DNA of 64,000 nucleotides from Prevotella sp. (lineage in GTDB: Bacteria > Bacteroidota > Bacteroidia > Bacteroidales > Bacteroidaceae), in contig JAEEJK010000086.1 of assembly GCA_016281815.1 (NCBI GenBank), forward strand, positions 27,369-91,368. The letters run 5' to 3'. The notes beneath the pieces are model-generated. The model was not told the origin of the DNA. It did no database searches and saw nothing but the letters and a program-made list of their open reading frames with translations. Below, piece after piece: positions 1 to 64,000 of the stretch. The position numbers and the translations under genes are program-made. How positions within the stretch are numbered: position 1 is the stretch's first letter; every line of letters starts with the position of its first letter.

Positions 1-8
1 CTGCCGGA

Positions 9-1223
9 GTGAAAGAGAACTACGACGTGCTCTACGACTGGGCCTACAACATCGGGAAGGGCACGCTCGACACCGACAAATGCATTTTCACGCGCGAGTG
101 GGGTGAATATGTCGATGACTGGTATGCCCACAATGCCATCAACCGAGCCGCCCGCGGATGGGGCGAGAAGGCGATGCTCGCAGCCGCCTTGTCACTCACC
201 GACACCTACGGCATGATGTACCATGGTCAGCGGCAGTTCATCGGCGGTTGCCAGTGGCATCCCTTCGACCATCAGCGTGGTTATCACCCCGATGCCTACC
301 TTGGTGGCATCTACGATGCTTTCCGTCAGAAGAAGTATGCTTTTGAGGCCTTCAGGTCACAGGTAAACGGTGAATATTTCGCTCCCATTGCAGAAGCCGA
401 AAAGAAGTTTGCCCCGATGGTGTTCATTGCCCATGAGATGACCCCGTTCTCCGACCACGATGTGGTGGTGTTCAGCAACTGCGACAGTGTGCGGCTGACT
501 GCCTACGAAGGAGATAAAGTCGCCACCCTGCCCATCATGCACGATGCGGAGGGCATCCCACATGCCCCGGCCGTGTTCAAGGATTTCTGGGACTCCTGGG
601 AAGCCCGTACCATCAGTTACACCAAGCGCAACTGGCAAAAAGTGTCGTTGCTCGCCGAGGGCATCAAAGACGGAAAAGTGGTCTGCTCTGAGAAGAAGAT
701 GCCGTCGCGCAGGAGCACGAAAATCCGGCTCTATGCCGATGAGATGGGTCGCCAGTTGGTGGCCGACGGCAGCGACTTCATCGTGGTGGTGGCAGAGATC
801 ACCGATGACAACGGCAATGTGCGCCGCAGCGCCATCGAGCACGTCACGTTCGACATTGAAGGCGAAGGGCGCATCATCAGCGATGACCGCATCATGGCCA
901 ATCCCCGTGTCGTGGAATGGGGCAGCGCACCCATCCTTGTCCGCAGCACCCATCAAGCCGGTAAAATCCGCATCATCGCCCGTCCTACCTACGAGGGCAT
1001 CCATGCCCCTGCCGCCGACACCTTGGAAATCAGCAGCGTACCTTACGAGGGAAAGATGTGCTACGAACTCAACAGCACGAGCAAGATGGCCAACCGTCCC
1101 GCTGGCTGGCGCAACGCAGGAGGGCGGCACATCCCCCGCACCCAGGAGAACCTCACCGAAGAGGAGCGCCGCAAGATGCTCGAGGAGGTGGAAAAGCAGC
1201 AGCAAGACTTCGGAATACAGTAA
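9..1223 (+). CDS. GH2 glycoside hydrolase (beta-galactosidase-like), C-terminal part; 5' truncated by the window edge
   Basis: The frame is open back to the window start. It shows a GH2 TIM-barrel end (FTREWGE, WHPFDHQRGY, GIYDAFRQKK), a DUF4982-like segment (VVVFSNCDSVRL) and a C-terminal Ig-like segment (LVADGSDFIVVVAEITDDNGN). Confidence 0.8.
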   Translation: MKENYDVLYDWAYNIGKGTLDTDKCIFTREWGEYVDDWYAHNAINRAARGWGEKAMLAAALSLTDTYGMMYHGQRQFIGGCQWHPFDHQRGYHPDAYLGGIYDAFRQKKYAFEAFRSQVNGEYFAPIAEAEKKFAPMVFIAHEMTPFSDHDVVVFSNCDSVRLTAYEGDKVATLPIMHDAEGIPHAPAVFKDFWDSWEARTISYTKRNWQKVSLLAEGIKDGKVVCSEKKMPSRRSTKIRLYADEMGRQLVADGSDFIVVVAEITDDNGNVRRSAIEHVTFDIEGEGRIISDDRIMANPRVVEWGSAPILVRSTHQAGKIRIIARPTYEGIHAPAADTLEISSVPYEGKMCYELNSTSKMANRPAGWRNAGGRHIPRTQENLTEEERRKMLEEVEKQQQDFGIQ

Positions 1224-1240
1224 GATTTGGGGATTTTGGA
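1221..1240 (+). repeat. 20-bp direct repeat, left copy (TAAGATTTGGGGATTTTGGA)
   Basis: Matches 6028-6047 (TAAAATTTGGGGATTTTGGA) with 1 mismatch and begins at the GH2 stop codon. Confidence 0.85.
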
Positions 1241-1245
1241 TGCAG

Positions 1246-1427
1246 CCTATAGCAGGACAAAACGGTGCAAATTGGCAAAAACGACTATCATTTCCATGAT
1301 TTGATAGTCGTTTTCTGCGTTTTGATAGTCCTTTTGCCACCCATTTCCCCTATTTTTGCCCCAGTATTCATTTAACAACTTAGCGACAGAAGAACTATGG
1401 ACAAGAAGACTTTTTTCTACTGGCTGC
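1246..1427 (+). repeat. 182-bp direct repeat R1 (AraC 3' remnant + promoter + first 10 codons of the lipoprotein)
   Basis: Matches 5820-6001 with 5 substitutions by manual alignment; offset 4574 bp. Confidence 0.95.
1278..1358 (+). promoter_or_regulatory. Putative AraC-type operator and Bacteroidota -7 promoter box
   Basis: AAAACGACTATCA (1278-1290) is inverted to TGATAGTCGTTTT (1302-1314). A direct copy TGATAGTCCTTTT (1323-1335) lies 21 bp later. TATTTTTG (TAnnTTTG consensus) is at 1351-1358. Confidence 0.65.
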
Positions 1428-4090
1428 TGCTGCCGGTGCTGCCCCTGTTGATGGCGGCGTGCTCAGAGAACAATAATGAAGAAAACGGAGGTAAGACCAC
1501 CCCCAACCCCAATGTGCCTGTCAGCAATGACGACTGGCAGACGGTTCCAGCCACAGGTGGCAGCATAGAGAAAGATGACATCGTGCTCACCTTCCCCTCT
1601 GGCACGTTCGGCAAAGACACGAAGGTGGCTATCACAGAGGTGAAGAAAGGCACCATCGGAGGCAAGTTTGAAGCATCGCCCTTCTATCAGGTTACCATGC
1701 CAGCCACCACAGCCGCACAAGTGAAAGTGAAGATAAAATGCTCAGAGGCAGCCGATGACATCGGTTTCGTCTTGCGCACTCCTGCACGGGCCACTTCCTC
1801 GCTCGAAGAGGTACAGCATGATAGTTATTGTGAAACAAGTCGCACCGGTGGCGAATATACAACAACTCTTCCTATATGCGACAACGGAGAGGACCCGGGC
1901 AATGTGAGTTTCACCATAGGCTTGGGACATGTGCCTGACGCGGACGCCATTGAAGCAAAAGCAATGACTCGGGCTTTTAATTCGGCTATATCATCAGGAG
2001 AATATGATGGTGTCAAGTACAAAATATATATTGGCTGGGGAGCATGGTGCATGTATGACGGCACCACCCTTGGTGAGTTGAAAGGACAATTCACACGAGA
2101 TCTGAAGAAATGCATAGAAGAAACCATCAAGCAGATTCACGCTTTGGGCTTCAGACTGAATGGGTCAGGCCGTACCATCCCATTTTATTATACAACAACA
2201 GAAAACTGGGGTGAGCATGTACAAAATGGTCTGAACAATAACATATGGACTTGTTTAGAACTGAGTGTACCAAAAATTAAGAATGCAGGTTATGTCGTGA
2301 CTGATGAACTAAAGCAGACAATGCTCCATGAGACATTCCATTACTATCAGTCGGACTATGACCCACGGTATTTTTCACTTTCAAAAGTCTTAAATGGAAA
2401 TGAAGAATCGCTTATTATGTATGAAATGGGAGCCGTATGGATAGAAAAATTCCGCAATAATGGATTGCTTAATACGGATTTCCAATTTGGAGACGGAATC
2501 CGTAGTGCTATAGATACGCATAATAATGTTTTAAGGTTAGGGGCATCGCGTGACGAGAATGACACAAAAGCCATGATTGTATTTGAAAAAAGCAAAGGGA
2601 AGGAGTTCCAGCAGCAAGGGTATGCCATGGCTCCCATGCTCTACTACCTTACCAGTCATTATTCATGCAAGGATGCCGATGTTGTTGAACTTTACAGTAA
2701 ACATTGGAAAAACAAGGATGTCCGTTCAACAGTAGTATCGCTGGCTTCCTGGTTTGAATCCAAAAATGGCTATAACTTTTTTGAGAATATTGAGCAAATT
2801 GACAGTTATTATCTGGCTTTATTCAAGGGAGAAATACTGAAGGACTTCTTTAAGAATTACAGACTTACTATTGGTAATTCAGCCATGATTATTAACGACA
2901 AGCCTGAAATATTCACCAAGGAAGGAAAGGTTTTTCCTTCCGGATGTGAGGCCAGGTTGGTGAAAATTAAAGGCTTTAAGGATAAGGACATTTCTGATTA
3001 TGAGGTTGTGATCAAGCAAGAATGTGAGGATGTGCACACCTATTTGCTATACGCTGACTGGAAGAATTCTGTCAAACAGGCTCCCGGCAAGGCAATAGGG
3101 AAAGATTCCATCGTCGTTGCGGGCAGCACCTTTGCAAACATAAAAAATAACGATAATGAAATAGAAGCCTATTTAGTCGTTCTAACCACCAGAAGTTATA
3201 ACAGTCAATATTCCACGGGCACCGAACCTACGCGTACAATTATTGAACTGAGGAAACGTGATGAAGACAAAAAGGAACTCAAGGTCATACCCGATTCATT
3301 GTTGTTCGAGGCCGAAGGCGGCACACAGACTGTAAAGGTGGAAGCCAAGGGATACAAACTTTATGGCGGCTTCTCCGGATCTGATTGCGAAGGGTGGATT
3401 ACCGTTGATAACGAAAAACTGGGCACCTTCACTGTGACAGCCACACCCAACAATACAGCCAATGAGCGCAAAGGCACCATATACGCATTCGGCACACAAA
3501 GCGAAAACCCGACGGCTGACAATACAGACTTTCTGCCTATCAAGGTGAGGCAGGAAGCAGGAGAACCTGAAGGATGGTATCTCATAAGAACAGAAATCAA
3601 CAAACGTGAAGATGAAGACAATGGGATGGGACATGTTGTGCATTATATGGCATCAGAAACCGAGCACTCCTATTCTGGTACATCTGTTGGTCGGAATTAT
3701 GAAAGTTATAACGTTGGGTTTAAATCCACGATAGAAGCCCCACTACCTTGGATAAAAGGTGGCGACTCGATTATTCTCCATACAACCATTAAAAGAACAT
3801 GCTCAGCATATGCTTATGCTTATATTCACGAAAACACAAGGCTCACATTTGAGGATGAGAGTATTGGCATGAACAATTCCAGTGACTATGCTGTATGGGG
3901 AGAGGTACGTAACTTGAAAGGAAGCACTACTGTTGGCATTTCTCCCGATGATCCCGCCTCTGGCGAGTGGGACTATGTTATTAGCATCCCGTCAGGCAGC
4001 AAAAAGAACGAACTGAGAGCCATTAACTTCAATGCCTGCGGCAGCCGCACCCACTGGGTCTACCAATGGGGAAGCAGTTCAGGGAAGTAA
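1397..4090 (+). CDS. Lipoprotein with a zincin-like HExxH metallopeptidase motif and a BACON domain (897 aa)
   Basis: Lipobox LLMAA-C, motif MLHETFHYYQ, and a BACON-like segment (LKVIPDSLLFEAEGGTQTV...GWITV...FTVTATPNNTANERKGTI). Confidence 0.7.
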   Translation: MDKKTFFYWLLLPVLPLLMAACSENNNEENGGKTTPNPNVPVSNDDWQTVPATGGSIEKDDIVLTFPSGTFGKDTKVAITEVKKGTIGGKFEASPFYQVTMPATTAAQVKVKIKCSEAADDIGFVLRTPARATSSLEEVQHDSYCETSRTGGEYTTTLPICDNGEDPGNVSFTIGLGHVPDADAIEAKAMTRAFNSAISSGEYDGVKYKIYIGWGAWCMYDGTTLGELKGQFTRDLKKCIEETIKQIHALGFRLNGSGRTIPFYYTTTENWGEHVQNGLNNNIWTCLELSVPKIKNAGYVVTDELKQTMLHETFHYYQSDYDPRYFSLSKVLNGNEESLIMYEMGAVWIEKFRNNGLLNTDFQFGDGIRSAIDTHNNVLRLGASRDENDTKAMIVFEKSKGKEFQQQGYAMAPMLYYLTSHYSCKDADVVELYSKHWKNKDVRSTVVSLASWFESKNGYNFFENIEQIDSYYLALFKGEILKDFFKNYRLTIGNSAMIINDKPEIFTKEGKVFPSGCEARLVKIKGFKDKDISDYEVVIKQECEDVHTYLLYADWKNSVKQAPGKAIGKDSIVVAGSTFANIKNNDNEIEAYLVVLTTRSYNSQYSTGTEPTRTIIELRKRDEDKKELKVIPDSLLFEAEGGTQTVKVEAKGYKLYGGFSGSDCEGWITVDNEKLGTFTVTATPNNTANERKGTIYAFGTQSENPTADNTDFLPIKVRQEAGEPEGWYLIRTEINKREDEDNGMGHVVHYMASETEHSYSGTSVGRNYESYNVGFKSTIEAPLPWIKGGDSIILHTTIKRTCSAYAYAYIHENTRLTFEDESIGMNNSSDYAVWGEVRNLKGSTTVGISPDDPASGEWDYVISIPSGSKKNELRAINFNACGSRTHWVYQWGSSSGK

Positions 4091-4134
4091 ATATAAAAGG
4101 CAAAAGGAAAGCGGTGATTATTTGAAAATAATCG

Positions 4135-4142
4135 TAACTTTG
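4135..4142 (+). promoter_or_regulatory. -7 promoter box TAACTTTG upstream of the AraC gene
   Basis: Matches TAnnTTTG(C), 23 bp before the ATG at 4165. Confidence 0.6.
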
Positions 4143-4164
4143 CACCATCATTTGTCATTTTGTC

Positions 4165-5826
4165 ATGAGTATTAAGGAAAGTATGCCGATGACACTCGTC
4201 ACCTTATTGATATTCCTGCTGCAGATTCCATTGCCTGCTGCTGCAGCGGAAGGACGCTACAAAGTGGTGAAAGTGGAGGCAGAACGGCTGCCCGACCTGA
4301 ACATTCCACGGTCGGGGCATGCCATCCTGAACGTCGGGGGCGAGATGACGGTGATTGGCGGCCACACCACGAACTTTGTGCCCACGCCGACAGCCGAATA
4401 TCTCAAGGATGGAGCCTGGCATGTGCTTCCTATGGCCTACAACCACGACAACGGCTTTGCCGCAGTGCTGCCATCTGGAGAGGTTATCATTGGCGGCGGA
4501 CATCAGGAGGAACTGGGCGTGGGGCAGACCTATACGCTGGAGAGATACGACCTGAAGAGCCGCACGTTCAAAGGCTTCGGTAGCCTGGATCGCCGCAGGG
4601 TGCTGGCCAATGCGACCACATTAGCCGACGGGCGCGTCATCATCAGCGGCAACCACTATGCACCCGACGCCATCGAGTGCTACGACGGGCAAAGCCAGGT
4701 GCAGCCCGTCAAGGAAGTGGCACAAGGGCGCAGCAATCCCTACATCCTGCCTATCAGCAATGGCGACATGCTCATCCTCGGCGGTAACGATGTGTACGAC
4801 CGCCATCCCGACACCATCTGGGTGGACCGTCTGAAAGGCAATGCCTTCCACGCTCCGCTGTTGGAACAGTGGCGACCCGTATACACCGACCAGCCCTTCG
4901 ACAGCCGGTGCTGTTCAACGGATGAAGACACTTATCTGCTGACGGCCAAAGACAAGAGCGGACAGTTGGCCATCGTCGAGGTGCGCGACACTACCTTCGC
5001 CTTGCTGCCCACCGTCTGCCCCATACCGATGCGATGCCAGTTCGGCCCTATTCTTTACAAAGGCCCCATCGTCATTGACAGACCCCGACGGCGCGGCTAC
5101 ATCATCGGTGTGGACAGCCTCTGCCACCGCCAGTTTGTGCTGGCTGTAGACTATGCCGTACACCCTGCACCTCTGACGCTCTACTACACAGATTCCCTGG
5201 AGCACTCCACCGTGACCATACCCACAATCAATTCTGACGGCGACCTCATCCTGACAGGCGGCAGCCCCGATGACAACTATAATCCGCTGACTACCGTCTG
5301 GTGTTATCATTTTGCCACCCCCATGCCTACTGCTGCCACTGCAGGGATACCATTTTGGCTGTGGGTAGTCATGGCAACGGCAGCAGCAGGCATCATCGCG
5401 TACATCATATTTATTCTTTGGCGTAGAAAGAAGCCCACAGCAGATATAGCACCTATCTCGGAGGATGATAGCGAATGGAACAAGGCAGATGACAAAACCG
5501 CCGACCTCATGGAGCGCATCAGCCGGCTCATGGATGAGGAACGGATCTATCTGCGCAGCGACCTAAAGTTGCAGGATGTGGCAGTGCGCCTCCGCTCGAA
5601 CAGCAGTTACGTCAGCGAGTGCATCAACAACGTTCATGGACAGACATTCTCACAGTTTGTCAACGCCTACCGCGTGCGCCATGCCCAGGAACTGATGCGC
5701 CAACAGCCCGACATGAAGACCGTCACCATTGCCACGGCATCGGGCTTCAGCACCGAGGTATCATTCTTCCGCAACTTCAAGGCCGTCGTCGGCATGACAC
5801 CCCGCGAGTGGATCGCATCCCTATAG
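4165..5826 (+). CDS. Membrane-anchored one-component AraC regulator with a Kelch-like periplasmic sensor (553 aa)
   Basis: Signal peptide; Kelch-like repeats (LPDLNIPRSGHAI...VIGGH, VIIGGGH, VIISGN, MLILGG); a TM helix (FWLWVVMATAAAGIIAYIIFILW); and a C-terminal AraC HTH (LKLQDVAVRL...SGFSTEVSFFRNFKAVVGMTPREW). Confidence 0.85.
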   Translation: MSIKESMPMTLVTLLIFLLQIPLPAAAAEGRYKVVKVEAERLPDLNIPRSGHAILNVGGEMTVIGGHTTNFVPTPTAEYLKDGAWHVLPMAYNHDNGFAAVLPSGEVIIGGGHQEELGVGQTYTLERYDLKSRTFKGFGSLDRRRVLANATTLADGRVIISGNHYAPDAIECYDGQSQVQPVKEVAQGRSNPYILPISNGDMLILGGNDVYDRHPDTIWVDRLKGNAFHAPLLEQWRPVYTDQPFDSRCCSTDEDTYLLTAKDKSGQLAIVEVRDTTFALLPTVCPIPMRCQFGPILYKGPIVIDRPRRRGYIIGVDSLCHRQFVLAVDYAVHPAPLTLYYTDSLEHSTVTIPTINSDGDLILTGGSPDDNYNPLTTVWCYHFATPMPTAATAGIPFWLWVVMATAAAGIIAYIIFILWRRKKPTADIAPISEDDSEWNKADDKTADLMERISRLMDEERIYLRSDLKLQDVAVRLRSNSSYVSECINNVHGQTFSQFVNAYRVRHAQELMRQQPDMKTVTIATASGFSTEVSFFRNFKAVVGMTPREWIASL

Positions 5827-6001
5827 CAGGACCAAACGGTGCAAATCGGCAGAAACGACTATCATTTCCATGATTTGATAGTCGTTTTCTGCGTTTTGAT
5901 AGTCCTTTTGCCGCCCATTTCCCCTATTTTTGGCCCAGTATTCATTTAACAACTTAGCGACAGAAGAACTATGGACAAGAAGACTTTTTTCTACTGGCTG
6001 C
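5820..6001 (+). repeat. 182-bp direct repeat R2
   Basis: Copy of 1246-1427. Includes the AraC stop codon, the operator motifs and TATTTTTG at 5925-5932. Confidence 0.95.
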
Positions 6002-6012
6002 GAATGCACTGA
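5971..6012 (+). pseudogene. 13-aa stub of the lipoprotein gene (MDKKTFFYWLRMH*)
   Basis: The first 10 codons are identical to the gene at 1397; the sequence then diverges and stops. Confidence 0.8.
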
Positions 6013-6027
6013 AAGAGGGCAGTGCAA

Positions 6028-6047
6028 TAAAATTTGGGGATTTTGGA
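6028..6047 (+). repeat. 20-bp direct repeat, right copy
   Basis: Matches 1221-1240 with 1 mismatch. Confidence 0.85.
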
Positions 6048-6050
6048 ACA

Positions 6051-6079
6051 TTTGACTATTTTTTCATCCAATAGTCAAA
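6051..6079 (+). terminator. Hairpin TTTGACTATT-N9-AATAGTCAAA
   Basis: Perfect 10-bp stem. It would follow the GH2 stop directly if the cassette were absent. Confidence 0.5.
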
Positions 6080-6107
6080 AATAAGCATGCCAAGAAGAAA
6101 ATGATGC

Positions 6108-6148
6108 AAAGACGGGTACAAATGGAGTTGGTACCCGTCTTTTCTTTT
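6108..6148 (+). terminator. Intrinsic terminator-like hairpin AAAGACGGGTAC-N11-GTACCCGTCTTT + T-tract
   Basis: Perfect 12-bp stem followed by TCTTTT. Confidence 0.65.
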
Positions 6149-6190
6149 AGAATCCTAAAATAACACATGTATAACCTACAACCAATTCTT

Positions 6191-7645
6191 ATGAACAAAT
6201 TTGTATCATGCAAGATGCTTTGCACAGGTGCTGTCATCGCTATGGGGACATGGCTGATGGTATCCTGCGCCGACACCTATGGTGATAACGACACGTTTAC
6301 AAGCAGTGTCCGCAACAGCCAGTTGGTGTCACCGGCAGAAAGCGACATCACCATCACGCCCAACACCGACGGTGACCGCATGACGATTGCCTGGCCCGTG
6401 GTCCATGGTGCCGGCGGCTATGAGGTGACACTCTATGACCGTGGCAACGAGAGCACGCCATTGGTGAACACCGTGGTGGACGGATGCAGTCTGACTACCT
6501 CTCGCGAGGAAGACGTCAACTACCGTCTGGTCATCCGTACCCTCGGCAACCAGAGTCTGGGCAACACCGATGCCGCCACAGGCACGGAGAAACTCTTCAG
6601 TTCGTTTGAGGCCTCCTATGCAGAAATCCCCGAGGGCGACCTGGGAGAGTATTTCGCCTCACATCCCCTGCCAGCGGACGCTGTGGGAGAGAACCTCAAC
6701 TTCGACTTAGTGGCAGGCGGACATTATACGCTTAACAGCGTGCTCGATTTTGGAGCCAACACCGTGACGCTGCGCTCCATGAGCAAGACCAACAGTGCCA
6801 CCATCACCTATGGTGAGAAAGGCGGTCTGGCCACCAGCAGCGGTTTCAAGGCCAAATACCTTATCCTTGAATGTGGAGCCTCCACACAACCCGTGCTTGC
6901 CCTCAGCGAGAATCCCGATCCCAATATCCTCGATGAGGAGCACAACAATTACTATCAGATCACCGACCCCATCAGTTTCCAAAACTGTGTCATCAACAAC
7001 GTAGTTCGCACATTCATGTTCGACAACAAGATAAAATACTGCGTGAAGACCTTCTCAATCACCAACTGTCTGGTGAAGTTCACTCCCGATGACAAGATGG
7101 GTTCGTCGGCCTACTTCCAGATTTACGACGGCGGCGGCTTCATCAATGACTTCACCGCCACCAACTGCACCTTCTGGTCGGCCAACGACAACAAAGTGAA
7201 CTATTTCATCCGCTACAACAACTCCTGCCGCTGCGACCGCGCCGGATACCTGACCAACTCCATCAACCTGCGCAACTGCACGATGTACAACATCGCCAAG
7301 ACAGGACAGATGGCCAACCACAGCGGTTTCGACGGCAGAGCCACCTCCAACTATGAGATAGTGAGCAATATCTTCGTCGATTGCGGAAGCGGTCAGGTGC
7401 CGCGCCGTCTGCTGGGACGTCTCAACACATCAGCCGTCAACACTTTTGCCTACAACACCTACTGGTTTGACGGAGCACCCGAGACTGAAGGATACACCAC
7501 CAACTCCTATGATGTCAGCACCAACGCGCTTCAGACCGACCCCGCCTTCGTGGATGCCGCCAATGGCAACTTCACACCGACGGGAGCCGAGCAAGTGGCC
7601 CGTAAGACCGGTGACCCCCGCTGGTGGAGCAATACAGAACAATAA
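6191..7645 (+). CDS. PUL surface lipoprotein, DUF4992/DUF4957-like (FN3-like N-terminus + beta-helix); ORF track start 6167
   Basis: Lipobox LMVS-C. Immediately upstream of susC. Beta-helix-type repeats (ISFQNCV, FSITNC, FTATNCT, INLRNCT, NTFAYNTY). Confidence 0.65.
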   Translation: MNKFVSCKMLCTGAVIAMGTWLMVSCADTYGDNDTFTSSVRNSQLVSPAESDITITPNTDGDRMTIAWPVVHGAGGYEVTLYDRGNESTPLVNTVVDGCSLTTSREEDVNYRLVIRTLGNQSLGNTDAATGTEKLFSSFEASYAEIPEGDLGEYFASHPLPADAVGENLNFDLVAGGHYTLNSVLDFGANTVTLRSMSKTNSATITYGEKGGLATSSGFKAKYLILECGASTQPVLALSENPDPNILDEEHNNYYQITDPISFQNCVINNVVRTFMFDNKIKYCVKTFSITNCLVKFTPDDKMGSSAYFQIYDGGGFINDFTATNCTFWSANDNKVNYFIRYNNSCRCDRAGYLTNSINLRNCTMYNIAKTGQMANHSGFDGRATSNYEIVSNIFVDCGSGQVPRRLLGRLNTSAVNTFAYNTYWFDGAPETEGYTTNSYDVSTNALQTDPAFVDAANGNFTPTGAEQVARKTGDPRWWSNTEQ

Positions 7646-7657
7646 AAAGGACAAGAT

Positions 7658-10600
7658 ATGAAAAGAACACTCATCATCAGCATCTTTGCGAGCGTGCTCC
7701 TCGCCATGCTACCTCTCTCGGTGCAAGCCCAGGGACAGATGGTGAAAGGCACCGTGGTCGACGAGACCGGCGAGCCTGTCATCGGAGCAACCATCAAAAT
7801 AGACGGACAGACATCAGGAGGAACGGTGACCGACCTCGACGGCAACTACGAGTTGGAAGTGCCTGCCGGTTCCAAGATTGTCATCTCCTATATCGGCTAC
7901 CTGACCCAGACGGTGCCTCCGGGAGGCGTGATACGGTTGGTGGAAGACAACCAGAGCCTCGAGGAAGTGGTGGTCGTGGGTTACGGCACCCAGAAGATGA
8001 AAAACGTGACGGGAGCGGTGGAAACCATCTCACCCAAGGATATCCAGGACCTCTCCGTGGGAAGTCTCGGTGATGCCCTCGTGGGCATGTTCAACGGCGT
8101 GAGCGTGAGTGCCAACGGCTACCGTCCCGGTCAGAGTCCCTCACTCAATATCCGCCAGAGCGACGTGCTCGCCACCTCTACCACGCCCGATGCCACCCGC
8201 GGTGGTTCGCCCGACCCCACCCCGCTCTATGTCATCGATGGATTCATCTCCACGGAGAACGCCTTCAACAACCTCGACGTGAGTGAAGTGGAAAGCATCA
8301 CCGTTCTGAAAGATGCCTCTGCCGCCGTCTACGGTGCCCGTGCCGCCTATGGTGTGGTGCTCGTCAAGACGAAGCAAGGCGAGAACAGCGCGCCCAAAAT
8401 CAGTTATTCGGGTCAACTCGGATGGACCGACGCGCTGTACACCCCCAAGATGCTCGACAGTTACGGCTACATGAAGGTGTACAACACCATTCGTGCCGCC
8501 AACACCTCAACGCAGGACAACATCGAACTGCGCACCCAACTCTTCCAGGCCGACGAGATGGAGGCCGCCCGCGGGCTCAACTACGACCTGCTCGGCAAGG
8601 AGTGGAGTTCCGCCCTTACCCAGCGCCACAACCTCAACATCAACGGCGGCAATGACAAGGCCACATACTTTGCCGGAGTATCCTATTATACCCAGGACGG
8701 CAACATCGGCCGCCTCGACTACGACCGTTGGAACTTCCGCGCCGGCCTCAATGCCAAGATCGGACAGTACGTGAAGACCTCCCTGCAGGTGAGCGGTGAC
8801 TGGGGCGAGCAAAACAACTCCACCACACCTCAGGGTGGCGGCACCGACTACGACTACAAATGGCTGATGACCCACCTCCGCTTCGTGCCCGACTATCTGG
8901 GAGACTATCCCATCGTTTACAGCGGCATGGAGAACGGCATCCCCACCAGCGCCACCCAACTCTACAACTTCGCCGCAGTGCAGAGACACAGCGACAACAC
9001 ACAGAACCAGACCAACAACCTCAACATCAGCGGAAGCATCGAGTTTGGCTTCGACTGGATCAAGGCTTTGAAAGGCCTCTCCGCCAAGGTGTCCTACTCC
9101 AAGTCCATCAGCAACAGCAAGAACAATACAGTGCAGACCATCCAGGATGTCTACCGCATGCTGAGTCGCACGGGTTCGGGCGGTCACCTCTACACAGGCG
9201 ACAATGCCGTTTATGACAACAGCAACCTGGGAGTGCTGCGACTGGTCAGCAATGGCGGTCTGCTGAGCCGTACGATGTCGAGAAACGACAGTTATCAGTA
9301 CAACCTCACCCTGCAATACGCCCGCCAGTTCGGTCTGCACGACGTGAGCGGCCTGTTCACACTGGAGAAGACTGAGGCCTGGGGAGAGCCCCTCTATGGC
9401 AGCATCACCGACCTCATCGCCTACCAGGACGGCCAGTCCAGTTCGGGCACCGGCGACAAGGACGTGAGTTTCAACCGCACCGAGAGCGGCATGCTCTCCT
9501 ATGTGGGACGCTTCAATTACGCCTACGCCAGCAAGTATCTCTTTGAGTTCCTCTTCAGAGCAGACGCCTCAACCAAGTTTGCACCGAAGAACTACTGGGG
9601 CAAATTCCCGTCGGTGAGTGCCGGATGGGTCATCTCAGAGGAGAACTGGTTCCAGGAGAAAGTCAAGTGGGTGGACTTCCTGAAAATCCGCGCCTCGTGG
9701 GGTCTGATGGGCCGCGACAATATCCGTGCATGGCTTTGGACACAGTTGTATGAGCGCAATGCCGCCAAGGGCGCCATTTTTGGCAGCAACGGACAGAACA
9801 GCGACGTGGGCTATGCCCTCGTGATGCCCAAGGCCGGTGTCAACAGTGATGTACACTGGGACAAGACGTACAAGACCAACTTCGGTATCGATGCCCACTT
9901 CCTGCGCAACCGCCTGACGTTCGACTTCAACTTCTACTACGACCGCGGACGTGAACTCTTCGCCACCCGCACAGGCACCTCTATGTTTCCTACCACCGTC
10001 GGCACACAGGCCACTCCTGAGAACTACGGTGAGTTGGACGCCTGGGGATGGGAACTTAACGTAGGTTGGCGCGACAAGATCGGCAAGGACTTCAACTACT
10101 GGCTGAAACTCTCCACCGGATACAGCGACAACAAGATGCTCGTGACCAACTTCCAAGCCATCCCCGAATACAATGACATGGTCTACGGCGAGCGCACCGA
10201 CCGTGGTGTGTGGGGCTTCAAGTGCCTCGGCATGTTCCGCAGTTATCAGGACATCGAAGAGTATTTCGACCGCTATGGCATCACGGAATACCTGGGCATG
10301 AGCAAGAGCGAGGTTCGCCCCGGCATGCTCATCTATGAGGACATCCACGGCGACAACAACGGCGACGGGACCTATGCCCCGGCCGACGGCAAGATCACCG
10401 CAGGCAACGACTTCATCCGCCTCTCAGAACATTCCAGCAACCCCTATGGCTGCACGCTCAATCTCGGAGGCAGTTACAAGAGTTTCTCCTTCCAGGCACA
10501 GTTCAACGCCAGTTGGGGAGCCAAGGCTCTGATCGGCACCGATTTCCGTCAGGCAGCCAACAACTATGAGTATGAGAACATGCCCTCTTCGTTCTCCGAC

Positions 10601-10951
10601 ATGTTCAACTACACCGACATCTATGATGCCGTCGGGAATGTCACCGTGCCCGCCAACCGCGCCGCATCGATGCCCAACATGCGTTACGACAAAGTCAATG
10701 CCCAGGCCTCCTCGTTCTGGCTCATCGATGCCAAGAACATCACCCTGCGCAACATCACCGTGGCCTACGCCCTGCCACGCAACTGGCTCAAGCCCCTCGG
10801 CGTGAGCAGCGTGCGCCTTAACCTGACCGTGCAGAATGCCATCAACTTCATCAACAACTACCCCGACAAGAGTTGGGCCTCCTGGGCAGGAAGTTACGGA
10901 CGCTATCCCAACCTTCGCAAGTACACGATGGGTATCAATGTTTCATTCTAA
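7658..10951 (+). CDS. susC: SusC/RagA family TonB-dependent outer membrane transporter (1097 aa)
   Basis: Family-level call. CarboxypepD-like N-domain (VKGTVVDETGEPVIGATI), LEEVVVVGYGTQK, plug motif PLYVIDG...LKDASAAVYGARAAYGVVLVKTK, and a C-terminal barrel strand ending in F. Confidence 0.95.
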   Translation: MKRTLIISIFASVLLAMLPLSVQAQGQMVKGTVVDETGEPVIGATIKIDGQTSGGTVTDLDGNYELEVPAGSKIVISYIGYLTQTVPPGGVIRLVEDNQSLEEVVVVGYGTQKMKNVTGAVETISPKDIQDLSVGSLGDALVGMFNGVSVSANGYRPGQSPSLNIRQSDVLATSTTPDATRGGSPDPTPLYVIDGFISTENAFNNLDVSEVESITVLKDASAAVYGARAAYGVVLVKTKQGENSAPKISYSGQLGWTDALYTPKMLDSYGYMKVYNTIRAANTSTQDNIELRTQLFQADEMEAARGLNYDLLGKEWSSALTQRHNLNINGGNDKATYFAGVSYYTQDGNIGRLDYDRWNFRAGLNAKIGQYVKTSLQVSGDWGEQNNSTTPQGGGTDYDYKWLMTHLRFVPDYLGDYPIVYSGMENGIPTSATQLYNFAAVQRHSDNTQNQTNNLNISGSIEFGFDWIKALKGLSAKVSYSKSISNSKNNTVQTIQDVYRMLSRTGSGGHLYTGDNAVYDNSNLGVLRLVSNGGLLSRTMSRNDSYQYNLTLQYARQFGLHDVSGLFTLEKTEAWGEPLYGSITDLIAYQDGQSSSGTGDKDVSFNRTESGMLSYVGRFNYAYASKYLFEFLFRADASTKFAPKNYWGKFPSVSAGWVISEENWFQEKVKWVDFLKIRASWGLMGRDNIRAWLWTQLYERNAAKGAIFGSNGQNSDVGYALVMPKAGVNSDVHWDKTYKTNFGIDAHFLRNRLTFDFNFYYDRGRELFATRTGTSMFPTTVGTQATPENYGELDAWGWELNVGWRDKIGKDFNYWLKLSTGYSDNKMLVTNFQAIPEYNDMVYGERTDRGVWGFKCLGMFRSYQDIEEYFDRYGITEYLGMSKSEVRPGMLIYEDIHGDNNGDGTYAPADGKITAGNDFIRLSEHSSNPYGCTLNLGGSYKSFSFQAQFNASWGAKALIGTDFRQAANNYEYENMPSSFSDMFNYTDIYDAVGNVTVPANRAASMPNMRYDKVNAQASSFWLIDAKNITLRNITVAYALPRNWLKPLGVSSVRLNLTVQNAINFINNYPDKSWASWAGSYGRYPNLRKYTMGINVSF

Positions 10952-10973
10952 CTTAATGATGAGGAAAAAAAAG

Positions 10974-13220
10974 ATGAACAGCAAGAATATATTAGCATCG
11001 GCCCTCGTGCTCGGAACCGTCGCCCTCGGCATCTCTTCATGCAGCGACGATTTCCTGAGAGAGAAGAAAAACTACGGCAACTTCAACCAGACGACGGCCT
11101 ACAGCGACTACAACGGGGCACAGGAGCGTGTGAACAACCTCTATTACTGGATGCTCCCCACCTCCGACGGCGGTGACGGCAACGGCACCAACAAGCCCAA
11201 CGACTGGACTCCTGTGGGCAATCCCGACAAATGGTCGAAGAGCACCGAGGAGTTTGGAGGATTCTCCATTTTCGTCAACCCCGAGGAGGAGATCACCTAC
11301 AACTACACCACCAGCAACTTCGATTTCTTCTACGTCGCCAATGATGTCTACAGTCCGTGGGGACATATCCGCAACTGCAACGACGTCATCGAGAATGTGG
11401 AGAAATCAGAGACCATCAACGAAGAGCAGAAAAAGGAACTGCTCGGTCAGGCATACTTCTTCCGCGCCTACATGTATTATCACCTGGTGACCATCTATGG
11501 CGGTGTGCCCATCGTCGACCGCGTGCAGGATCCCATCCTCGGCAAGGACGGCGACGGTTCCGACCTCATCATCCCGCGCCAGACCACCAAGGACTGCATC
11601 GACTTCATCTGCCAGGACTTCCAGAGAGCAGCCGAGATGCTGCCCGCACGATGGACCAACGACGCCAACGATTTCGGGCGCATCACCTCGGGACTGGCCC
11701 AGGCTTTCCTTGGCAAGACATTGCTCTACTGGGCAAGTCCAGTGTTCAACCGCGCCGATGACGCATCACGCTGGGAGAATGCCTACGTCGCCAACAAGGC
11801 CGCCCTTGAAAAACTGCAGGCCGGAGGCTTCGGACTGACCTATCAAGGCAACAGCGGCATCAATGCCGCCAACTGGGCACGTCAGTGGATGGACTACACC
11901 GGCAGCGACGGCAGTGTGAGCGAAGCCGTGTTTATCACCCTTCACAACACGAAGGACAACGTGTCGGGGCAGCCCGACTATGGCAAATACAACCGTTGGG
12001 AGCACAGCATCCGTCCCCGCAACGCCAATGGCGGAGGAGGCTACACCCCCACAGCCGAGATGGTCGACCTCTTCCCCATGGCCGACGGTCTCAAGCCCGG
12101 AGAGAGCAGCATCGCCTACGACAAACTGAAGTTCTGGCTCAACCGCGACCCACGCTTCTACCGCACCTTCGCCTTCCCCGGTGTGCAGTGGCAGTGGAGC
12201 GAGGGAGGCGTGAGTCTCTCCGACCCCTCACTCGTGGGTATCATCCCCACCGATGTCTACACCACCGGCCGCAACTATTCCCTGTGGAGTTATATGTGGA
12301 ACGACAACGAGGAGGACCTCACCAAAGTATCCACCTCCAATGGCTACTGGGCCGACCTGCTCACACAGACCAGCGACAAGGGCAGCAGCCACTCTGTGTA
12401 TGTGCGCAAGCGCACCGATGACCTCCACCTCCACTCCACCCCGTTCTATGAGTACATCAACAGCCAGAGCAACCCGAAGGGATTCATGAAGAATGCCGCC
12501 CCGCTGCTCGCCATGCGCTATGCCGAGGTGCTTCTCAACTTCGCCGAGGCAGCCTGCGGCGCAGGTCACTACGACGAGGCACTCCGCGCTTTGCAGCAGA
12601 TCCGCGCCCGGGTGGGATATACCGCAGAGAAGAACTACGGTCTGCCAGCCAGCATCGGCAGCGACCGCGCCAGCCTCTTTGCCGCCATCCTCTATGAGCG
12701 GCAGATAGAACTGGCCTATGAAGGCAACCGCTACGGCGACATGCACCGATGGATGCTCTTCGACGGCGGACAAGGACAGGGAAGCATCAAACCGTCGTGG
12801 GCACTCACTGGTTTTGGCGGCAACACCTGCAGTTATCTCGGCGTGAAGCCCCTCAACGGCACGAAACGCCACCAGATCGTGCTCTACTGCACCTCTGTCG
12901 GTGCCACCGACCCGACCACCGGTCTGAGACCAGAGGCATTGTCACTCGACGAGGACATGACCTACAGCAATGGTGTCTACAACGATGAGAAGGTGCAGAA
13001 ACTGGCAGAGTTCTATCAGACCTATCTGGCCCGCAAGGACGCCAATCTCGACGGCAACGATGATGCCCTCACCATCCAATACCGTCCGACCTACTACTTC
13101 CTCGGTCTTCGTCAGAACGCCATGCAGACCAATCCCACGCTCCATCAGACGGTGGGATGGCATGACCTCGGACGCAATGCCGACGGACTGTTCGACCCCC
13201 TCTCTGACACACTGCCCTGA
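10974..13220 (+). CDS. susD: RagB/SusD family glycan-binding lipoprotein; ORF track start 10836
   Basis: Family-level call. Lipobox GISS-C-SDDFL, GQAYFFRAYMYYHLVTIYGGVPIV, RDPRFY, MRYAEVLLNFAEA, ERQIELAYEGNRYGDMHRW. Confidence 0.95.
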   Translation: MNSKNILASALVLGTVALGISSCSDDFLREKKNYGNFNQTTAYSDYNGAQERVNNLYYWMLPTSDGGDGNGTNKPNDWTPVGNPDKWSKSTEEFGGFSIFVNPEEEITYNYTTSNFDFFYVANDVYSPWGHIRNCNDVIENVEKSETINEEQKKELLGQAYFFRAYMYYHLVTIYGGVPIVDRVQDPILGKDGDGSDLIIPRQTTKDCIDFICQDFQRAAEMLPARWTNDANDFGRITSGLAQAFLGKTLLYWASPVFNRADDASRWENAYVANKAALEKLQAGGFGLTYQGNSGINAANWARQWMDYTGSDGSVSEAVFITLHNTKDNVSGQPDYGKYNRWEHSIRPRNANGGGGYTPTAEMVDLFPMADGLKPGESSIAYDKLKFWLNRDPRFYRTFAFPGVQWQWSEGGVSLSDPSLVGIIPTDVYTTGRNYSLWSYMWNDNEEDLTKVSTSNGYWADLLTQTSDKGSSHSVYVRKRTDDLHLHSTPFYEYINSQSNPKGFMKNAAPLLAMRYAEVLLNFAEAACGAGHYDEALRALQQIRARVGYTAEKNYGLPASIGSDRASLFAAILYERQIELAYEGNRYGDMHRWMLFDGGQGQGSIKPSWALTGFGGNTCSYLGVKPLNGTKRHQIVLYCTSVGATDPTTGLRPEALSLDEDMTYSNGVYNDEKVQKLAEFYQTYLARKDANLDGNDDALTIQYRPTYYFLGLRQNAMQTNPTLHQTVGWHDLGRNADGLFDPLSDTLP

Positions 13221-13239
13221 ACGCATCACAGATGATATG

Positions 13240-13274
13240 GAAGGATGAAGGCTTGCGGCCTTCATCCTTCTTTT
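13240..13274 (+). terminator. Intrinsic terminator after susD
   Basis: Perfect 13-bp stem GAAGGATGAAGGC/GCCTTCATCCTTC with a 5-nt loop, followed by TTTT. Confidence 0.85.
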
Positions 13275-13353
13275 CTGACCTGCAAAAAATATAGAGGATT
13301 TCATCCAAGATCCATCTTTTTTTCCTATTTTTGCAAAAAACTTACTCAACTAT

Positions 13354-13503
13354 AGTTGGGAGTGTAGGAGTGTGGATGTTTAGGAGTGTAGGAGTGTAGA
13401 CATTACTTTTGCAAGTCATAGCCTATACTGACGATGAATAATCAGTTCTATCGTCTAAACTCCAAATCTCCTTAACTCCTAAACTCCAAAAAGTTGAGCA
13501 AAT
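13354..13503. repeat. ~150-bp intergenic repeat with complementary octamer-repeat arms (copy A, uninterrupted)
   Basis: (GGAGTGTA)n left arm, conserved core CATTACT..GCAAGTCATAGCCTATAC..ACGATGAAT.ATCAGTTCTAT, and (TAAACTCC)-like right arm. A second copy lies at 46282-46620. Confidence 0.85.
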
Positions 13504-14188
13504 GCGAAACTTGAAAAAAATTACAATGAGACCATTCACCGAGAAAACTGCATTTCTGTTGTTATTCCTAACAGCATTTTCATGGATGACGAAAGCCCAT
13601 GCCCAGGCTTTCGAATATCCGGAATACTCCGACAGCACCATCAAGATCAGTGTGGCGTTCAGCGGCAGCCGTCCTACCATTGTTGATTTTGCCACCGCCT
13701 ATCTGGACTTCGCACAGAAAGAACATGAATTCTTCGGTCAGGTGAACAAAGAATGGAAAAAACACCTGCAGAAGAAGCCTCTCAGCAAGAACTGCAGCAT
13801 CCTCACCGATGTCAAGAACGGCTACATGTGCTATCAGAAAGACCATTTTAACGAAAGCGACACCATCATCATGGAGATGTGTTTCTGGAACTGTGCGGAT
13901 GGAAAGCAAAAACTGGTTGCCGCCAACACCATATGGAAGATGGATGGCGATTATGGATGGGATGAATATATTGGAACCAGATTCTTTGTCTACAACAACA
14001 AGAAGAAAGAGATGCGGCCCGTATTTTCAGATGACATTGGAGCGCTGTACGACGGCGACGGTCTGAGTGTCTTCTTCCTTCCCCGCAAGGGCAAGAACAT
14101 ACAGGTCTCTGCTGCTGGCAGTGGCGAGCGATGGAACGAAGTGCTGGAATGGGACGGTTTTAAGTTCTCTTCCAAAGAAATAGAATAA
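13502..14188 (+). CDS. Hypothetical exported protein (228 aa; alternative start 13526)
   Basis: Clean ORF with a signal-peptide-like N-terminus (AFLLLFLTAFSWMTKAHAQ). No recognised domain. Confidence 0.65.
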   Translation: MRNLKKITMRPFTEKTAFLLLFLTAFSWMTKAHAQAFEYPEYSDSTIKISVAFSGSRPTIVDFATAYLDFAQKEHEFFGQVNKEWKKHLQKKPLSKNCSILTDVKNGYMCYQKDHFNESDTIIMEMCFWNCADGKQKLVAANTIWKMDGDYGWDEYIGTRFFVYNNKKKEMRPVFSDDIGALYDGDGLSVFFLPRKGKNIQVSAAGSGERWNEVLEWDGFKFSSKEIE

Positions 14189-14215
14189 GAGCATTTTTCT
14201 CTTCTGTAAGTTGAC

Positions 14216-14250
14216 AGTAGTTAAAGTAGTTAAAGTAGTTAAGTAGTTAA
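14216..14250 (+). repeat. Short tandem repeat AGTAGTTAA x3 plus a partial copy
   Basis: Read directly; ends 5 bp before the next start codon. Confidence 0.8.
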
Positions 14251-14255
14251 GCCAT

Positions 14256-17200
14256 ATGAATCGTTCGTCGGTATCAATTTTTGTGATGTTGGTGTTTCTC
14301 ATGCTTTGCGGGAACGCGACTGCCCAGAAGAAACCCAAGAAAGAACTGTATGTGCCGATGGACTATTCCACCTGCGGATACCACGCATCGGAGTGTCTCA
14401 TCCCCCATGTGCCTGCAGCCATCCGTCTGACCTGGCAGAAAGGAGACTGCACAGAGATGATCCAGCACGCCATCGACCAGGTGTCGGCCATGAAAGCCGA
14501 TGCCGACGGTCACCGCGGCAGCGTGGTGCTTGGCGAAGGCGAATGGCACATCAGTCAGCCGCTGCGCATCACCACGTCGGGCGTCGTGCTCAGGGGCATG
14601 GGCAGAAACAGCACCACCCTGGTGGGAGACGGTGTGGAAAGAGGCGCCATCATCTATATCGAAGGCAGCCATCACAGACCTGATGCACAACCCGGCAACA
14701 AGAAAAACACCCCAAGAGTGCTCGCGCCCAGAGACACCTTTTGGCTGAGCAGCGACAAGGTGCAAGCCGGCAGCACAAGACTGACACTTGCCCAGGCCAC
14801 AGACCGGTTGCATCCCGGCGACCGCATCAGCATCGTCAGGCCCTGCACACGTGCCTGGATAGAGCATCTCAACATGTATGACTTCGGAGGAGGACTTGAC
14901 TTCACCGGATGGAAACCCACGGACATCGACATCACCTGGAACCGCACCATCACCGCCATCGACGGCAGCACGCTTCAAATCGACGCCCCCATCACCACCA
15001 CCCTCAGCAGCGAGTGGGGAGGAGCCTATATCATGGGCAGCCCTCACGACGGAGAACTGACCGAGTGCGGCATTGAACACCTAAGCATCGAGTCCGCTGT
15101 CAACGACTGGAACCCCAAGGACGAGGACCACCCGTGGGACGGTATCTGTATCGACCGCGCACGCGACTGCTGGGTGCGCATGGTCAGTTTCCGACACCTC
15201 GCAGGCAGTGCCGTCAACCTGCAGAAAGCCACCAGCCGCATCACCGTGGAGGACTGCATCGCCACCGAACCCGTTTCTGAAGTCGGCGGATGGCGCCGTC
15301 AGGTGTTCCTCACCCGTGGACAGCAGACGCTCTTCCAGCGCTGCGTCTCCCGCCAGGGCATCCATGATTTCGCCGCTGGCTACTGCGCGGCAGGTCCCAA
15401 CGCCTTTGTGCAGTGCGAGGGAGAGGAGTCGCTTGGATTCAGCGGCAGCATCGGATCGTGGGCCGCCGGCCTGCTCTTCGATATTGTCAACATCGACGGC
15501 CACAACCTCCGCTACGCCAACCTGGAGCAGTTTCAGACCGGCACCGGTTGGAACACCGCCAACTCGATGTTCTGGCAATGCACCGCAGCAGGCATCGACT
15601 GCTATTCGCCCGATGCAGACAACCGCAACAGCGCGCACGGTTGCTGGGGCATACTCACCGGCAACGGGGAATGGACCAGCAGCAACGACCACGTCAACCC
15701 CCGTTCACTCTTTTATGACCAACTGGCACGCCGTCTCTCCGACCGCGCCGACGCCAAGGAACTGGTCGCTCGCCTTGCCCATATCCTTCCCCGTTCCCTC
15801 GAAGCCACCACATCGCCCACGGTGGAGCAAGCCATGAAGATGGCCCAGGAGTCGCTCACCACCCCCCGTCTCACCCTTGAGATGTGGATCGACAGCATCG
15901 AAGCCTCCACCTGGCAAGCCGATGACCTCCGCAATAAAAATGCCTCCCCCAAGAACAAGACCGTCCAAAAGGAGAAATCCATCAAGGGGACGAACCCTCC
16001 GACAGACATCACCATCGTCGACGCACACCTTGCCCAGGACGGGATGCTCATCACCGGCAACCAATACAATATCCCCTGGTGGAACGGGCGCGTGAAGGAC
16101 AATGTCGTCAGACGCGATGGCCGCCCCGCCCTCACGCGATTTGTGCCAGGCCGTGAAGGCACGGGATGGACCGACCGTCTCGACAGTGTGGTCAACTATC
16201 TCAAGACCCACCATCAGGCATCACTTGACCATCACTATGGGCTGTGGTATGACCTGCGCCGCACCGACCATGAGCGGGTGCGCCGCGCCGACGGCGACGT
16301 GTGGGCACCCTTCTATGAGCAGCCCTTTGCCCGCAGCGGACAGGGCACCGCCTGGGACGGACTGTCGCGCTACGACCTCACCCGTCCCAACCGCTGGTAC
16401 TGGAACCGCCTGCAGACCTTCGCCGAGAAGGCAGCCCCCGCAGGCATTCTCCTCTTCCACGAGCACTATTTCCAGCACAACATCCTCGAGGCCGGCGCCC
16501 ACTGGGTGGACTGCCCGTGGCGGCCTGTGAACAACATCAACGGCACCGACTTCCCCGAGCCAGTTCCCTTCGCGGGAGACAAGCGCATCTTCCTCGCCGA
16601 GCAGTTCTACAACGAGCAGAACGACATCCTCCGTCCGCTTCACAAGCAGTATATCCGCATGAGTCTTGAGCAACTGAAGGACCATCCCAATGTGGTGCAC
16701 CTCATCAGCGCCGAATACACCGGTCCGCTCCACTTCACCCGATTCTGGTTGGAGACCATCGCCGAATGGGAAGCAGAGACAGGACAGCACCCCTTGATAG
16801 CCCTGAGTTGCACCCGCGATGTGCAGGACAGCATCATGGCCGACCCACGGCTTGCCCAGGTGGTGGACATCATCGACATCCGCTACTGGCACTACAACAC
16901 CAAAGGTCTGTGGGCGCCCCAAGGAGGTCGCAACATGGCACCGCGCCAATGGATGCGCAAGATGCCCGCTGGCAAGACCGGTTTCGCCGAAGTCTACCAG
17001 GCCGTCAGCGAATGTCGCCGCCTATACCCCGGCAAAGCCGTCACCTATTATGCCCAGCAGTATCCCGAAAACGGATGGGCGGTGCTCTTCGCAGGAGGGT
17101 CGTTGCCCAACATCCCCCTCCGCGCCAGTGATGCCACCCCATTGCAACAAACACTGCTCTCCGACCTGTGCCACATGAAACCCATGGACGGAGAAGGCTG

Positions 17201-17408
17201 TCTCGCCCTCGGCGGCCCTGCTGTGGGCTACCTCATCCAAACCCAAGAAGGCAAGGCGACCATTGCTGTAGAGCCTGGCCGATATGAGGTGTATGCCATC
17301 AATGCCAGAACCGGCGCCATCACCCAGACCACCTCCAGCGCCACGCTCAGCGGGACATACGCCACAGAAGGAGGACAGAGACAGATCGTTTGGTTAAAAA
17401 GGAAATAA
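14256..17408 (+). CDS. Exported pectin-lyase-like beta-helix protein with a DUF6298-like C-terminal region (1050 aa)
   Basis: Signal peptide; N-terminal DYSTCGYHA..IP..DCTEMIQHAID..G.VVLGEGEW.ISQPLRITTSGVVLRG typical of beta-helix enzymes; a separate ~400-aa C-terminal domain (LDHHYGLWYDLRRTDH, YFQHNILEAGAHWVD). Confidence 0.6.
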   Translation: MNRSSVSIFVMLVFLMLCGNATAQKKPKKELYVPMDYSTCGYHASECLIPHVPAAIRLTWQKGDCTEMIQHAIDQVSAMKADADGHRGSVVLGEGEWHISQPLRITTSGVVLRGMGRNSTTLVGDGVERGAIIYIEGSHHRPDAQPGNKKNTPRVLAPRDTFWLSSDKVQAGSTRLTLAQATDRLHPGDRISIVRPCTRAWIEHLNMYDFGGGLDFTGWKPTDIDITWNRTITAIDGSTLQIDAPITTTLSSEWGGAYIMGSPHDGELTECGIEHLSIESAVNDWNPKDEDHPWDGICIDRARDCWVRMVSFRHLAGSAVNLQKATSRITVEDCIATEPVSEVGGWRRQVFLTRGQQTLFQRCVSRQGIHDFAAGYCAAGPNAFVQCEGEESLGFSGSIGSWAAGLLFDIVNIDGHNLRYANLEQFQTGTGWNTANSMFWQCTAAGIDCYSPDADNRNSAHGCWGILTGNGEWTSSNDHVNPRSLFYDQLARRLSDRADAKELVARLAHILPRSLEATTSPTVEQAMKMAQESLTTPRLTLEMWIDSIEASTWQADDLRNKNASPKNKTVQKEKSIKGTNPPTDITIVDAHLAQDGMLITGNQYNIPWWNGRVKDNVVRRDGRPALTRFVPGREGTGWTDRLDSVVNYLKTHHQASLDHHYGLWYDLRRTDHERVRRADGDVWAPFYEQPFARSGQGTAWDGLSRYDLTRPNRWYWNRLQTFAEKAAPAGILLFHEHYFQHNILEAGAHWVDCPWRPVNNINGTDFPEPVPFAGDKRIFLAEQFYNEQNDILRPLHKQYIRMSLEQLKDHPNVVHLISAEYTGPLHFTRFWLETIAEWEAETGQHPLIALSCTRDVQDSIMADPRLAQVVDIIDIRYWHYNTKGLWAPQGGRNMAPRQWMRKMPAGKTGFAEVYQAVSECRRLYPGKAVTYYAQQYPENGWAVLFAGGSLPNIPLRASDATPLQQTLLSDLCHMKPMDGEGCLALGGPAVGYLIQTQEGKATIAVEPGRYEVYAINARTGAITQTTSSATLSGTYATEGGQRQIVWLKRK

Positions 17409-17448
17409 GCAAAGAAAAATTGTCTCAGCCACAACGCTGAAAAGATGT

Positions 17449-17643
17449 GTAACTACTCAGCACCCTCTAGTAAACATGTTCGACAAATTAGAAAAGTAGT
17501 CGCCTATGGCGAGAAATTTTAAGAAAATGTTTAAGAAAATTATAAGAAAATATTTTTTTACCATTTTTTTATTCATTTTTTTATAATTTCTGCCCGTCAG
17601 GGCACTCCTAAGTACATTAATTCTGAGGGTGCTGAGTAGTTAC
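17449..17643. mobile_element. MITE-like element, 195 bp, with terminal inverted repeats and an 8-bp target duplication
   Basis: Perfect 20-bp IR TGTAACTACTCAGCACCCTC (17448-17467) / GAGGGTGCTGAGTAGTTACA (17625-17644). Flanks AAAGATGT / AAAAATGT. Shares its core with 46411-46604 in inverted orientation. Confidence 0.8.
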
Positions 17644-17734
17644 AAAAATGTTTATTTGTTCCTAAAAGGATAGAAAAAACGAAATTTGGTCAAAAAAAAG
17701 ACTGATTGCAGGTTGAAATATCAAAAATTGATGT

Positions 17735-17742
17735 TATATTTG
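17735..17742 (+). promoter_or_regulatory. -7 promoter box TATATTTG upstream of the ECF sigma gene
   Basis: Matches TAnnTTTG(C). Confidence 0.6.
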
Positions 17743-17793
17743 CAATCGAGAACCTATCTTTGCACCAAATCTACTTAAAAGCTATCCAACCTG

Positions 17794-18294
17794 ATGATTG
17801 ACTTTGGTTTACTCTACGACAAACACATTGATAACCTGTTTGCCTTTGGCTCACGGTTTACCACCGACCGTGAGATGATCAAAGACTGTATCCAAGATGT
17901 CTTTGTAAAATTCTACACCAAGCGCCACTTGCTCATGAATGTAGGCAATCTTGAGAGTTATCTTTACATTTCATTGCGCAACCGCATCAACGATGAGTTC
18001 CGCCGCAACATCCACATCTGCGACAATGAGATTACCGACACCACCATGCGCCCCATCGCAGAAGCGCAAGAATATGAGAACGTGCGTGCCGAGCAACTCA
18101 ACATGCTGACGAACAGCGTCAAGAAATCCTTCTGCAAACTCTCTCCCCGTCAGCGCCAAATCATCAATCTCTACTATGTGGAGCACCACAAGTATGAGGA
18201 CATCTGCAAGATCATGGGCATCAACTACCAAAGCGTGCGCAACCTGATGCACCGCAGCATCAGCCGACTGCGCGAATATGCGGCAGTTCCTTAG
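17794..18294 (+). CDS. ECF-type sigma-70 factor (166 aa)
   Basis: Region 2 (LYDKH...LFAFG...DCIQDVFVKFY...YLYISLRNRIND) and region 4 (LSPRQRQIINLYY...KYEDICKIMGINYQSVRNLMHRSISRLR). Confidence 0.9.
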   Translation: MIDFGLLYDKHIDNLFAFGSRFTTDREMIKDCIQDVFVKFYTKRHLLMNVGNLESYLYISLRNRINDEFRRNIHICDNEITDTTMRPIAEAQEYENVRAEQLNMLTNSVKKSFCKLSPRQRQIINLYYVEHHKYEDICKIMGINYQSVRNLMHRSISRLREYAAVP

Positions 18295-18410
18295 TGCATA
18301 GTTCATAGTGCATAGTTCATAGTTCATAGGGCATAGTTCATAGGGCATAGTGCATAGTGTATAGTGCATAGTGTATAGGGCATAGTGTATAGGACATAGT
18401 TTATAGGTGA
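18292..18410 (+). repeat. Heptamer tandem array, 17 x TAGnnnA
   Basis: Units TAGTGCA/TAGTTCA/TAGGGCA/TAGTGTA etc., counted by hand. The first TAG is the sigma-factor stop codon. Confidence 0.95.
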
Positions 18411-18790
18411 GAGGTGATCGAGTGAAGGTTTTCAGTCTTTTTTCAGTCTTCGTCCTTGGCTTTGCCTTCTTTCTTTTTTCGTGCAGCAAGGAGCCGAAAA
18501 AGGAAGGAAGTCAGCCTGTCGTTATCGAAGAATCGTTGGGCATGCCCATGGAGGTCCAACAGGCAGACAGCGCCATCAATGATACCATTCTCCCAAGTGA
18601 AGAGACAGGAACGGCGGCATCCACCGACCCAAGCGTCCACACGTCATACGATGGCGGTTATCTTGACGGGGAAGCGATGGCCGAGGAAGACCGGTTGGCC
18701 GGCAGACCCGGCATGCAGGTGGGCATGGACGACGGCGACGATGACGATGACGACTATGAGGATGGTTTCGACGATGGTTATGAGGAATAG
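18407..18790 (+). CDS. Small lipoprotein with a highly acidic C-terminus (start uncertain)
   Basis: Hydrophobic stretch + LFS-C; DDGDDDDDDYEDGFDDGYEE tail. The GTG start lies in the last repeat unit. Confidence 0.55.
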   Translation: MRGDRVKVFSLFSVFVLGFAFFLFSCSKEPKKEGSQPVVIEESLGMPMEVQQADSAINDTILPSEETGTAASTDPSVHTSYDGGYLDGEAMAEEDRLAGRPGMQVGMDDGDDDDDDYEDGFDDGYEE

Positions 18791-18833
18791 GTGAGCCAAA
18801 AGAATGGTGAATGTAAGAAAAATGGAAATTTCT

Positions 18834-18864
18834 TTTGCATTGTCTTACACTTTCACTATTTTTG
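18834..18864 (+). promoter_or_regulatory. Bacteroidota promoter TTTG-N19-TATTTTTG for the HTCS gene
   Basis: -33 box at 18834-18837 and -7 box at 18857-18864. This implies the true start is ATG 18874 or 18895, not the track start at 18835. Confidence 0.7.
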
Positions 18865-18873
18865 CACACCTGT

Positions 18874-21759
18874 ATGAACCTGACCACCGAAAAGATGGCA
18901 CGATTAACCACGATCATCCTCATGCTTTTTGCTCTGCTGCCTGGAACCCTGGCAGCAACGCCCAAAACCACTGCCCCCCATAGCATCGATTCATTGCTGG
19001 CAGCATACGAGAAATCCCCCAAGTCAGACAAGGTCACACTGTGCCGCCAACTCCTTTCTGTATGTCTGGCAGACGAACAACTGTTCCATATCGACCGCCA
19101 GCCCGACAAGGACATGCCCCTTGACACACTCAATCTCCTCGTGTGGATGGCAGCGGAGCGTTACTACTATAACAAAAGTTACTTCAAGGAAAGCCTCGCT
19201 TTGATTGACAAGGCCCTTCCCCTGTCATCCGACCACTCACCCGAATATCATGCCATGCTGCTCTGCGACCGTGGATACTGCCTCTTCAAGACCAGCCGCA
19301 ACACCGAGGCCACCCAAGCCGAATTGGAAGCCGAGCAGTTCAGCAAGCGTCATGGTCTGCTGCTCTCTCTCGCCCGCTCCTACAACTACCTGGCCATCAT
19401 CAACCTTTCACTTGGTTACCTCGACGAGGCGAAACATTTTGTGCAGAAAGCCATTGATACCGACCGCCAGACAGGTTCGAACCAGAATACCCACAACTAC
19501 CTCGGCATCGCCTGCGAGGTGTATAATGTGGCCAAAGAGCCCGATATAGCCATCCGCTATGGCCACCAGGCCGTAGATGCCGCCCGTGCCATCGGCTATG
19601 ATGCCGGCGTAGTCAACCATCTCTCCCAACTGAGTTATGCCTACAACCGCAAGGGAGATTACCAACAGGCGCTGGCCATGTCGCAGGAGGCAGTGCGCAC
19701 TGTGGAAGAGATGGATGTGGTCGACCGCAACCTCTTGGCCATCAGTCTGGAGTATGTGGCATTCAACCTGCTCGACATGAAACGCAACAGCGAGGCCGTG
19801 CCCTACATCCAGCGCGCCATCCGCTTGCAAGAGGAACTGGGCAACTTCCGCTCTGTGTGCTACGACCACCTGTCGTTGGCCGAGGCCTTGGAGGTGGATC
19901 ACCCACATGAGTCGAACAAGGCCCTGCATCGCTATGCCAAGATGCTCGACTCGCTCCACCACGCCGAGATGCACGAAGCCCTCAGCAATGCCAACGCCAC
20001 CCTTCACAACGAGGAACTTCAGGAAAACAACGAAGAAATACAGCGCCAAAAGCGTCTGATTGCCATTGCCGCTGTGGCAGGCATTCTGCTTCTGTTGGCA
20101 GTCATCGCTGTTCTGTCCTACATCAACCGTCTGCGCCACCGTTCCCAGCGCGCCATCGAACGGCTCCAGGCCTACCGTGAGACCTTCTACACCCAAGTCA
20201 CCCATGAGGTCCGCACCCCACTTACTGTCATCCTCGGTCTGGCACAGCAGATGCACTCCGCAGAGGAGGATGCCGCCAAGAGAGATTCCCTTGCCATCAT
20301 CGAGCGCAACGGGCATTCTCTGCTCAACCTTGTCACCCAGTTGCTCGACATCTCCAAATTGTCCTCCGACAACAGCCAGTTCGGCTGGCAGGAGGGTGAT
20401 GTGGCAGCGTTTGTGGCGATGATAGCAGAGCGTTTCCAACCGATGGCATCGATGCATGGCATCCATCTGCATTTCGATGGTCCTTCACAACCCATTCATA
20501 CCTTCTTCGTTGCCGATGCCATGCAGAAGATGATGGACAACTTGATTGCCAACGCCATCAAGTTCACCCCACAAGACGGTAAAGTAACGGTAAGCATCAG
20601 CACCGCCGCGAAGAAGTATCATGTCAGCGTCACCGACACCGGCATCGGCATACCGCCCGAAGATATCAGCCATCTGTTTGAACCGTTCTACCAAGGCACC
20701 AACCATCAGTTCCTGGGCACTGGTGTGGGACTATCCCTTGTCAATCAACTGTCCAAGGCCCTCGGCGGACAGGTCGAGGTGAGCAGCATACCGGGCAAGG
20801 AAACCATATTCACCATCCACCTGCCGCTCAAGGATCGTCTCTCAGAAGGCGAGCGTCTTGTGACCCCCACAGGCCTTTCGGACACTCAGACCTACCAAGA
20901 TCCTGCCCAGGTCGGCATGCCATCTGATCTGGTTTCTGAGGACAACCCTGATGATGACGGACAGACACGGATTCTTGTGGTGGAAGACAATGCCGACGTA
21001 GCCGCTTTCATCGGCAGCGTGCTCAGCGACCGCTATTCCGTGGCTTATGCTTCCGATGGAGCGGAGGGAGAGCGGAAATCCTCCGAGTGGATGCCCGACC
21101 TCATTGTCACCGACGTGATGATGCCAGAGGTTGACGGGCTGGAACTGTGCCGCCGCATCCGCTCATCTGAACAGACCAACCATATCCCTATCATCATCAT
21201 CACAGCCCGCACTACCGACAGCGACCGCCTGAGCGGTTTTGAGGCAGGCGCCGAGGGCTATCTCTGCAAGCCCTTCCTCGCCGAAGAACTCCTGTTGAGG
21301 ATAGAAAAACTCCTCGAGCAACGCCATCTCCTCCAGCAAAAATTCCAGCAGTCGATGGCATCAAGCACAGAGGAAGCCACCATCTATGAGCGCAACCTTT
21401 CAGAGGCCAACAGTGCCTTCCTTCACAAACTCGACGATGCGATTCTGCGCCTGATGCCAGAGGGCAAACTCGACGTGCAGGATGTGGCAGCAGCAATTTT
21501 CCTGAGCCGCTCGCAATTAGGTCGGAAACTCCGTTCGGTGGTTGACATGTCTCCATCCGACTACATCAACGACGTACGTCTGAATGAAGTGAAGCGTCTC
21601 CTTCATTCGCAACCGTCTTTGACGTTGCTTGACATTGCCTTGCGCACCGGTTTCTCCGACCACGCCCACCTCTCCCATTCCTTCCGTCGCAAGTTCGGCA
21701 TCTCTCCCACACAATACATCCGTCAGAGCAACACAACGCCCTCTTCGCCCCTCACCTGA
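18874..21759 (+). CDS. Hybrid two-component sensor-regulator: TPR sensor, TM, HisKA, HATPase, REC, AraC HTH
   Basis: TPR-like helices (LARSYNYLAIINLSLG, LSQLSYAYNRKGDYQQAL); H-box THEVRTPL; NLIANAIKFT / DTGIGI / GTGVGLS; REC ILVVEDN...DVMMPEVDG; AraC TGFSDHAHLSHSFRRKFGISP. Confidence 0.92.
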   Translation: MNLTTEKMARLTTIILMLFALLPGTLAATPKTTAPHSIDSLLAAYEKSPKSDKVTLCRQLLSVCLADEQLFHIDRQPDKDMPLDTLNLLVWMAAERYYYNKSYFKESLALIDKALPLSSDHSPEYHAMLLCDRGYCLFKTSRNTEATQAELEAEQFSKRHGLLLSLARSYNYLAIINLSLGYLDEAKHFVQKAIDTDRQTGSNQNTHNYLGIACEVYNVAKEPDIAIRYGHQAVDAARAIGYDAGVVNHLSQLSYAYNRKGDYQQALAMSQEAVRTVEEMDVVDRNLLAISLEYVAFNLLDMKRNSEAVPYIQRAIRLQEELGNFRSVCYDHLSLAEALEVDHPHESNKALHRYAKMLDSLHHAEMHEALSNANATLHNEELQENNEEIQRQKRLIAIAAVAGILLLLAVIAVLSYINRLRHRSQRAIERLQAYRETFYTQVTHEVRTPLTVILGLAQQMHSAEEDAAKRDSLAIIERNGHSLLNLVTQLLDISKLSSDNSQFGWQEGDVAAFVAMIAERFQPMASMHGIHLHFDGPSQPIHTFFVADAMQKMMDNLIANAIKFTPQDGKVTVSISTAAKKYHVSVTDTGIGIPPEDISHLFEPFYQGTNHQFLGTGVGLSLVNQLSKALGGQVEVSSIPGKETIFTIHLPLKDRLSEGERLVTPTGLSDTQTYQDPAQVGMPSDLVSEDNPDDDGQTRILVVEDNADVAAFIGSVLSDRYSVAYASDGAEGERKSSEWMPDLIVTDVMMPEVDGLELCRRIRSSEQTNHIPIIIITARTTDSDRLSGFEAGAEGYLCKPFLAEELLLRIEKLLEQRHLLQQKFQQSMASSTEEATIYERNLSEANSAFLHKLDDAILRLMPEGKLDVQDVAAAIFLSRSQLGRKLRSVVDMSPSDYINDVRLNEVKRLLHSQPSLTLLDIALRTGFSDHAHLSHSFRRKFGISPTQYIRQSNTTPSSPLT

Positions 21760-21857
21760 CCTGTCTTTTCACAGGCAATTCAATGGTGAAGCCCATTTTG
21801 CGACATGGTGTCAAATCAATGCAGCAAATAGACAAATACGGAACCCACAAGGTTTCG

Positions 21858-21865
21858 TATTTTTG
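21858..21865 (+). promoter_or_regulatory. -7 promoter box TATTTTTG upstream of the small AraC gene
   Basis: Matches TAnnTTTG(C). Confidence 0.6.
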
Positions 21866-21888
21866 CTGATGATTAAAACCAAACACCT

Positions 21889-22257
21889 ATGAGCGTAAAA
21901 AACTACAGCGACAAGAAGTTGCTCGAACAACTATTCAACGTGCTCGATGAGAACATGGAAAAAGGGAAAGCCGACATCAAGACACTGGCTACCCAACTGG
22001 GCATCAGCACCTGCCAACTCAACCGCCGTATCAAGGAAGCCACCGGGCAGACCACGTCTGACTATGTCATGGGCATCCGTATCGAGAAGGCCAAGCGAAT
22101 GTTGTCGCAGTTTCCCGAGATCACTATTTACGACATCGCCCTGCAGTGTGGTTTTGCCGACACATCCCATTTCAGCCATGTTTTCCGCCGCAAGGAAGGA
22201 ATCTCTCCCAAGCAGTATATTCTTTTACAGCCCTCACGCCCCCCTCAGAAAGAATGA
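21889..22257 (+). CDS. Stand-alone AraC family HTH regulator (122 aa, no sensor domain)
   Basis: LATQLGISTCQLNRRIK...IRIEKAKRML...IYDIALQCGFADTSHFSHVFRRKEGISP. Confidence 0.9.
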   Translation: MSVKNYSDKKLLEQLFNVLDENMEKGKADIKTLATQLGISTCQLNRRIKEATGQTTSDYVMGIRIEKAKRMLSQFPEITIYDIALQCGFADTSHFSHVFRRKEGISPKQYILLQPSRPPQKE

Positions 22258-22271
22258 TTCTCGTTTTTGGC

Positions 22272-22355
22272 ATGTATCCGTCAGAAACTAATATGTATCC
22301 GTCAGAAACAAACATGCATCCGATAGACAACGATACGCATCCGATAGACAACGCT
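22272..22355 (+). repeat. Four tandem 21-bp direct repeats, putative AraC operator array
   Basis: ATGTATCCGTCAGAAACTAAT / ATGTATCCGTCAGAAACAAAC / ATGCATCCGATAGACAACGAT / ACGCATCCGATAGACAACGCT, with no spacers. Confidence 0.9.
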
Positions 22356-22372
22356 GAATTGTAAAAAATTCC

Positions 22373-22380
22373 TAAATTTG
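22373..22380 (+). promoter_or_regulatory. -7 promoter box TAAATTTG for the large exported-protein operon
   Basis: Matches TAnnTTTG(C), 17 bp downstream of the repeat array. Confidence 0.7.
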
Positions 22381-22466
22381 CATGTCGACATATACTATCC
22401 ATCGAGATAAGTAGCCTGTCTGCTGACACTAACCCACCTTTGAACCTCAATCACACCTTAAATTCC

Positions 22467-24422
22467 ATGCGGACATACACATTTCTCCTGACCCTTCTTA
22501 TCGCTGCGGTATCAGCCGTAGCCCAGGACTGGCAGCCCGTTGACGAGCATAAGTACAACGACGAGACCATTGTCTATGCGACATTGTGGGACCGCGAAGT
22601 CAGATTGTCTGAAAATGATCTCTATTACATTGTCGGTGTTTTCATAGATGGCGAGTGTCGTGCTTTGGCCAGGTCAGGCTATAGTTATGGAAATCCATTT
22701 TTATACACCCTCCGTGTTGTTGGTGACCGTGAGGCGGACAAGAACAAGAAGATGGAATTCCGCGTGTATGACAGTCAGACAGGCTTTGAATTCAATTTGT
22801 CAGCAGAGCGCGATGTCTTTTTCACAGGAGAGAGTGAGGGAGTGCCTTCAGATCCTATTTTCTTGTCTTTTATCCCTCCAACTTCACTGACGTTGTCCGA
22901 CATTTATATATATAAAGGTATAACGGTCAATCTCTATGATTATCTCCATGTCTTGCCAGAAAACTGCACATTGCCCAATGGCATCAGTTGGCAGGTGACA
23001 GGTGAAATTGCTGCGGTTGAAGGCAATATGTTGAAAGCGCTGCAGACAGGAACCACGACTTACACCCTTTTGATCAATGGCAAGGCAGTTGCCTCTGCCA
23101 AGGTAATTATAGAGGCAGGTGAGTTGCCTAAGGGTTTTATTGTCACTTTTGAGCCCGTTGCCGCAGGCGAGTCAAAGGTGATGACACTGACCCCCATTCC
23201 AGAGGATGCCTCTGTCGATGCCAATTGGTACAGTCTTGACATGACAGGTAAGATAAAAGGGTGGAAAGCCGCCGAGTGTGAGTTGGTCTCCACCGAACCG
23301 CTGACCTATCGTGTCACACCGCTTTATCCGGGTTGGATAGAGGTGCGTGTCAACAAGGACTCCATTCCGCTCTATGATACGAAGGGAGAGAGATATGTGG
23401 GTTTTGAAGCCGCTGCCCCCCTTAGGCTACAAAAGGGATGGCAGTGGTTGACCAACGCCTTCAACAGTATAGCAGCAGATGCATTCCAGACTGCCTATGA
23501 CGGAGATGCCCTCACAGAGATCCGCACACAGGAGCACCTGCTCTACAATGACCCCGAATGGGGCTATTTTGGCACCCTCATGGATGAGGGATTAGGACAG
23601 AACATTGCTTACAAGGTGCTGATGGCAGAGGGGCCACATCTCAGTCGGCTATTTGGAACTCGCTTTGCCACTCCCCTTCCTGTCGTTCTCGATGGCACAT
23701 GGACCTGGCTGCCTTTGCCATTCTGGTATGACCGTCGGCTTGGCCATGCCTTCACCAACACCGACTTGCCAGCAGGACTGACCCTCATCTCCAAGGAAAA
23801 AGGTTCTGCTGAGTGGAGCGGTACAGAATGGATAGGAGACCTGAAAGTGCTTCCTGCCGGCGAGAGCCTGTTATGCTATCACCCCACAGACCAGAGTTTC
23901 CTGCTCACATTTGCCGATGAGACTGCCATGGAGCAAGGCCATGAGCAACCAGCCTTTGCGGTCAACCGTGGGACTTGGGAATATGATGCCTCCTCATACC
24001 GTGACAATATGACCATGGTGGCAGTGATAGAGGATCTGCCATTCCCTGACGAATACACAATCGGAGCCTTCGTTGGCAGCGAATGCCGCGGTTCTGGAGC
24101 ATACACCGACGGTTACTATTTTATCACCATCCATACCGATCCAAGTGAGCGTGTCCGCTTTGTCTTGCGCCATGAGACAACGGGCATGGAATACCCCATT
24201 GATGAATGGGTACACTACAAGATGAGGCTGGGCAGCACCGCCCATCCCGTCCCCCTCCATTCCTCAGAATTGGCGACGGGCATCAGCCAGACGGGCACCA
24301 GCGAGACGAAGCCTGCTGATGTTTACGACCTGATGGGTCGGCGCGTGGCACCTTCCACTGGTCACGGCATCCTCCTCCGTCGTATGAATGATGGGCGAAT
24401 GCATAAAGTGCTTGTCAGATAA
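22467..24422 (+). CDS. Exported protein with an Ig-like domain and a T9SS-type C-terminal sorting signal; ORF track start 22440
   Basis: Signal peptide (..AVSAVAQ). A repeated module G(V/A)F(I/V)xxECR...FR occurs at both ends, with LxxGWxW repeats and a CTD ATGIS...VYDLMGRRV...KVLVR. Confidence 0.75.
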   Translation: MRTYTFLLTLLIAAVSAVAQDWQPVDEHKYNDETIVYATLWDREVRLSENDLYYIVGVFIDGECRALARSGYSYGNPFLYTLRVVGDREADKNKKMEFRVYDSQTGFEFNLSAERDVFFTGESEGVPSDPIFLSFIPPTSLTLSDIYIYKGITVNLYDYLHVLPENCTLPNGISWQVTGEIAAVEGNMLKALQTGTTTYTLLINGKAVASAKVIIEAGELPKGFIVTFEPVAAGESKVMTLTPIPEDASVDANWYSLDMTGKIKGWKAAECELVSTEPLTYRVTPLYPGWIEVRVNKDSIPLYDTKGERYVGFEAAAPLRLQKGWQWLTNAFNSIAADAFQTAYDGDALTEIRTQEHLLYNDPEWGYFGTLMDEGLGQNIAYKVLMAEGPHLSRLFGTRFATPLPVVLDGTWTWLPLPFWYDRRLGHAFTNTDLPAGLTLISKEKGSAEWSGTEWIGDLKVLPAGESLLCYHPTDQSFLLTFADETAMEQGHEQPAFAVNRGTWEYDASSYRDNMTMVAVIEDLPFPDEYTIGAFVGSECRGSGAYTDGYYFITIHTDPSERVRFVLRHETTGMEYPIDEWVHYKMRLGSTAHPVPLHSSELATGISQTGTSETKPADVYDLMGRRVAPSTGHGILLRRMNDGRMHKVLVR

Positions 24423-24465
24423 GAATCCTTGGGTGAGAAACAAAGAAACACAAAAAATAAAGACA

Positions 24466-27291
24466 ATGAAAAAACTGCTATCTTTATTATTCTTCCTGTT
24501 TGCAACAGTGGGAGTATGGGCTGATCATTGGACACCATCATCAGCCTACACACAGGGTGATGCGGTCATCTATGCAGAGGTGGTTTCCAACTCTTATACG
24601 GGCGCATCAGAAGTGGCTGCGTTTATTGATGGTGTGTGTGTCGCGTCAGCAAAAACCGAACATTTATATGGGGGTAGAGAGGGGATTAGGGCAATCTACG
24701 GCTATGTGCTGCGTGCCCGTGGCAACAATAATCTCGTCGGGAAGGAAATCACTTTCAAGGCCTACAATGACACGACAGGCTTGGAGTATAAACTGACACC
24801 AAGCGAGAAAATCACGTTTCAGTTAACGGGAACCTATGGGTATCCCTCCAATCCCATCAAACTCATGATGAAGGCACCTGAGTCTTATGCCATCAAACCG
24901 ATAGAGGTTGGTGTAGGAGAGAAGGTTGACCTCAACGACTTCTTGACATTAACGCCTGCCGATTCCGAGATACCCGACGGACTGTTTTGGACTATAAACG
25001 ACACCACTTATGCAGAAATTATCGACAGGCACTACTTGAAGGGAAAGGCCGTTGGAAGCGGAAAATTAATATTATGGGCGCCCTCCCCGGGAGGAAGACC
25101 TGATGTCATAGAAGGCAATTACACTGTTGTCAATCATGTCACCGCTATCAACATTGTCACTGATGAGGTCACTTTCGAACTGGGAGAACGTACCATCGAT
25201 CTCTTTATGCAAAACCGTCTTAACGGAGTAGTGGCCTATTCCCTCACGCCGGCCAATGCCACCGACAAGGTGAATTGGGAATTGAAAAATGACGGCATCA
25301 TTGTTATGGAAAATGGTACTTATCGCTCCAAGAAGGCTGGCGACACTCAGATTCGTCCTTATGTTGTGAAGAGTGACGGAAGCCGACTCTATCCCCCCAA
25401 CAACAAATGGATCAAGGTCCATATTGTCGTTTCCGTAACCGATATCGCCTTCGACACCTCCACCATCTATGCCAATGTAGGCGACGACATCTACCGACGT
25501 CTCGCCAACCATGTGGTGATAACCCCCAGTGATGCCACCAATCAGGACTTCACCTTCTCCACCACCTCCACAGGTCTTCTCGCCATCAATGGTACTTCCG
25601 CGGTGGTCAAGGGTGCGGGTTCTGGCACCATCACAGTCACATCGGCCGATGGTGCTAAGACAGGCAGCATCAGTTTCACGTTCTATAATCCGCTGAAGGA
25701 AGTGTCGTTCATAGAAGACCCTCTCTATTTCGACAAGAACTCGGAGACGGTGTCAAGCGTGCAGGGCAGGATAGCAAACAATATTGTCATTTCAGACATG
25801 TCAAGGGTGCAGGAAGGCATCATTGACTTGGCAGGTGTGCTCTCGGGTTCCGGCAGTGTTTCCTCCAGTGGGGTCTCCGTCACACTTACATCCAAGCAGT
25901 TGGAGAAGGGAGTCGCCAGCGTCACTGTCACCCTTGGATGGAAGGATTACTCCACCGACGATGCCGGCAAATTGGTATGGGGCTCTCCCCAAAGTTTTTC
26001 CGTCAACATTGGCTCGGAAATGACCTTCATTGACATTTTGGTTCGTCCCAATTCCGACGACCCGACTACTGGTGTGATACAGTTTATTCCGAGGCCAAAC
26101 GACATAGACTTCAACTGGGATGACTTGTCTTTTACCTTCTCCCACAACGACTTGGCCTGGAATTGTTTCTCTATCTCCAAGATAGCAAATGGCACATACA
26201 ATTACTCTTGTGATGTCCCCGGCACCTATATGATTTTTCTCAATAGTCCGATAGACAATAATTCAAGTGTAGAGATACCCTACAAAGCCATTTTGGAGAA
26301 CGGGTGGCAATGGAAGTCCAATCCTTATGGAATTGTTGAAAATTACGAATCATTCTTCGGCAGCAGTTTCTCAGAGGCACGCACATGGTCCGATCTGCTT
26401 ATCAACGATCCACTCTGGGGTTTCTACGGCACCATGCTCTCCAATGTACTCAAACAAAACGAGATGTACAAGGTGAAGATGGATGCCTCCAACACATCCT
26501 ATATTAGAAATGGAAATTTTGACGGCCATGCCGTTTCTGTTTCCATCCAACCCGGTTGGAACTGGGTTGGAAGTCCATTCATCTACAACCGTCTGTTGGC
26601 CAACAGCATCAAAAAGGACGGAGGCTTGGTCAAGGGTGTTGTCATCATGTCTAAGGACGATGGCTCGGCTGAATATGATGGAAGCAAATGGGTCGGTGAC
26701 CTGAAGTCCATCAGACGAGGACAGGGTTACATCATATACAATCCTGAAAGCAAGGCACTGTCCATCACTTTCAATGAGGAGAGTTCCATGGCTCCGGGCA
26801 ACGAGGATGGCTTACCTCTGGGCTCCCCTGTGCGTTCTGATCGTATGTGGGATTACGACCACACAAAGTTTGCCTCCAACATGACGGTGGTAGCCACCTT
26901 AGATAATCTGGAAGATGGAGACCGTTACACCATCGGTGCTTTTGTCGGAGATGAGTGCCGCGGCGAGGGCCGTTTCATCGATGGACTGGCATTCATCACC
27001 ATCCACAGCGAAGGCGGCGAGGAAGTAAAATTCCGTCTCTACGACACGCTCACGGGTATTTTCAGCGACATCGACCAGACCGTCATTTCCCAGACCCGTC
27101 TCGGTTCGCTTGACAATCCCCTGCGGCTCACCAGCCAAACCGTATCGACGGGCATCAGCACCCTCGATGGCAACTGTCTGTCTGACAGTGAGACCTTTGA
27201 TATCAATGGCAGACATCTCAACGGACTGAGACATGGTCTGAATATCGTGCGCAAGACCGACGGCAGTGTCCGCAAGGTCTTTGTGAAGTGA
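24466..27291 (+). CDS. Paralogous exported protein with multiple Ig-like (Big_2-like) domains and a T9SS-type CTD; ORF track start 24388
   Basis: Same architecture as the previous gene plus extra Ig repeats (TPANATDKVNW, ITPSDATNQ...VTSADGAKT). CTD STGIS...FDINGR...GLNIVRKTDGSVRKVFVK. Confidence 0.75.
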   Translation: MKKLLSLLFFLFATVGVWADHWTPSSAYTQGDAVIYAEVVSNSYTGASEVAAFIDGVCVASAKTEHLYGGREGIRAIYGYVLRARGNNNLVGKEITFKAYNDTTGLEYKLTPSEKITFQLTGTYGYPSNPIKLMMKAPESYAIKPIEVGVGEKVDLNDFLTLTPADSEIPDGLFWTINDTTYAEIIDRHYLKGKAVGSGKLILWAPSPGGRPDVIEGNYTVVNHVTAINIVTDEVTFELGERTIDLFMQNRLNGVVAYSLTPANATDKVNWELKNDGIIVMENGTYRSKKAGDTQIRPYVVKSDGSRLYPPNNKWIKVHIVVSVTDIAFDTSTIYANVGDDIYRRLANHVVITPSDATNQDFTFSTTSTGLLAINGTSAVVKGAGSGTITVTSADGAKTGSISFTFYNPLKEVSFIEDPLYFDKNSETVSSVQGRIANNIVISDMSRVQEGIIDLAGVLSGSGSVSSSGVSVTLTSKQLEKGVASVTVTLGWKDYSTDDAGKLVWGSPQSFSVNIGSEMTFIDILVRPNSDDPTTGVIQFIPRPNDIDFNWDDLSFTFSHNDLAWNCFSISKIANGTYNYSCDVPGTYMIFLNSPIDNNSSVEIPYKAILENGWQWKSNPYGIVENYESFFGSSFSEARTWSDLLINDPLWGFYGTMLSNVLKQNEMYKVKMDASNTSYIRNGNFDGHAVSVSIQPGWNWVGSPFIYNRLLANSIKKDGGLVKGVVIMSKDDGSAEYDGSKWVGDLKSIRRGQGYIIYNPESKALSITFNEESSMAPGNEDGLPLGSPVRSDRMWDYDHTKFASNMTVVATLDNLEDGDRYTIGAFVGDECRGEGRFIDGLAFITIHSEGGEEVKFRLYDTLTGIFSDIDQTVISQTRLGSLDNPLRLTSQTVSTGISTLDGNCLSDSETFDINGRHLNGLRHGLNIVRKTDGSVRKVFVK

Positions 27292-27359
27292 CTCTTACCC
27301 CCTCACCTCATCCATCAGCCATGATGGGTGAGGGAGACACAAACCGATAAAAACCAAAG

Positions 27360-29111
27360 ATGATGAGCAGAAAACCATTACATATGCTGCTGTTGCTGAT
27401 GGCTCTGGCACTATGGCCAGCGATTGCCGGTGCGCAGTCCCTCAGCCTGAATACCATATCGACCATTGCGAAGAGCGACCCGCTCATCATCTCTGGTGCT
27501 ATCGGTACGCAAAACACCTATTATTACTCTTCGGTAGGTTACGGCTACCGTTCTCCGTGGAGCAACACCTTCTATGCCAACCTCGACATACAACTCTACG
27601 GCATCTCCATGCCCTTCGCTTTCTACTATGGCAACAACAACTCCTCCTGGAGTTTCCCCCACATCTCCTTTCACATCGATCCCACCTACAAGAATTGGAG
27701 AGCGCACTTCGGCCGTTCCAACATGGGCATGAGTTCGTATATCATGAACATGTCTTTCAATGGTGTGGGACTGGAATACAATTCCAACAAGGTACGTGTG
27801 GGTGCCTTTTATGGATTCCTGCGCAATGCCATCAATGACGATCCCAACGACCCTCTTGCCCGCAACCCTCAGTACAGCCGTCGCGGATGGGGCATCAAAT
27901 TAGGTTATGGCACAGGCCGCAATTATCTGGACGTATATTTCCTCCGGGCAGCAGACAAGGTCGGTTCACTCGATGAATACTGGCAGCAGCGGATACGTCC
28001 TCAGGAGAATACGGCAGTCGCACTGAAAGCAGGCATCGGTCTCACCAAATGGTTGTCTCTGAGAGGCAATCTCGCCTATTCGGCATTCACGCTCGACAAG
28101 GAGTCTCCTGAAATCATCAGTCCGACCGCCGACCGTTGGTCCACTGTTTTCGATGCCAAGTACACCTCACTCATGCGTATTGCTGGAGATGTGAGCATGA
28201 ATCTCTCGCTGCGCAATTTCAACACATCCGTATTTTATCGCATGGTACAGCCCGACTACACCACCCTCGGCATGTACTACACGAGCAACAACTACCAGTC
28301 CCTGGGAGTCACCATGTCCACCTCCTTGTTCAAGAAGATCGCCTTGTCTGCCAACTTCTCAGGTCAGGAGGACAACATCACTCGCAATCAACTCTATACC
28401 ACCAGGGGATTTGTCTATTCTGCCAATGCCTCGGCTCCTGTCACACAGAATTTCCATGTGTCGGCAGGTTACAACGGATACCGTCAGTTGCAGAGTGACG
28501 GAACGACTCATGTGAACGACACGACCCGTGTCAACCGCATCATGCACTCATTGCATATCACGCCTTCCCTATCCTTTGAGGGCACCGATTTAAGTCACGC
28601 CATCTCCTTGTCAGGCAGTTGGTCGGAGAACAAAGATCTCAATTCTTTTGCAAGCGAGCAGAACGATGTTCGCACGCTTGCTGCCGGCATCAGTTACAAT
28701 GTAGAAGTCAAGCCCTGGGAGATGTCGTTCTCCACCTCTCTCAGCCATCAGCAGAGCGACGGTTATCAGACGCGCTACACCAGCGACGTTCTCTCGCTCT
28801 CCACGGGGCGTTCGTTCCTCAAGGAGAAGCAACTCAGCACATCAGCCTCAGTTTCATTGTGCTACAACGACATCCGCGACCAGCAACGGATGCTCTCCCT
28901 TGGCGGATACCTTTCCGCGAGTTACACGCTCAACAAGGTTCACGTTTTCTCATGCAATGCCAATTTCAACAAATACAGCGACACCAACATCAGCGACGAC
29001 CATTCGAGCCGCAGCACGACAGAGGTGAGCATATCGCTCAACTACAACTACACCTTCTCGTTGCTCCATCTCAAGCGCAAGGTGAAGAAACAGAAGGAGA
29101 AGGCAGAGTGA
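27360..29111 (+). CDS. Predicted outer-membrane beta-barrel protein of unknown function (583 aa)
   Basis: Signal peptide; alternating hydrophobic strands rich in Y/G/S/N throughout (GVGLEYN, VRVGAFYG, WGIKLGYG, VFYRMVQPDYTTLG); final strand SLNYNYTF followed by a basic tail. Confidence 0.75.
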   Translation: MMSRKPLHMLLLLMALALWPAIAGAQSLSLNTISTIAKSDPLIISGAIGTQNTYYYSSVGYGYRSPWSNTFYANLDIQLYGISMPFAFYYGNNNSSWSFPHISFHIDPTYKNWRAHFGRSNMGMSSYIMNMSFNGVGLEYNSNKVRVGAFYGFLRNAINDDPNDPLARNPQYSRRGWGIKLGYGTGRNYLDVYFLRAADKVGSLDEYWQQRIRPQENTAVALKAGIGLTKWLSLRGNLAYSAFTLDKESPEIISPTADRWSTVFDAKYTSLMRIAGDVSMNLSLRNFNTSVFYRMVQPDYTTLGMYYTSNNYQSLGVTMSTSLFKKIALSANFSGQEDNITRNQLYTTRGFVYSANASAPVTQNFHVSAGYNGYRQLQSDGTTHVNDTTRVNRIMHSLHITPSLSFEGTDLSHAISLSGSWSENKDLNSFASEQNDVRTLAAGISYNVEVKPWEMSFSTSLSHQQSDGYQTRYTSDVLSLSTGRSFLKEKQLSTSASVSLCYNDIRDQQRMLSLGGYLSASYTLNKVHVFSCNANFNKYSDTNISDDHSSRSTTEVSISLNYNYTFSLLHLKRKVKKQKEKAE

Positions 29112-29149
29112 GATAAAACAGATTCGAACGAAAAAAACAACAACGAGAT

Positions 29150-32100
29150 ATGGATACTGCAAGAAAAAACAGTCTCAGAGTCATGGCACGGCTATATGCT
29201 GTGCTCACAGGGCTGATACTGGCCGTATCGGCATTTGCCCAAGATGTGACAGTCGTGGTCAATCCCGTACAGCATGTTCTGCCCCCTCAGTCAGGACGCT
29301 ACCTCACCGATCCTGGGCGTTATTTTACCATCCAGTTGTTCAACCAAACAGATGAGCCGCAGTTAGTCCATCTCGGATTGCAGATTCAGCAACGTTTCCC
29401 CAACGACGAGTTGTGGGTGAGCACCAACATGGAGACCGGGCATATACCCCGCCAGCCCATTATCATTGAGCCCAACCAGCACAAGACACTCAACCCTGTT
29501 GAGATGAAGCATCTTTTCGATCATTTCACCAGCAGCGACATCTTTATAAGAGACGGGCGACACCTGAAGGTCACCAACGGAGATTACGGACTTTTGCCAG
29601 AGGGTGAATACGAGGCATTTATTACCGCATACAAATGGAATCCAGACCTTACGTCCCCTGTGGTAGTCAGTTCACCATCAGAGGGCAGGACCATGTTCTC
29701 GATTTGCTATGAGGCCGAACCGCCCAAATTCATTTATCCTGTGATAACCGGTTTCGATGGCGACCTCAATGATTTCAGGGTAGCAAAGTTGGACGTCAAC
29801 GACCCCTCTTTTGAGTGGATGGCCCCCACGCTCAACTGCAACGCCTCAATGGTCAATTTCAAGCACAACATCCGGATTGTTGAGTACAATGAGGCACTCA
29901 TGCCTGATGAGGTCATGCAAAGCGGTGTACCTACTTTCCTTGAGAAGGCACAGATTGTAGGCAACCGATACACCATCCCTCCCGCCTATGCCAGGCAGAT
30001 GATAGAGCCAGGGAAGGCCAAGGGCAAAGTCTATGCCGTGCAACTCACGGCCACTACCGACTACTTCAGAACCAATGCAGGGTCAGTCAATTTCACCCTT
30101 CTCAAGAATGATGGCAAAAGCCCTATTTTGCTCTTCCAACTCTATGACCCCAGGGTGCAAGAGGATTTGTATGAACTCAGCCTTGAAGACACCGACTCTA
30201 ACTTGGATAAAAAAGATTCTCTCTATGTTTTCGAACAGCCTTTACTTACTCGACCCTGGTTTGAAGGTGTCAGTCGGGTCATGACAATGGGAAGAGACAT
30301 CCCATGTGAGTGGCGTAAGGCATGGTTTGCCGGTGGTATGGGGGAGCGGCAGGATACCGTGGACTTCAAATATAACTTATGTCTCTACAAAGGCAACTCC
30401 GCTGACACAAAGGACGACATATACAAGTCTGCCCCTATTTGGGAAAGCCAGACTGAGGAACTGAATGACACCATCAAGTGGGCGAAGATTAAAGACAAGG
30501 TGGAAGAAGGAGACTATTTCATACTCAGGGTCACTGCGGAGGCCACCAACGAAAAGTCCATCCGCATGCTGCCCGACTCACTCAATTTTATAGATTTCGC
30601 TACTACGGTCAATTACAGCGAGATGTTTGCCTACCAATGCGGCAATGATGACGTAAGGGTGAAAAACACCACCAGCATCAGCAAGAAGCCCTCAAAGGAT
30701 CAGCGCATCAAAATCGGCCAGTTCTATATGACGCTGAATGATGATGTGCAGTTCAATTCCGACAATGCACTTGAAGGGACGGGATGGGTCAACTGGGCGC
30801 CGAGTGGTGATCCGCTGTTCAATATGAAAGCCCTCGTAGCCGTCAAGTTCGACAACCTGAAAATCAATACCGACTATGAGGTGTTTGAAGGAGTCTGCAA
30901 GACCTATGGGGAGAGCACCAAGGAAGGTGGTTATGATGAGAGCATGCTCGATTCCCTTTTCTCTGACAATGGCATCAACAATGTTTTCGGCGCGCTTGCC
31001 CTGCCCGATGACGTTCGCGACAAGGTCTCTGACTATGGCACCGATGCCAGCCAGAGTTTGGCCAAGAGTTATAACTTGGGAAAGTTTTACTCTCAGTACA
31101 AGACAGCGCGCAAGGTATGGGACAGTTGGAACAGCGGTGAAGTAAAACTCTATTTCCCCGTGGAGATGCCCCAACAGATCAAGCAGTTCCTGCCTACCGA
31201 CTTCAACATCCAGATTGCCAACATGCAGTTCACGCCACAGTCGGCTCAGATGAATCTCATCGGAGAGGTGGCGTTGCCCAACAGTGATGTATTTGAAGGT
31301 CAGAACATGCTGATCTTCGGTGCTCCCCGCCTGTGTATCTCACCCGACCGCTTCTTCCCCGAGGAAGGCGTGCTTGCCTTGTTGAGCAACCTGCCCCTGA
31401 AGGATCCCTCAAGCGACTTCAAGATGGTGTTCAAGGCTCCCCACAACCCCAATGCGCCCGAGCCCAACGATGGATGTTTCCTGCAATGGGACAAAGGTGA
31501 GTTCAGCGGACTGGGTCTTGAGATTGCCGTCACCATCCCCAACACCAAAAGGGTGATCGACGGCAAGGTGTCTGAGGGTGTGCCCGCATTGCTCGACCTG
31601 TCGACAGTGATCAGGGCCAATGAGCGTGTCGGCGACTTCATCGCCGAGGGCACTCTCACCCCATTTGAGGTCAACGACCTGCCCGGTTGGAAGTTTGCCA
31701 AGCAAAAGGGTGGCAATGAAATGAAGGTGATCTTCGACCACAACATGAGTGAGAACGGCAAGGGTATGCCCACGCTTGAAAAGATCAAAGAAAAATTCCC
31801 GAGCAACACCTTCGACCCAAGTCTCTGCGGCACCTCCACACAGAGCAACTGGAATGCCTGGCAGGGTGTATATATCAGCGAACTGTCGGTGGAATTCCCC
31901 AAGTTTGCTATTTTCGGCAGTGGTGACCAAGGTTTGACGATAGGCGCACGCGACATGATTATAGATGCCTCTGGTGTCACCTGCCAGGTGTTCGCCGACG
32001 ACATATTCAGTGCCTCCACAGGCTCTTGCGGAGGCTGGGCTTTCAGTGTCAAGAATGCTACCGTTGACATCATCCAAAACAATTTTGACAACTGCGCCCT

Positions 32101-35100
32101 GAAGGGCGGCTTCGGTGTCCCGCTTCTGGGCAAGGCAGCACAGGCTAAGGCTGCCAAGGAGAGCGGAGAGAAGACCACCGACAAGGAAGATGGCACAGAT
32201 ATAGAATACACCTGCCAGATCAGGCACCTCACTAAGCCCAAGGCCGTCACCTACCAAGCCTTGGGAGAGGACGGAGAACAAAAGGTAACTAAATCGCGCA
32301 AGGTGTATGATGATGACCGTCTCGCTTACCTCTTCCGCACTGAGAACGTCGATAAGAACGCATTGACAATGAATTTCTTCGTCGCCGAGATGACGCTGAC
32401 CAGCGAGCAGACCTACTTCCTCGTGGAAGCCAGGGACAAGGATGACGGAAAAACCGAAACCCAGGTGGAACTGTGTATGGGAGGAAAAATCGTCATCGCT
32501 GGGACAGAGGGTATCAATGATCGTCTGAAAAAAATCTCCGAGAAACTGGGCGACATGAAACTCAAGTTGCCCGACATCACCTTCTGCAAGATGCGGCTGT
32601 CGAACACGAAAGAAGCCGACTGGAAGGAGTGGGACTTGGATGACAAGAAACTTCACCAAACGAGGTTGGAAAGCGAGGCAAATACTGCCAGTGATAACTC
32701 CAAGAACCTGTTGCACTATACTTTCGCCCAAGGAGGAGAGTTGGAACTGGGCAAAGAATGCTATTTCAACTACGGAGAATGGGCCTTGGCATCCGAGGCC
32801 AAGAAACTCGGACCGTTCAGTTTCGACTTGGAGGGATTTGACGTCAATTACTCCAATGAGAAGTTGTTGCTCGACGTGAAAGGAAAAATCGGCCTCATCG
32901 AAGACCAGGTCAGTGTTTCTGCCGGAGTAGGGATAGAAGCCAAACTGCACAAAAATGGCGGCATCAGCAACTGGTATTTCTCCGACGGACGTATTTCTTT
33001 CAAAGAGTTGGCTGTGGATGTGGAGTTCACGGGGCTGGCCCTGAAAGGTATGCTGAAGATGCAGGACGAGCCAGGCAAGGATAAGGGGTATGCCGGCAGC
33101 CTGGATGTCAGTGTCGTGGGACTCTTTAAGGTGAGTTGTACAGGAGGATACTACTCCCACAAGGCCTCTGCTGAAGAGAAATTGAAATTGAAAGACAAGA
33201 ATGAGGATAGTTATTCCTGGGGCTATTTCACCTGCGACTTGGAGATGGATGCCAAAACGTCAATCCTTCGTGTTGACCCAGTGGTCATTACCCGCATCAG
33301 CGGAGGTTTCTATGTCAACTGCAAGCCAAACATATCATCGGGCGGTATGGATGCTCGGCGTGGCGACCCACCAACCAACAGCACTTACGGAGCCATCGGA
33401 GTATCCTTCGGCATGGGACTGGCGGCTTCCTCCGGTGAGGAGACCCTGTCTGGAAGCGTGGATCTGACCGTTGTCTATAACAGGAAGTTACATAAACTCA
33501 CTTCCTTCGTCTTCCTCGGCAATGTGAACGCCCTCAGCGGCATTGTCAATTCCGATGTCAAGTTGGTCTATATCAATGAAAATGGAGAGGGTGATAATGA
33601 AGACCGAGTCAAGGACCGTTATCTCTGCCTGAACATCACCACCAGCGGCGGCTACGACAACAAGACGCTCAACAACTATATCTCAAAAGCCACGGGTCAA
33701 CTCACAGAAATGAAGTCAGAACTCGATGCTTTCAACAATAAGTTGAACGGCTTTGCCGACGATCCTTACGGAGGATTGGGAGCCCTCAAAAGCACATATG
33801 CGAACAAGACGGGCGAGAAGGCTGAGAAGAAAGTCGACAGCGACAGCGAAATGAGCGAAGCAGATAAGGCACGGTTTGAGAACAAGGCCGGAGGTGAGGA
33901 AAACAAGGAGGGCAAGACGAAAGCAGGTGAGTTTGTCATCCCGTTGGAACTGAAGATCACCTGGGTGGAGAATTATGTGAAGGATAAGAGATGGCACTTG
34001 TATCTTGGCGAGCCTGACAAGGACAAGCGGTGCAAGTTCACGCTGATTGACTTCAAGGACAAGTCGGGAATCGTGAGTGTCAACATCGGTGCCGACTCCT
34101 ACCTGTGCATTGGCAACGAACTTCCCAACCATGGACAGTTGCCTCCCATCCCACAGGAAATCACTGAGTTCCTCAACGGGCACAAGAAGAGCACTGCCTC
34201 TATGGGAGCCGACATGGCTAAATTGGATCGCTCAAGGGCCAAGGTAGTGAGTGAGATTCTCAACAATGCCGATGGCGGCGGAGGCGTGATGCTTGGCGCA
34301 TCGGCATGGGGATTTATTGATGTCAATCTCGGCCTCTTCTATGCTGACCTCAGAGCCATCGCTGGCTTCGACGTGGCCATGGTACACTATGATACGCCTC
34401 AGTACTGTGATAACTATGGCGGTTATATGGGTCACAATGGATGGTATGCCATGGGGCAACTCTATGCTTACCTCGCTGCAAAGTTCGGTCTGCACATCAA
34501 ACTCGGAAAACTTATTGATGAGCGCATCGACCTCGTGGATGCCGGCATCGGCGGACTGCTTGAAGTGGGATTGCCACGACCCACATGGGTGGAGGGCAAG
34601 GCCAGGGTAAAGGTACATTTGCTCGGAGGCTTGGTGAAAATTGACAAATCATTCTCATTTGCCGCAGGCGACCACTGCGTGCCATTCAAAGGCAATGCCC
34701 TCGATGACTTTGCTCTCTTTGGTGATTGCTCCATCGCTTCCGACAGTCTGGCAGAGGGCTGGGATGAAAAAAATGCCATCAGTATAGGTAAAGCCCGCAA
34801 TGCCGTCTTGGAGACTTACGCCGGCCTGGGTGAGAATTACCGTCTATACGATCCGACAACAGGCGGAGAATTGGAGAGTGACACCGGGTATGATGAGACT
34901 CAACTGAAACCTTATGCCTCCAGAACGTATGTGTTTGATATCGACAAGACAAGAGTCTATGCGGAAAATGCAAAAGCCAATGTCAACAAATGTCTGGGCG
35001 TCAAACTCTATGAGATACCTGGGGATATCTGGGATAGGAGCAAGTATGCCTATGCCTGGGATAACATAATAAGTAGGTTCAGCGGAAACAGATGGAACAA

Positions 35101-37765
35101 TGCAATTCTGGGCAGATGGATGAAGAGCAGTTCGTTGGACAGTGAGACAAAGCCCTATCCCCAATATTGGACAGACCAGGATGCCATCCTTGACAAATCA
35201 AGGGCGTGGGAGGGCTATGGTCAGGCAGGTATGGATCATGGTGCAAGACAAGCCATCAGTAAATATGAGGTTACTGCCGGTGTCGGCATTGTTGAATCCA
35301 AAGGACGCAGGTTCCATCTAAAACTGCCTCAACTCAAGCCAGATTGCTACTATATCCTGGAAGTCTCCGGGCAGGCATTCGAGATTTTGAACGGCAAGCG
35401 TGTGTGGACACAGATGACCGTGGAGGATATCTACCACAAGAAACATAAGGAGTATGTGCGTTGGGAGCAGAAAAAACTTTTCTTCTTCCGCACCAAGTCC
35501 GAGGATGAACAAATCCCCGAACAGATTTTCGACATCCAGCCCTATGTGGCATTGGCATACCCGTCGGTGGGCATCAACAAACTCTTCAATAAAAAAACCG
35601 ACGCCAAATTCGACAAAGCCAATTTCATCGACCTGAAGAGACCTGTCATCGCCCTCAACACCGACATTCGCGATGCCTTCAAGGATGGCAAGTTGGAATG
35701 GGAGATGAACTGCTGGGGGAAACATGAAGTGATAAGTAATGAGTGGGAGATGGTTGATGGAGGACTTGTGATGCAGCCCAAAATCGCCTTCGACATCACT
35801 AGTGGGTTCGATGAATACAGGCTGCGGCTGAATTACAAATACCAAGTACCCTATCAATGCAAAGGGGCCAACATCCAAGGACAGTTTGTGGATAAATCAC
35901 AAATATACATGACCAAATTCCTGGAATTGCCTGAAAACGATAAGGCAGAGGCCAGCATCAAGATGCTGAAAGCGTTAGGAGTCGATGATGATGTTATGAA
36001 GAAACAGGGCTTCACCGATGTCAAGACCATGACGATAGAACAAAAAAATAACGTCATTTATTCTGCAACACTATTGATATTGATGGGCTCATTTACTAAT
36101 AACACAGAAAAGGTGAATCAGATGGTTGATGTCCTCGGAGAATACTGCAAAGACATCGATATAAAAGAAACTACCTGCTACAAGGACACCACGGTGGTAC
36201 TCGCCGACATGTGGCTCGGGCAGGAAGACCACGATTGGTGTAGGGGAATTGGCTACCAAAAGCCCTACGAAAAGCAGTTCATCGGTGTCAGACCCACCTC
36301 ATTGCCAACTTTCTCCGACCAATACATCCATGCTGGCAGTTGGGATAAAGACTTGGATATTGTCTTCAACAAAGGCGGCCTTCGACTGACCGACCCCTAC
36401 CTCTACTTCGCTTATCTCTCGAAGTGGGTATTCATAGGCGACATGCAAATTGAAAAATACAGTTTCGACAACGTCAAGATACCCTATGCTTCCGAATCAC
36501 TCACATTCAGTTACAACGGCCATGATATCACTGGTTCGCTTATGAAGGGAAACAGTTACCAGCGAGGCAAGAACTACTATCTGAACTTCATGCGGAGAGA
36601 CATGTACAACGCGTGGGCTGGTGCCTGGTGGGTGGATAATGCTTCAATACGTGACAATCAGTCGGCGGGGTTAATTAAGTATCCGCTGCCCACCATCATG
36701 GATGACGACTGGGGGTTGACAGTTGCCAACAGCAATGGCATCACACCGACATGGGTAAAGTATAATCAAAATAATGAAGATGCCGACTTTGGAATCCGCA
36801 ACCTTGTGTACGACTTCTTGGCTCCCTACTACATAGCCGATGCACTAAGTAAAAAAATGAAAGAGATATGCGAGGAATTCATCTACTGGTATAACATTGA
36901 TATCGATGAAAAAGACAAATATCTCAACAATGTAATCACCAATTGGCAAAACACGCACCGAGGACAATATCTCACCATTGAGAGCAGAGGATACACTGTA
37001 AAGGTACCCTACTACCAGTTCCCTCTTATCTTCGGAGGCTGCTTCGGTGGAGGCAAAGAATTCCTTACAGGGGATGATGTGTCGCGCTCCAACCGCTCGT
37101 TCGACCATTCGCTTAAGAAAGCCGAATTGCCCGACGAACGGCGCGACTCAAAGACATCCAATCTAGTGTTTTTCAGATTGTGCGGTGGTGTCCCCTTCCA
37201 AACCTACGACAACAAGTACACCGACAATTACCGCACGATGAATGATGAAGATATCAAAGATGTCTTCAATAAGGCCAAACAGCAAGAACTGGACTCTATT
37301 TCTGCGGTCCTCAAAAAAATCTATTATGTTAAAGAAGAATATGACGAAGCTTTTGAGACCTATAAAAAGGATATTGACAAAAAGTATGACAAATACTGGG
37401 AAAAGATAAACAAGAAAAACGAAAAGAACAAAAAGAGCAAAAACAACAAGAATGCTTACAAGTATGTTGACTACGATGAATTCTATCTTTCGGGTGCACT
37501 TAAAAGTATCAAAGAATTCACCTTCCAAGGCTATAGGGTGAACAACTTCAACCTCGGAACAGGCCAATATACATACTATTCCGGCTTAGGACCCGATGAA
37601 TATACAGACAATTGGTATTACCGAACAACCACTGTGGGCGACAAAGGAGAAAAGAACGTGATGTCACTGCTATATAAGTATATGAAAGCGAATTTAAAGA
37701 AAGGGATCAAGACAAGTTCATTGGATACAATCATACCGGTGACAGTGAACGGCGTGCAGCAGTAA
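29150..37765 (+). CDS. Giant exported protein (2871 aa), TANFOR-like N-terminus, long beta-rich body, function unknown
   Basis: Uninterrupted 8.6-kb ORF with a signal peptide (..AVSAFAQ). The N-domain VTVVVNPVQHVLPP..YLTDP..FTIQLFN...PIIIEP resembles TANFOR domains from recall. Also a Gly/aromatic conserved block GHNGWYAMGQLYAYL...LPRPTWVEG. Confidence 0.7.
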   Translation: MDTARKNSLRVMARLYAVLTGLILAVSAFAQDVTVVVNPVQHVLPPQSGRYLTDPGRYFTIQLFNQTDEPQLVHLGLQIQQRFPNDELWVSTNMETGHIPRQPIIIEPNQHKTLNPVEMKHLFDHFTSSDIFIRDGRHLKVTNGDYGLLPEGEYEAFITAYKWNPDLTSPVVVSSPSEGRTMFSICYEAEPPKFIYPVITGFDGDLNDFRVAKLDVNDPSFEWMAPTLNCNASMVNFKHNIRIVEYNEALMPDEVMQSGVPTFLEKAQIVGNRYTIPPAYARQMIEPGKAKGKVYAVQLTATTDYFRTNAGSVNFTLLKNDGKSPILLFQLYDPRVQEDLYELSLEDTDSNLDKKDSLYVFEQPLLTRPWFEGVSRVMTMGRDIPCEWRKAWFAGGMGERQDTVDFKYNLCLYKGNSADTKDDIYKSAPIWESQTEELNDTIKWAKIKDKVEEGDYFILRVTAEATNEKSIRMLPDSLNFIDFATTVNYSEMFAYQCGNDDVRVKNTTSISKKPSKDQRIKIGQFYMTLNDDVQFNSDNALEGTGWVNWAPSGDPLFNMKALVAVKFDNLKINTDYEVFEGVCKTYGESTKEGGYDESMLDSLFSDNGINNVFGALALPDDVRDKVSDYGTDASQSLAKSYNLGKFYSQYKTARKVWDSWNSGEVKLYFPVEMPQQIKQFLPTDFNIQIANMQFTPQSAQMNLIGEVALPNSDVFEGQNMLIFGAPRLCISPDRFFPEEGVLALLSNLPLKDPSSDFKMVFKAPHNPNAPEPNDGCFLQWDKGEFSGLGLEIAVTIPNTKRVIDGKVSEGVPALLDLSTVIRANERVGDFIAEGTLTPFEVNDLPGWKFAKQKGGNEMKVIFDHNMSENGKGMPTLEKIKEKFPSNTFDPSLCGTSTQSNWNAWQGVYISELSVEFPKFAIFGSGDQGLTIGARDMIIDASGVTCQVFADDIFSASTGSCGGWAFSVKNATVDIIQNNFDNCALKGGFGVPLLGKAAQAKAAKESGEKTTDKEDGTDIEYTCQIRHLTKPKAVTYQALGEDGEQKVTKSRKVYDDDRLAYLFRTENVDKNALTMNFFVAEMTLTSEQTYFLVEARDKDDGKTETQVELCMGGKIVIAGTEGINDRLKKISEKLGDMKLKLPDITFCKMRLSNTKEADWKEWDLDDKKLHQTRLESEANTASDNSKNLLHYTFAQGGELELGKECYFNYGEWALASEAKKLGPFSFDLEGFDVNYSNEKLLLDVKGKIGLIEDQVSVSAGVGIEAKLHKNGGISNWYFSDGRISFKELAVDVEFTGLALKGMLKMQDEPGKDKGYAGSLDVSVVGLFKVSCTGGYYSHKASAEEKLKLKDKNEDSYSWGYFTCDLEMDAKTSILRVDPVVITRISGGFYVNCKPNISSGGMDARRGDPPTNSTYGAIGVSFGMGLAASSGEETLSGSVDLTVVYNRKLHKLTSFVFLGNVNALSGIVNSDVKLVYINENGEGDNEDRVKDRYLCLNITTSGGYDNKTLNNYISKATGQLTEMKSELDAFNNKLNGFADDPYGGLGALKSTYANKTGEKAEKKVDSDSEMSEADKARFENKAGGEENKEGKTKAGEFVIPLELKITWVENYVKDKRWHLYLGEPDKDKRCKFTLIDFKDKSGIVSVNIGADSYLCIGNELPNHGQLPPIPQEITEFLNGHKKSTASMGADMAKLDRSRAKVVSEILNNADGGGGVMLGASAWGFIDVNLGLFYADLRAIAGFDVAMVHYDTPQYCDNYGGYMGHNGWYAMGQLYAYLAAKFGLHIKLGKLIDERIDLVDAGIGGLLEVGLPRPTWVEGKARVKVHLLGGLVKIDKSFSFAAGDHCVPFKGNALDDFALFGDCSIASDSLAEGWDEKNAISIGKARNAVLETYAGLGENYRLYDPTTGGELESDTGYDETQLKPYASRTYVFDIDKTRVYAENAKANVNKCLGVKLYEIPGDIWDRSKYAYAWDNIISRFSGNRWNNAILGRWMKSSSLDSETKPYPQYWTDQDAILDKSRAWEGYGQAGMDHGARQAISKYEVTAGVGIVESKGRRFHLKLPQLKPDCYYILEVSGQAFEILNGKRVWTQMTVEDIYHKKHKEYVRWEQKKLFFFRTKSEDEQIPEQIFDIQPYVALAYPSVGINKLFNKKTDAKFDKANFIDLKRPVIALNTDIRDAFKDGKLEWEMNCWGKHEVISNEWEMVDGGLVMQPKIAFDITSGFDEYRLRLNYKYQVPYQCKGANIQGQFVDKSQIYMTKFLELPENDKAEASIKMLKALGVDDDVMKKQGFTDVKTMTIEQKNNVIYSATLLILMGSFTNNTEKVNQMVDVLGEYCKDIDIKETTCYKDTTVVLADMWLGQEDHDWCRGIGYQKPYEKQFIGVRPTSLPTFSDQYIHAGSWDKDLDIVFNKGGLRLTDPYLYFAYLSKWVFIGDMQIEKYSFDNVKIPYASESLTFSYNGHDITGSLMKGNSYQRGKNYYLNFMRRDMYNAWAGAWWVDNASIRDNQSAGLIKYPLPTIMDDDWGLTVANSNGITPTWVKYNQNNEDADFGIRNLVYDFLAPYYIADALSKKMKEICEEFIYWYNIDIDEKDKYLNNVITNWQNTHRGQYLTIESRGYTVKVPYYQFPLIFGGCFGGGKEFLTGDDVSRSNRSFDHSLKKAELPDERRDSKTSNLVFFRLCGGVPFQTYDNKYTDNYRTMNDEDIKDVFNKAKQQELDSISAVLKKIYYVKEEYDEAFETYKKDIDKKYDKYWEKINKKNEKNKKSKNNKNAYKYVDYDEFYLSGALKSIKEFTFQGYRVNNFNLGTGQYTYYSGLGPDEYTDNWYYRTTTVGDKGEKNVMSLLYKYMKANLKKGIKTSSLDTIIPVTVNGVQQ

Positions 37766-37775
37766 CGCCAAAAAC

Positions 37776-46646: not shown

Positions 46647-48731
46647 ATGAGAAAGGCAACATATACATTGATAACGGCGGCGGTGCTGATGATGGGTGTT
46701 CCGTGCATGGCGCAACAGCGGGGCGGCATCACCGACACCCACGGGAGTCTGCATGCCGTGATGAATGCCGTGCCCCTGAATGCGGTGACATGGAACCAGG
46801 GTTTCTGGGGTGAGCGCTTCGAGGTGTTCAGCAAGACGTCGCTGCAGAGCATGTGGGCCACCTGGCAGACCGATGAGGGCAAGGGATTCAACAACTTCCT
46901 CATCGCGTCGGGAGAGAAACGAGGCGTGCACCACGGACCGCCCTTCCACGATGGCGATATGTACAAATGGCTGGAGGCGGTAGCCGCCATCTATGCCGTC
47001 AACCACGACCCCGAACTCGACCGCATCATGGACCGTTTCATCGGATGCGTGGTGAAGTCGCAGCGTGCCGACGGCTACATCCACACCCCCGTCATCATCG
47101 CCGAACTCAACAAGCGGTTGGCTGAACAAGAAAAGGGAGACAACGACAACACCGTGGTGGGCACCGCGGTAGGTACGAAGGATGATGCCGCTTTTGGCAA
47201 CCGACTCAACTTCGAGACCTACAACCTCGGTCATCTCATCACCGCCGGCATCATCCACAAGCGCGCCACCGGCAAGACCACGCTCTTCGCCGCCGCCGTC
47301 AAGGCCGCCGATTTCCTGTACAACTTCTGCAAGAACGCCCCCGAGGAACTCGCCGGCAACGCCATCTGTCCCTCCCACTATATGGCCATCGCCGAACTCT
47401 ACCGCGAGACCGGCGACCCCAAATACCTGGAACTGTCGAAACAGTTCATTGACATCCGTGGGATGGTGAAGAACGGCACCGACGACAACCAGGACCGCAT
47501 CCCCTTCCGTGAGCAGTACAACGCCATGGGCCATGCGGTGAGGGCCAACTATCTGTATGCCGGAGTCACCGACCTCTTCATCGAGGACGGCGAGGAACAA
47601 CTCATGCGCAACCTCACCTCGATCTGGGATGACATCGTCACCCGCAAGATGTATATCACGGGAGCCTGCGGAGCCCTGTATGACGGCACCTCGCCCGACG
47701 GCACCGACTACAAACCCGACAACATCCAAAAGGTGCACCAGAGTTACGGCCGTCCCTACCAGTTGCCGCAGTCGACCGCCCACAACGAGACCTGTGCCAA
47801 CATCGGCAACATGCTGTTCAACTGGCGCATGCTGCTCGCCACCGGCAACGGCAAGTATGCCGACATCATGGAGAACTGCTACTACAACAGCATCCTCAGC
47901 GGCATCTCCCTCGACGGTGAGTGCTATTTCTACACCAACCCCCTGCGCCTCAGCGATGAGTTGCCCTACACCCTGCGCTGGCCCAAGGAGCGCAAGAAAT
48001 ACATCAGTTGCTTCTGCTGTCCACCCAACACGCTGCGCACGCTGTGTGAGGTGCAGGACTATGCCTATGCCGTGGGCAAGAATGAGATCTCCGTCAACCT
48101 CTACGGAGCCAACACTCTCACCACGGCCGTGGACGGTGTGGGCGCCATCACTCTCACTCAGGAGACCGACTATCCCTGGGACGGCAAGGTGACCCTGCGC
48201 ATCAGCCAACTGAAAGGCAAGAAAGCCATCACGTTCCGCCTGCGCCATCCTGAATGGAGCAGAACCATGCAGGTGAGCGCCAGCAATGGTGTGACAGCAA
48301 CCGAGGACAACGGATATCTCATCCTCTCAGGCACCTGGCGGAAAGGCGATGCCATCACCATCGACATGCCGATGGAAACCCACATCGTGGAAGCCAACCC
48401 CCTCGTTGAGGAAGCCCGCGGACAGGTGGCCGTCCTGCGCGGACCGATTGTCTACTGCGCCGAGAGTCAGGACCTCGGAGGAGCCGACATCGATGACATC
48501 GTCATCCCCACCGATGCCCGTTTCACCCCAGTGGAGACACGCATCGCCGGCAGCCGCATCATGGCCCTCGAAGGTGAGGTGCTCGTACGCAGCGAAGCCT
48601 CATGGAAAGGCACGCTCTACCGCGATGCCTCGGCAAAGAAACAGAAGAAAACCATCTGTCTGATACCCTACTATGCGTGGGGCAACCGTGGAAAAAGTGA
48701 AATGACCGTATGGATGCCCGCAGGATACTGA
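46647..48731 (+). CDS. GH127 glycoside hydrolase (aceric acid hydrolase / beta-L-arabinofuranosidase family); ORF track start 46611
   Basis: Signal peptide; PFHDGDMYKWLEA, ETYNLGHLITA, GHAVRANYLYAG, HNETCANIG, YNSILSG..YFYTNPL, CFCCPPN, LIPYYAWGNRG. Confidence 0.9.
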   Translation: MRKATYTLITAAVLMMGVPCMAQQRGGITDTHGSLHAVMNAVPLNAVTWNQGFWGERFEVFSKTSLQSMWATWQTDEGKGFNNFLIASGEKRGVHHGPPFHDGDMYKWLEAVAAIYAVNHDPELDRIMDRFIGCVVKSQRADGYIHTPVIIAELNKRLAEQEKGDNDNTVVGTAVGTKDDAAFGNRLNFETYNLGHLITAGIIHKRATGKTTLFAAAVKAADFLYNFCKNAPEELAGNAICPSHYMAIAELYRETGDPKYLELSKQFIDIRGMVKNGTDDNQDRIPFREQYNAMGHAVRANYLYAGVTDLFIEDGEEQLMRNLTSIWDDIVTRKMYITGACGALYDGTSPDGTDYKPDNIQKVHQSYGRPYQLPQSTAHNETCANIGNMLFNWRMLLATGNGKYADIMENCYYNSILSGISLDGECYFYTNPLRLSDELPYTLRWPKERKKYISCFCCPPNTLRTLCEVQDYAYAVGKNEISVNLYGANTLTTAVDGVGAITLTQETDYPWDGKVTLRISQLKGKKAITFRLRHPEWSRTMQVSASNGVTATEDNGYLILSGTWRKGDAITIDMPMETHIVEANPLVEEARGQVAVLRGPIVYCAESQDLGGADIDDIVIPTDARFTPVETRIAGSRIMALEGEVLVRSEASWKGTLYRDASAKKQKKTICLIPYYAWGNRGKSEMTVWMPAGY

Positions 48732-50470
48732 CCCTCGCCATGCTGCTGCTTTCTACGGCAGTTCACGCCTCAGACCCACTGGTCATTGAGGTGCAACCCG
48801 GCGAATACACCATTGAGCAGGCATTGCAGCAAGCGCGCCTGGCCCGTCTGCACCATGAGGGCGACAACCCCACCCTGCGGTTGCACGCCGGCACCTACCG
48901 TCTGTCGCAGCCTGTCATCCTGCGCCCCGAAGACAACCATACCCGCATCATCGCCGAGGAGGGCACCATCCTGAGCGGTGGCGTGCAGATCAAAGGCTGG
49001 CGGAAGCAAGGCAAGTGGTGGGTGGCAGACGTGCCCCAGTGGAACGGCCGTCCGCTGGAGTTCCGCCAGATGTGGGTGAATGGCCAGAAAGCCATCCGCG
49101 CCCGCGATGTAGAGGACTTCGAAAAGATGTGGCGCATCAAGTCTGTGGACAAGAAAAACGAGGTGATCTATGTGCCCGCCGCTGCCGTAAGGAAAGTGCT
49201 CCATGCCCGGCAAGTGGAGATGGTGCTCCATGAGATGTGGTGCATCGCCAACCTCCGTATCAAGGACATCCGGGTGGCGGGTGAAAGTGCCGCCATCACT
49301 TTCCACCAGCCAGAGAGCCACGTACACTTCATGCACCCCTGGCCCTCGCCCATGGTGACCACCGACGGCCACAACTCCGCCTTTTATCTCACCAATGCCA
49401 AAGAACTGCTCGACACCCCCGGAGAATGGTTTCTTGACACCAAGGAAGAACGTTTGTACTACATGCCCCGTAAGGGAGAGGACATGCGCACCGCCGAGGT
49501 GGAGGTGCCCGCGCTGGAGACCCTGCTCAAGGTGGAAGGCACCCCCGACCGACCCGTCACCGACGTGACCCTCACCGGCATCACCTTCCGCCATGCCACC
49601 TGGCTGCGGCCCAGTCTGCAAGGCCATGCGCCGCTGCAGGCAGGCATGTATATGACAGAAGCCTACAAGATACGTCCCCAAATCAGTCGGCCCAACGGCG
49701 ACCACAAACTCGACAACCAAGGATGGGTGGGACGTCCCGCCGCAGCCGTCACTGTCAACGGAGCCACCGATGTGGTGTTCGACCGCTGCAGGTTTGAGCA
49801 CTGCGCCTCCACCGGCCTCGACTACCACACCTTCACCCAAGGAGGGAAAATCAGCCGCTGCACTTTTGAGGACATCGGCGGCACCGCCATCCTGGCAGGC
49901 ACCTTCGGTTCGGAAGCCCAGGAGGCCCACCTGCCCTACCGGGTGTCCGACATGCGGGAGATCTGCACCGGACTGACCATTGCCGACAACCGCATCCACG
50001 ATGCGACCAACGAAGACTGGGGCTGCATCGGCATCGCTGCCGGCTTCGTGCGCGGCATCACCATCGAGCACAATGAGATCTCCGACGTCTCCTACACCGG
50101 CATCAGCATGGGCTGGGGCTGGAACCAGCAGACCTGTGTGATGGCCGACAACACCATCCGCGGCAATCTCATCCACCACTATGCCCGCCACATGTATGAC
50201 ACCGCCGGCATCTATACGCTCGGGGCACAGCCCCACTCCCTCATCGAGGCGAATGTGGTGAGCGACATCTACACCCCCGGCTACGTGCACGACCCCGAGC
50301 ACTGGTTCTACCTCTACACCGACGAAGGATCATCGTATATCACCGTCAGGAACAACTGGACGCCCACGGAGAAATATCTCAAAAACTCCAATGGTCCGGG
50401 CAACACCTGGGAGAACAACGGTCCGATGGTGGCCGACAGCATCAAGACGAAGGCCGGCATCAGGCCATAG
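48710..50470 (+). CDS. GH141 right-handed beta-helix alpha-L-fucosidase-like enzyme
   Basis: LHAGTYRLSQPVILRPED, FRQMWVNG, LLDTPGEWF, beta-helix repeats, GISMGWGW, DTAGIYTLGAQP, YLYTDEGSS. Confidence 0.8.
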   Translation: MDARRILTLAMLLLSTAVHASDPLVIEVQPGEYTIEQALQQARLARLHHEGDNPTLRLHAGTYRLSQPVILRPEDNHTRIIAEEGTILSGGVQIKGWRKQGKWWVADVPQWNGRPLEFRQMWVNGQKAIRARDVEDFEKMWRIKSVDKKNEVIYVPAAAVRKVLHARQVEMVLHEMWCIANLRIKDIRVAGESAAITFHQPESHVHFMHPWPSPMVTTDGHNSAFYLTNAKELLDTPGEWFLDTKEERLYYMPRKGEDMRTAEVEVPALETLLKVEGTPDRPVTDVTLTGITFRHATWLRPSLQGHAPLQAGMYMTEAYKIRPQISRPNGDHKLDNQGWVGRPAAAVTVNGATDVVFDRCRFEHCASTGLDYHTFTQGGKISRCTFEDIGGTAILAGTFGSEAQEAHLPYRVSDMREICTGLTIADNRIHDATNEDWGCIGIAAGFVRGITIEHNEISDVSYTGISMGWGWNQQTCVMADNTIRGNLIHHYARHMYDTAGIYTLGAQPHSLIEANVVSDIYTPGYVHDPEHWFYLYTDEGSSYITVRNNWTPTEKYLKNSNGPGNTWENNGPMVADSIKTKAGIRP

Positions 50471-50487
50471 GATTAAAATATAGCATT

Positions 50488-51420
50488 ATGATCAACCAAC
50501 ACCCACTGAGCGGCATCATCCCGCCGCTGGTCACCCCACTGAAAGACAATGAGACCCTCGACACGGAGAGTCTTGAGAACCTGATAGAGCACCTCATCGA
50601 AGGCGGTGTGCACGGTCTGTTCATCCTCGGCACCACCGGTGAGGAACAGAGCCTCAGTTACAAGTTGCGCAAGGAGATGATACAGCAGGCCGCCCGCATC
50701 AACAACGGCAGGCTGCCCCTGCTGGTGTGTGTCACCGACACCTCCATCGTGGAAAGCATCCGCCTCGCCCGCGTCGCCGCCGAGTCAGGTGCCGACGGCG
50801 TGGTGTCCGCCCCACCCTATTACTTCGCACCCGGTCAACCCGAACTGGCACAGTTTTATGAGGAACTCGTTCCGCAGTTGCCCTTGCCCGTGTTCCTCTA
50901 CAACATGCCCTCGCATGTGAAGGTGAGTTTCGCCCCCGACACTGTCCGCCGCATCGCACAGAATCCGCAGGTGGTGGGATTCAAGGACTCCTCCGCCAAT
51001 GCCGTCTACTTCCAGTCGGTGCTCTACAAGATGCGCGAGCGGCCCGACTTCGCCATGCTGGTGGGTCCGGAGGAGATCACCGGAGAGTGTGTGCTCCTGG
51101 GAGCCCATGGCGGCATCAACGGCGGTGCCAATATGTTTCCCGAACTGTATGTGGCCATGTATGACGCAGCCAAGGCCGGCCATCTGCAGCGCATCATCCA
51201 ACTGCAGCAACTCATCATGCAAATCTCCACCACCATCTACACGGTGGGCAAGCACGGGTCGAGTTACCTCAAGGGTCTGAAGTGCGCCCTCTCGCTGCTC
51301 GGCATCATCAAGGACGACTTCGTGGCCTCACCTTTCTACAAGTTTGACCCACCCGAGCGCGACAAGATCAGCAAGGCACTTGCCGCACTTCCCATTGAGA
51401 ACGGAAAACTGAAGATATGA
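50488..51420 (+). CDS. DHDPS/NanA family class I aldolase
   Basis: GIIPPLVTP, GTTGE, APPYY, LYNMP, Schiff-base lysine in GFKDSS. Confidence 0.88.
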   Translation: MINQHPLSGIIPPLVTPLKDNETLDTESLENLIEHLIEGGVHGLFILGTTGEEQSLSYKLRKEMIQQAARINNGRLPLLVCVTDTSIVESIRLARVAAESGADGVVSAPPYYFAPGQPELAQFYEELVPQLPLPVFLYNMPSHVKVSFAPDTVRRIAQNPQVVGFKDSSANAVYFQSVLYKMRERPDFAMLVGPEEITGECVLLGAHGGINGGANMFPELYVAMYDAAKAGHLQRIIQLQQLIMQISTTIYTVGKHGSSYLKGLKCALSLLGIIKDDFVASPFYKFDPPERDKISKALAALPIENGKLKI

Positions 51421-52892
51421 ACACCATCGACCTCATCATCTTCCTCGTCTTCACCCTGGGAGTGGTCGTTTTTGGCTGTTCGTTCTACAAGAAGGACAAC
51501 ACCTCAGCCGACTTCACCCAGGCCGGCCGCTCATTGCCCGGATGGGTGGTGGGCATGAGCATCTTTGCCACCTACGTGTCGAGCATCAGTTACATCGGTT
51601 ATCCCGGCAAGGCCTTCGCCTCCAACTGGAATGCCTTTGTCTTCTCGCTCTCCATCCCCATCGCCAGTTATTTCGCCGCCCGTTACTTCGTGCCCTTCTA
51701 CCGGAAAGGAGGCAGCGTGTCGGCATACACTTTTTTGGAAGACAGGTTTGGCCGCTGGGCACGTCTCTACGCCTCCGCCTGCTACCTGCTCACGCAGATA
51801 GCCCGCATGGGCAGCATCCTCTACCTGCTCGCCGTGCCGATGCACATCCTCATGGGATGGAACCTGCACATGGTGATCATCGCCACGTCGGTAGCCATCA
51901 TCATCTACTCGATGCTCGGCGGACTGAAGGCGGTAATCTGGGCCGACGCCATCCAGGGCATCATCCTCATCGGCGGCGCGCTGCTGTGCCTCGCCATCCT
52001 CTGTTTCTCCATGCCCGAGGGGCCCGGTCAGGTGTTCGACCTCGCCATCCACTCCCCCGAGGGCAACAAGTTCTCACTCGGAGCATTCACCTCCGACCTC
52101 ACCACCTCCACCTTCTGGGTGTGCCTCATCTACGGCATCTTCATCAACCTGCAGAACTACGGCATCGACCAGAACTACGTGCAGCGCTACCATGCAGCGA
52201 AAACCGACCGCGACGCCCGGTTCTCCGCCCTTTTTGGCGGTTACCTGTTCATCCCCGTCTCCGCCCTCTTCTTCCTCATCGGATCGGCGCTCTACAGTTA
52301 CTACACCGCCCATCCGGGGCTGCTGCCCGATGACATCGCCGCCAAGCCCGACTACGTATTCCCGTTCTTCATCGTGCACGGTCTGCCAATGGGTCTGCGC
52401 GGTCTGCTCATCGCCTCCATCTTCGCCGCCGGCATGAGTACGGTGTCCACCAGTGTCACCTCAGCAGCCACCATCATCCTCACCGACTACTACAAGCCCC
52501 TCGCCAAGCACTCCACCGAGCGCCGCGACGTGATGGTGCTGCGCCTGTCGAGTTGCATCGTAGGCATCATCGGCATTGTGGTGGCCATCGCCATGCTCAG
52601 TGTGGAGAGCATCATCGATGCCTGGTGGAAACTCTCGTCCATCTTCTCTGGCGGCATGCTGGGACTGTTCCTTTTAGGCATCCTGCCCCGGCGCATAGGC
52701 CAGTGGGCAGCCCTTATCGGCTGTGTGGCCGGCATCGCCGTCATCGCGTGGATCTCCCTCGCCGGCATCTACGACCTCCCCGGCATTCACCTGCATGAGT
52801 ATCTTGCCATCGTGCTCGGCACCACCACTATCTTCGTCGTGGGGTTCCTGATGGCATTGTTGGTGCACAAGAACAGGAGTTTGGGAGTGTAG
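51417..52892 (+). CDS. Sodium:solute symporter (SSS, SiaT-like)
   Basis: About 13 TM helices; AGRSLPGWVVGMSIFAT..SSISY, GGLKAVIWADAIQ, DQNYVQRY, IFAAGMSTVS. Confidence 0.9.
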   Translation: MNTIDLIIFLVFTLGVVVFGCSFYKKDNTSADFTQAGRSLPGWVVGMSIFATYVSSISYIGYPGKAFASNWNAFVFSLSIPIASYFAARYFVPFYRKGGSVSAYTFLEDRFGRWARLYASACYLLTQIARMGSILYLLAVPMHILMGWNLHMVIIATSVAIIIYSMLGGLKAVIWADAIQGIILIGGALLCLAILCFSMPEGPGQVFDLAIHSPEGNKFSLGAFTSDLTTSTFWVCLIYGIFINLQNYGIDQNYVQRYHAAKTDRDARFSALFGGYLFIPVSALFFLIGSALYSYYTAHPGLLPDDIAAKPDYVFPFFIVHGLPMGLRGLLIASIFAAGMSTVSTSVTSAATIILTDYYKPLAKHSTERRDVMVLRLSSCIVGIIGIVVAIAMLSVESIIDAWWKLSSIFSGGMLGLFLLGILPRRIGQWAALIGCVAGIAVIAWISLAGIYDLPGIHLHEYLAIVLGTTTIFVVGFLMALLVHKNRSLGV

Positions 52893-52963
52893 GAGTTTGG
52901 GATCACCAGAAGTAGATGTAATCATAATTCTTAATCCTTAATCCATCATTCTTAATCCTTAAT

Positions 52964-54982
52964 ATGGCCACATGGATATGGTATCCCGGCGACTTTGAGA
53001 TTTGGCTGGGCAATAAGTTCAACAACCGGCGCACGGAGCGGGGCGCCATGTTTCCACCATTCTGGAAACAGGACTCTCACTGGCCTACGGTGGAGTTTAC
53101 CAAGACCGTCGACCTCGATGAGGATGAGACCATCACCGTCGTGGCGGAAGGGAAATTCAACTTCTCCATCGACGGCAAACTGCAATATCCCCACACGCAG
53201 CAGCATATCCCCAAGGGAGTGCACCAACTGAGTGTCAAGGTATGGAACCAAGCCACTCCGCCCGCCCTGTTGATCGAAGGGAAGACCATCAGCACCGACT
53301 CCTCCTGGCAGGTCACCTATGAAGACAAGATATGGATTGATGAGAACGGTGTCGCGCACGGTTCTGGCATCTACGTGCCAGCCGGTTCGTGGCATTTCAA
53401 CCGCCAAGACACGCCTCCCTCCCATTATCAGTTGGAGCGCAGGGAGATGTGTCCTGTCGGCTGTGAGAAGATAAAAGACGGAGGCCTGCTCTATGATTTC
53501 GGGCGCGAGACTTTTGGGTATCTGAAGATCAGGGGACTGAGCGGAACCGTTGGCATCTATTACGGAGAAAGCCGCGAGGAAGCCCTTGACAAGGAGCACT
53601 GTGAGACCCTCGACATGCTGAGCGACAAGGACCAGGAGCGGTTGACTGATGAAGGCACTCGCACCTATACACTGGACAGCAAGGCATTCCGTTTTGTGTA
53701 TATCGAAACCCTTCAGGGAGGCTATGACGGTGTCGCCATGGATGCAGAATATGCCCCGTTTGACGAGCAACGCAGCGGTACGTTCCGCTGCTCCGATGAG
53801 GAACTGAACCGCATCTGGGAGGTCGCCGCCTACACCATGGACCTCACCACCCGCGAGTTCTTTGTCGACGGCATCAAGCGCGACCGTTGGACCTGGAGCG
53901 GCGATGCCATCCAAAGTTATCTGATGAACTACTACCTGCGCTTTGACTGCGAATGTGTGAAGCGCACCATCCGTCAGTTGTGCGGCAAAGACCCCGTGAC
54001 AGCGCATGTCAACACCATCATGGACTACACGTTCTATTGGTTCAAGTCCATCCTCGACTACTACCTCTACACCGGTGACCTCACCTTTGTGCGAGAGATG
54101 TGGCCCCGGATGGTGACCCTCATGGAATACGTACTGAACCGCACCAATGCCGACGGCATGGCAGAGGGACAGTCCGACGACTGGATCTTTGTCGACTGGG
54201 TGGACTTCCCGATGCACAAGCGCGGCACGCTCTGCTTCGAGCAGTTGCTCTTCTGCAAAGCCCTGGAGACGATGCACACCTGCGCCACGCTGTTGGGCAT
54301 CGACAGCCGATACGGTGCCCTTGCCGCCGACCTGTTGTCGAAAGTAAAAACGACTTTCTGGAATGAGGAGCGCCACGCCTTCCTCCACGCCATCGAGGAC
54401 GGGGAGATGAATGACATGGTGACGAAATTCCCCAACATGTTCGCCATCATCTACGGCTATGCCACCCCAGAGGAGCAACAGGCCATCCTGCGCCATGTGC
54501 TGCTCAACGAGCAGGTGGAAGCCATCACCACCCCCTATATGCGTTTTTATGAACTGGAAGCGCTCTGCGCAATGGGCATGCAAGCGACAGTTTTGCCAGA
54601 GATGAAAGCCTACTGGGGCGGTATGCTGCGCGAGGGAGCCACAACTTTTTGGGAGAAATACATCCCGTCGGAACACGGCACGCAGCATCTCGCGATGTAT
54701 GGCCGTCCCTACGGCAAGAGTCTCTGCCACGCCTGGGGAGCCAGTCCGATATACATCCTCGGCAAGTATTTCCTCGGTGTGCGCCCCACCAAACCCGGCT
54801 ATGATGAGTATGAGGTGCGCCCCTGTCTCGGTGGACTGGAGTGGATGGAAGGCTGTGTCCCCACTCCCTTCGGCAAAATAGAGGTCTCCGTCCGACCCGA
54901 TGGCGTGACCGTCCGCAGCGACGGTGGCCGCGGCACCCTCATCCTCGGCGACCGATGTATTCCTATTAGAGGTGAGGGGTGA
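52964..54982 (+). CDS. GH78 alpha-L-rhamnosidase (no signal peptide)
   Basis: LLYDFGRETFGYL, LNRIWEVAAYT, DGIKRDRWTWSGD, FVDW, ATTFWE, SLCHAWGASP. Confidence 0.88.
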   Translation: MATWIWYPGDFEIWLGNKFNNRRTERGAMFPPFWKQDSHWPTVEFTKTVDLDEDETITVVAEGKFNFSIDGKLQYPHTQQHIPKGVHQLSVKVWNQATPPALLIEGKTISTDSSWQVTYEDKIWIDENGVAHGSGIYVPAGSWHFNRQDTPPSHYQLERREMCPVGCEKIKDGGLLYDFGRETFGYLKIRGLSGTVGIYYGESREEALDKEHCETLDMLSDKDQERLTDEGTRTYTLDSKAFRFVYIETLQGGYDGVAMDAEYAPFDEQRSGTFRCSDEELNRIWEVAAYTMDLTTREFFVDGIKRDRWTWSGDAIQSYLMNYYLRFDCECVKRTIRQLCGKDPVTAHVNTIMDYTFYWFKSILDYYLYTGDLTFVREMWPRMVTLMEYVLNRTNADGMAEGQSDDWIFVDWVDFPMHKRGTLCFEQLLFCKALETMHTCATLLGIDSRYGALAADLLSKVKTTFWNEERHAFLHAIEDGEMNDMVTKFPNMFAIIYGYATPEEQQAILRHVLLNEQVEAITTPYMRFYELEALCAMGMQATVLPEMKAYWGGMLREGATTFWEKYIPSEHGTQHLAMYGRPYGKSLCHAWGASPIYILGKYFLGVRPTKPGYDEYEVRPCLGGLEWMEGCVPTPFGKIEVSVRPDGVTVRSDGGRGTLILGDRCIPIRGEG

Positions 54983-55076
54983 GAGGTAAGGAGTTTTTTA
55001 GAGGAGAGAAGTAAGAGGTGAGAGAATACTCTTGCGAATATTGCTGATATCAAGTGTTTGGGCGATTGGAGATGAT

Positions 55077-55112
55077 TCTATAGATCTTCTAGATTTTCTA
55101 GTTCCTCTAGAT
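55077..55112 (-). repeat. Degenerate nonamer repeats (reverse complement of ATCTAGAA[A/G])
   Basis: 55081-55101 is a perfect 21-bp reverse complement of 58579-58599. Confidence 0.7.
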
Positions 55113-55120
55113 ACCCAGGT

Positions 55121-55157
55121 ACAAAAAAAAATCCCCCTAAAAAGGGGAAATTTTTGT
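55121..55157. terminator. Possible bidirectional terminator between the convergent GH78 and PepSY-like genes
   Basis: A-tract, TCCCC-loop-GGGGA stem, T-tract. Confidence 0.45.
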
Positions 55158-55176
55158 TGATGATGGGAAGGTAGAA

Positions 55177-55536
55177 TCAATCATCGAAAAAGTCATCGTC
55201 ATCATCGTCGTCGTATTGAATTCTCACACGGGCATTCCCTTTGTGGAACTTGGCTTTAGCACGGTAGTAATCACCGTCGCGGTCGATTTCATAGCAGTTG
55301 CCACGAGCGTCGAACTTGAGTTCGATTCCATTCCCGAGTTTCACCTCGTATTTTCTACGGCCATAGTCATAGTCAACCTCGGCATAGACGATGTGTTGTC
55401 CTTTGAAATGGTTCTTAATGTAGACTTTTGCTGCACTGGGCAACTGATTGGGAGAAATGATATGGTCATCTGCGAAACATGCGGTGGAGACCATCAAGCA
55501 CATAAGTGCTGCCAGGAAAAATTTTGCTGCTTTCAT
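55177..55536 (-). CDS. PepSY-like (beta-lactamase-inhibitor-like) periplasmic protein with an acidic tail
   Basis: Signal peptide; DDHIISPNQLPSAAKVYIKNHF...YEVKLGNGIELKFDARGN. The only convincing minus-strand gene in the window. Confidence 0.8.
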   Translation of the reverse strand: MKAAKFFLAALMCLMVSTACFADDHIISPNQLPSAAKVYIKNHFKGQHIVYAEVDYDYGRRKYEVKLGNGIELKFDARGNCYEIDRDGDYYRAKAKFHKGNARVRIQYDDDDDDDFFDD

Positions 55537-55764
55537 AATCGTTATTTTTTTAGTTTGTAATTATTGTTGCTTTGTTGTTTCTGATGCAAAGATAGGGATG
55601 AAATCACCTCTGGAAAACTTTTTTCACGATTTCATGCAGAAGTAGATGAGGCACGAGGACAAATTTGCGACAAAACGGTCAAGGGGGTATAAAAGATGTC
55701 GCATGAGAGGGAAAAAGTATTCAACTATTTTGGGGATATGCCATCAGATTTGATATTTTTTTAG

Positions 55765-55772
55765 TAAGTTTG
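55765..55772 (+). promoter_or_regulatory. -7 promoter box TAAGTTTG upstream of GH138
   Basis: Matches TAnnTTTG(C). Confidence 0.6.
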
Positions 55773-55892
55773 CAAACAAAAGGTGCGAAATGAGCATCTG
55801 AGAACATCTGCCAACGGCCAAAAGCCAACGGCCAAAAGCCTAATAAACGGACTACTACAATGAGTATGAAAAGCAAATCTAATGACTACCTG

Positions 55893-58541
55893 ATGAGGAC
55901 CATCCTGTTGACCCTTCTCATGATGACAGCCATGTCGATATCGGGCAAGGTAAAGGTGAAAACCAACACCCCGCAGACCCAGTATGCTGCGTCGCGGTTG
56001 AGTGGCATCGACAAGCGGTTGGCCATCACCATCGCCGTCAGCGGAAAGGGAGAGGCCGAGGGTTTCACCATCACCCGCAAAGGCAAGAAAGTGAGCATCA
56101 CCGGCAATGACGGCAGCGGAGCCATCTACGGCGCCAACCGTTTATTGGAACTGTATCAGGCCGACCCCACCCTCAGTACGCTGACCACCGTCAGGGAGGT
56201 GCCTGAGATGAAACTCCGGGGAGCCTGCGTGGGACTGCAGAAGACCGAATACCTGCCCGGTCACCGCGTATATGAGTACCCCTACACGCCCGAGAACTTC
56301 CCCTGGTTTTATGACAAGGCACTGTGGACGCGTTACCTCGACCTGTTGGCGGAGAACAACATGAACACCGTCTATCTGTGGAACGGCCATCCCTTTGCCT
56401 CACTCGTCAAACTTGATGACTATCCCTTCGCGCCAGAGGTAGACGATGCTACGATGCAGAAAAACCAGGACATGTTCACCTTCCTCACCACGGAAGGCAA
56501 CCGCCGCGGCATCCGCATCATCCAGATGTTCTACAACATCATCGTCTCCAAACCCTTCGCCGACCACTACGGCATCAAGACACAGGACCGCAACCGACCC
56601 ATCACCCCCCTCATCGCCGACTACACCCGGAAATCCATCGCCGCCTTCGTGCAGAAATACCCCGATGTGGGATTCCTCGTATGTCTGGGTGAGGCCATGT
56701 CGGGCATCGACAACGACATCAAATGGATGACCGAGACCATCATCCCCGGCATCAGGGACGGACTGTCCGCCTCGGGCCGCACCGACACACCCCCCATCAT
56801 CCTGCGGTCGCACGACACCGACGGTCCCACGGTGCTGGCGAAATCGCTGCCCCTCTACCCCAACATCTACACGATGAGCAAATACACCGGCGAGAGTCTG
56901 ACGACCTATGAGCCAGGCGGTCCCTGGGGCGAGACGCACAGGAAACTGGCCGAGGCCGCTCCCATCCACATCGACAACGTGCATATCCTCGCCAATCTGG
57001 AACCCTGGCGCTGGTCATCACCCGCCTTTACTCAAAAGACAGTGGCAGCCATGCACCGCGTGCACCACTCCAAGGGACTCCATCTCTATCCCCAGGCCTC
57101 CTACTGGGACTGGCCCTACACCGCCGACCGCCTGCCCGACGGACAGCGACTGCTGCAGATCGACCGCGACTGGATGTGGTACAAATGCTGGGGACGCTAT
57201 GCGTGGAACAGTCATCATGAGGCCGACAGTCTCTTCTGGCAGCGGCAACTCGCCGACCACTTCGGCATCAGCATGGACGCCGCCGCCCACCTGCTCAAGG
57301 CATACGATGAAGTCGGAGAGATCGCGCCCAAACTTATCCGTCGTTTCGGCATCACCGAGGGCAACCGCCAGACCCTGCTTTTGGGCATGAAGATGAGTCA
57401 GTTGGTGAACCCCTACAAATACACCATCTATCCAGGATTCTATGAGAGTTGCGGTCCGCAGGGCGAGAAACTCATCGAATATGTGGAAAAGGAATGGAAA
57501 CACCAGGCACATCAAGGCGAACTGCCCCTCAGCATCACCGACCAATGCGTCGCCCATGCCAAGGCAGCATCCGAAGCCTTTGAATTCGTGGCCAATGCCC
57601 AAGCCACCCGCCATGCCGACGAACTGCAGCGCATCGGACTGGACATCGCCAATTACGCCTTCTTCGCCCTGTCGTTCCAACAGAAAGTGCTCTCCGCCCA
57701 ACAAGTGCTCAACTACAAATGGAACAAAGACATCAGTTATCTCGACAAGGCCGTGGAACCATTGGAAAAGAGCCTCAGCATGTGGAAGATACTCGCCAAC
57801 CTGACCGACAGCACCTATCTCTATGCCAACTCGATGCAGACCGGACAGCGGCGCATCCCCATCGGCGGCAACAACGGGAAATACAAGACCTGGCGCGAGA
57901 TGGTGCCCGTCTATGAGGAGGAACTCACCAACCTCAAAAAGCACATCGCCGAACTGAAGAATCCCCAGAACGGCAGCGAAGCGGAGAACATCCGTCCTGC
58001 CAAGGCAGCCACGGTGGACCTGTTCTATGCCGGAGCCCCCATCTCGGAGAAGGACATCGCGAGCCTCACCCCCAAAACACCATCGACAGCCCTCCTCGCC
58101 AAGGATGCCCTGCTCTATGAGAACCGCAACGAAAGAATCGACTCACTTGCCCCCGAACTGCAAGGGCTGCAGGGCATCATCCTCAACCGCGACACCACCC
58201 GCATCGAGGGCACGACAGTGGTCTTCACCTGCAGTCAGCCCGTGAACATGCTGGTGGGCTTCTTCGTCGATGATGACACGAAATATGCCAAGCCCCCCAA
58301 ACTGGAAGTCGACGCCACCGGCAACGAATACGGTCAGGCAGAACCTGTCATCACCAATGCCGTCAACATGACGGGCATGCCCAAAGTGAATATCCATGCC
58401 TATCACTTCGGAGCAGGAAAACATGTCATCCACCTCCCCAAAGGCATCATCATGGTGGCAGGCTTCACCTCTGATGTGCTGCGTCCCCGCGATGCCGGTC
58501 TCCAAGGCGCCGGCGACGAAGTAGACTGGCTATTTAATTGA
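55893..58541 (+). CDS. GH138 alpha-galacturonidase-like enzyme; ORF track start 55860
   Basis: Signal peptide; GH20/67-like N-domain (ITGNDGSGAIYG); LRGACVGLQK...YEYPYTPENFPWFYDK, NTVYLWNGHPF. Sits just before the GH137-GH2 gene, as in the B. thetaiotaomicron RG-II locus. Confidence 0.75.
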   Translation: MRTILLTLLMMTAMSISGKVKVKTNTPQTQYAASRLSGIDKRLAITIAVSGKGEAEGFTITRKGKKVSITGNDGSGAIYGANRLLELYQADPTLSTLTTVREVPEMKLRGACVGLQKTEYLPGHRVYEYPYTPENFPWFYDKALWTRYLDLLAENNMNTVYLWNGHPFASLVKLDDYPFAPEVDDATMQKNQDMFTFLTTEGNRRGIRIIQMFYNIIVSKPFADHYGIKTQDRNRPITPLIADYTRKSIAAFVQKYPDVGFLVCLGEAMSGIDNDIKWMTETIIPGIRDGLSASGRTDTPPIILRSHDTDGPTVLAKSLPLYPNIYTMSKYTGESLTTYEPGGPWGETHRKLAEAAPIHIDNVHILANLEPWRWSSPAFTQKTVAAMHRVHHSKGLHLYPQASYWDWPYTADRLPDGQRLLQIDRDWMWYKCWGRYAWNSHHEADSLFWQRQLADHFGISMDAAAHLLKAYDEVGEIAPKLIRRFGITEGNRQTLLLGMKMSQLVNPYKYTIYPGFYESCGPQGEKLIEYVEKEWKHQAHQGELPLSITDQCVAHAKAASEAFEFVANAQATRHADELQRIGLDIANYAFFALSFQQKVLSAQQVLNYKWNKDISYLDKAVEPLEKSLSMWKILANLTDSTYLYANSMQTGQRRIPIGGNNGKYKTWREMVPVYEEELTNLKKHIAELKNPQNGSEAENIRPAKAATVDLFYAGAPISEKDIASLTPKTPSTALLAKDALLYENRNERIDSLAPELQGLQGIILNRDTTRIEGTTVVFTCSQPVNMLVGFFVDDDTKYAKPPKLEVDATGNEYGQAEPVITNAVNMTGMPKVNIHAYHFGAGKHVIHLPKGIIMVAGFTSDVLRPRDAGLQGAGDEVDWLFN

Positions 58542-58612
58542 TCTAGAGAATCTAGAAGATCTAGAGAATCTAGAAAATCTAGAAAATCTAGAAGATCTAG
58601 AAGATCTAGAAA
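58541..58612 (+). repeat. Nonamer tandem array ATCTAGA(GA/AG/AA) x8
   Basis: Counted by hand. Begins at the last base of the GH138 stop codon, and each unit contains the TCTAGA palindrome. Confidence 0.95.
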
Positions 58613-58631
58613 AAAGAAAATCCCCCAAAAA

Positions 58632-61600
58632 ATGAGAATATCCATCACTGCCACAATCCTCATGCTTGGCTGTCTCGCCTCGATGGGACAGGCCATTCCC
58701 CAGAAGCGCATGCAGGAGATTTACGAGGCCTCCGTCACGCCCTACAAATATGGGATGGTGGTGGCCCCCGAATCCAATGATCGCAAATATGACTGTCCGA
58801 CGGTGTTTCGCCAGGACGGCAGATGGTATATGACCTTCGTGTGCTATGACGGCAAGGACGGCACCGACGGCCGGGGCTATGAGACATGGCTCGCCGAGAG
58901 CGACGACCTGTTGCACTGGGAGATCAAGGGGAAGATTTTAAACCTCCCCCCGACCCCCTCCAAAGGAGGGGGAGGGGATAACACAGCCCTTCTTCAAGCA
59001 CAGGAATCAAAGATCAAAGAACAAAACTCAAAGATCAAAACTCAGAGCGAAAAGAATAAAGATCATGGCCTTTGGGACCAAAACCAGCGGGGCGGATTTC
59101 CTGCGCTGATCGACTATGAATGGGAAGGCAGCCATGAGATGCAAGCCTACAAGGGAAAGCACTGGATGACCTATATCGGCGGACCAGGCACAGGCTATGA
59201 GGCGGTGAACGCCCCTCTGAGCATCGGCATCGCATCGACAGCAGGCGACATCACTCAACCCCATCAGTGGGACACGCAACCCGCCCCCCTGATGAGTTAT
59301 GACGACCCTGACGCGCAGTGGTGGGAGCAACTGACACAATACAAGAGCACCATCTATTGGATCAAAGACAAGCGGCAGCGCATCAGGGGAGAGGAGAAAT
59401 ATCCATTCGTGATGTTCTACAATGCCGGCGGCAAGGATGATACCCACCCCAAAGGCGAGCGCATCGGCATCGCTCTCTCCAAGGACATGAAGCGATGGAA
59501 ACGCTACAGCGGCAACCCCGTCTTTGCCCACGACAGCGACGGCACCATTACGGGCGACGCCCAACTCGTGCGCATGGACGACGTATGGGTGATGTACTAT
59601 TTCTCCGCCTACAACCCCACCCGCGAATACAACGCCTACAACACCTTCGCCGCCAGTTATGACTTGGTGCACTGGCAGGACTGGACAGGACCCGATCTCA
59701 TCATCCCCTCCAAACCCTACGACGAGATGTTCGCCCACAAGAGTTGCGTGGTGAGGCACGACGGGGTGGTCTACCATTTCTACTGCGCCGTGAACCATGC
59801 CGGGCAGCGCGGCATCGCCCTCGCCACCTCCAAGCATCTCGGTGCAAGCGAGGTGCATTTCCCCGCCCCAGAGCCCACCGGTCATCGCTATGTGCAATCG
59901 CTCAACGACCATTGGGAAGTGACGCACGAAGGGAAAACATTTCAGACCGACATCCCCATCAACCTCGACGACTACTACGGAGCCGTACAGTTTGAGCATG
60001 GCAACCTGCATGGAGAGGCGACCTTCGCCAAGACCTTCGAAGTGCCCGACCTCCAAGGCAAGCGATTCTTTATCCGCTTCGAGGGAGTGGGCACATACGC
60101 CGACATCTCCCTCAACGGGCATGCGCTGGGCCGCCATGACATCGGACGCACCACGCTGACCCTCGATGTGACCCCCTATATACGACCCGGCAGCAGCAAT
60201 CGGCTTACGGTGAACGTCTCCCATCCCGCCGGTATCACCGACATGCCGTGGGTGTGCGGCGGATGCAGCAGTGAATGGGGCTTCAGCGAAGGCAGCCAAC
60301 CCTTTGGCATCTTCCGTCCCGTGGTGCTGGAAGTCACCGACCCAATGCGTGTGGAACCCTTCGGCGTGCATGTGTGGAACAACGCAGCCTGTGACAGTCT
60401 GTTTGTCGAGACCGAGGTGCGCAACTACAGCACCGAGGCCATCACCTTCGACCTCGTCAACCGACTGCTGGAGAAGAGCGGCAAACAGGTCATCCGCCTC
60501 ACCGAGTCACTCACCCTCGCCGCCGGCGAGACACGCACGGTGCGGCAGCAGGCAGCGCTCAGTCAGCCCAACCTATGGACTTTGGAAAAGCCCTATCTCT
60601 ACAATGTCAGTACCCTCATCAAGCGCGGCGGCAAGACCACCGAGAGCACCAGCACGCCATATGGCATCTGCGCGACCTCGTGGCCGCTGACCCGCAAAGA
60701 CGGCGACCAGCGCTTCCTGCTCAACGGACAGCCCATCTTCATCAACGGCACCTGCGAGTATGAGCATGAATTCGGTCAGAGCCACGCCTTTACACCCGAA
60801 CAAATCGAGGCCCGCATCAAACTGGTGAAGGACACAGGATTCAACGCCTTCCGCGACGCCCACCAGCCCCACAACCTCCTCTATCAGACATTGCTCGACC
60901 GCGAGGGCATCCTCTGGTGGCCGCAGTTCTCCGCCCACATCTGGTATGACACACCGGAGTTCCGCGAGTCGTTCAAGCGCCACCTGCGCCAGTGGGTGAA
61001 GGAGCGCCGTAACTCTCCCTCCATCATCCTCTGGGGACTGCAGAACGAGAGCACACTGCCCCGTGACTTCGCCGAGGAATGCTGCAACATCATCCGCGAG
61101 ATGGACCCACGCTGTGGCACGCAACGGCTCATCACCACCTGCAACGGCGGTGAGGGCACCGACTGGAACGTCATACAGAACTGGAGCGGCACCTACGGCG
61201 GCGACCCCGACAACTACGGCAACGAACTGAAACGTCCCGAGCAGTTGCTCAACGGCGAGTACGGTGCCTGGCGCACCCTCGGCAACCACACCGGAGAGGG
61301 ATATACCGAAGAAAGTGCCGCCGACCTGCTGTTGAAAAAGGCGCTGTTGGCTGAGAGTGTCGCCGACAGCGTGTGCGGCCATTTCCAGTGGCTGCTCGTC
61401 AGCCACGACAACCCCGGGCGGCGGCAACCTGATGAGGGACTGCGCCGCATCGACAAGGTGGGACCGTTCAACCACAAGGGTTTGCTGACCATCTGGGAGC
61501 AACCCACCGATGCCTATTACCGCTACATGCAACACTACAACCCGCAGTCCATCGCCCCAGCCGCATCCACGGTGGATGAGAGCATCCTCCAACCCGCGGA

Positions 61601-62525
61601 AGGCTACGACTATCTCTATCGCATCAACTGCGGCGGCGACCTCATCAAGGACAGTTTTGGCCATGTCTGGATGCAGGACGACAGTCTGTGGTCACATTCA
61701 TGGAGCGAACGATTTGAAGGGCTTTCCCCCTATCAGACCTCGCAGACCCACAATGACGCCATCTCATCACCGCTGTTCCAGACCTCCCGATTCGGCCGTC
61801 ATGCGCTCAGTTACCATTTTCCTGCCGAGGCTGGGAAATACCGCGTGGAACTCTTTTTTGTCGAGCCCTGGTACCGGCAGCAGGATGCCGAGGGACTGCG
61901 CCGCTTTGATGTCGCCATCAACGGCAGGACCGTCGTCCGCGACCTCGACATCTGGGCACAGGCCCACTACGGGCAACCCTACAAGCGCACTGTAGACATC
62001 ACCCACAACGGCGGTGACATCACCATCACCTTCCCCAAGGTGAGGGCTGGACAAGCCATCATTTCCGCCATCGCCATCGCCACACCAGCATCGGATGCCA
62101 CGGCAGTGCCCGACTTCCCCCTGTCCACTTCAACGATGTGGGCGGACTTCGACAAGGACATTCTGACCAAGACACCCGACTCACTGTTGCCGCCACGCAG
62201 CAACAATGCCATCGAGGTGGAAGGCCGCAAGGTGAAAGGACGCATGGAGTGGGATTTCACCGTCGGTGTCGCCAAGGTCTATGCCCTGCGCTGGAAATAT
62301 CACAACGCACAAAAAGCCCGCGTGCTGCATGTGCATATCACCGACAGCAAGGGAACCGTCTATAAGGACGATGACATCACCTTCCTGCAGACACAGGAGA
62401 AGAAGACCAAGCGCAAGATGACAAGCATCACCACCGGTTCGCAGATCAATGCCGGCACCTACCATGTCGTCCTCACCGGCGACGGTCTCAGCGACATGCT
62501 CTTCGACCCTATGACTGTGGAGTGA
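58632..62525 (+). CDS. Multimodular GH137 (beta-L-arabinofuranosidase-like) + GH2 + malectin-like protein (1297 aa)
   Basis: N-terminal 5-bladed propeller (DCPTVFR..WYMTF, GERIGIALS, GDAQLV, AHKSCVV); GH2 (IRFEGVG..ADISLNG, GIFRPV, FRDAHQPH, WGLQNE, NGEYG); C-terminal malectin-like domain (YRINCGG, YRVELFFVEP, RRFDVAING). Confidence 0.85.
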   Translation: MRISITATILMLGCLASMGQAIPQKRMQEIYEASVTPYKYGMVVAPESNDRKYDCPTVFRQDGRWYMTFVCYDGKDGTDGRGYETWLAESDDLLHWEIKGKILNLPPTPSKGGGGDNTALLQAQESKIKEQNSKIKTQSEKNKDHGLWDQNQRGGFPALIDYEWEGSHEMQAYKGKHWMTYIGGPGTGYEAVNAPLSIGIASTAGDITQPHQWDTQPAPLMSYDDPDAQWWEQLTQYKSTIYWIKDKRQRIRGEEKYPFVMFYNAGGKDDTHPKGERIGIALSKDMKRWKRYSGNPVFAHDSDGTITGDAQLVRMDDVWVMYYFSAYNPTREYNAYNTFAASYDLVHWQDWTGPDLIIPSKPYDEMFAHKSCVVRHDGVVYHFYCAVNHAGQRGIALATSKHLGASEVHFPAPEPTGHRYVQSLNDHWEVTHEGKTFQTDIPINLDDYYGAVQFEHGNLHGEATFAKTFEVPDLQGKRFFIRFEGVGTYADISLNGHALGRHDIGRTTLTLDVTPYIRPGSSNRLTVNVSHPAGITDMPWVCGGCSSEWGFSEGSQPFGIFRPVVLEVTDPMRVEPFGVHVWNNAACDSLFVETEVRNYSTEAITFDLVNRLLEKSGKQVIRLTESLTLAAGETRTVRQQAALSQPNLWTLEKPYLYNVSTLIKRGGKTTESTSTPYGICATSWPLTRKDGDQRFLLNGQPIFINGTCEYEHEFGQSHAFTPEQIEARIKLVKDTGFNAFRDAHQPHNLLYQTLLDREGILWWPQFSAHIWYDTPEFRESFKRHLRQWVKERRNSPSIILWGLQNESTLPRDFAEECCNIIREMDPRCGTQRLITTCNGGEGTDWNVIQNWSGTYGGDPDNYGNELKRPEQLLNGEYGAWRTLGNHTGEGYTEESAADLLLKKALLAESVADSVCGHFQWLLVSHDNPGRRQPDEGLRRIDKVGPFNHKGLLTIWEQPTDAYYRYMQHYNPQSIAPAASTVDESILQPAEGYDYLYRINCGGDLIKDSFGHVWMQDDSLWSHSWSERFEGLSPYQTSQTHNDAISSPLFQTSRFGRHALSYHFPAEAGKYRVELFFVEPWYRQQDAEGLRRFDVAINGRTVVRDLDIWAQAHYGQPYKRTVDITHNGGDITITFPKVRAGQAIISAIAIATPASDATAVPDFPLSTSTMWADFDKDILTKTPDSLLPPRSNNAIEVEGRKVKGRMEWDFTVGVAKVYALRWKYHNAQKARVLHVHITDSKGTVYKDDDITFLQTQEKKTKRKMTSITTGSQINAGTYHVVLTGDGLSDMLFDPMTVE

Positions 62526-62544
62526 GCCTATCCATATATAAATT

Positions 62545-62607
62545 CAACACAGAGATACAAAGACACAGAGGAAAATAAAAACTCTGTAACTCTGTTTCTC
62601 TGTGTTG
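62545..62607. terminator. Hairpin after the GH137-GH2 gene
   Basis: CAACACAGAGA (62545-62555) pairs with TCTCTGTGTTG (62597-62607); inner ACAGAG/CTCTGT repeats. Confidence 0.55.
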
Positions 62608-62825
62608 ATATTGATGAATGGGGCTTCTTTTTGTGTGTTCACTATGGAAACCATTATAGGAAGGTGAAACTTGACGACCTTTTCTACGAATGAAAAGCAT
62701 AAATCAGGAAAATCTTATGCACATTTAGAGTTTTATTCTGCTCAAGGGGGTTTGAAAAGTCTCAAACGGAATAAAGTTCTTTCAAATCGACAATTTTAGG
62801 AGTATTTTCTGAATTTCGAAAGAAA

Positions 62826-62857
62826 TTTGGAGAATATTTCCATTGTCCGTAACTTTG
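62826..62857 (+). promoter_or_regulatory. Promoter TTTG-N20-TAACTTTG for metY
   Basis: Both boxes match the consensus. Confidence 0.7.
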
Positions 62858-62903
62858 CACCATCAAAACGAACATATTATTAACAAATAAAAAGGATAAG
62901 ATT

Positions 62904-64000
62904 ATGAGTACAAAGAATTATCGATTTGAGACATTGCAACTCCATGTAGGTCAGGAACAGGCAGACCCCGCCACCGATGCACGTGCCGTGCCCATCTACC
63001 AGACCACCAGTTATGTGTTCCACAACTCCCAGCATGCCGCCGACCGCTTCGGACTGCGCGATGCAGGCAACATCTACGGTCGTCTGACCAACTCGACACA
63101 AGGCGTGTTTGAGGATCGCGTCGCAGCCCTCGAGGGCGGTGTAGCAGGTCTGGCCGTCGCCTCCGGTGCCGCCGCCATCACCTATGCGCTGCAGAATATT
63201 GTGCAGGCCGGTGACCACATCGTGGCAGCCGACAACCTCTATGGCGGTTCCTACAACCTCATCACCCATACGTTGGCGACACAGGGCATCAGCAACACCA
63301 TCATCAATGTGAACGACCTTGATGCTCTTGAAGCCGCCATCAAGCCCAACACTAAAGTTGTCTACGCAGAGACCTTCGGCAACCCCAACTCCGACGTGCT
63401 CAATCTCGAGGGTGTGGCTGCGGTGGCTCACAAGCACGGCATCCCCTTCATCGTCGACAACACGTTTGGCACCCCCTATCTCATCCGTCCGTTGGAGCAC
63501 GGCGCAGACATCGTCGTTCACTCAGCCACGAAGTTCCTTGGCGGACATGGAAGCAGTCTCGGCGGAGTCATCGTGGACGGCGGCAAATTTGACTGGAAGG
63601 CCGACCCCGACAAGTTCCCCACACTCGCCAAGCCCGATCCCTCCTATCATGGCATCGTGTTTGCCGACGCAGTAGGTGCGGCAGCCTATGTGACCCGCAT
63701 CCGTGCCGTCATCCTGCGTGATACCGGCGCTGCCATCTCCCCCTTCAATGCCTTTATCCTGCTGCAGGGTGTCGAGACGCTGAGCCTGCGTGTGGAGCGC
63801 CATGTGGAGAACGCACTCAAGGTGGTTGACTTCCTCGCCAACCATCCCAAGGTGGCCAAGGTGAACCACCCCTCGCTGCCCGACCATCCCGATCATGAAC
63901 TGTACAAGAAACTCTATCCACAGGGGGCCGGTTCTATCTTCACCTTCGAAATCAAGGGAGGGGAGAAGGAGGCATGGGCGTTCATCGACAACCTGCGCAT
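62904..64000 (+). CDS. metY: O-acetylhomoserine aminocarboxypropyltransferase (sulfhydrylase), 3' truncated by the window edge
   Basis: Hand translation: MSTKNYRFETLQLHVGQEQADPATDARAVPIYQTTSYVF...GNIYGRLTNST...AALEGG...ASGAAA; PLP lysine motif HSATKFLGGHG. Absent from the ORF track because it runs off the end. Confidence 0.93.
   Translation, partial: MSTKNYRFETLQLHVGQEQADPATDARAVPIYQTTSYVFHNSQHAADRFGLRDAGNIYGRLTNSTQGVFEDRVAALEGGVAGLAVASGAAAITYALQNIVQAGDHIVAADNLYGGSYNLITHTLATQGISNTIINVNDLDALEAAIKPNTKVVYAETFGNPNSDVLNLEGVAAVAHKHGIPFIVDNTFGTPYLIRPLEHGADIVVHSATKFLGGHGSSLGGVIVDGGKFDWKADPDKFPTLAKPDPSYHGIVFADAVGAAAYVTRIRAVILRDTGAAISPFNAFILLQGVETLSLRVERHVENALKVVDFLANHPKVAKVNHPSLPDHPDHELYKKLYPQGAGSIFTFEIKGGEKEAWAFIDNLR

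Follow-up and report, generated by a model that had tools for sequence, protein, structure and literature searches.

To our knowledge, work on the TANFOR class of large proteins has to date been confined to bioinformatic analyses and to assays of toxin domains in isolation. It was described in 2020 as a class of polymorphic toxins (Jana, Salomon & Bosis, Life Sci Alliance, PMC7073777; TIGR02542, T_forsyth_147), with a membership criterion of RPS-BLAST E<1e-7 over at least 90 aa. In its accessible parts this source reports many C-terminal toxins for the class, an enrichment of Fn3 and T9SS-CTD genes in TANFOR neighbourhoods and, as a hypothesis, export of the class by the T9SS; its list of 339 TANFOR proteins contains 0 from Prevotella, and Hallella seregens is scored there as being without a TANFOR protein. 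Furthermore, a 3078-aa TANFOR protein of Tannerella forsythia was detected in a vesicle proteome (PMC10682907). Here we describe a locus in a 64,000-nucleotide window (i.e. the whole stretch of DNA that was analysed) from a rumen Prevotella, in which a giant protein (hereafter C) is encoded together with a set of smaller envelope proteins (A1, A2, B, D, E and F; Table 1). By profile comparison, C is a divergent and previously unrecognised member of the TANFOR large-protein class, lying below the TIGR02542 cut-off; its assignment to the class rests on profile-level homology between its N-terminal domain and TANFOR domains.

The TANFOR-like start that a sequence-only reading had proposed was recovered by hhalign, as the alignment of 32 family N-termini with 12 TANFOR-like N-termini (selected as matching TIGR02542 at E 1e-6 to 1e-14) reached 99.0% (E 7.4e-18, 124 columns). 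C itself gave no match to TIGR02542 even at E<=1; 4 of the 32 family N-termini were weakly matched (best 1.3e-4), and the curated cut-off of the model (67 bits) was reached by no family member and no genome match examined. Strong TANFOR N-termini (TIGR02542 E 1e-9 to 1e-14) share a 2258-2324-aa ORF with the core domain of C in 5 of 8 genomes, and Hallella seregens carries a homologue of C; its strain ATCC 51272, Prevotella sp. P3-122 and 885 and Tannerella forsythia ATCC 43037 are candidate carriers in culture. In common with the TANFOR polymorphic toxins (as depicted in the accessible text of PMC7073777), C is large, Sec-exported and Bacteroidota-restricted, has a homologous N-terminal Ig-like domain, a core domain ~1500 residues in and a variable C-terminal module, and is adjoined by an Fn3 gene. 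It differs from them in falling below every TIGR02542 threshold, in having ~800 aa of extra conserved C-terminal sequence and in being without a toxin/immunity pair, the payloads of its clade being LRR arrays or nothing.

The gene order A-B-C-D-E-F is kept in every one of the ~70 loci with enough flank (with an A-type gene upstream of B in all of them), and all six module proteins possess one N-terminal hydrophobic segment and none elsewhere. Pfam and NCBIfam scans of C and its six neighbours (A1 and B among them) were empty save for one sub-threshold LBF_2017 match in D. B, for which a PDB-profile match was likewise not found, is rich in Ser, Asn and Tyr, carries a conserved ...NYxYTF near its C-terminus and is the most conserved partner of the giant (49-78% identical across ~60 loci); its homologues at 22-29% identity adjoin C-like genes in other families, orders and classes. 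D-like genes come after C-like genes in all distant loci examined, where the D homologues match Pfam fn3, and F is only 22-38% identical across loci and often partial. The B-C-D trio recurs in other families and other classes of Bacteroidota and is present at 6 of 7 strong-TANFOR loci, the seventh being without a recognisable B. Judged from these neighbourhoods, the B-C-D synteny (a dedicated ~560-residue barrel, the giant and a ~700-residue FN3 protein) is newly recognised and near-invariant; it would form the core of the module, which in Bacteroidales is extended by the secreted Ig proteins A and the lipoproteins E and F. The constant barrel partner is absent from the TANFOR description in the accessible parts of PMC7073777, whose neighbourhood screen could not have detected B because it was domain-based and B has no known domain. 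At the place of the small AraC-type regulator, another locus (L003) has an HTH_18/AraC gene of 114 aa. Hybrid two-component genes likewise lie upstream. By eye only, the C-termini of the A proteins (a pair of strands) resemble the end of a T9SS CTD.

Table 1. Features of the locus, in positions of the 64,000-nucleotide window; residue numbers are those of C.
Feature	Position	Strand	Basis or remark
Small AraC-type HTH regulator, 122 aa	21889..22257	+	ORF immediately upstream of the operon; shown for context
A1, secreted Ig-domain protein, 651 aa from ATG, paralogue of A2	22467..24422	+	Signal peptide, no other hydrophobic segment
A2, secreted Ig-domain protein, ~941 aa, paralogue of A1	24466..27291	+	Weak Big_2, E 0.067
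B, 583-aa putative outer-membrane beta-barrel	27360..29111	+	Signal peptide, no TM helix, inferred barrel fold
C, 2871-aa giant	29150..37765	+	Rumen Prevotella ORF, confirmed
C 1-30, Sec signal peptide, predicted cut between AFA and QD	29150..29239	+	Sole hydrophobic window of the protein
C 31-200, TANFOR-like Ig-fold domain	29240..29749	+	hhalign; AlphaFold beta-sandwich
C 201-500, two more Ig/FN3-like beta-sandwich domains	29750..30649	+	AlphaFold secondary structure; Foldseek
C ~597-662, small helical bundle	30938..31135	+	AlphaFold helices, N-terminal model residues 567-632
C 685-1116, first run of long beta-hairpins	31202..32497	+	AlphaFold
C 1223-1502, 14 long amphipathic antiparallel strands	32816..33655	+	AlphaFold, hydropathy
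C 1505-1590, 30-residue helix, then disordered charged linker	33662..33919	+	AlphaFold; low conservation
C 1591-1880, family-defining core domain including Gly/aromatic strands 1709-1840	33920..34789	+	Top conservation
C 1881-2250, mixed alpha/beta, variable patch 1951-2050	34790..35899	+	Homologue alignment, AlphaFold
C 2251-2345, variable helical insert	35900..36184	+	Occupancy 0.33-0.53, GC 0.389
C 2346-2696, conserved C-terminal region of Prevotellaceae-type giants	36185..37237	+	Alignment/BLAST
C 2697-2766, Lys/Glu-rich, AT-rich clade-specific insertion	37238..37447	+	Occupancy 0.17 among homologues
C 2767-2807, final conserved block ending YRVNxYNxxTGxY	37448..37570	+	Separate BLAST segments match
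C 2808-2871 and stop codon, short variable tail	37571..37765	+	Relatives carry LRR arrays/helical tails here
D, 767-aa secreted FN3-rich protein, conserved downstream partner	37785..40088	+	34-69% identical across loci
E, 249-aa lipoprotein, lipobox LTISC	40120..40869	+	Accessory of Bacteroidales-type operon
F, 846-aa lipoprotein, FSSC then acidic run	40891..43431	+	Weakly conserved accessory

The N-terminus of C, judged from its sequence, is signal-peptide-like and ends in ...SAFA before QDVTV (family consensus around the cleavage site ...AQ(D/E)VTV). Conserved cysteines likewise speak for export. AlphaFold models, which covered residues 31-1195 (pLDDT 79.6) and 1196-2350 (pLDDT 78.6), divide the protein into three parts: N-terminal tandem Ig/FN3-like domains, a strand body (~685-1840) and a mixed alpha/beta C-terminal third. 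The FN3/Ig-like segments noticed by the sequence-only reading correspond to modelled beta-sandwiches at 31-500, and Foldseek of the N-terminal part retrieved tandem FN3/Ig arrays (SpyCEP, C5a peptidase, transglutaminase C-terminal domains, RbmA and EpoR). In the body, long amphipathic antiparallel strands were modelled at 685-1116, 1223-1502, 1591-1655 and 1709-1840; they are 12-21 residues long, carry one hydrophobic face (mean Kyte-Doolittle hydropathy 1.5, as against -0.9 on the other face) and many conserved Gly, and the connections between them tend to be short turns and longer loops in alternation. These strands and their hydropathy bear out the earlier claim of a beta-rich body with alternating hydrophobicity over more than 1000 aa, which is not made of ordinary Ig repeats, and the peptides quoted for it are all present in C (FSFDLEGFDVNY at residues 1223-1234, LALKGMLKM at 1296-1304 and GYAGSLDVSV at 1313-1322). 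The reported charged helical insert, NNYISKATGQLTEMKSELDAFNNKLN (residues 1508-1533), coincides exactly with the modelled 30-residue helix at 1505-1534 (model residues 310-339), which is followed by a charged linker (~1532-1587; model residues 337-392) with pLDDT below 50. The Gly/aromatic block of the same reading was located at 1709-1840 and is the best-conserved part of C (0.6-0.7 identity to 34 homologues); it belongs to a core domain for which no PDB or Pfam relative was found (PDB profile search of 1600-1880; Pfam). Within the first hairpin run, the module 825-992 is kept even in 1440-aa relatives.

Towards the C-terminus, almost every homologue of 2600-4700 aa keeps the conserved region 2346-2696. 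The sequence-only reading had noted an AT- and Lys-rich final region (quoting KKDIDKKYDKYWEKINKKNEKNKKSKNNK, residues 2739-2767, nt 37364-37450) and had taken it for an exchangeable tip. The compositional shift is real, as residues 2697-2766 have a GC of 0.314 (0.49 for the whole gene) and 26% Lys. The placement of the tip does not hold, since this 70-residue piece is a clade-specific insert sitting between conserved blocks. At the family level the idea of an exchangeable tip survives: the homologue alignment, proposed earlier as a way of locating the drop in conservation, revealed variable patches and an insert, then the conserved block 2767-2807, and after residue 2807 tails that vary. The motif closing this block (YRVNNFNLGTGQY in C, residues ~2795-2807) is present in 159 of 196 family sequences, and past it the relatives carry tails of <30 aa, of 30-100 aa, of ~180-230 aa (helical) or of 1200-2000 aa (LRR arrays). 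As judged from these alignments, the swap point of the C-terminal modules is just after the terminal motif and not at the Lys-rich stretch. Among close homologues, ~40% end in 1200-2000 aa of BspA-type LRR; LRR_5/DUF285 repeats were not found in C by Pfam and are present in homologues of 4200-4770 aa, and distant relatives have classical LRR_4/LRR_8 repeats fused to them.

On balance, we favour the view that C is a payload-free divergent TANFOR giant of the conserved envelope module B-C-D. Since it ends 64 residues after the terminal motif, C is predicted to be most likely a surface scaffold, structural or adhesive, and not a toxin. Following Sec export and predicted cleavage at the signal-peptide junction, the TANFOR/Ig N-terminal domain would serve as a class-wide handle docking C to its cognate B and/or D, a role suggested by the near-invariance of the B-C-D synteny. 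The ~1100-residue amphipathic beta-meander, whose secondary structure comes from AlphaFold, would form a large curved barrel-wall-like sheet and may anchor C on or in the outer membrane or form a stalk. The C-terminal third would then face outward, as indicated by the LRR arrays that relatives append after the motif (toxins, in the published class) and by the presence of the T. forsythia TANFOR protein in the vesicle proteome (PMC10682907). The constant adjacency of B and D to C would, moreover, point to a dedicated surface-display or secretion module.

A bolder version of this argument, which we regard as possible yet doubtful, is that the trio represents an unrecognised, T9SS-independent outer-membrane pathway of secretion or display with interchangeable payloads, resembling two-partner secretion/CDI in function though not related to it in its components. 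In this scheme the TANFOR domain would be the feature by which the ~560-aa barrel recognises the giant and exports or anchors it, the barrel-wall-like beta-body could insert into membranes, and the payloads would be toxins in Flavobacteriia and LRR adhesins in rumen Prevotella. As in two-partner secretion/CDI (CdiB-CdiA, FhaC-FHA), a giant exoprotein gene stands next to a dedicated outer-membrane barrel gene, and a conserved N-terminal handle is followed by a long beta-rich shaft and, after a motif, an exchangeable C-terminal payload. The likeness is one of logic only: neither a TPS (Haemagg_act) domain nor Omp85/POTRA was found in C or B (Pfam E<=0.01), there are no beta-helix repeats, the body of C consists of antiparallel hairpins, and an extra FN3 partner is obligatory. 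If the trio is a secretion device, a dominant gut phylum would turn out to have a new outer-membrane pathway, and giant candidate adhesins would be identified in rumen Prevotella.

That the body of C is instead a membrane-integral giant barrel or pore like SprA or LptD (which would make C an outer-membrane channel and not a displayed scaffold) appears unlikely. Outer-membrane barrels do head the Foldseek matches of the body (LptD, porins, ushers, SprA and SlpA; for porins the probability rises to 0.99), and the length of the strands, their single hydrophobic face, the conserved Gly and the alternation of turns and loops would all suit such a structure. However, the matches to these barrels and to ApoB are weak (E 4e-4 to 1e-2), with TM-scores of 0.1-0.35 and an rmsd of 10-26 A that are far from a shared closed barrel, the strand runs are broken by the 30-residue helix, the disordered charged linker and helical segments, and a separate dedicated barrel gene, B, always accompanies C. 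PDB phmmer and profile searches yielded no match for the whole of C, for its parts (31-1195, 1196-2350, 1600-1880 and 2351-2871) or for B.

It seems quite unlikely that C is a T9SS-exported polymorphic toxin with an unrecognised C-terminal toxin aimed at competitors or host cells, as the 2020 hypothesis for the class would have it. We argue against a toxin in C because the Pfam, NCBIfam and PDB-profile searches for such a domain were negative and because the genes that follow C (D, E and F) are its conserved partners, and none is a small immunity-like gene. Scans of 34 distant relatives also returned 0 toxin domains and only LRR, Ig and FN3. The C-terminal parts of the family are variable, as a polymorphic toxin would demand, and C belongs to a class with many C-terminal toxins (according to the accessible text of PMC7073777), but its residues 1881-2696 are clade-conserved and not polymorphic, and its tail is short. 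Residues 1881-2696 may nevertheless hold an undetected novel toxin or enzyme. As regards the export route, both SprA and true CTD cargo are found in this genome, and the A proteins have the CTD-like strand pair seen by eye; on the other hand, none of the operon's proteins, C included, has a T9SS CTD even at E<=1 (at that threshold PF18962 has 25 sites genome-wide, 0 of them in this operon), and a search of the C-termini (last 105 residues) of A1, A2 and C at E<=10 found none either. SprA is present in 63/63 carriers of the giant, a co-occurrence without power and uninformative on T9SS dependence since 289/301 genomes of the order have SprA.

The attribution of the body to AsmA/TamB by the sequence-only reading, by which C would be a periplasm-spanning open hydrophobic groove through which lipids reach the outer membrane, B being its TamA-like partner, is highly improbable: C shares with such lipid-transfer proteins the long amphipathic antiparallel strands over more than 1000 residues and an adjoining ~580-aa barrel gene (and the ApoB100 lipid-binding beta-belt is among the Foldseek matches of its body), but it has no AsmA, TamB or DUF490 match (Pfam, NCBIfam) and reached only 0.1-0.2% when its family alignments were compared by hhalign with 15 TamB sequences from its own genus and order, no lipid-transfer protein occurs among the best 50 Foldseek PDB matches of its body, its N-terminus (judged from sequence) bears a cleavable-looking signal peptide followed by Ig domains in place of an inner-membrane anchor, B has no Omp85 or POTRA match (Pfam), two genuine TamB genes lie elsewhere in the genome, TamB is near-universal (21/21 relatives) while the core of C is patchy and at times multi-copy, and extracellular-type payloads such as the LRR arrays and the toxins reported in the accessible text of PMC7073777 would be senseless for a periplasmic lipid bridge.

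Returning to the scaffold that we favour, two further groups of surface proteins invite comparison. With the BspA-type LRR proteins (Tannerella forsythia BspA; LRR_5, DUF285) the family shares the LRR ends of its close homologues, but these relatives append the LRR to a 2700-aa TANFOR-type scaffold and C is without them. The inverse autotransporters (intimin/invasin) similarly combine a beta-rich membrane-proximal part with outward domains, Ig-like domains and a C-terminal binding tip; the giant differs in lacking a Pfam intimin/invasin barrel, in being ~ten times larger, in having its barrel as a separate gene and in carrying Ig domains at the N-terminus. A search of the literature for giant Prevotella/BspA proteins and for outer-membrane operons in general found nothing relevant. 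We consider that the TANFOR class is broader than its HMM shows, that it takes in abundant rumen and gut Prevotellaceae giants, and that its payloads extend to adhesin-type LRR arrays or to nothing. At nearly all the TANFOR loci examined, the giant has the same two neighbours, an orphan barrel of one particular kind and an FN3 protein, and together these findings make the export hypothesis for the class testable.

TANFOR proteins form a large class: of 1.84 billion cluster representatives, the core-domain profile alone matched 1771 at E<=1e-3, and >1500 clusters (50% identity) at E<=1e-10; the matches are spread over classes of Bacteroidota, the sampling having been directed within the phylum. 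The core domain was found in 36/301 genomes of the order and in 31/401 genomes of the phylum, and some MAGs carry three copies of the giant. Bovine metatranscriptome contigs span the C gene at 96-100% identity, which speaks for its expression, although RNA contigs may include contaminating DNA. Two matching contigs are labelled Lachnospiraceae and Oscillospiraceae.

The open reading frame at 29150-37765 (+) encodes a 2871-residue protein (C), in whose translation every peptide quoted by an earlier sequence-only reading could be located. Two AlphaFold models, built from 60-sequence alignments (residues 31-1195, mean pLDDT 79.6; residues 1196-2350, mean pLDDT 78.6), gave the architecture tabulated below.

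Predicted architecture of the giant protein C
Feature	Residues	Basis or remark
N-terminal signal peptide		sole hydrophobic window above threshold; predicted cleavage
Three beta-sandwich domains	31-500	AlphaFold
Small helical bundle	~597-662	AlphaFold
Long antiparallel strands (10-21 residues) in hairpins, bulk of the body	~685-1840	AlphaFold
30-residue helix	1505-1534	disordered stretch after it; charged linkers also break the strand run
Six longest strands	1709-1840	best-conserved part of the protein
Mixed alpha/beta region	1881-2250	AlphaFold
Variable helical insert	2251-2345	AlphaFold

The signal peptide is likewise the lone hydrophobic window in all five neighbours that have one. Foldseek related the beta-sandwich domains to tandem FN3/Ig arrays (SpyCEP, C5a peptidase, transglutaminase C-terminal domains, RbmA, EPO receptor). 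The models bore out the proposal of a beta-rich, non-Ig body, made here of the long hairpin strands. These strands are two-faced (mean Kyte-Doolittle hydropathy 1.5 on the hydrophobic face vs -0.9 on the polar one), while the charged 'helical insert' and the Gly/aromatic block noticed from the sequence correspond to the 30-residue helix and to the six longest strands, respectively. Against the PDB, the body returned weak Foldseek matches (E 4e-4 to 1e-2, TM 0.1-0.35, rmsd 10-26 A) to outer-membrane barrels (LptD, porins, ushers, SprA, SlpA) and to the ApoB100 beta-belt, which we do not take as a shared fold; we read the modelled body as a meander of antiparallel strands forming one large, curved sheet, for which a closed barrel, an open groove and a two-layer sheet are all possible shapes. 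The body would be associated with the outer membrane, with the C-terminus facing outwards. Searches of Pfam and NCBIfam found no family in C or its six same-strand neighbours (22440-43431), save one sub-threshold match in the FN3-rich protein D, and sequence and profile searches found no PDB relatives for any part.

Alignment with 34 diverse homologues and BLAST segments against 119 homologues revealed that C is conserved from residue ~30 to ~2690 (gappy at 1001-1050, 1151-1200, 1551-1600, 1951-2050 and 2251-2350). The compositional shift reported near the C-terminal end of the gene is real (residues 2697-2766, nt 37238-37447: GC 0.314 and 26% Lys, vs GC 0.49 for the whole gene); this Lys-rich stretch, present in only ~17% of homologues, is a clade-specific insertion, and conservation resumes beyond it in a block whose last residues read YRVNxYNxxTGxY (2795-2807 in C; motif in 159/196 family sequences). 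Past this motif, discrete tail classes begin: shorter than 30 residues (n=44), 30-100 residues (n=40, C among them with 64), helical tails of ~180-230 residues (n=10) and BspA-type LRR tails of 1200-2000 residues (n=62). The tails of another three sequences measure 400-1200 residues. Distant long members of the family have classical LRR_4/LRR_8 repeats instead of the BspA type. On the strength of these tail classes and LRR variants, the exchangeable C-terminal module that had been proposed exists at the level of the family, whereas C itself has essentially none; the tip had been wrongly placed at the Lys-rich piece, as the true junction lies ~110 residues further downstream. The core domain reaches up to three copies in some rumen MAGs, and three paralogous giant operons were found in each of RGIG3793 (L005, L013, L044), RGIG4794 (L012, L014, L035) and RGIG4424 (L019, L020, L022); these MAGs mix short-tailed and LRR-tailed giants, as would fit a displayed end that is diversifying.

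The gene order A-B-C-D-E-F (A, one or two proteins with Ig domains; B, putative barrel; D, FN3-rich; E and F, lipoproteins) was recovered in ~70 loci of species-representative genomes, wherever the contig was long enough, spanning Prevotellaceae, Bacteroidaceae, Muribaculaceae, Phocaeicola and Porphyromonadaceae and including the isolates Hallella seregens ATCC 51272, Prevotella sp. 885 and Prevotella sp. P3-122. The best-conserved operon protein is B (49-78% identity), which we infer to have a barrel fold. Genomes further away, from different families within the order, different orders within the class and different classes within the phylum, encode a shorter C-like protein of 1440-2400 aa between a B-like gene (541-580 aa) and a D-like gene (635-775 aa), with identities of 21-30%. 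Judging from this recurrence, the core of the system is the B-C-D trio, which we consider the most interesting by-product of the analysis. A1, A2 (22467-27291) and E (40120-40869) have in common a ~55-residue module (…IGAFVGxECRGxG…FITIH…). Two contigs in Firmicutes-labelled bins (L072, Lachnospiraceae; L074, Oscillospiraceae) carry C homologues at 32-33% identity, the former with Bacteroidota-type A and B and the latter with a D gene, and probably represent binning contamination, not transfer.

A search of 1.84 billion proteins with a profile of the core domain (residues 1600-1880) matched 1771 cluster representatives at E<=1e-3, of which 1580 passed E<=1e-10; most are 1450-4970 aa long. The NCBIfam TANFOR model (TIGR02542) weakly matched the N-terminus of one distant C-like protein, and in a scan of 32 family N-termini it weakly matched four and did not match C itself. 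The TANFOR-like start ascribed to C was nevertheless upheld by profile-profile comparison of the family N-terminal domain with 12 TANFOR N-termini from other genomes (TIGR02542 E 1e-6 to 1e-14), with a probability of 99.0% and E 7.4e-18. Furthermore, in 5/8 genomes a strong TANFOR match and the giant core domain occur in one ORF of 2258-2324 aa, and strong-TANFOR loci have a D-like gene directly downstream (7/7) and a B-like gene directly upstream (6/7). Taken together, the N-terminal homology, the common ORFs and the flanking genes show that C belongs, as a divergent member, to the TANFOR-domain large proteins, an unreported variant of a known, barely characterised class. According to Jana, Salomon and Bosis 2020 (PMC7073777), that class comprises 339 proteins, almost all from Bacteroidetes and none listed from Prevotella, with gene neighbourhoods enriched in Fn3, SprB, PKD and T9SS-CTD domains and a hypothesised T9SS export; since B has no known domain, it would be invisible to such a domain-enrichment screen. 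Contrary to the TANFOR count of zero in that paper's genome table, Hallella seregens ATCC 51272 has a C homologue and the full operon. Within the literature searched, we found no later paper treating TANFOR in substance; a 3078-aa T. forsythia TANFOR protein is among vesicle-proteome entries (PMC10682907). Extra ORFs of 1030-1730 aa in some genomes of other orders likewise begin with a TANFOR-like domain (TIGR02542 E 1e-6 to 1e-8; G696:C1:806955-812442; G546:C20:30705-31067 and two on G546:C17; G112:C63:4591-4974), several of them within 10-20 kb of a C-like gene, which suggests that one B/D pair may be common to several TANFOR-headed proteins.

Regarding export, no T9SS CTD was detected in the operon proteins at E<=1-10, although SprA and bona fide CTD cargo are encoded in the genome. 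The co-occurrence of SprA (63/63 carriers tested) is uninformative because of its background in the order (289/301 genomes). A1 and A2 end in a strand pair (…VYDLMGRRV…GILLRR…KVLVR) resembling the end of a T9SS CTD, with no CTD HMM match even at E<=10. In our view the constant adjacency of the ~560-residue orphan barrel is the stronger lead, and by analogy with two-partner secretion it suggests that B is a dedicated outer-membrane partner next to the giant. The defining features of two-partner secretion are all absent here. The TANFOR domain would dock to B or D.

PMC7073777 showed that the BaCT domain of the TANFOR class is a DNase, and in its Supplemental Data 3 Prevotella shahii DSM 15611 has BaCT DNase toxin proteins (1606-1661 aa) with a signal peptide, ~1400 residues before the toxin and no TANFOR detected; a minimal C-like scaffold carrying a toxin would be of about this size, and these proteins may be family members missed by the TANFOR HMM. 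In C, no recognisable toxin domain was found (Pfam, NCBIfam, PDB; profile search of residues 2351-2871 included), nor a small immunity-like gene downstream, since D, E and F are conserved. Moreover, residues 1881-2696 are conserved clade-wide, not polymorphic, and additions in 34 scanned relatives were confined to LRR, Ig and FN3. A cryptic activity in C is possible; these observations argue for a scaffold or adhesin-type variant. A periplasmic lipid bridge, as the AsmA/TamB-like reading of the beta-rich body would have it, is unlikely given that hhalign of both halves against a TamB alignment (15 sequences, same genus and order) gave probabilities of 0.1-0.2%, that two bona fide TamB genes lie on other contigs of the genome (TamB in 21/21 relatives), that the giant core is patchy (36/301 order and 31/401 phylum genomes, both evenly sampled), and that C has a cleavable-type signal peptide and its family LRR, Ig and FN3 additions.

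The core domain is single-copy in the source genome, that of a Prevotella-like Bacteroidota bacterium from the ruminant gut. Another contig of this genome carries a further giant ORF (3315 aa) with a weak Por_Secre_tail match at its end (G000:C25:19782-19949; E 5e-4); as the core-domain search gave one copy only, this ORF is probably a conventional giant T9SS adhesin with no relation to the C family. The sequence is present in bovine, sheep and goat gut metagenomes, and C and its neighbours are covered by bovine metatranscriptome contigs at 96-100% identity (RNA runs can contain DNA). The D-E intergenic region (40089-40119) is a simple ATTGAAA-type repeat (TTGAAAATTGAAGATTGAAAATTGAAAATTGAAC) that draws contigs with unrelated flanks in both RNA and DNA runs (depth up to 500), almost certainly by low-complexity cross-matching and not as a transcript peak. 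The C region is flanked by SusC/SusD and rhamnogalacturonan-II-type glycoside hydrolase genes, and a DUF6088 (AbiEi-type antitoxin-like) gene directly 3' of the operon (43701-44330) marks where the inserted block between these two gene groups ends on the right.
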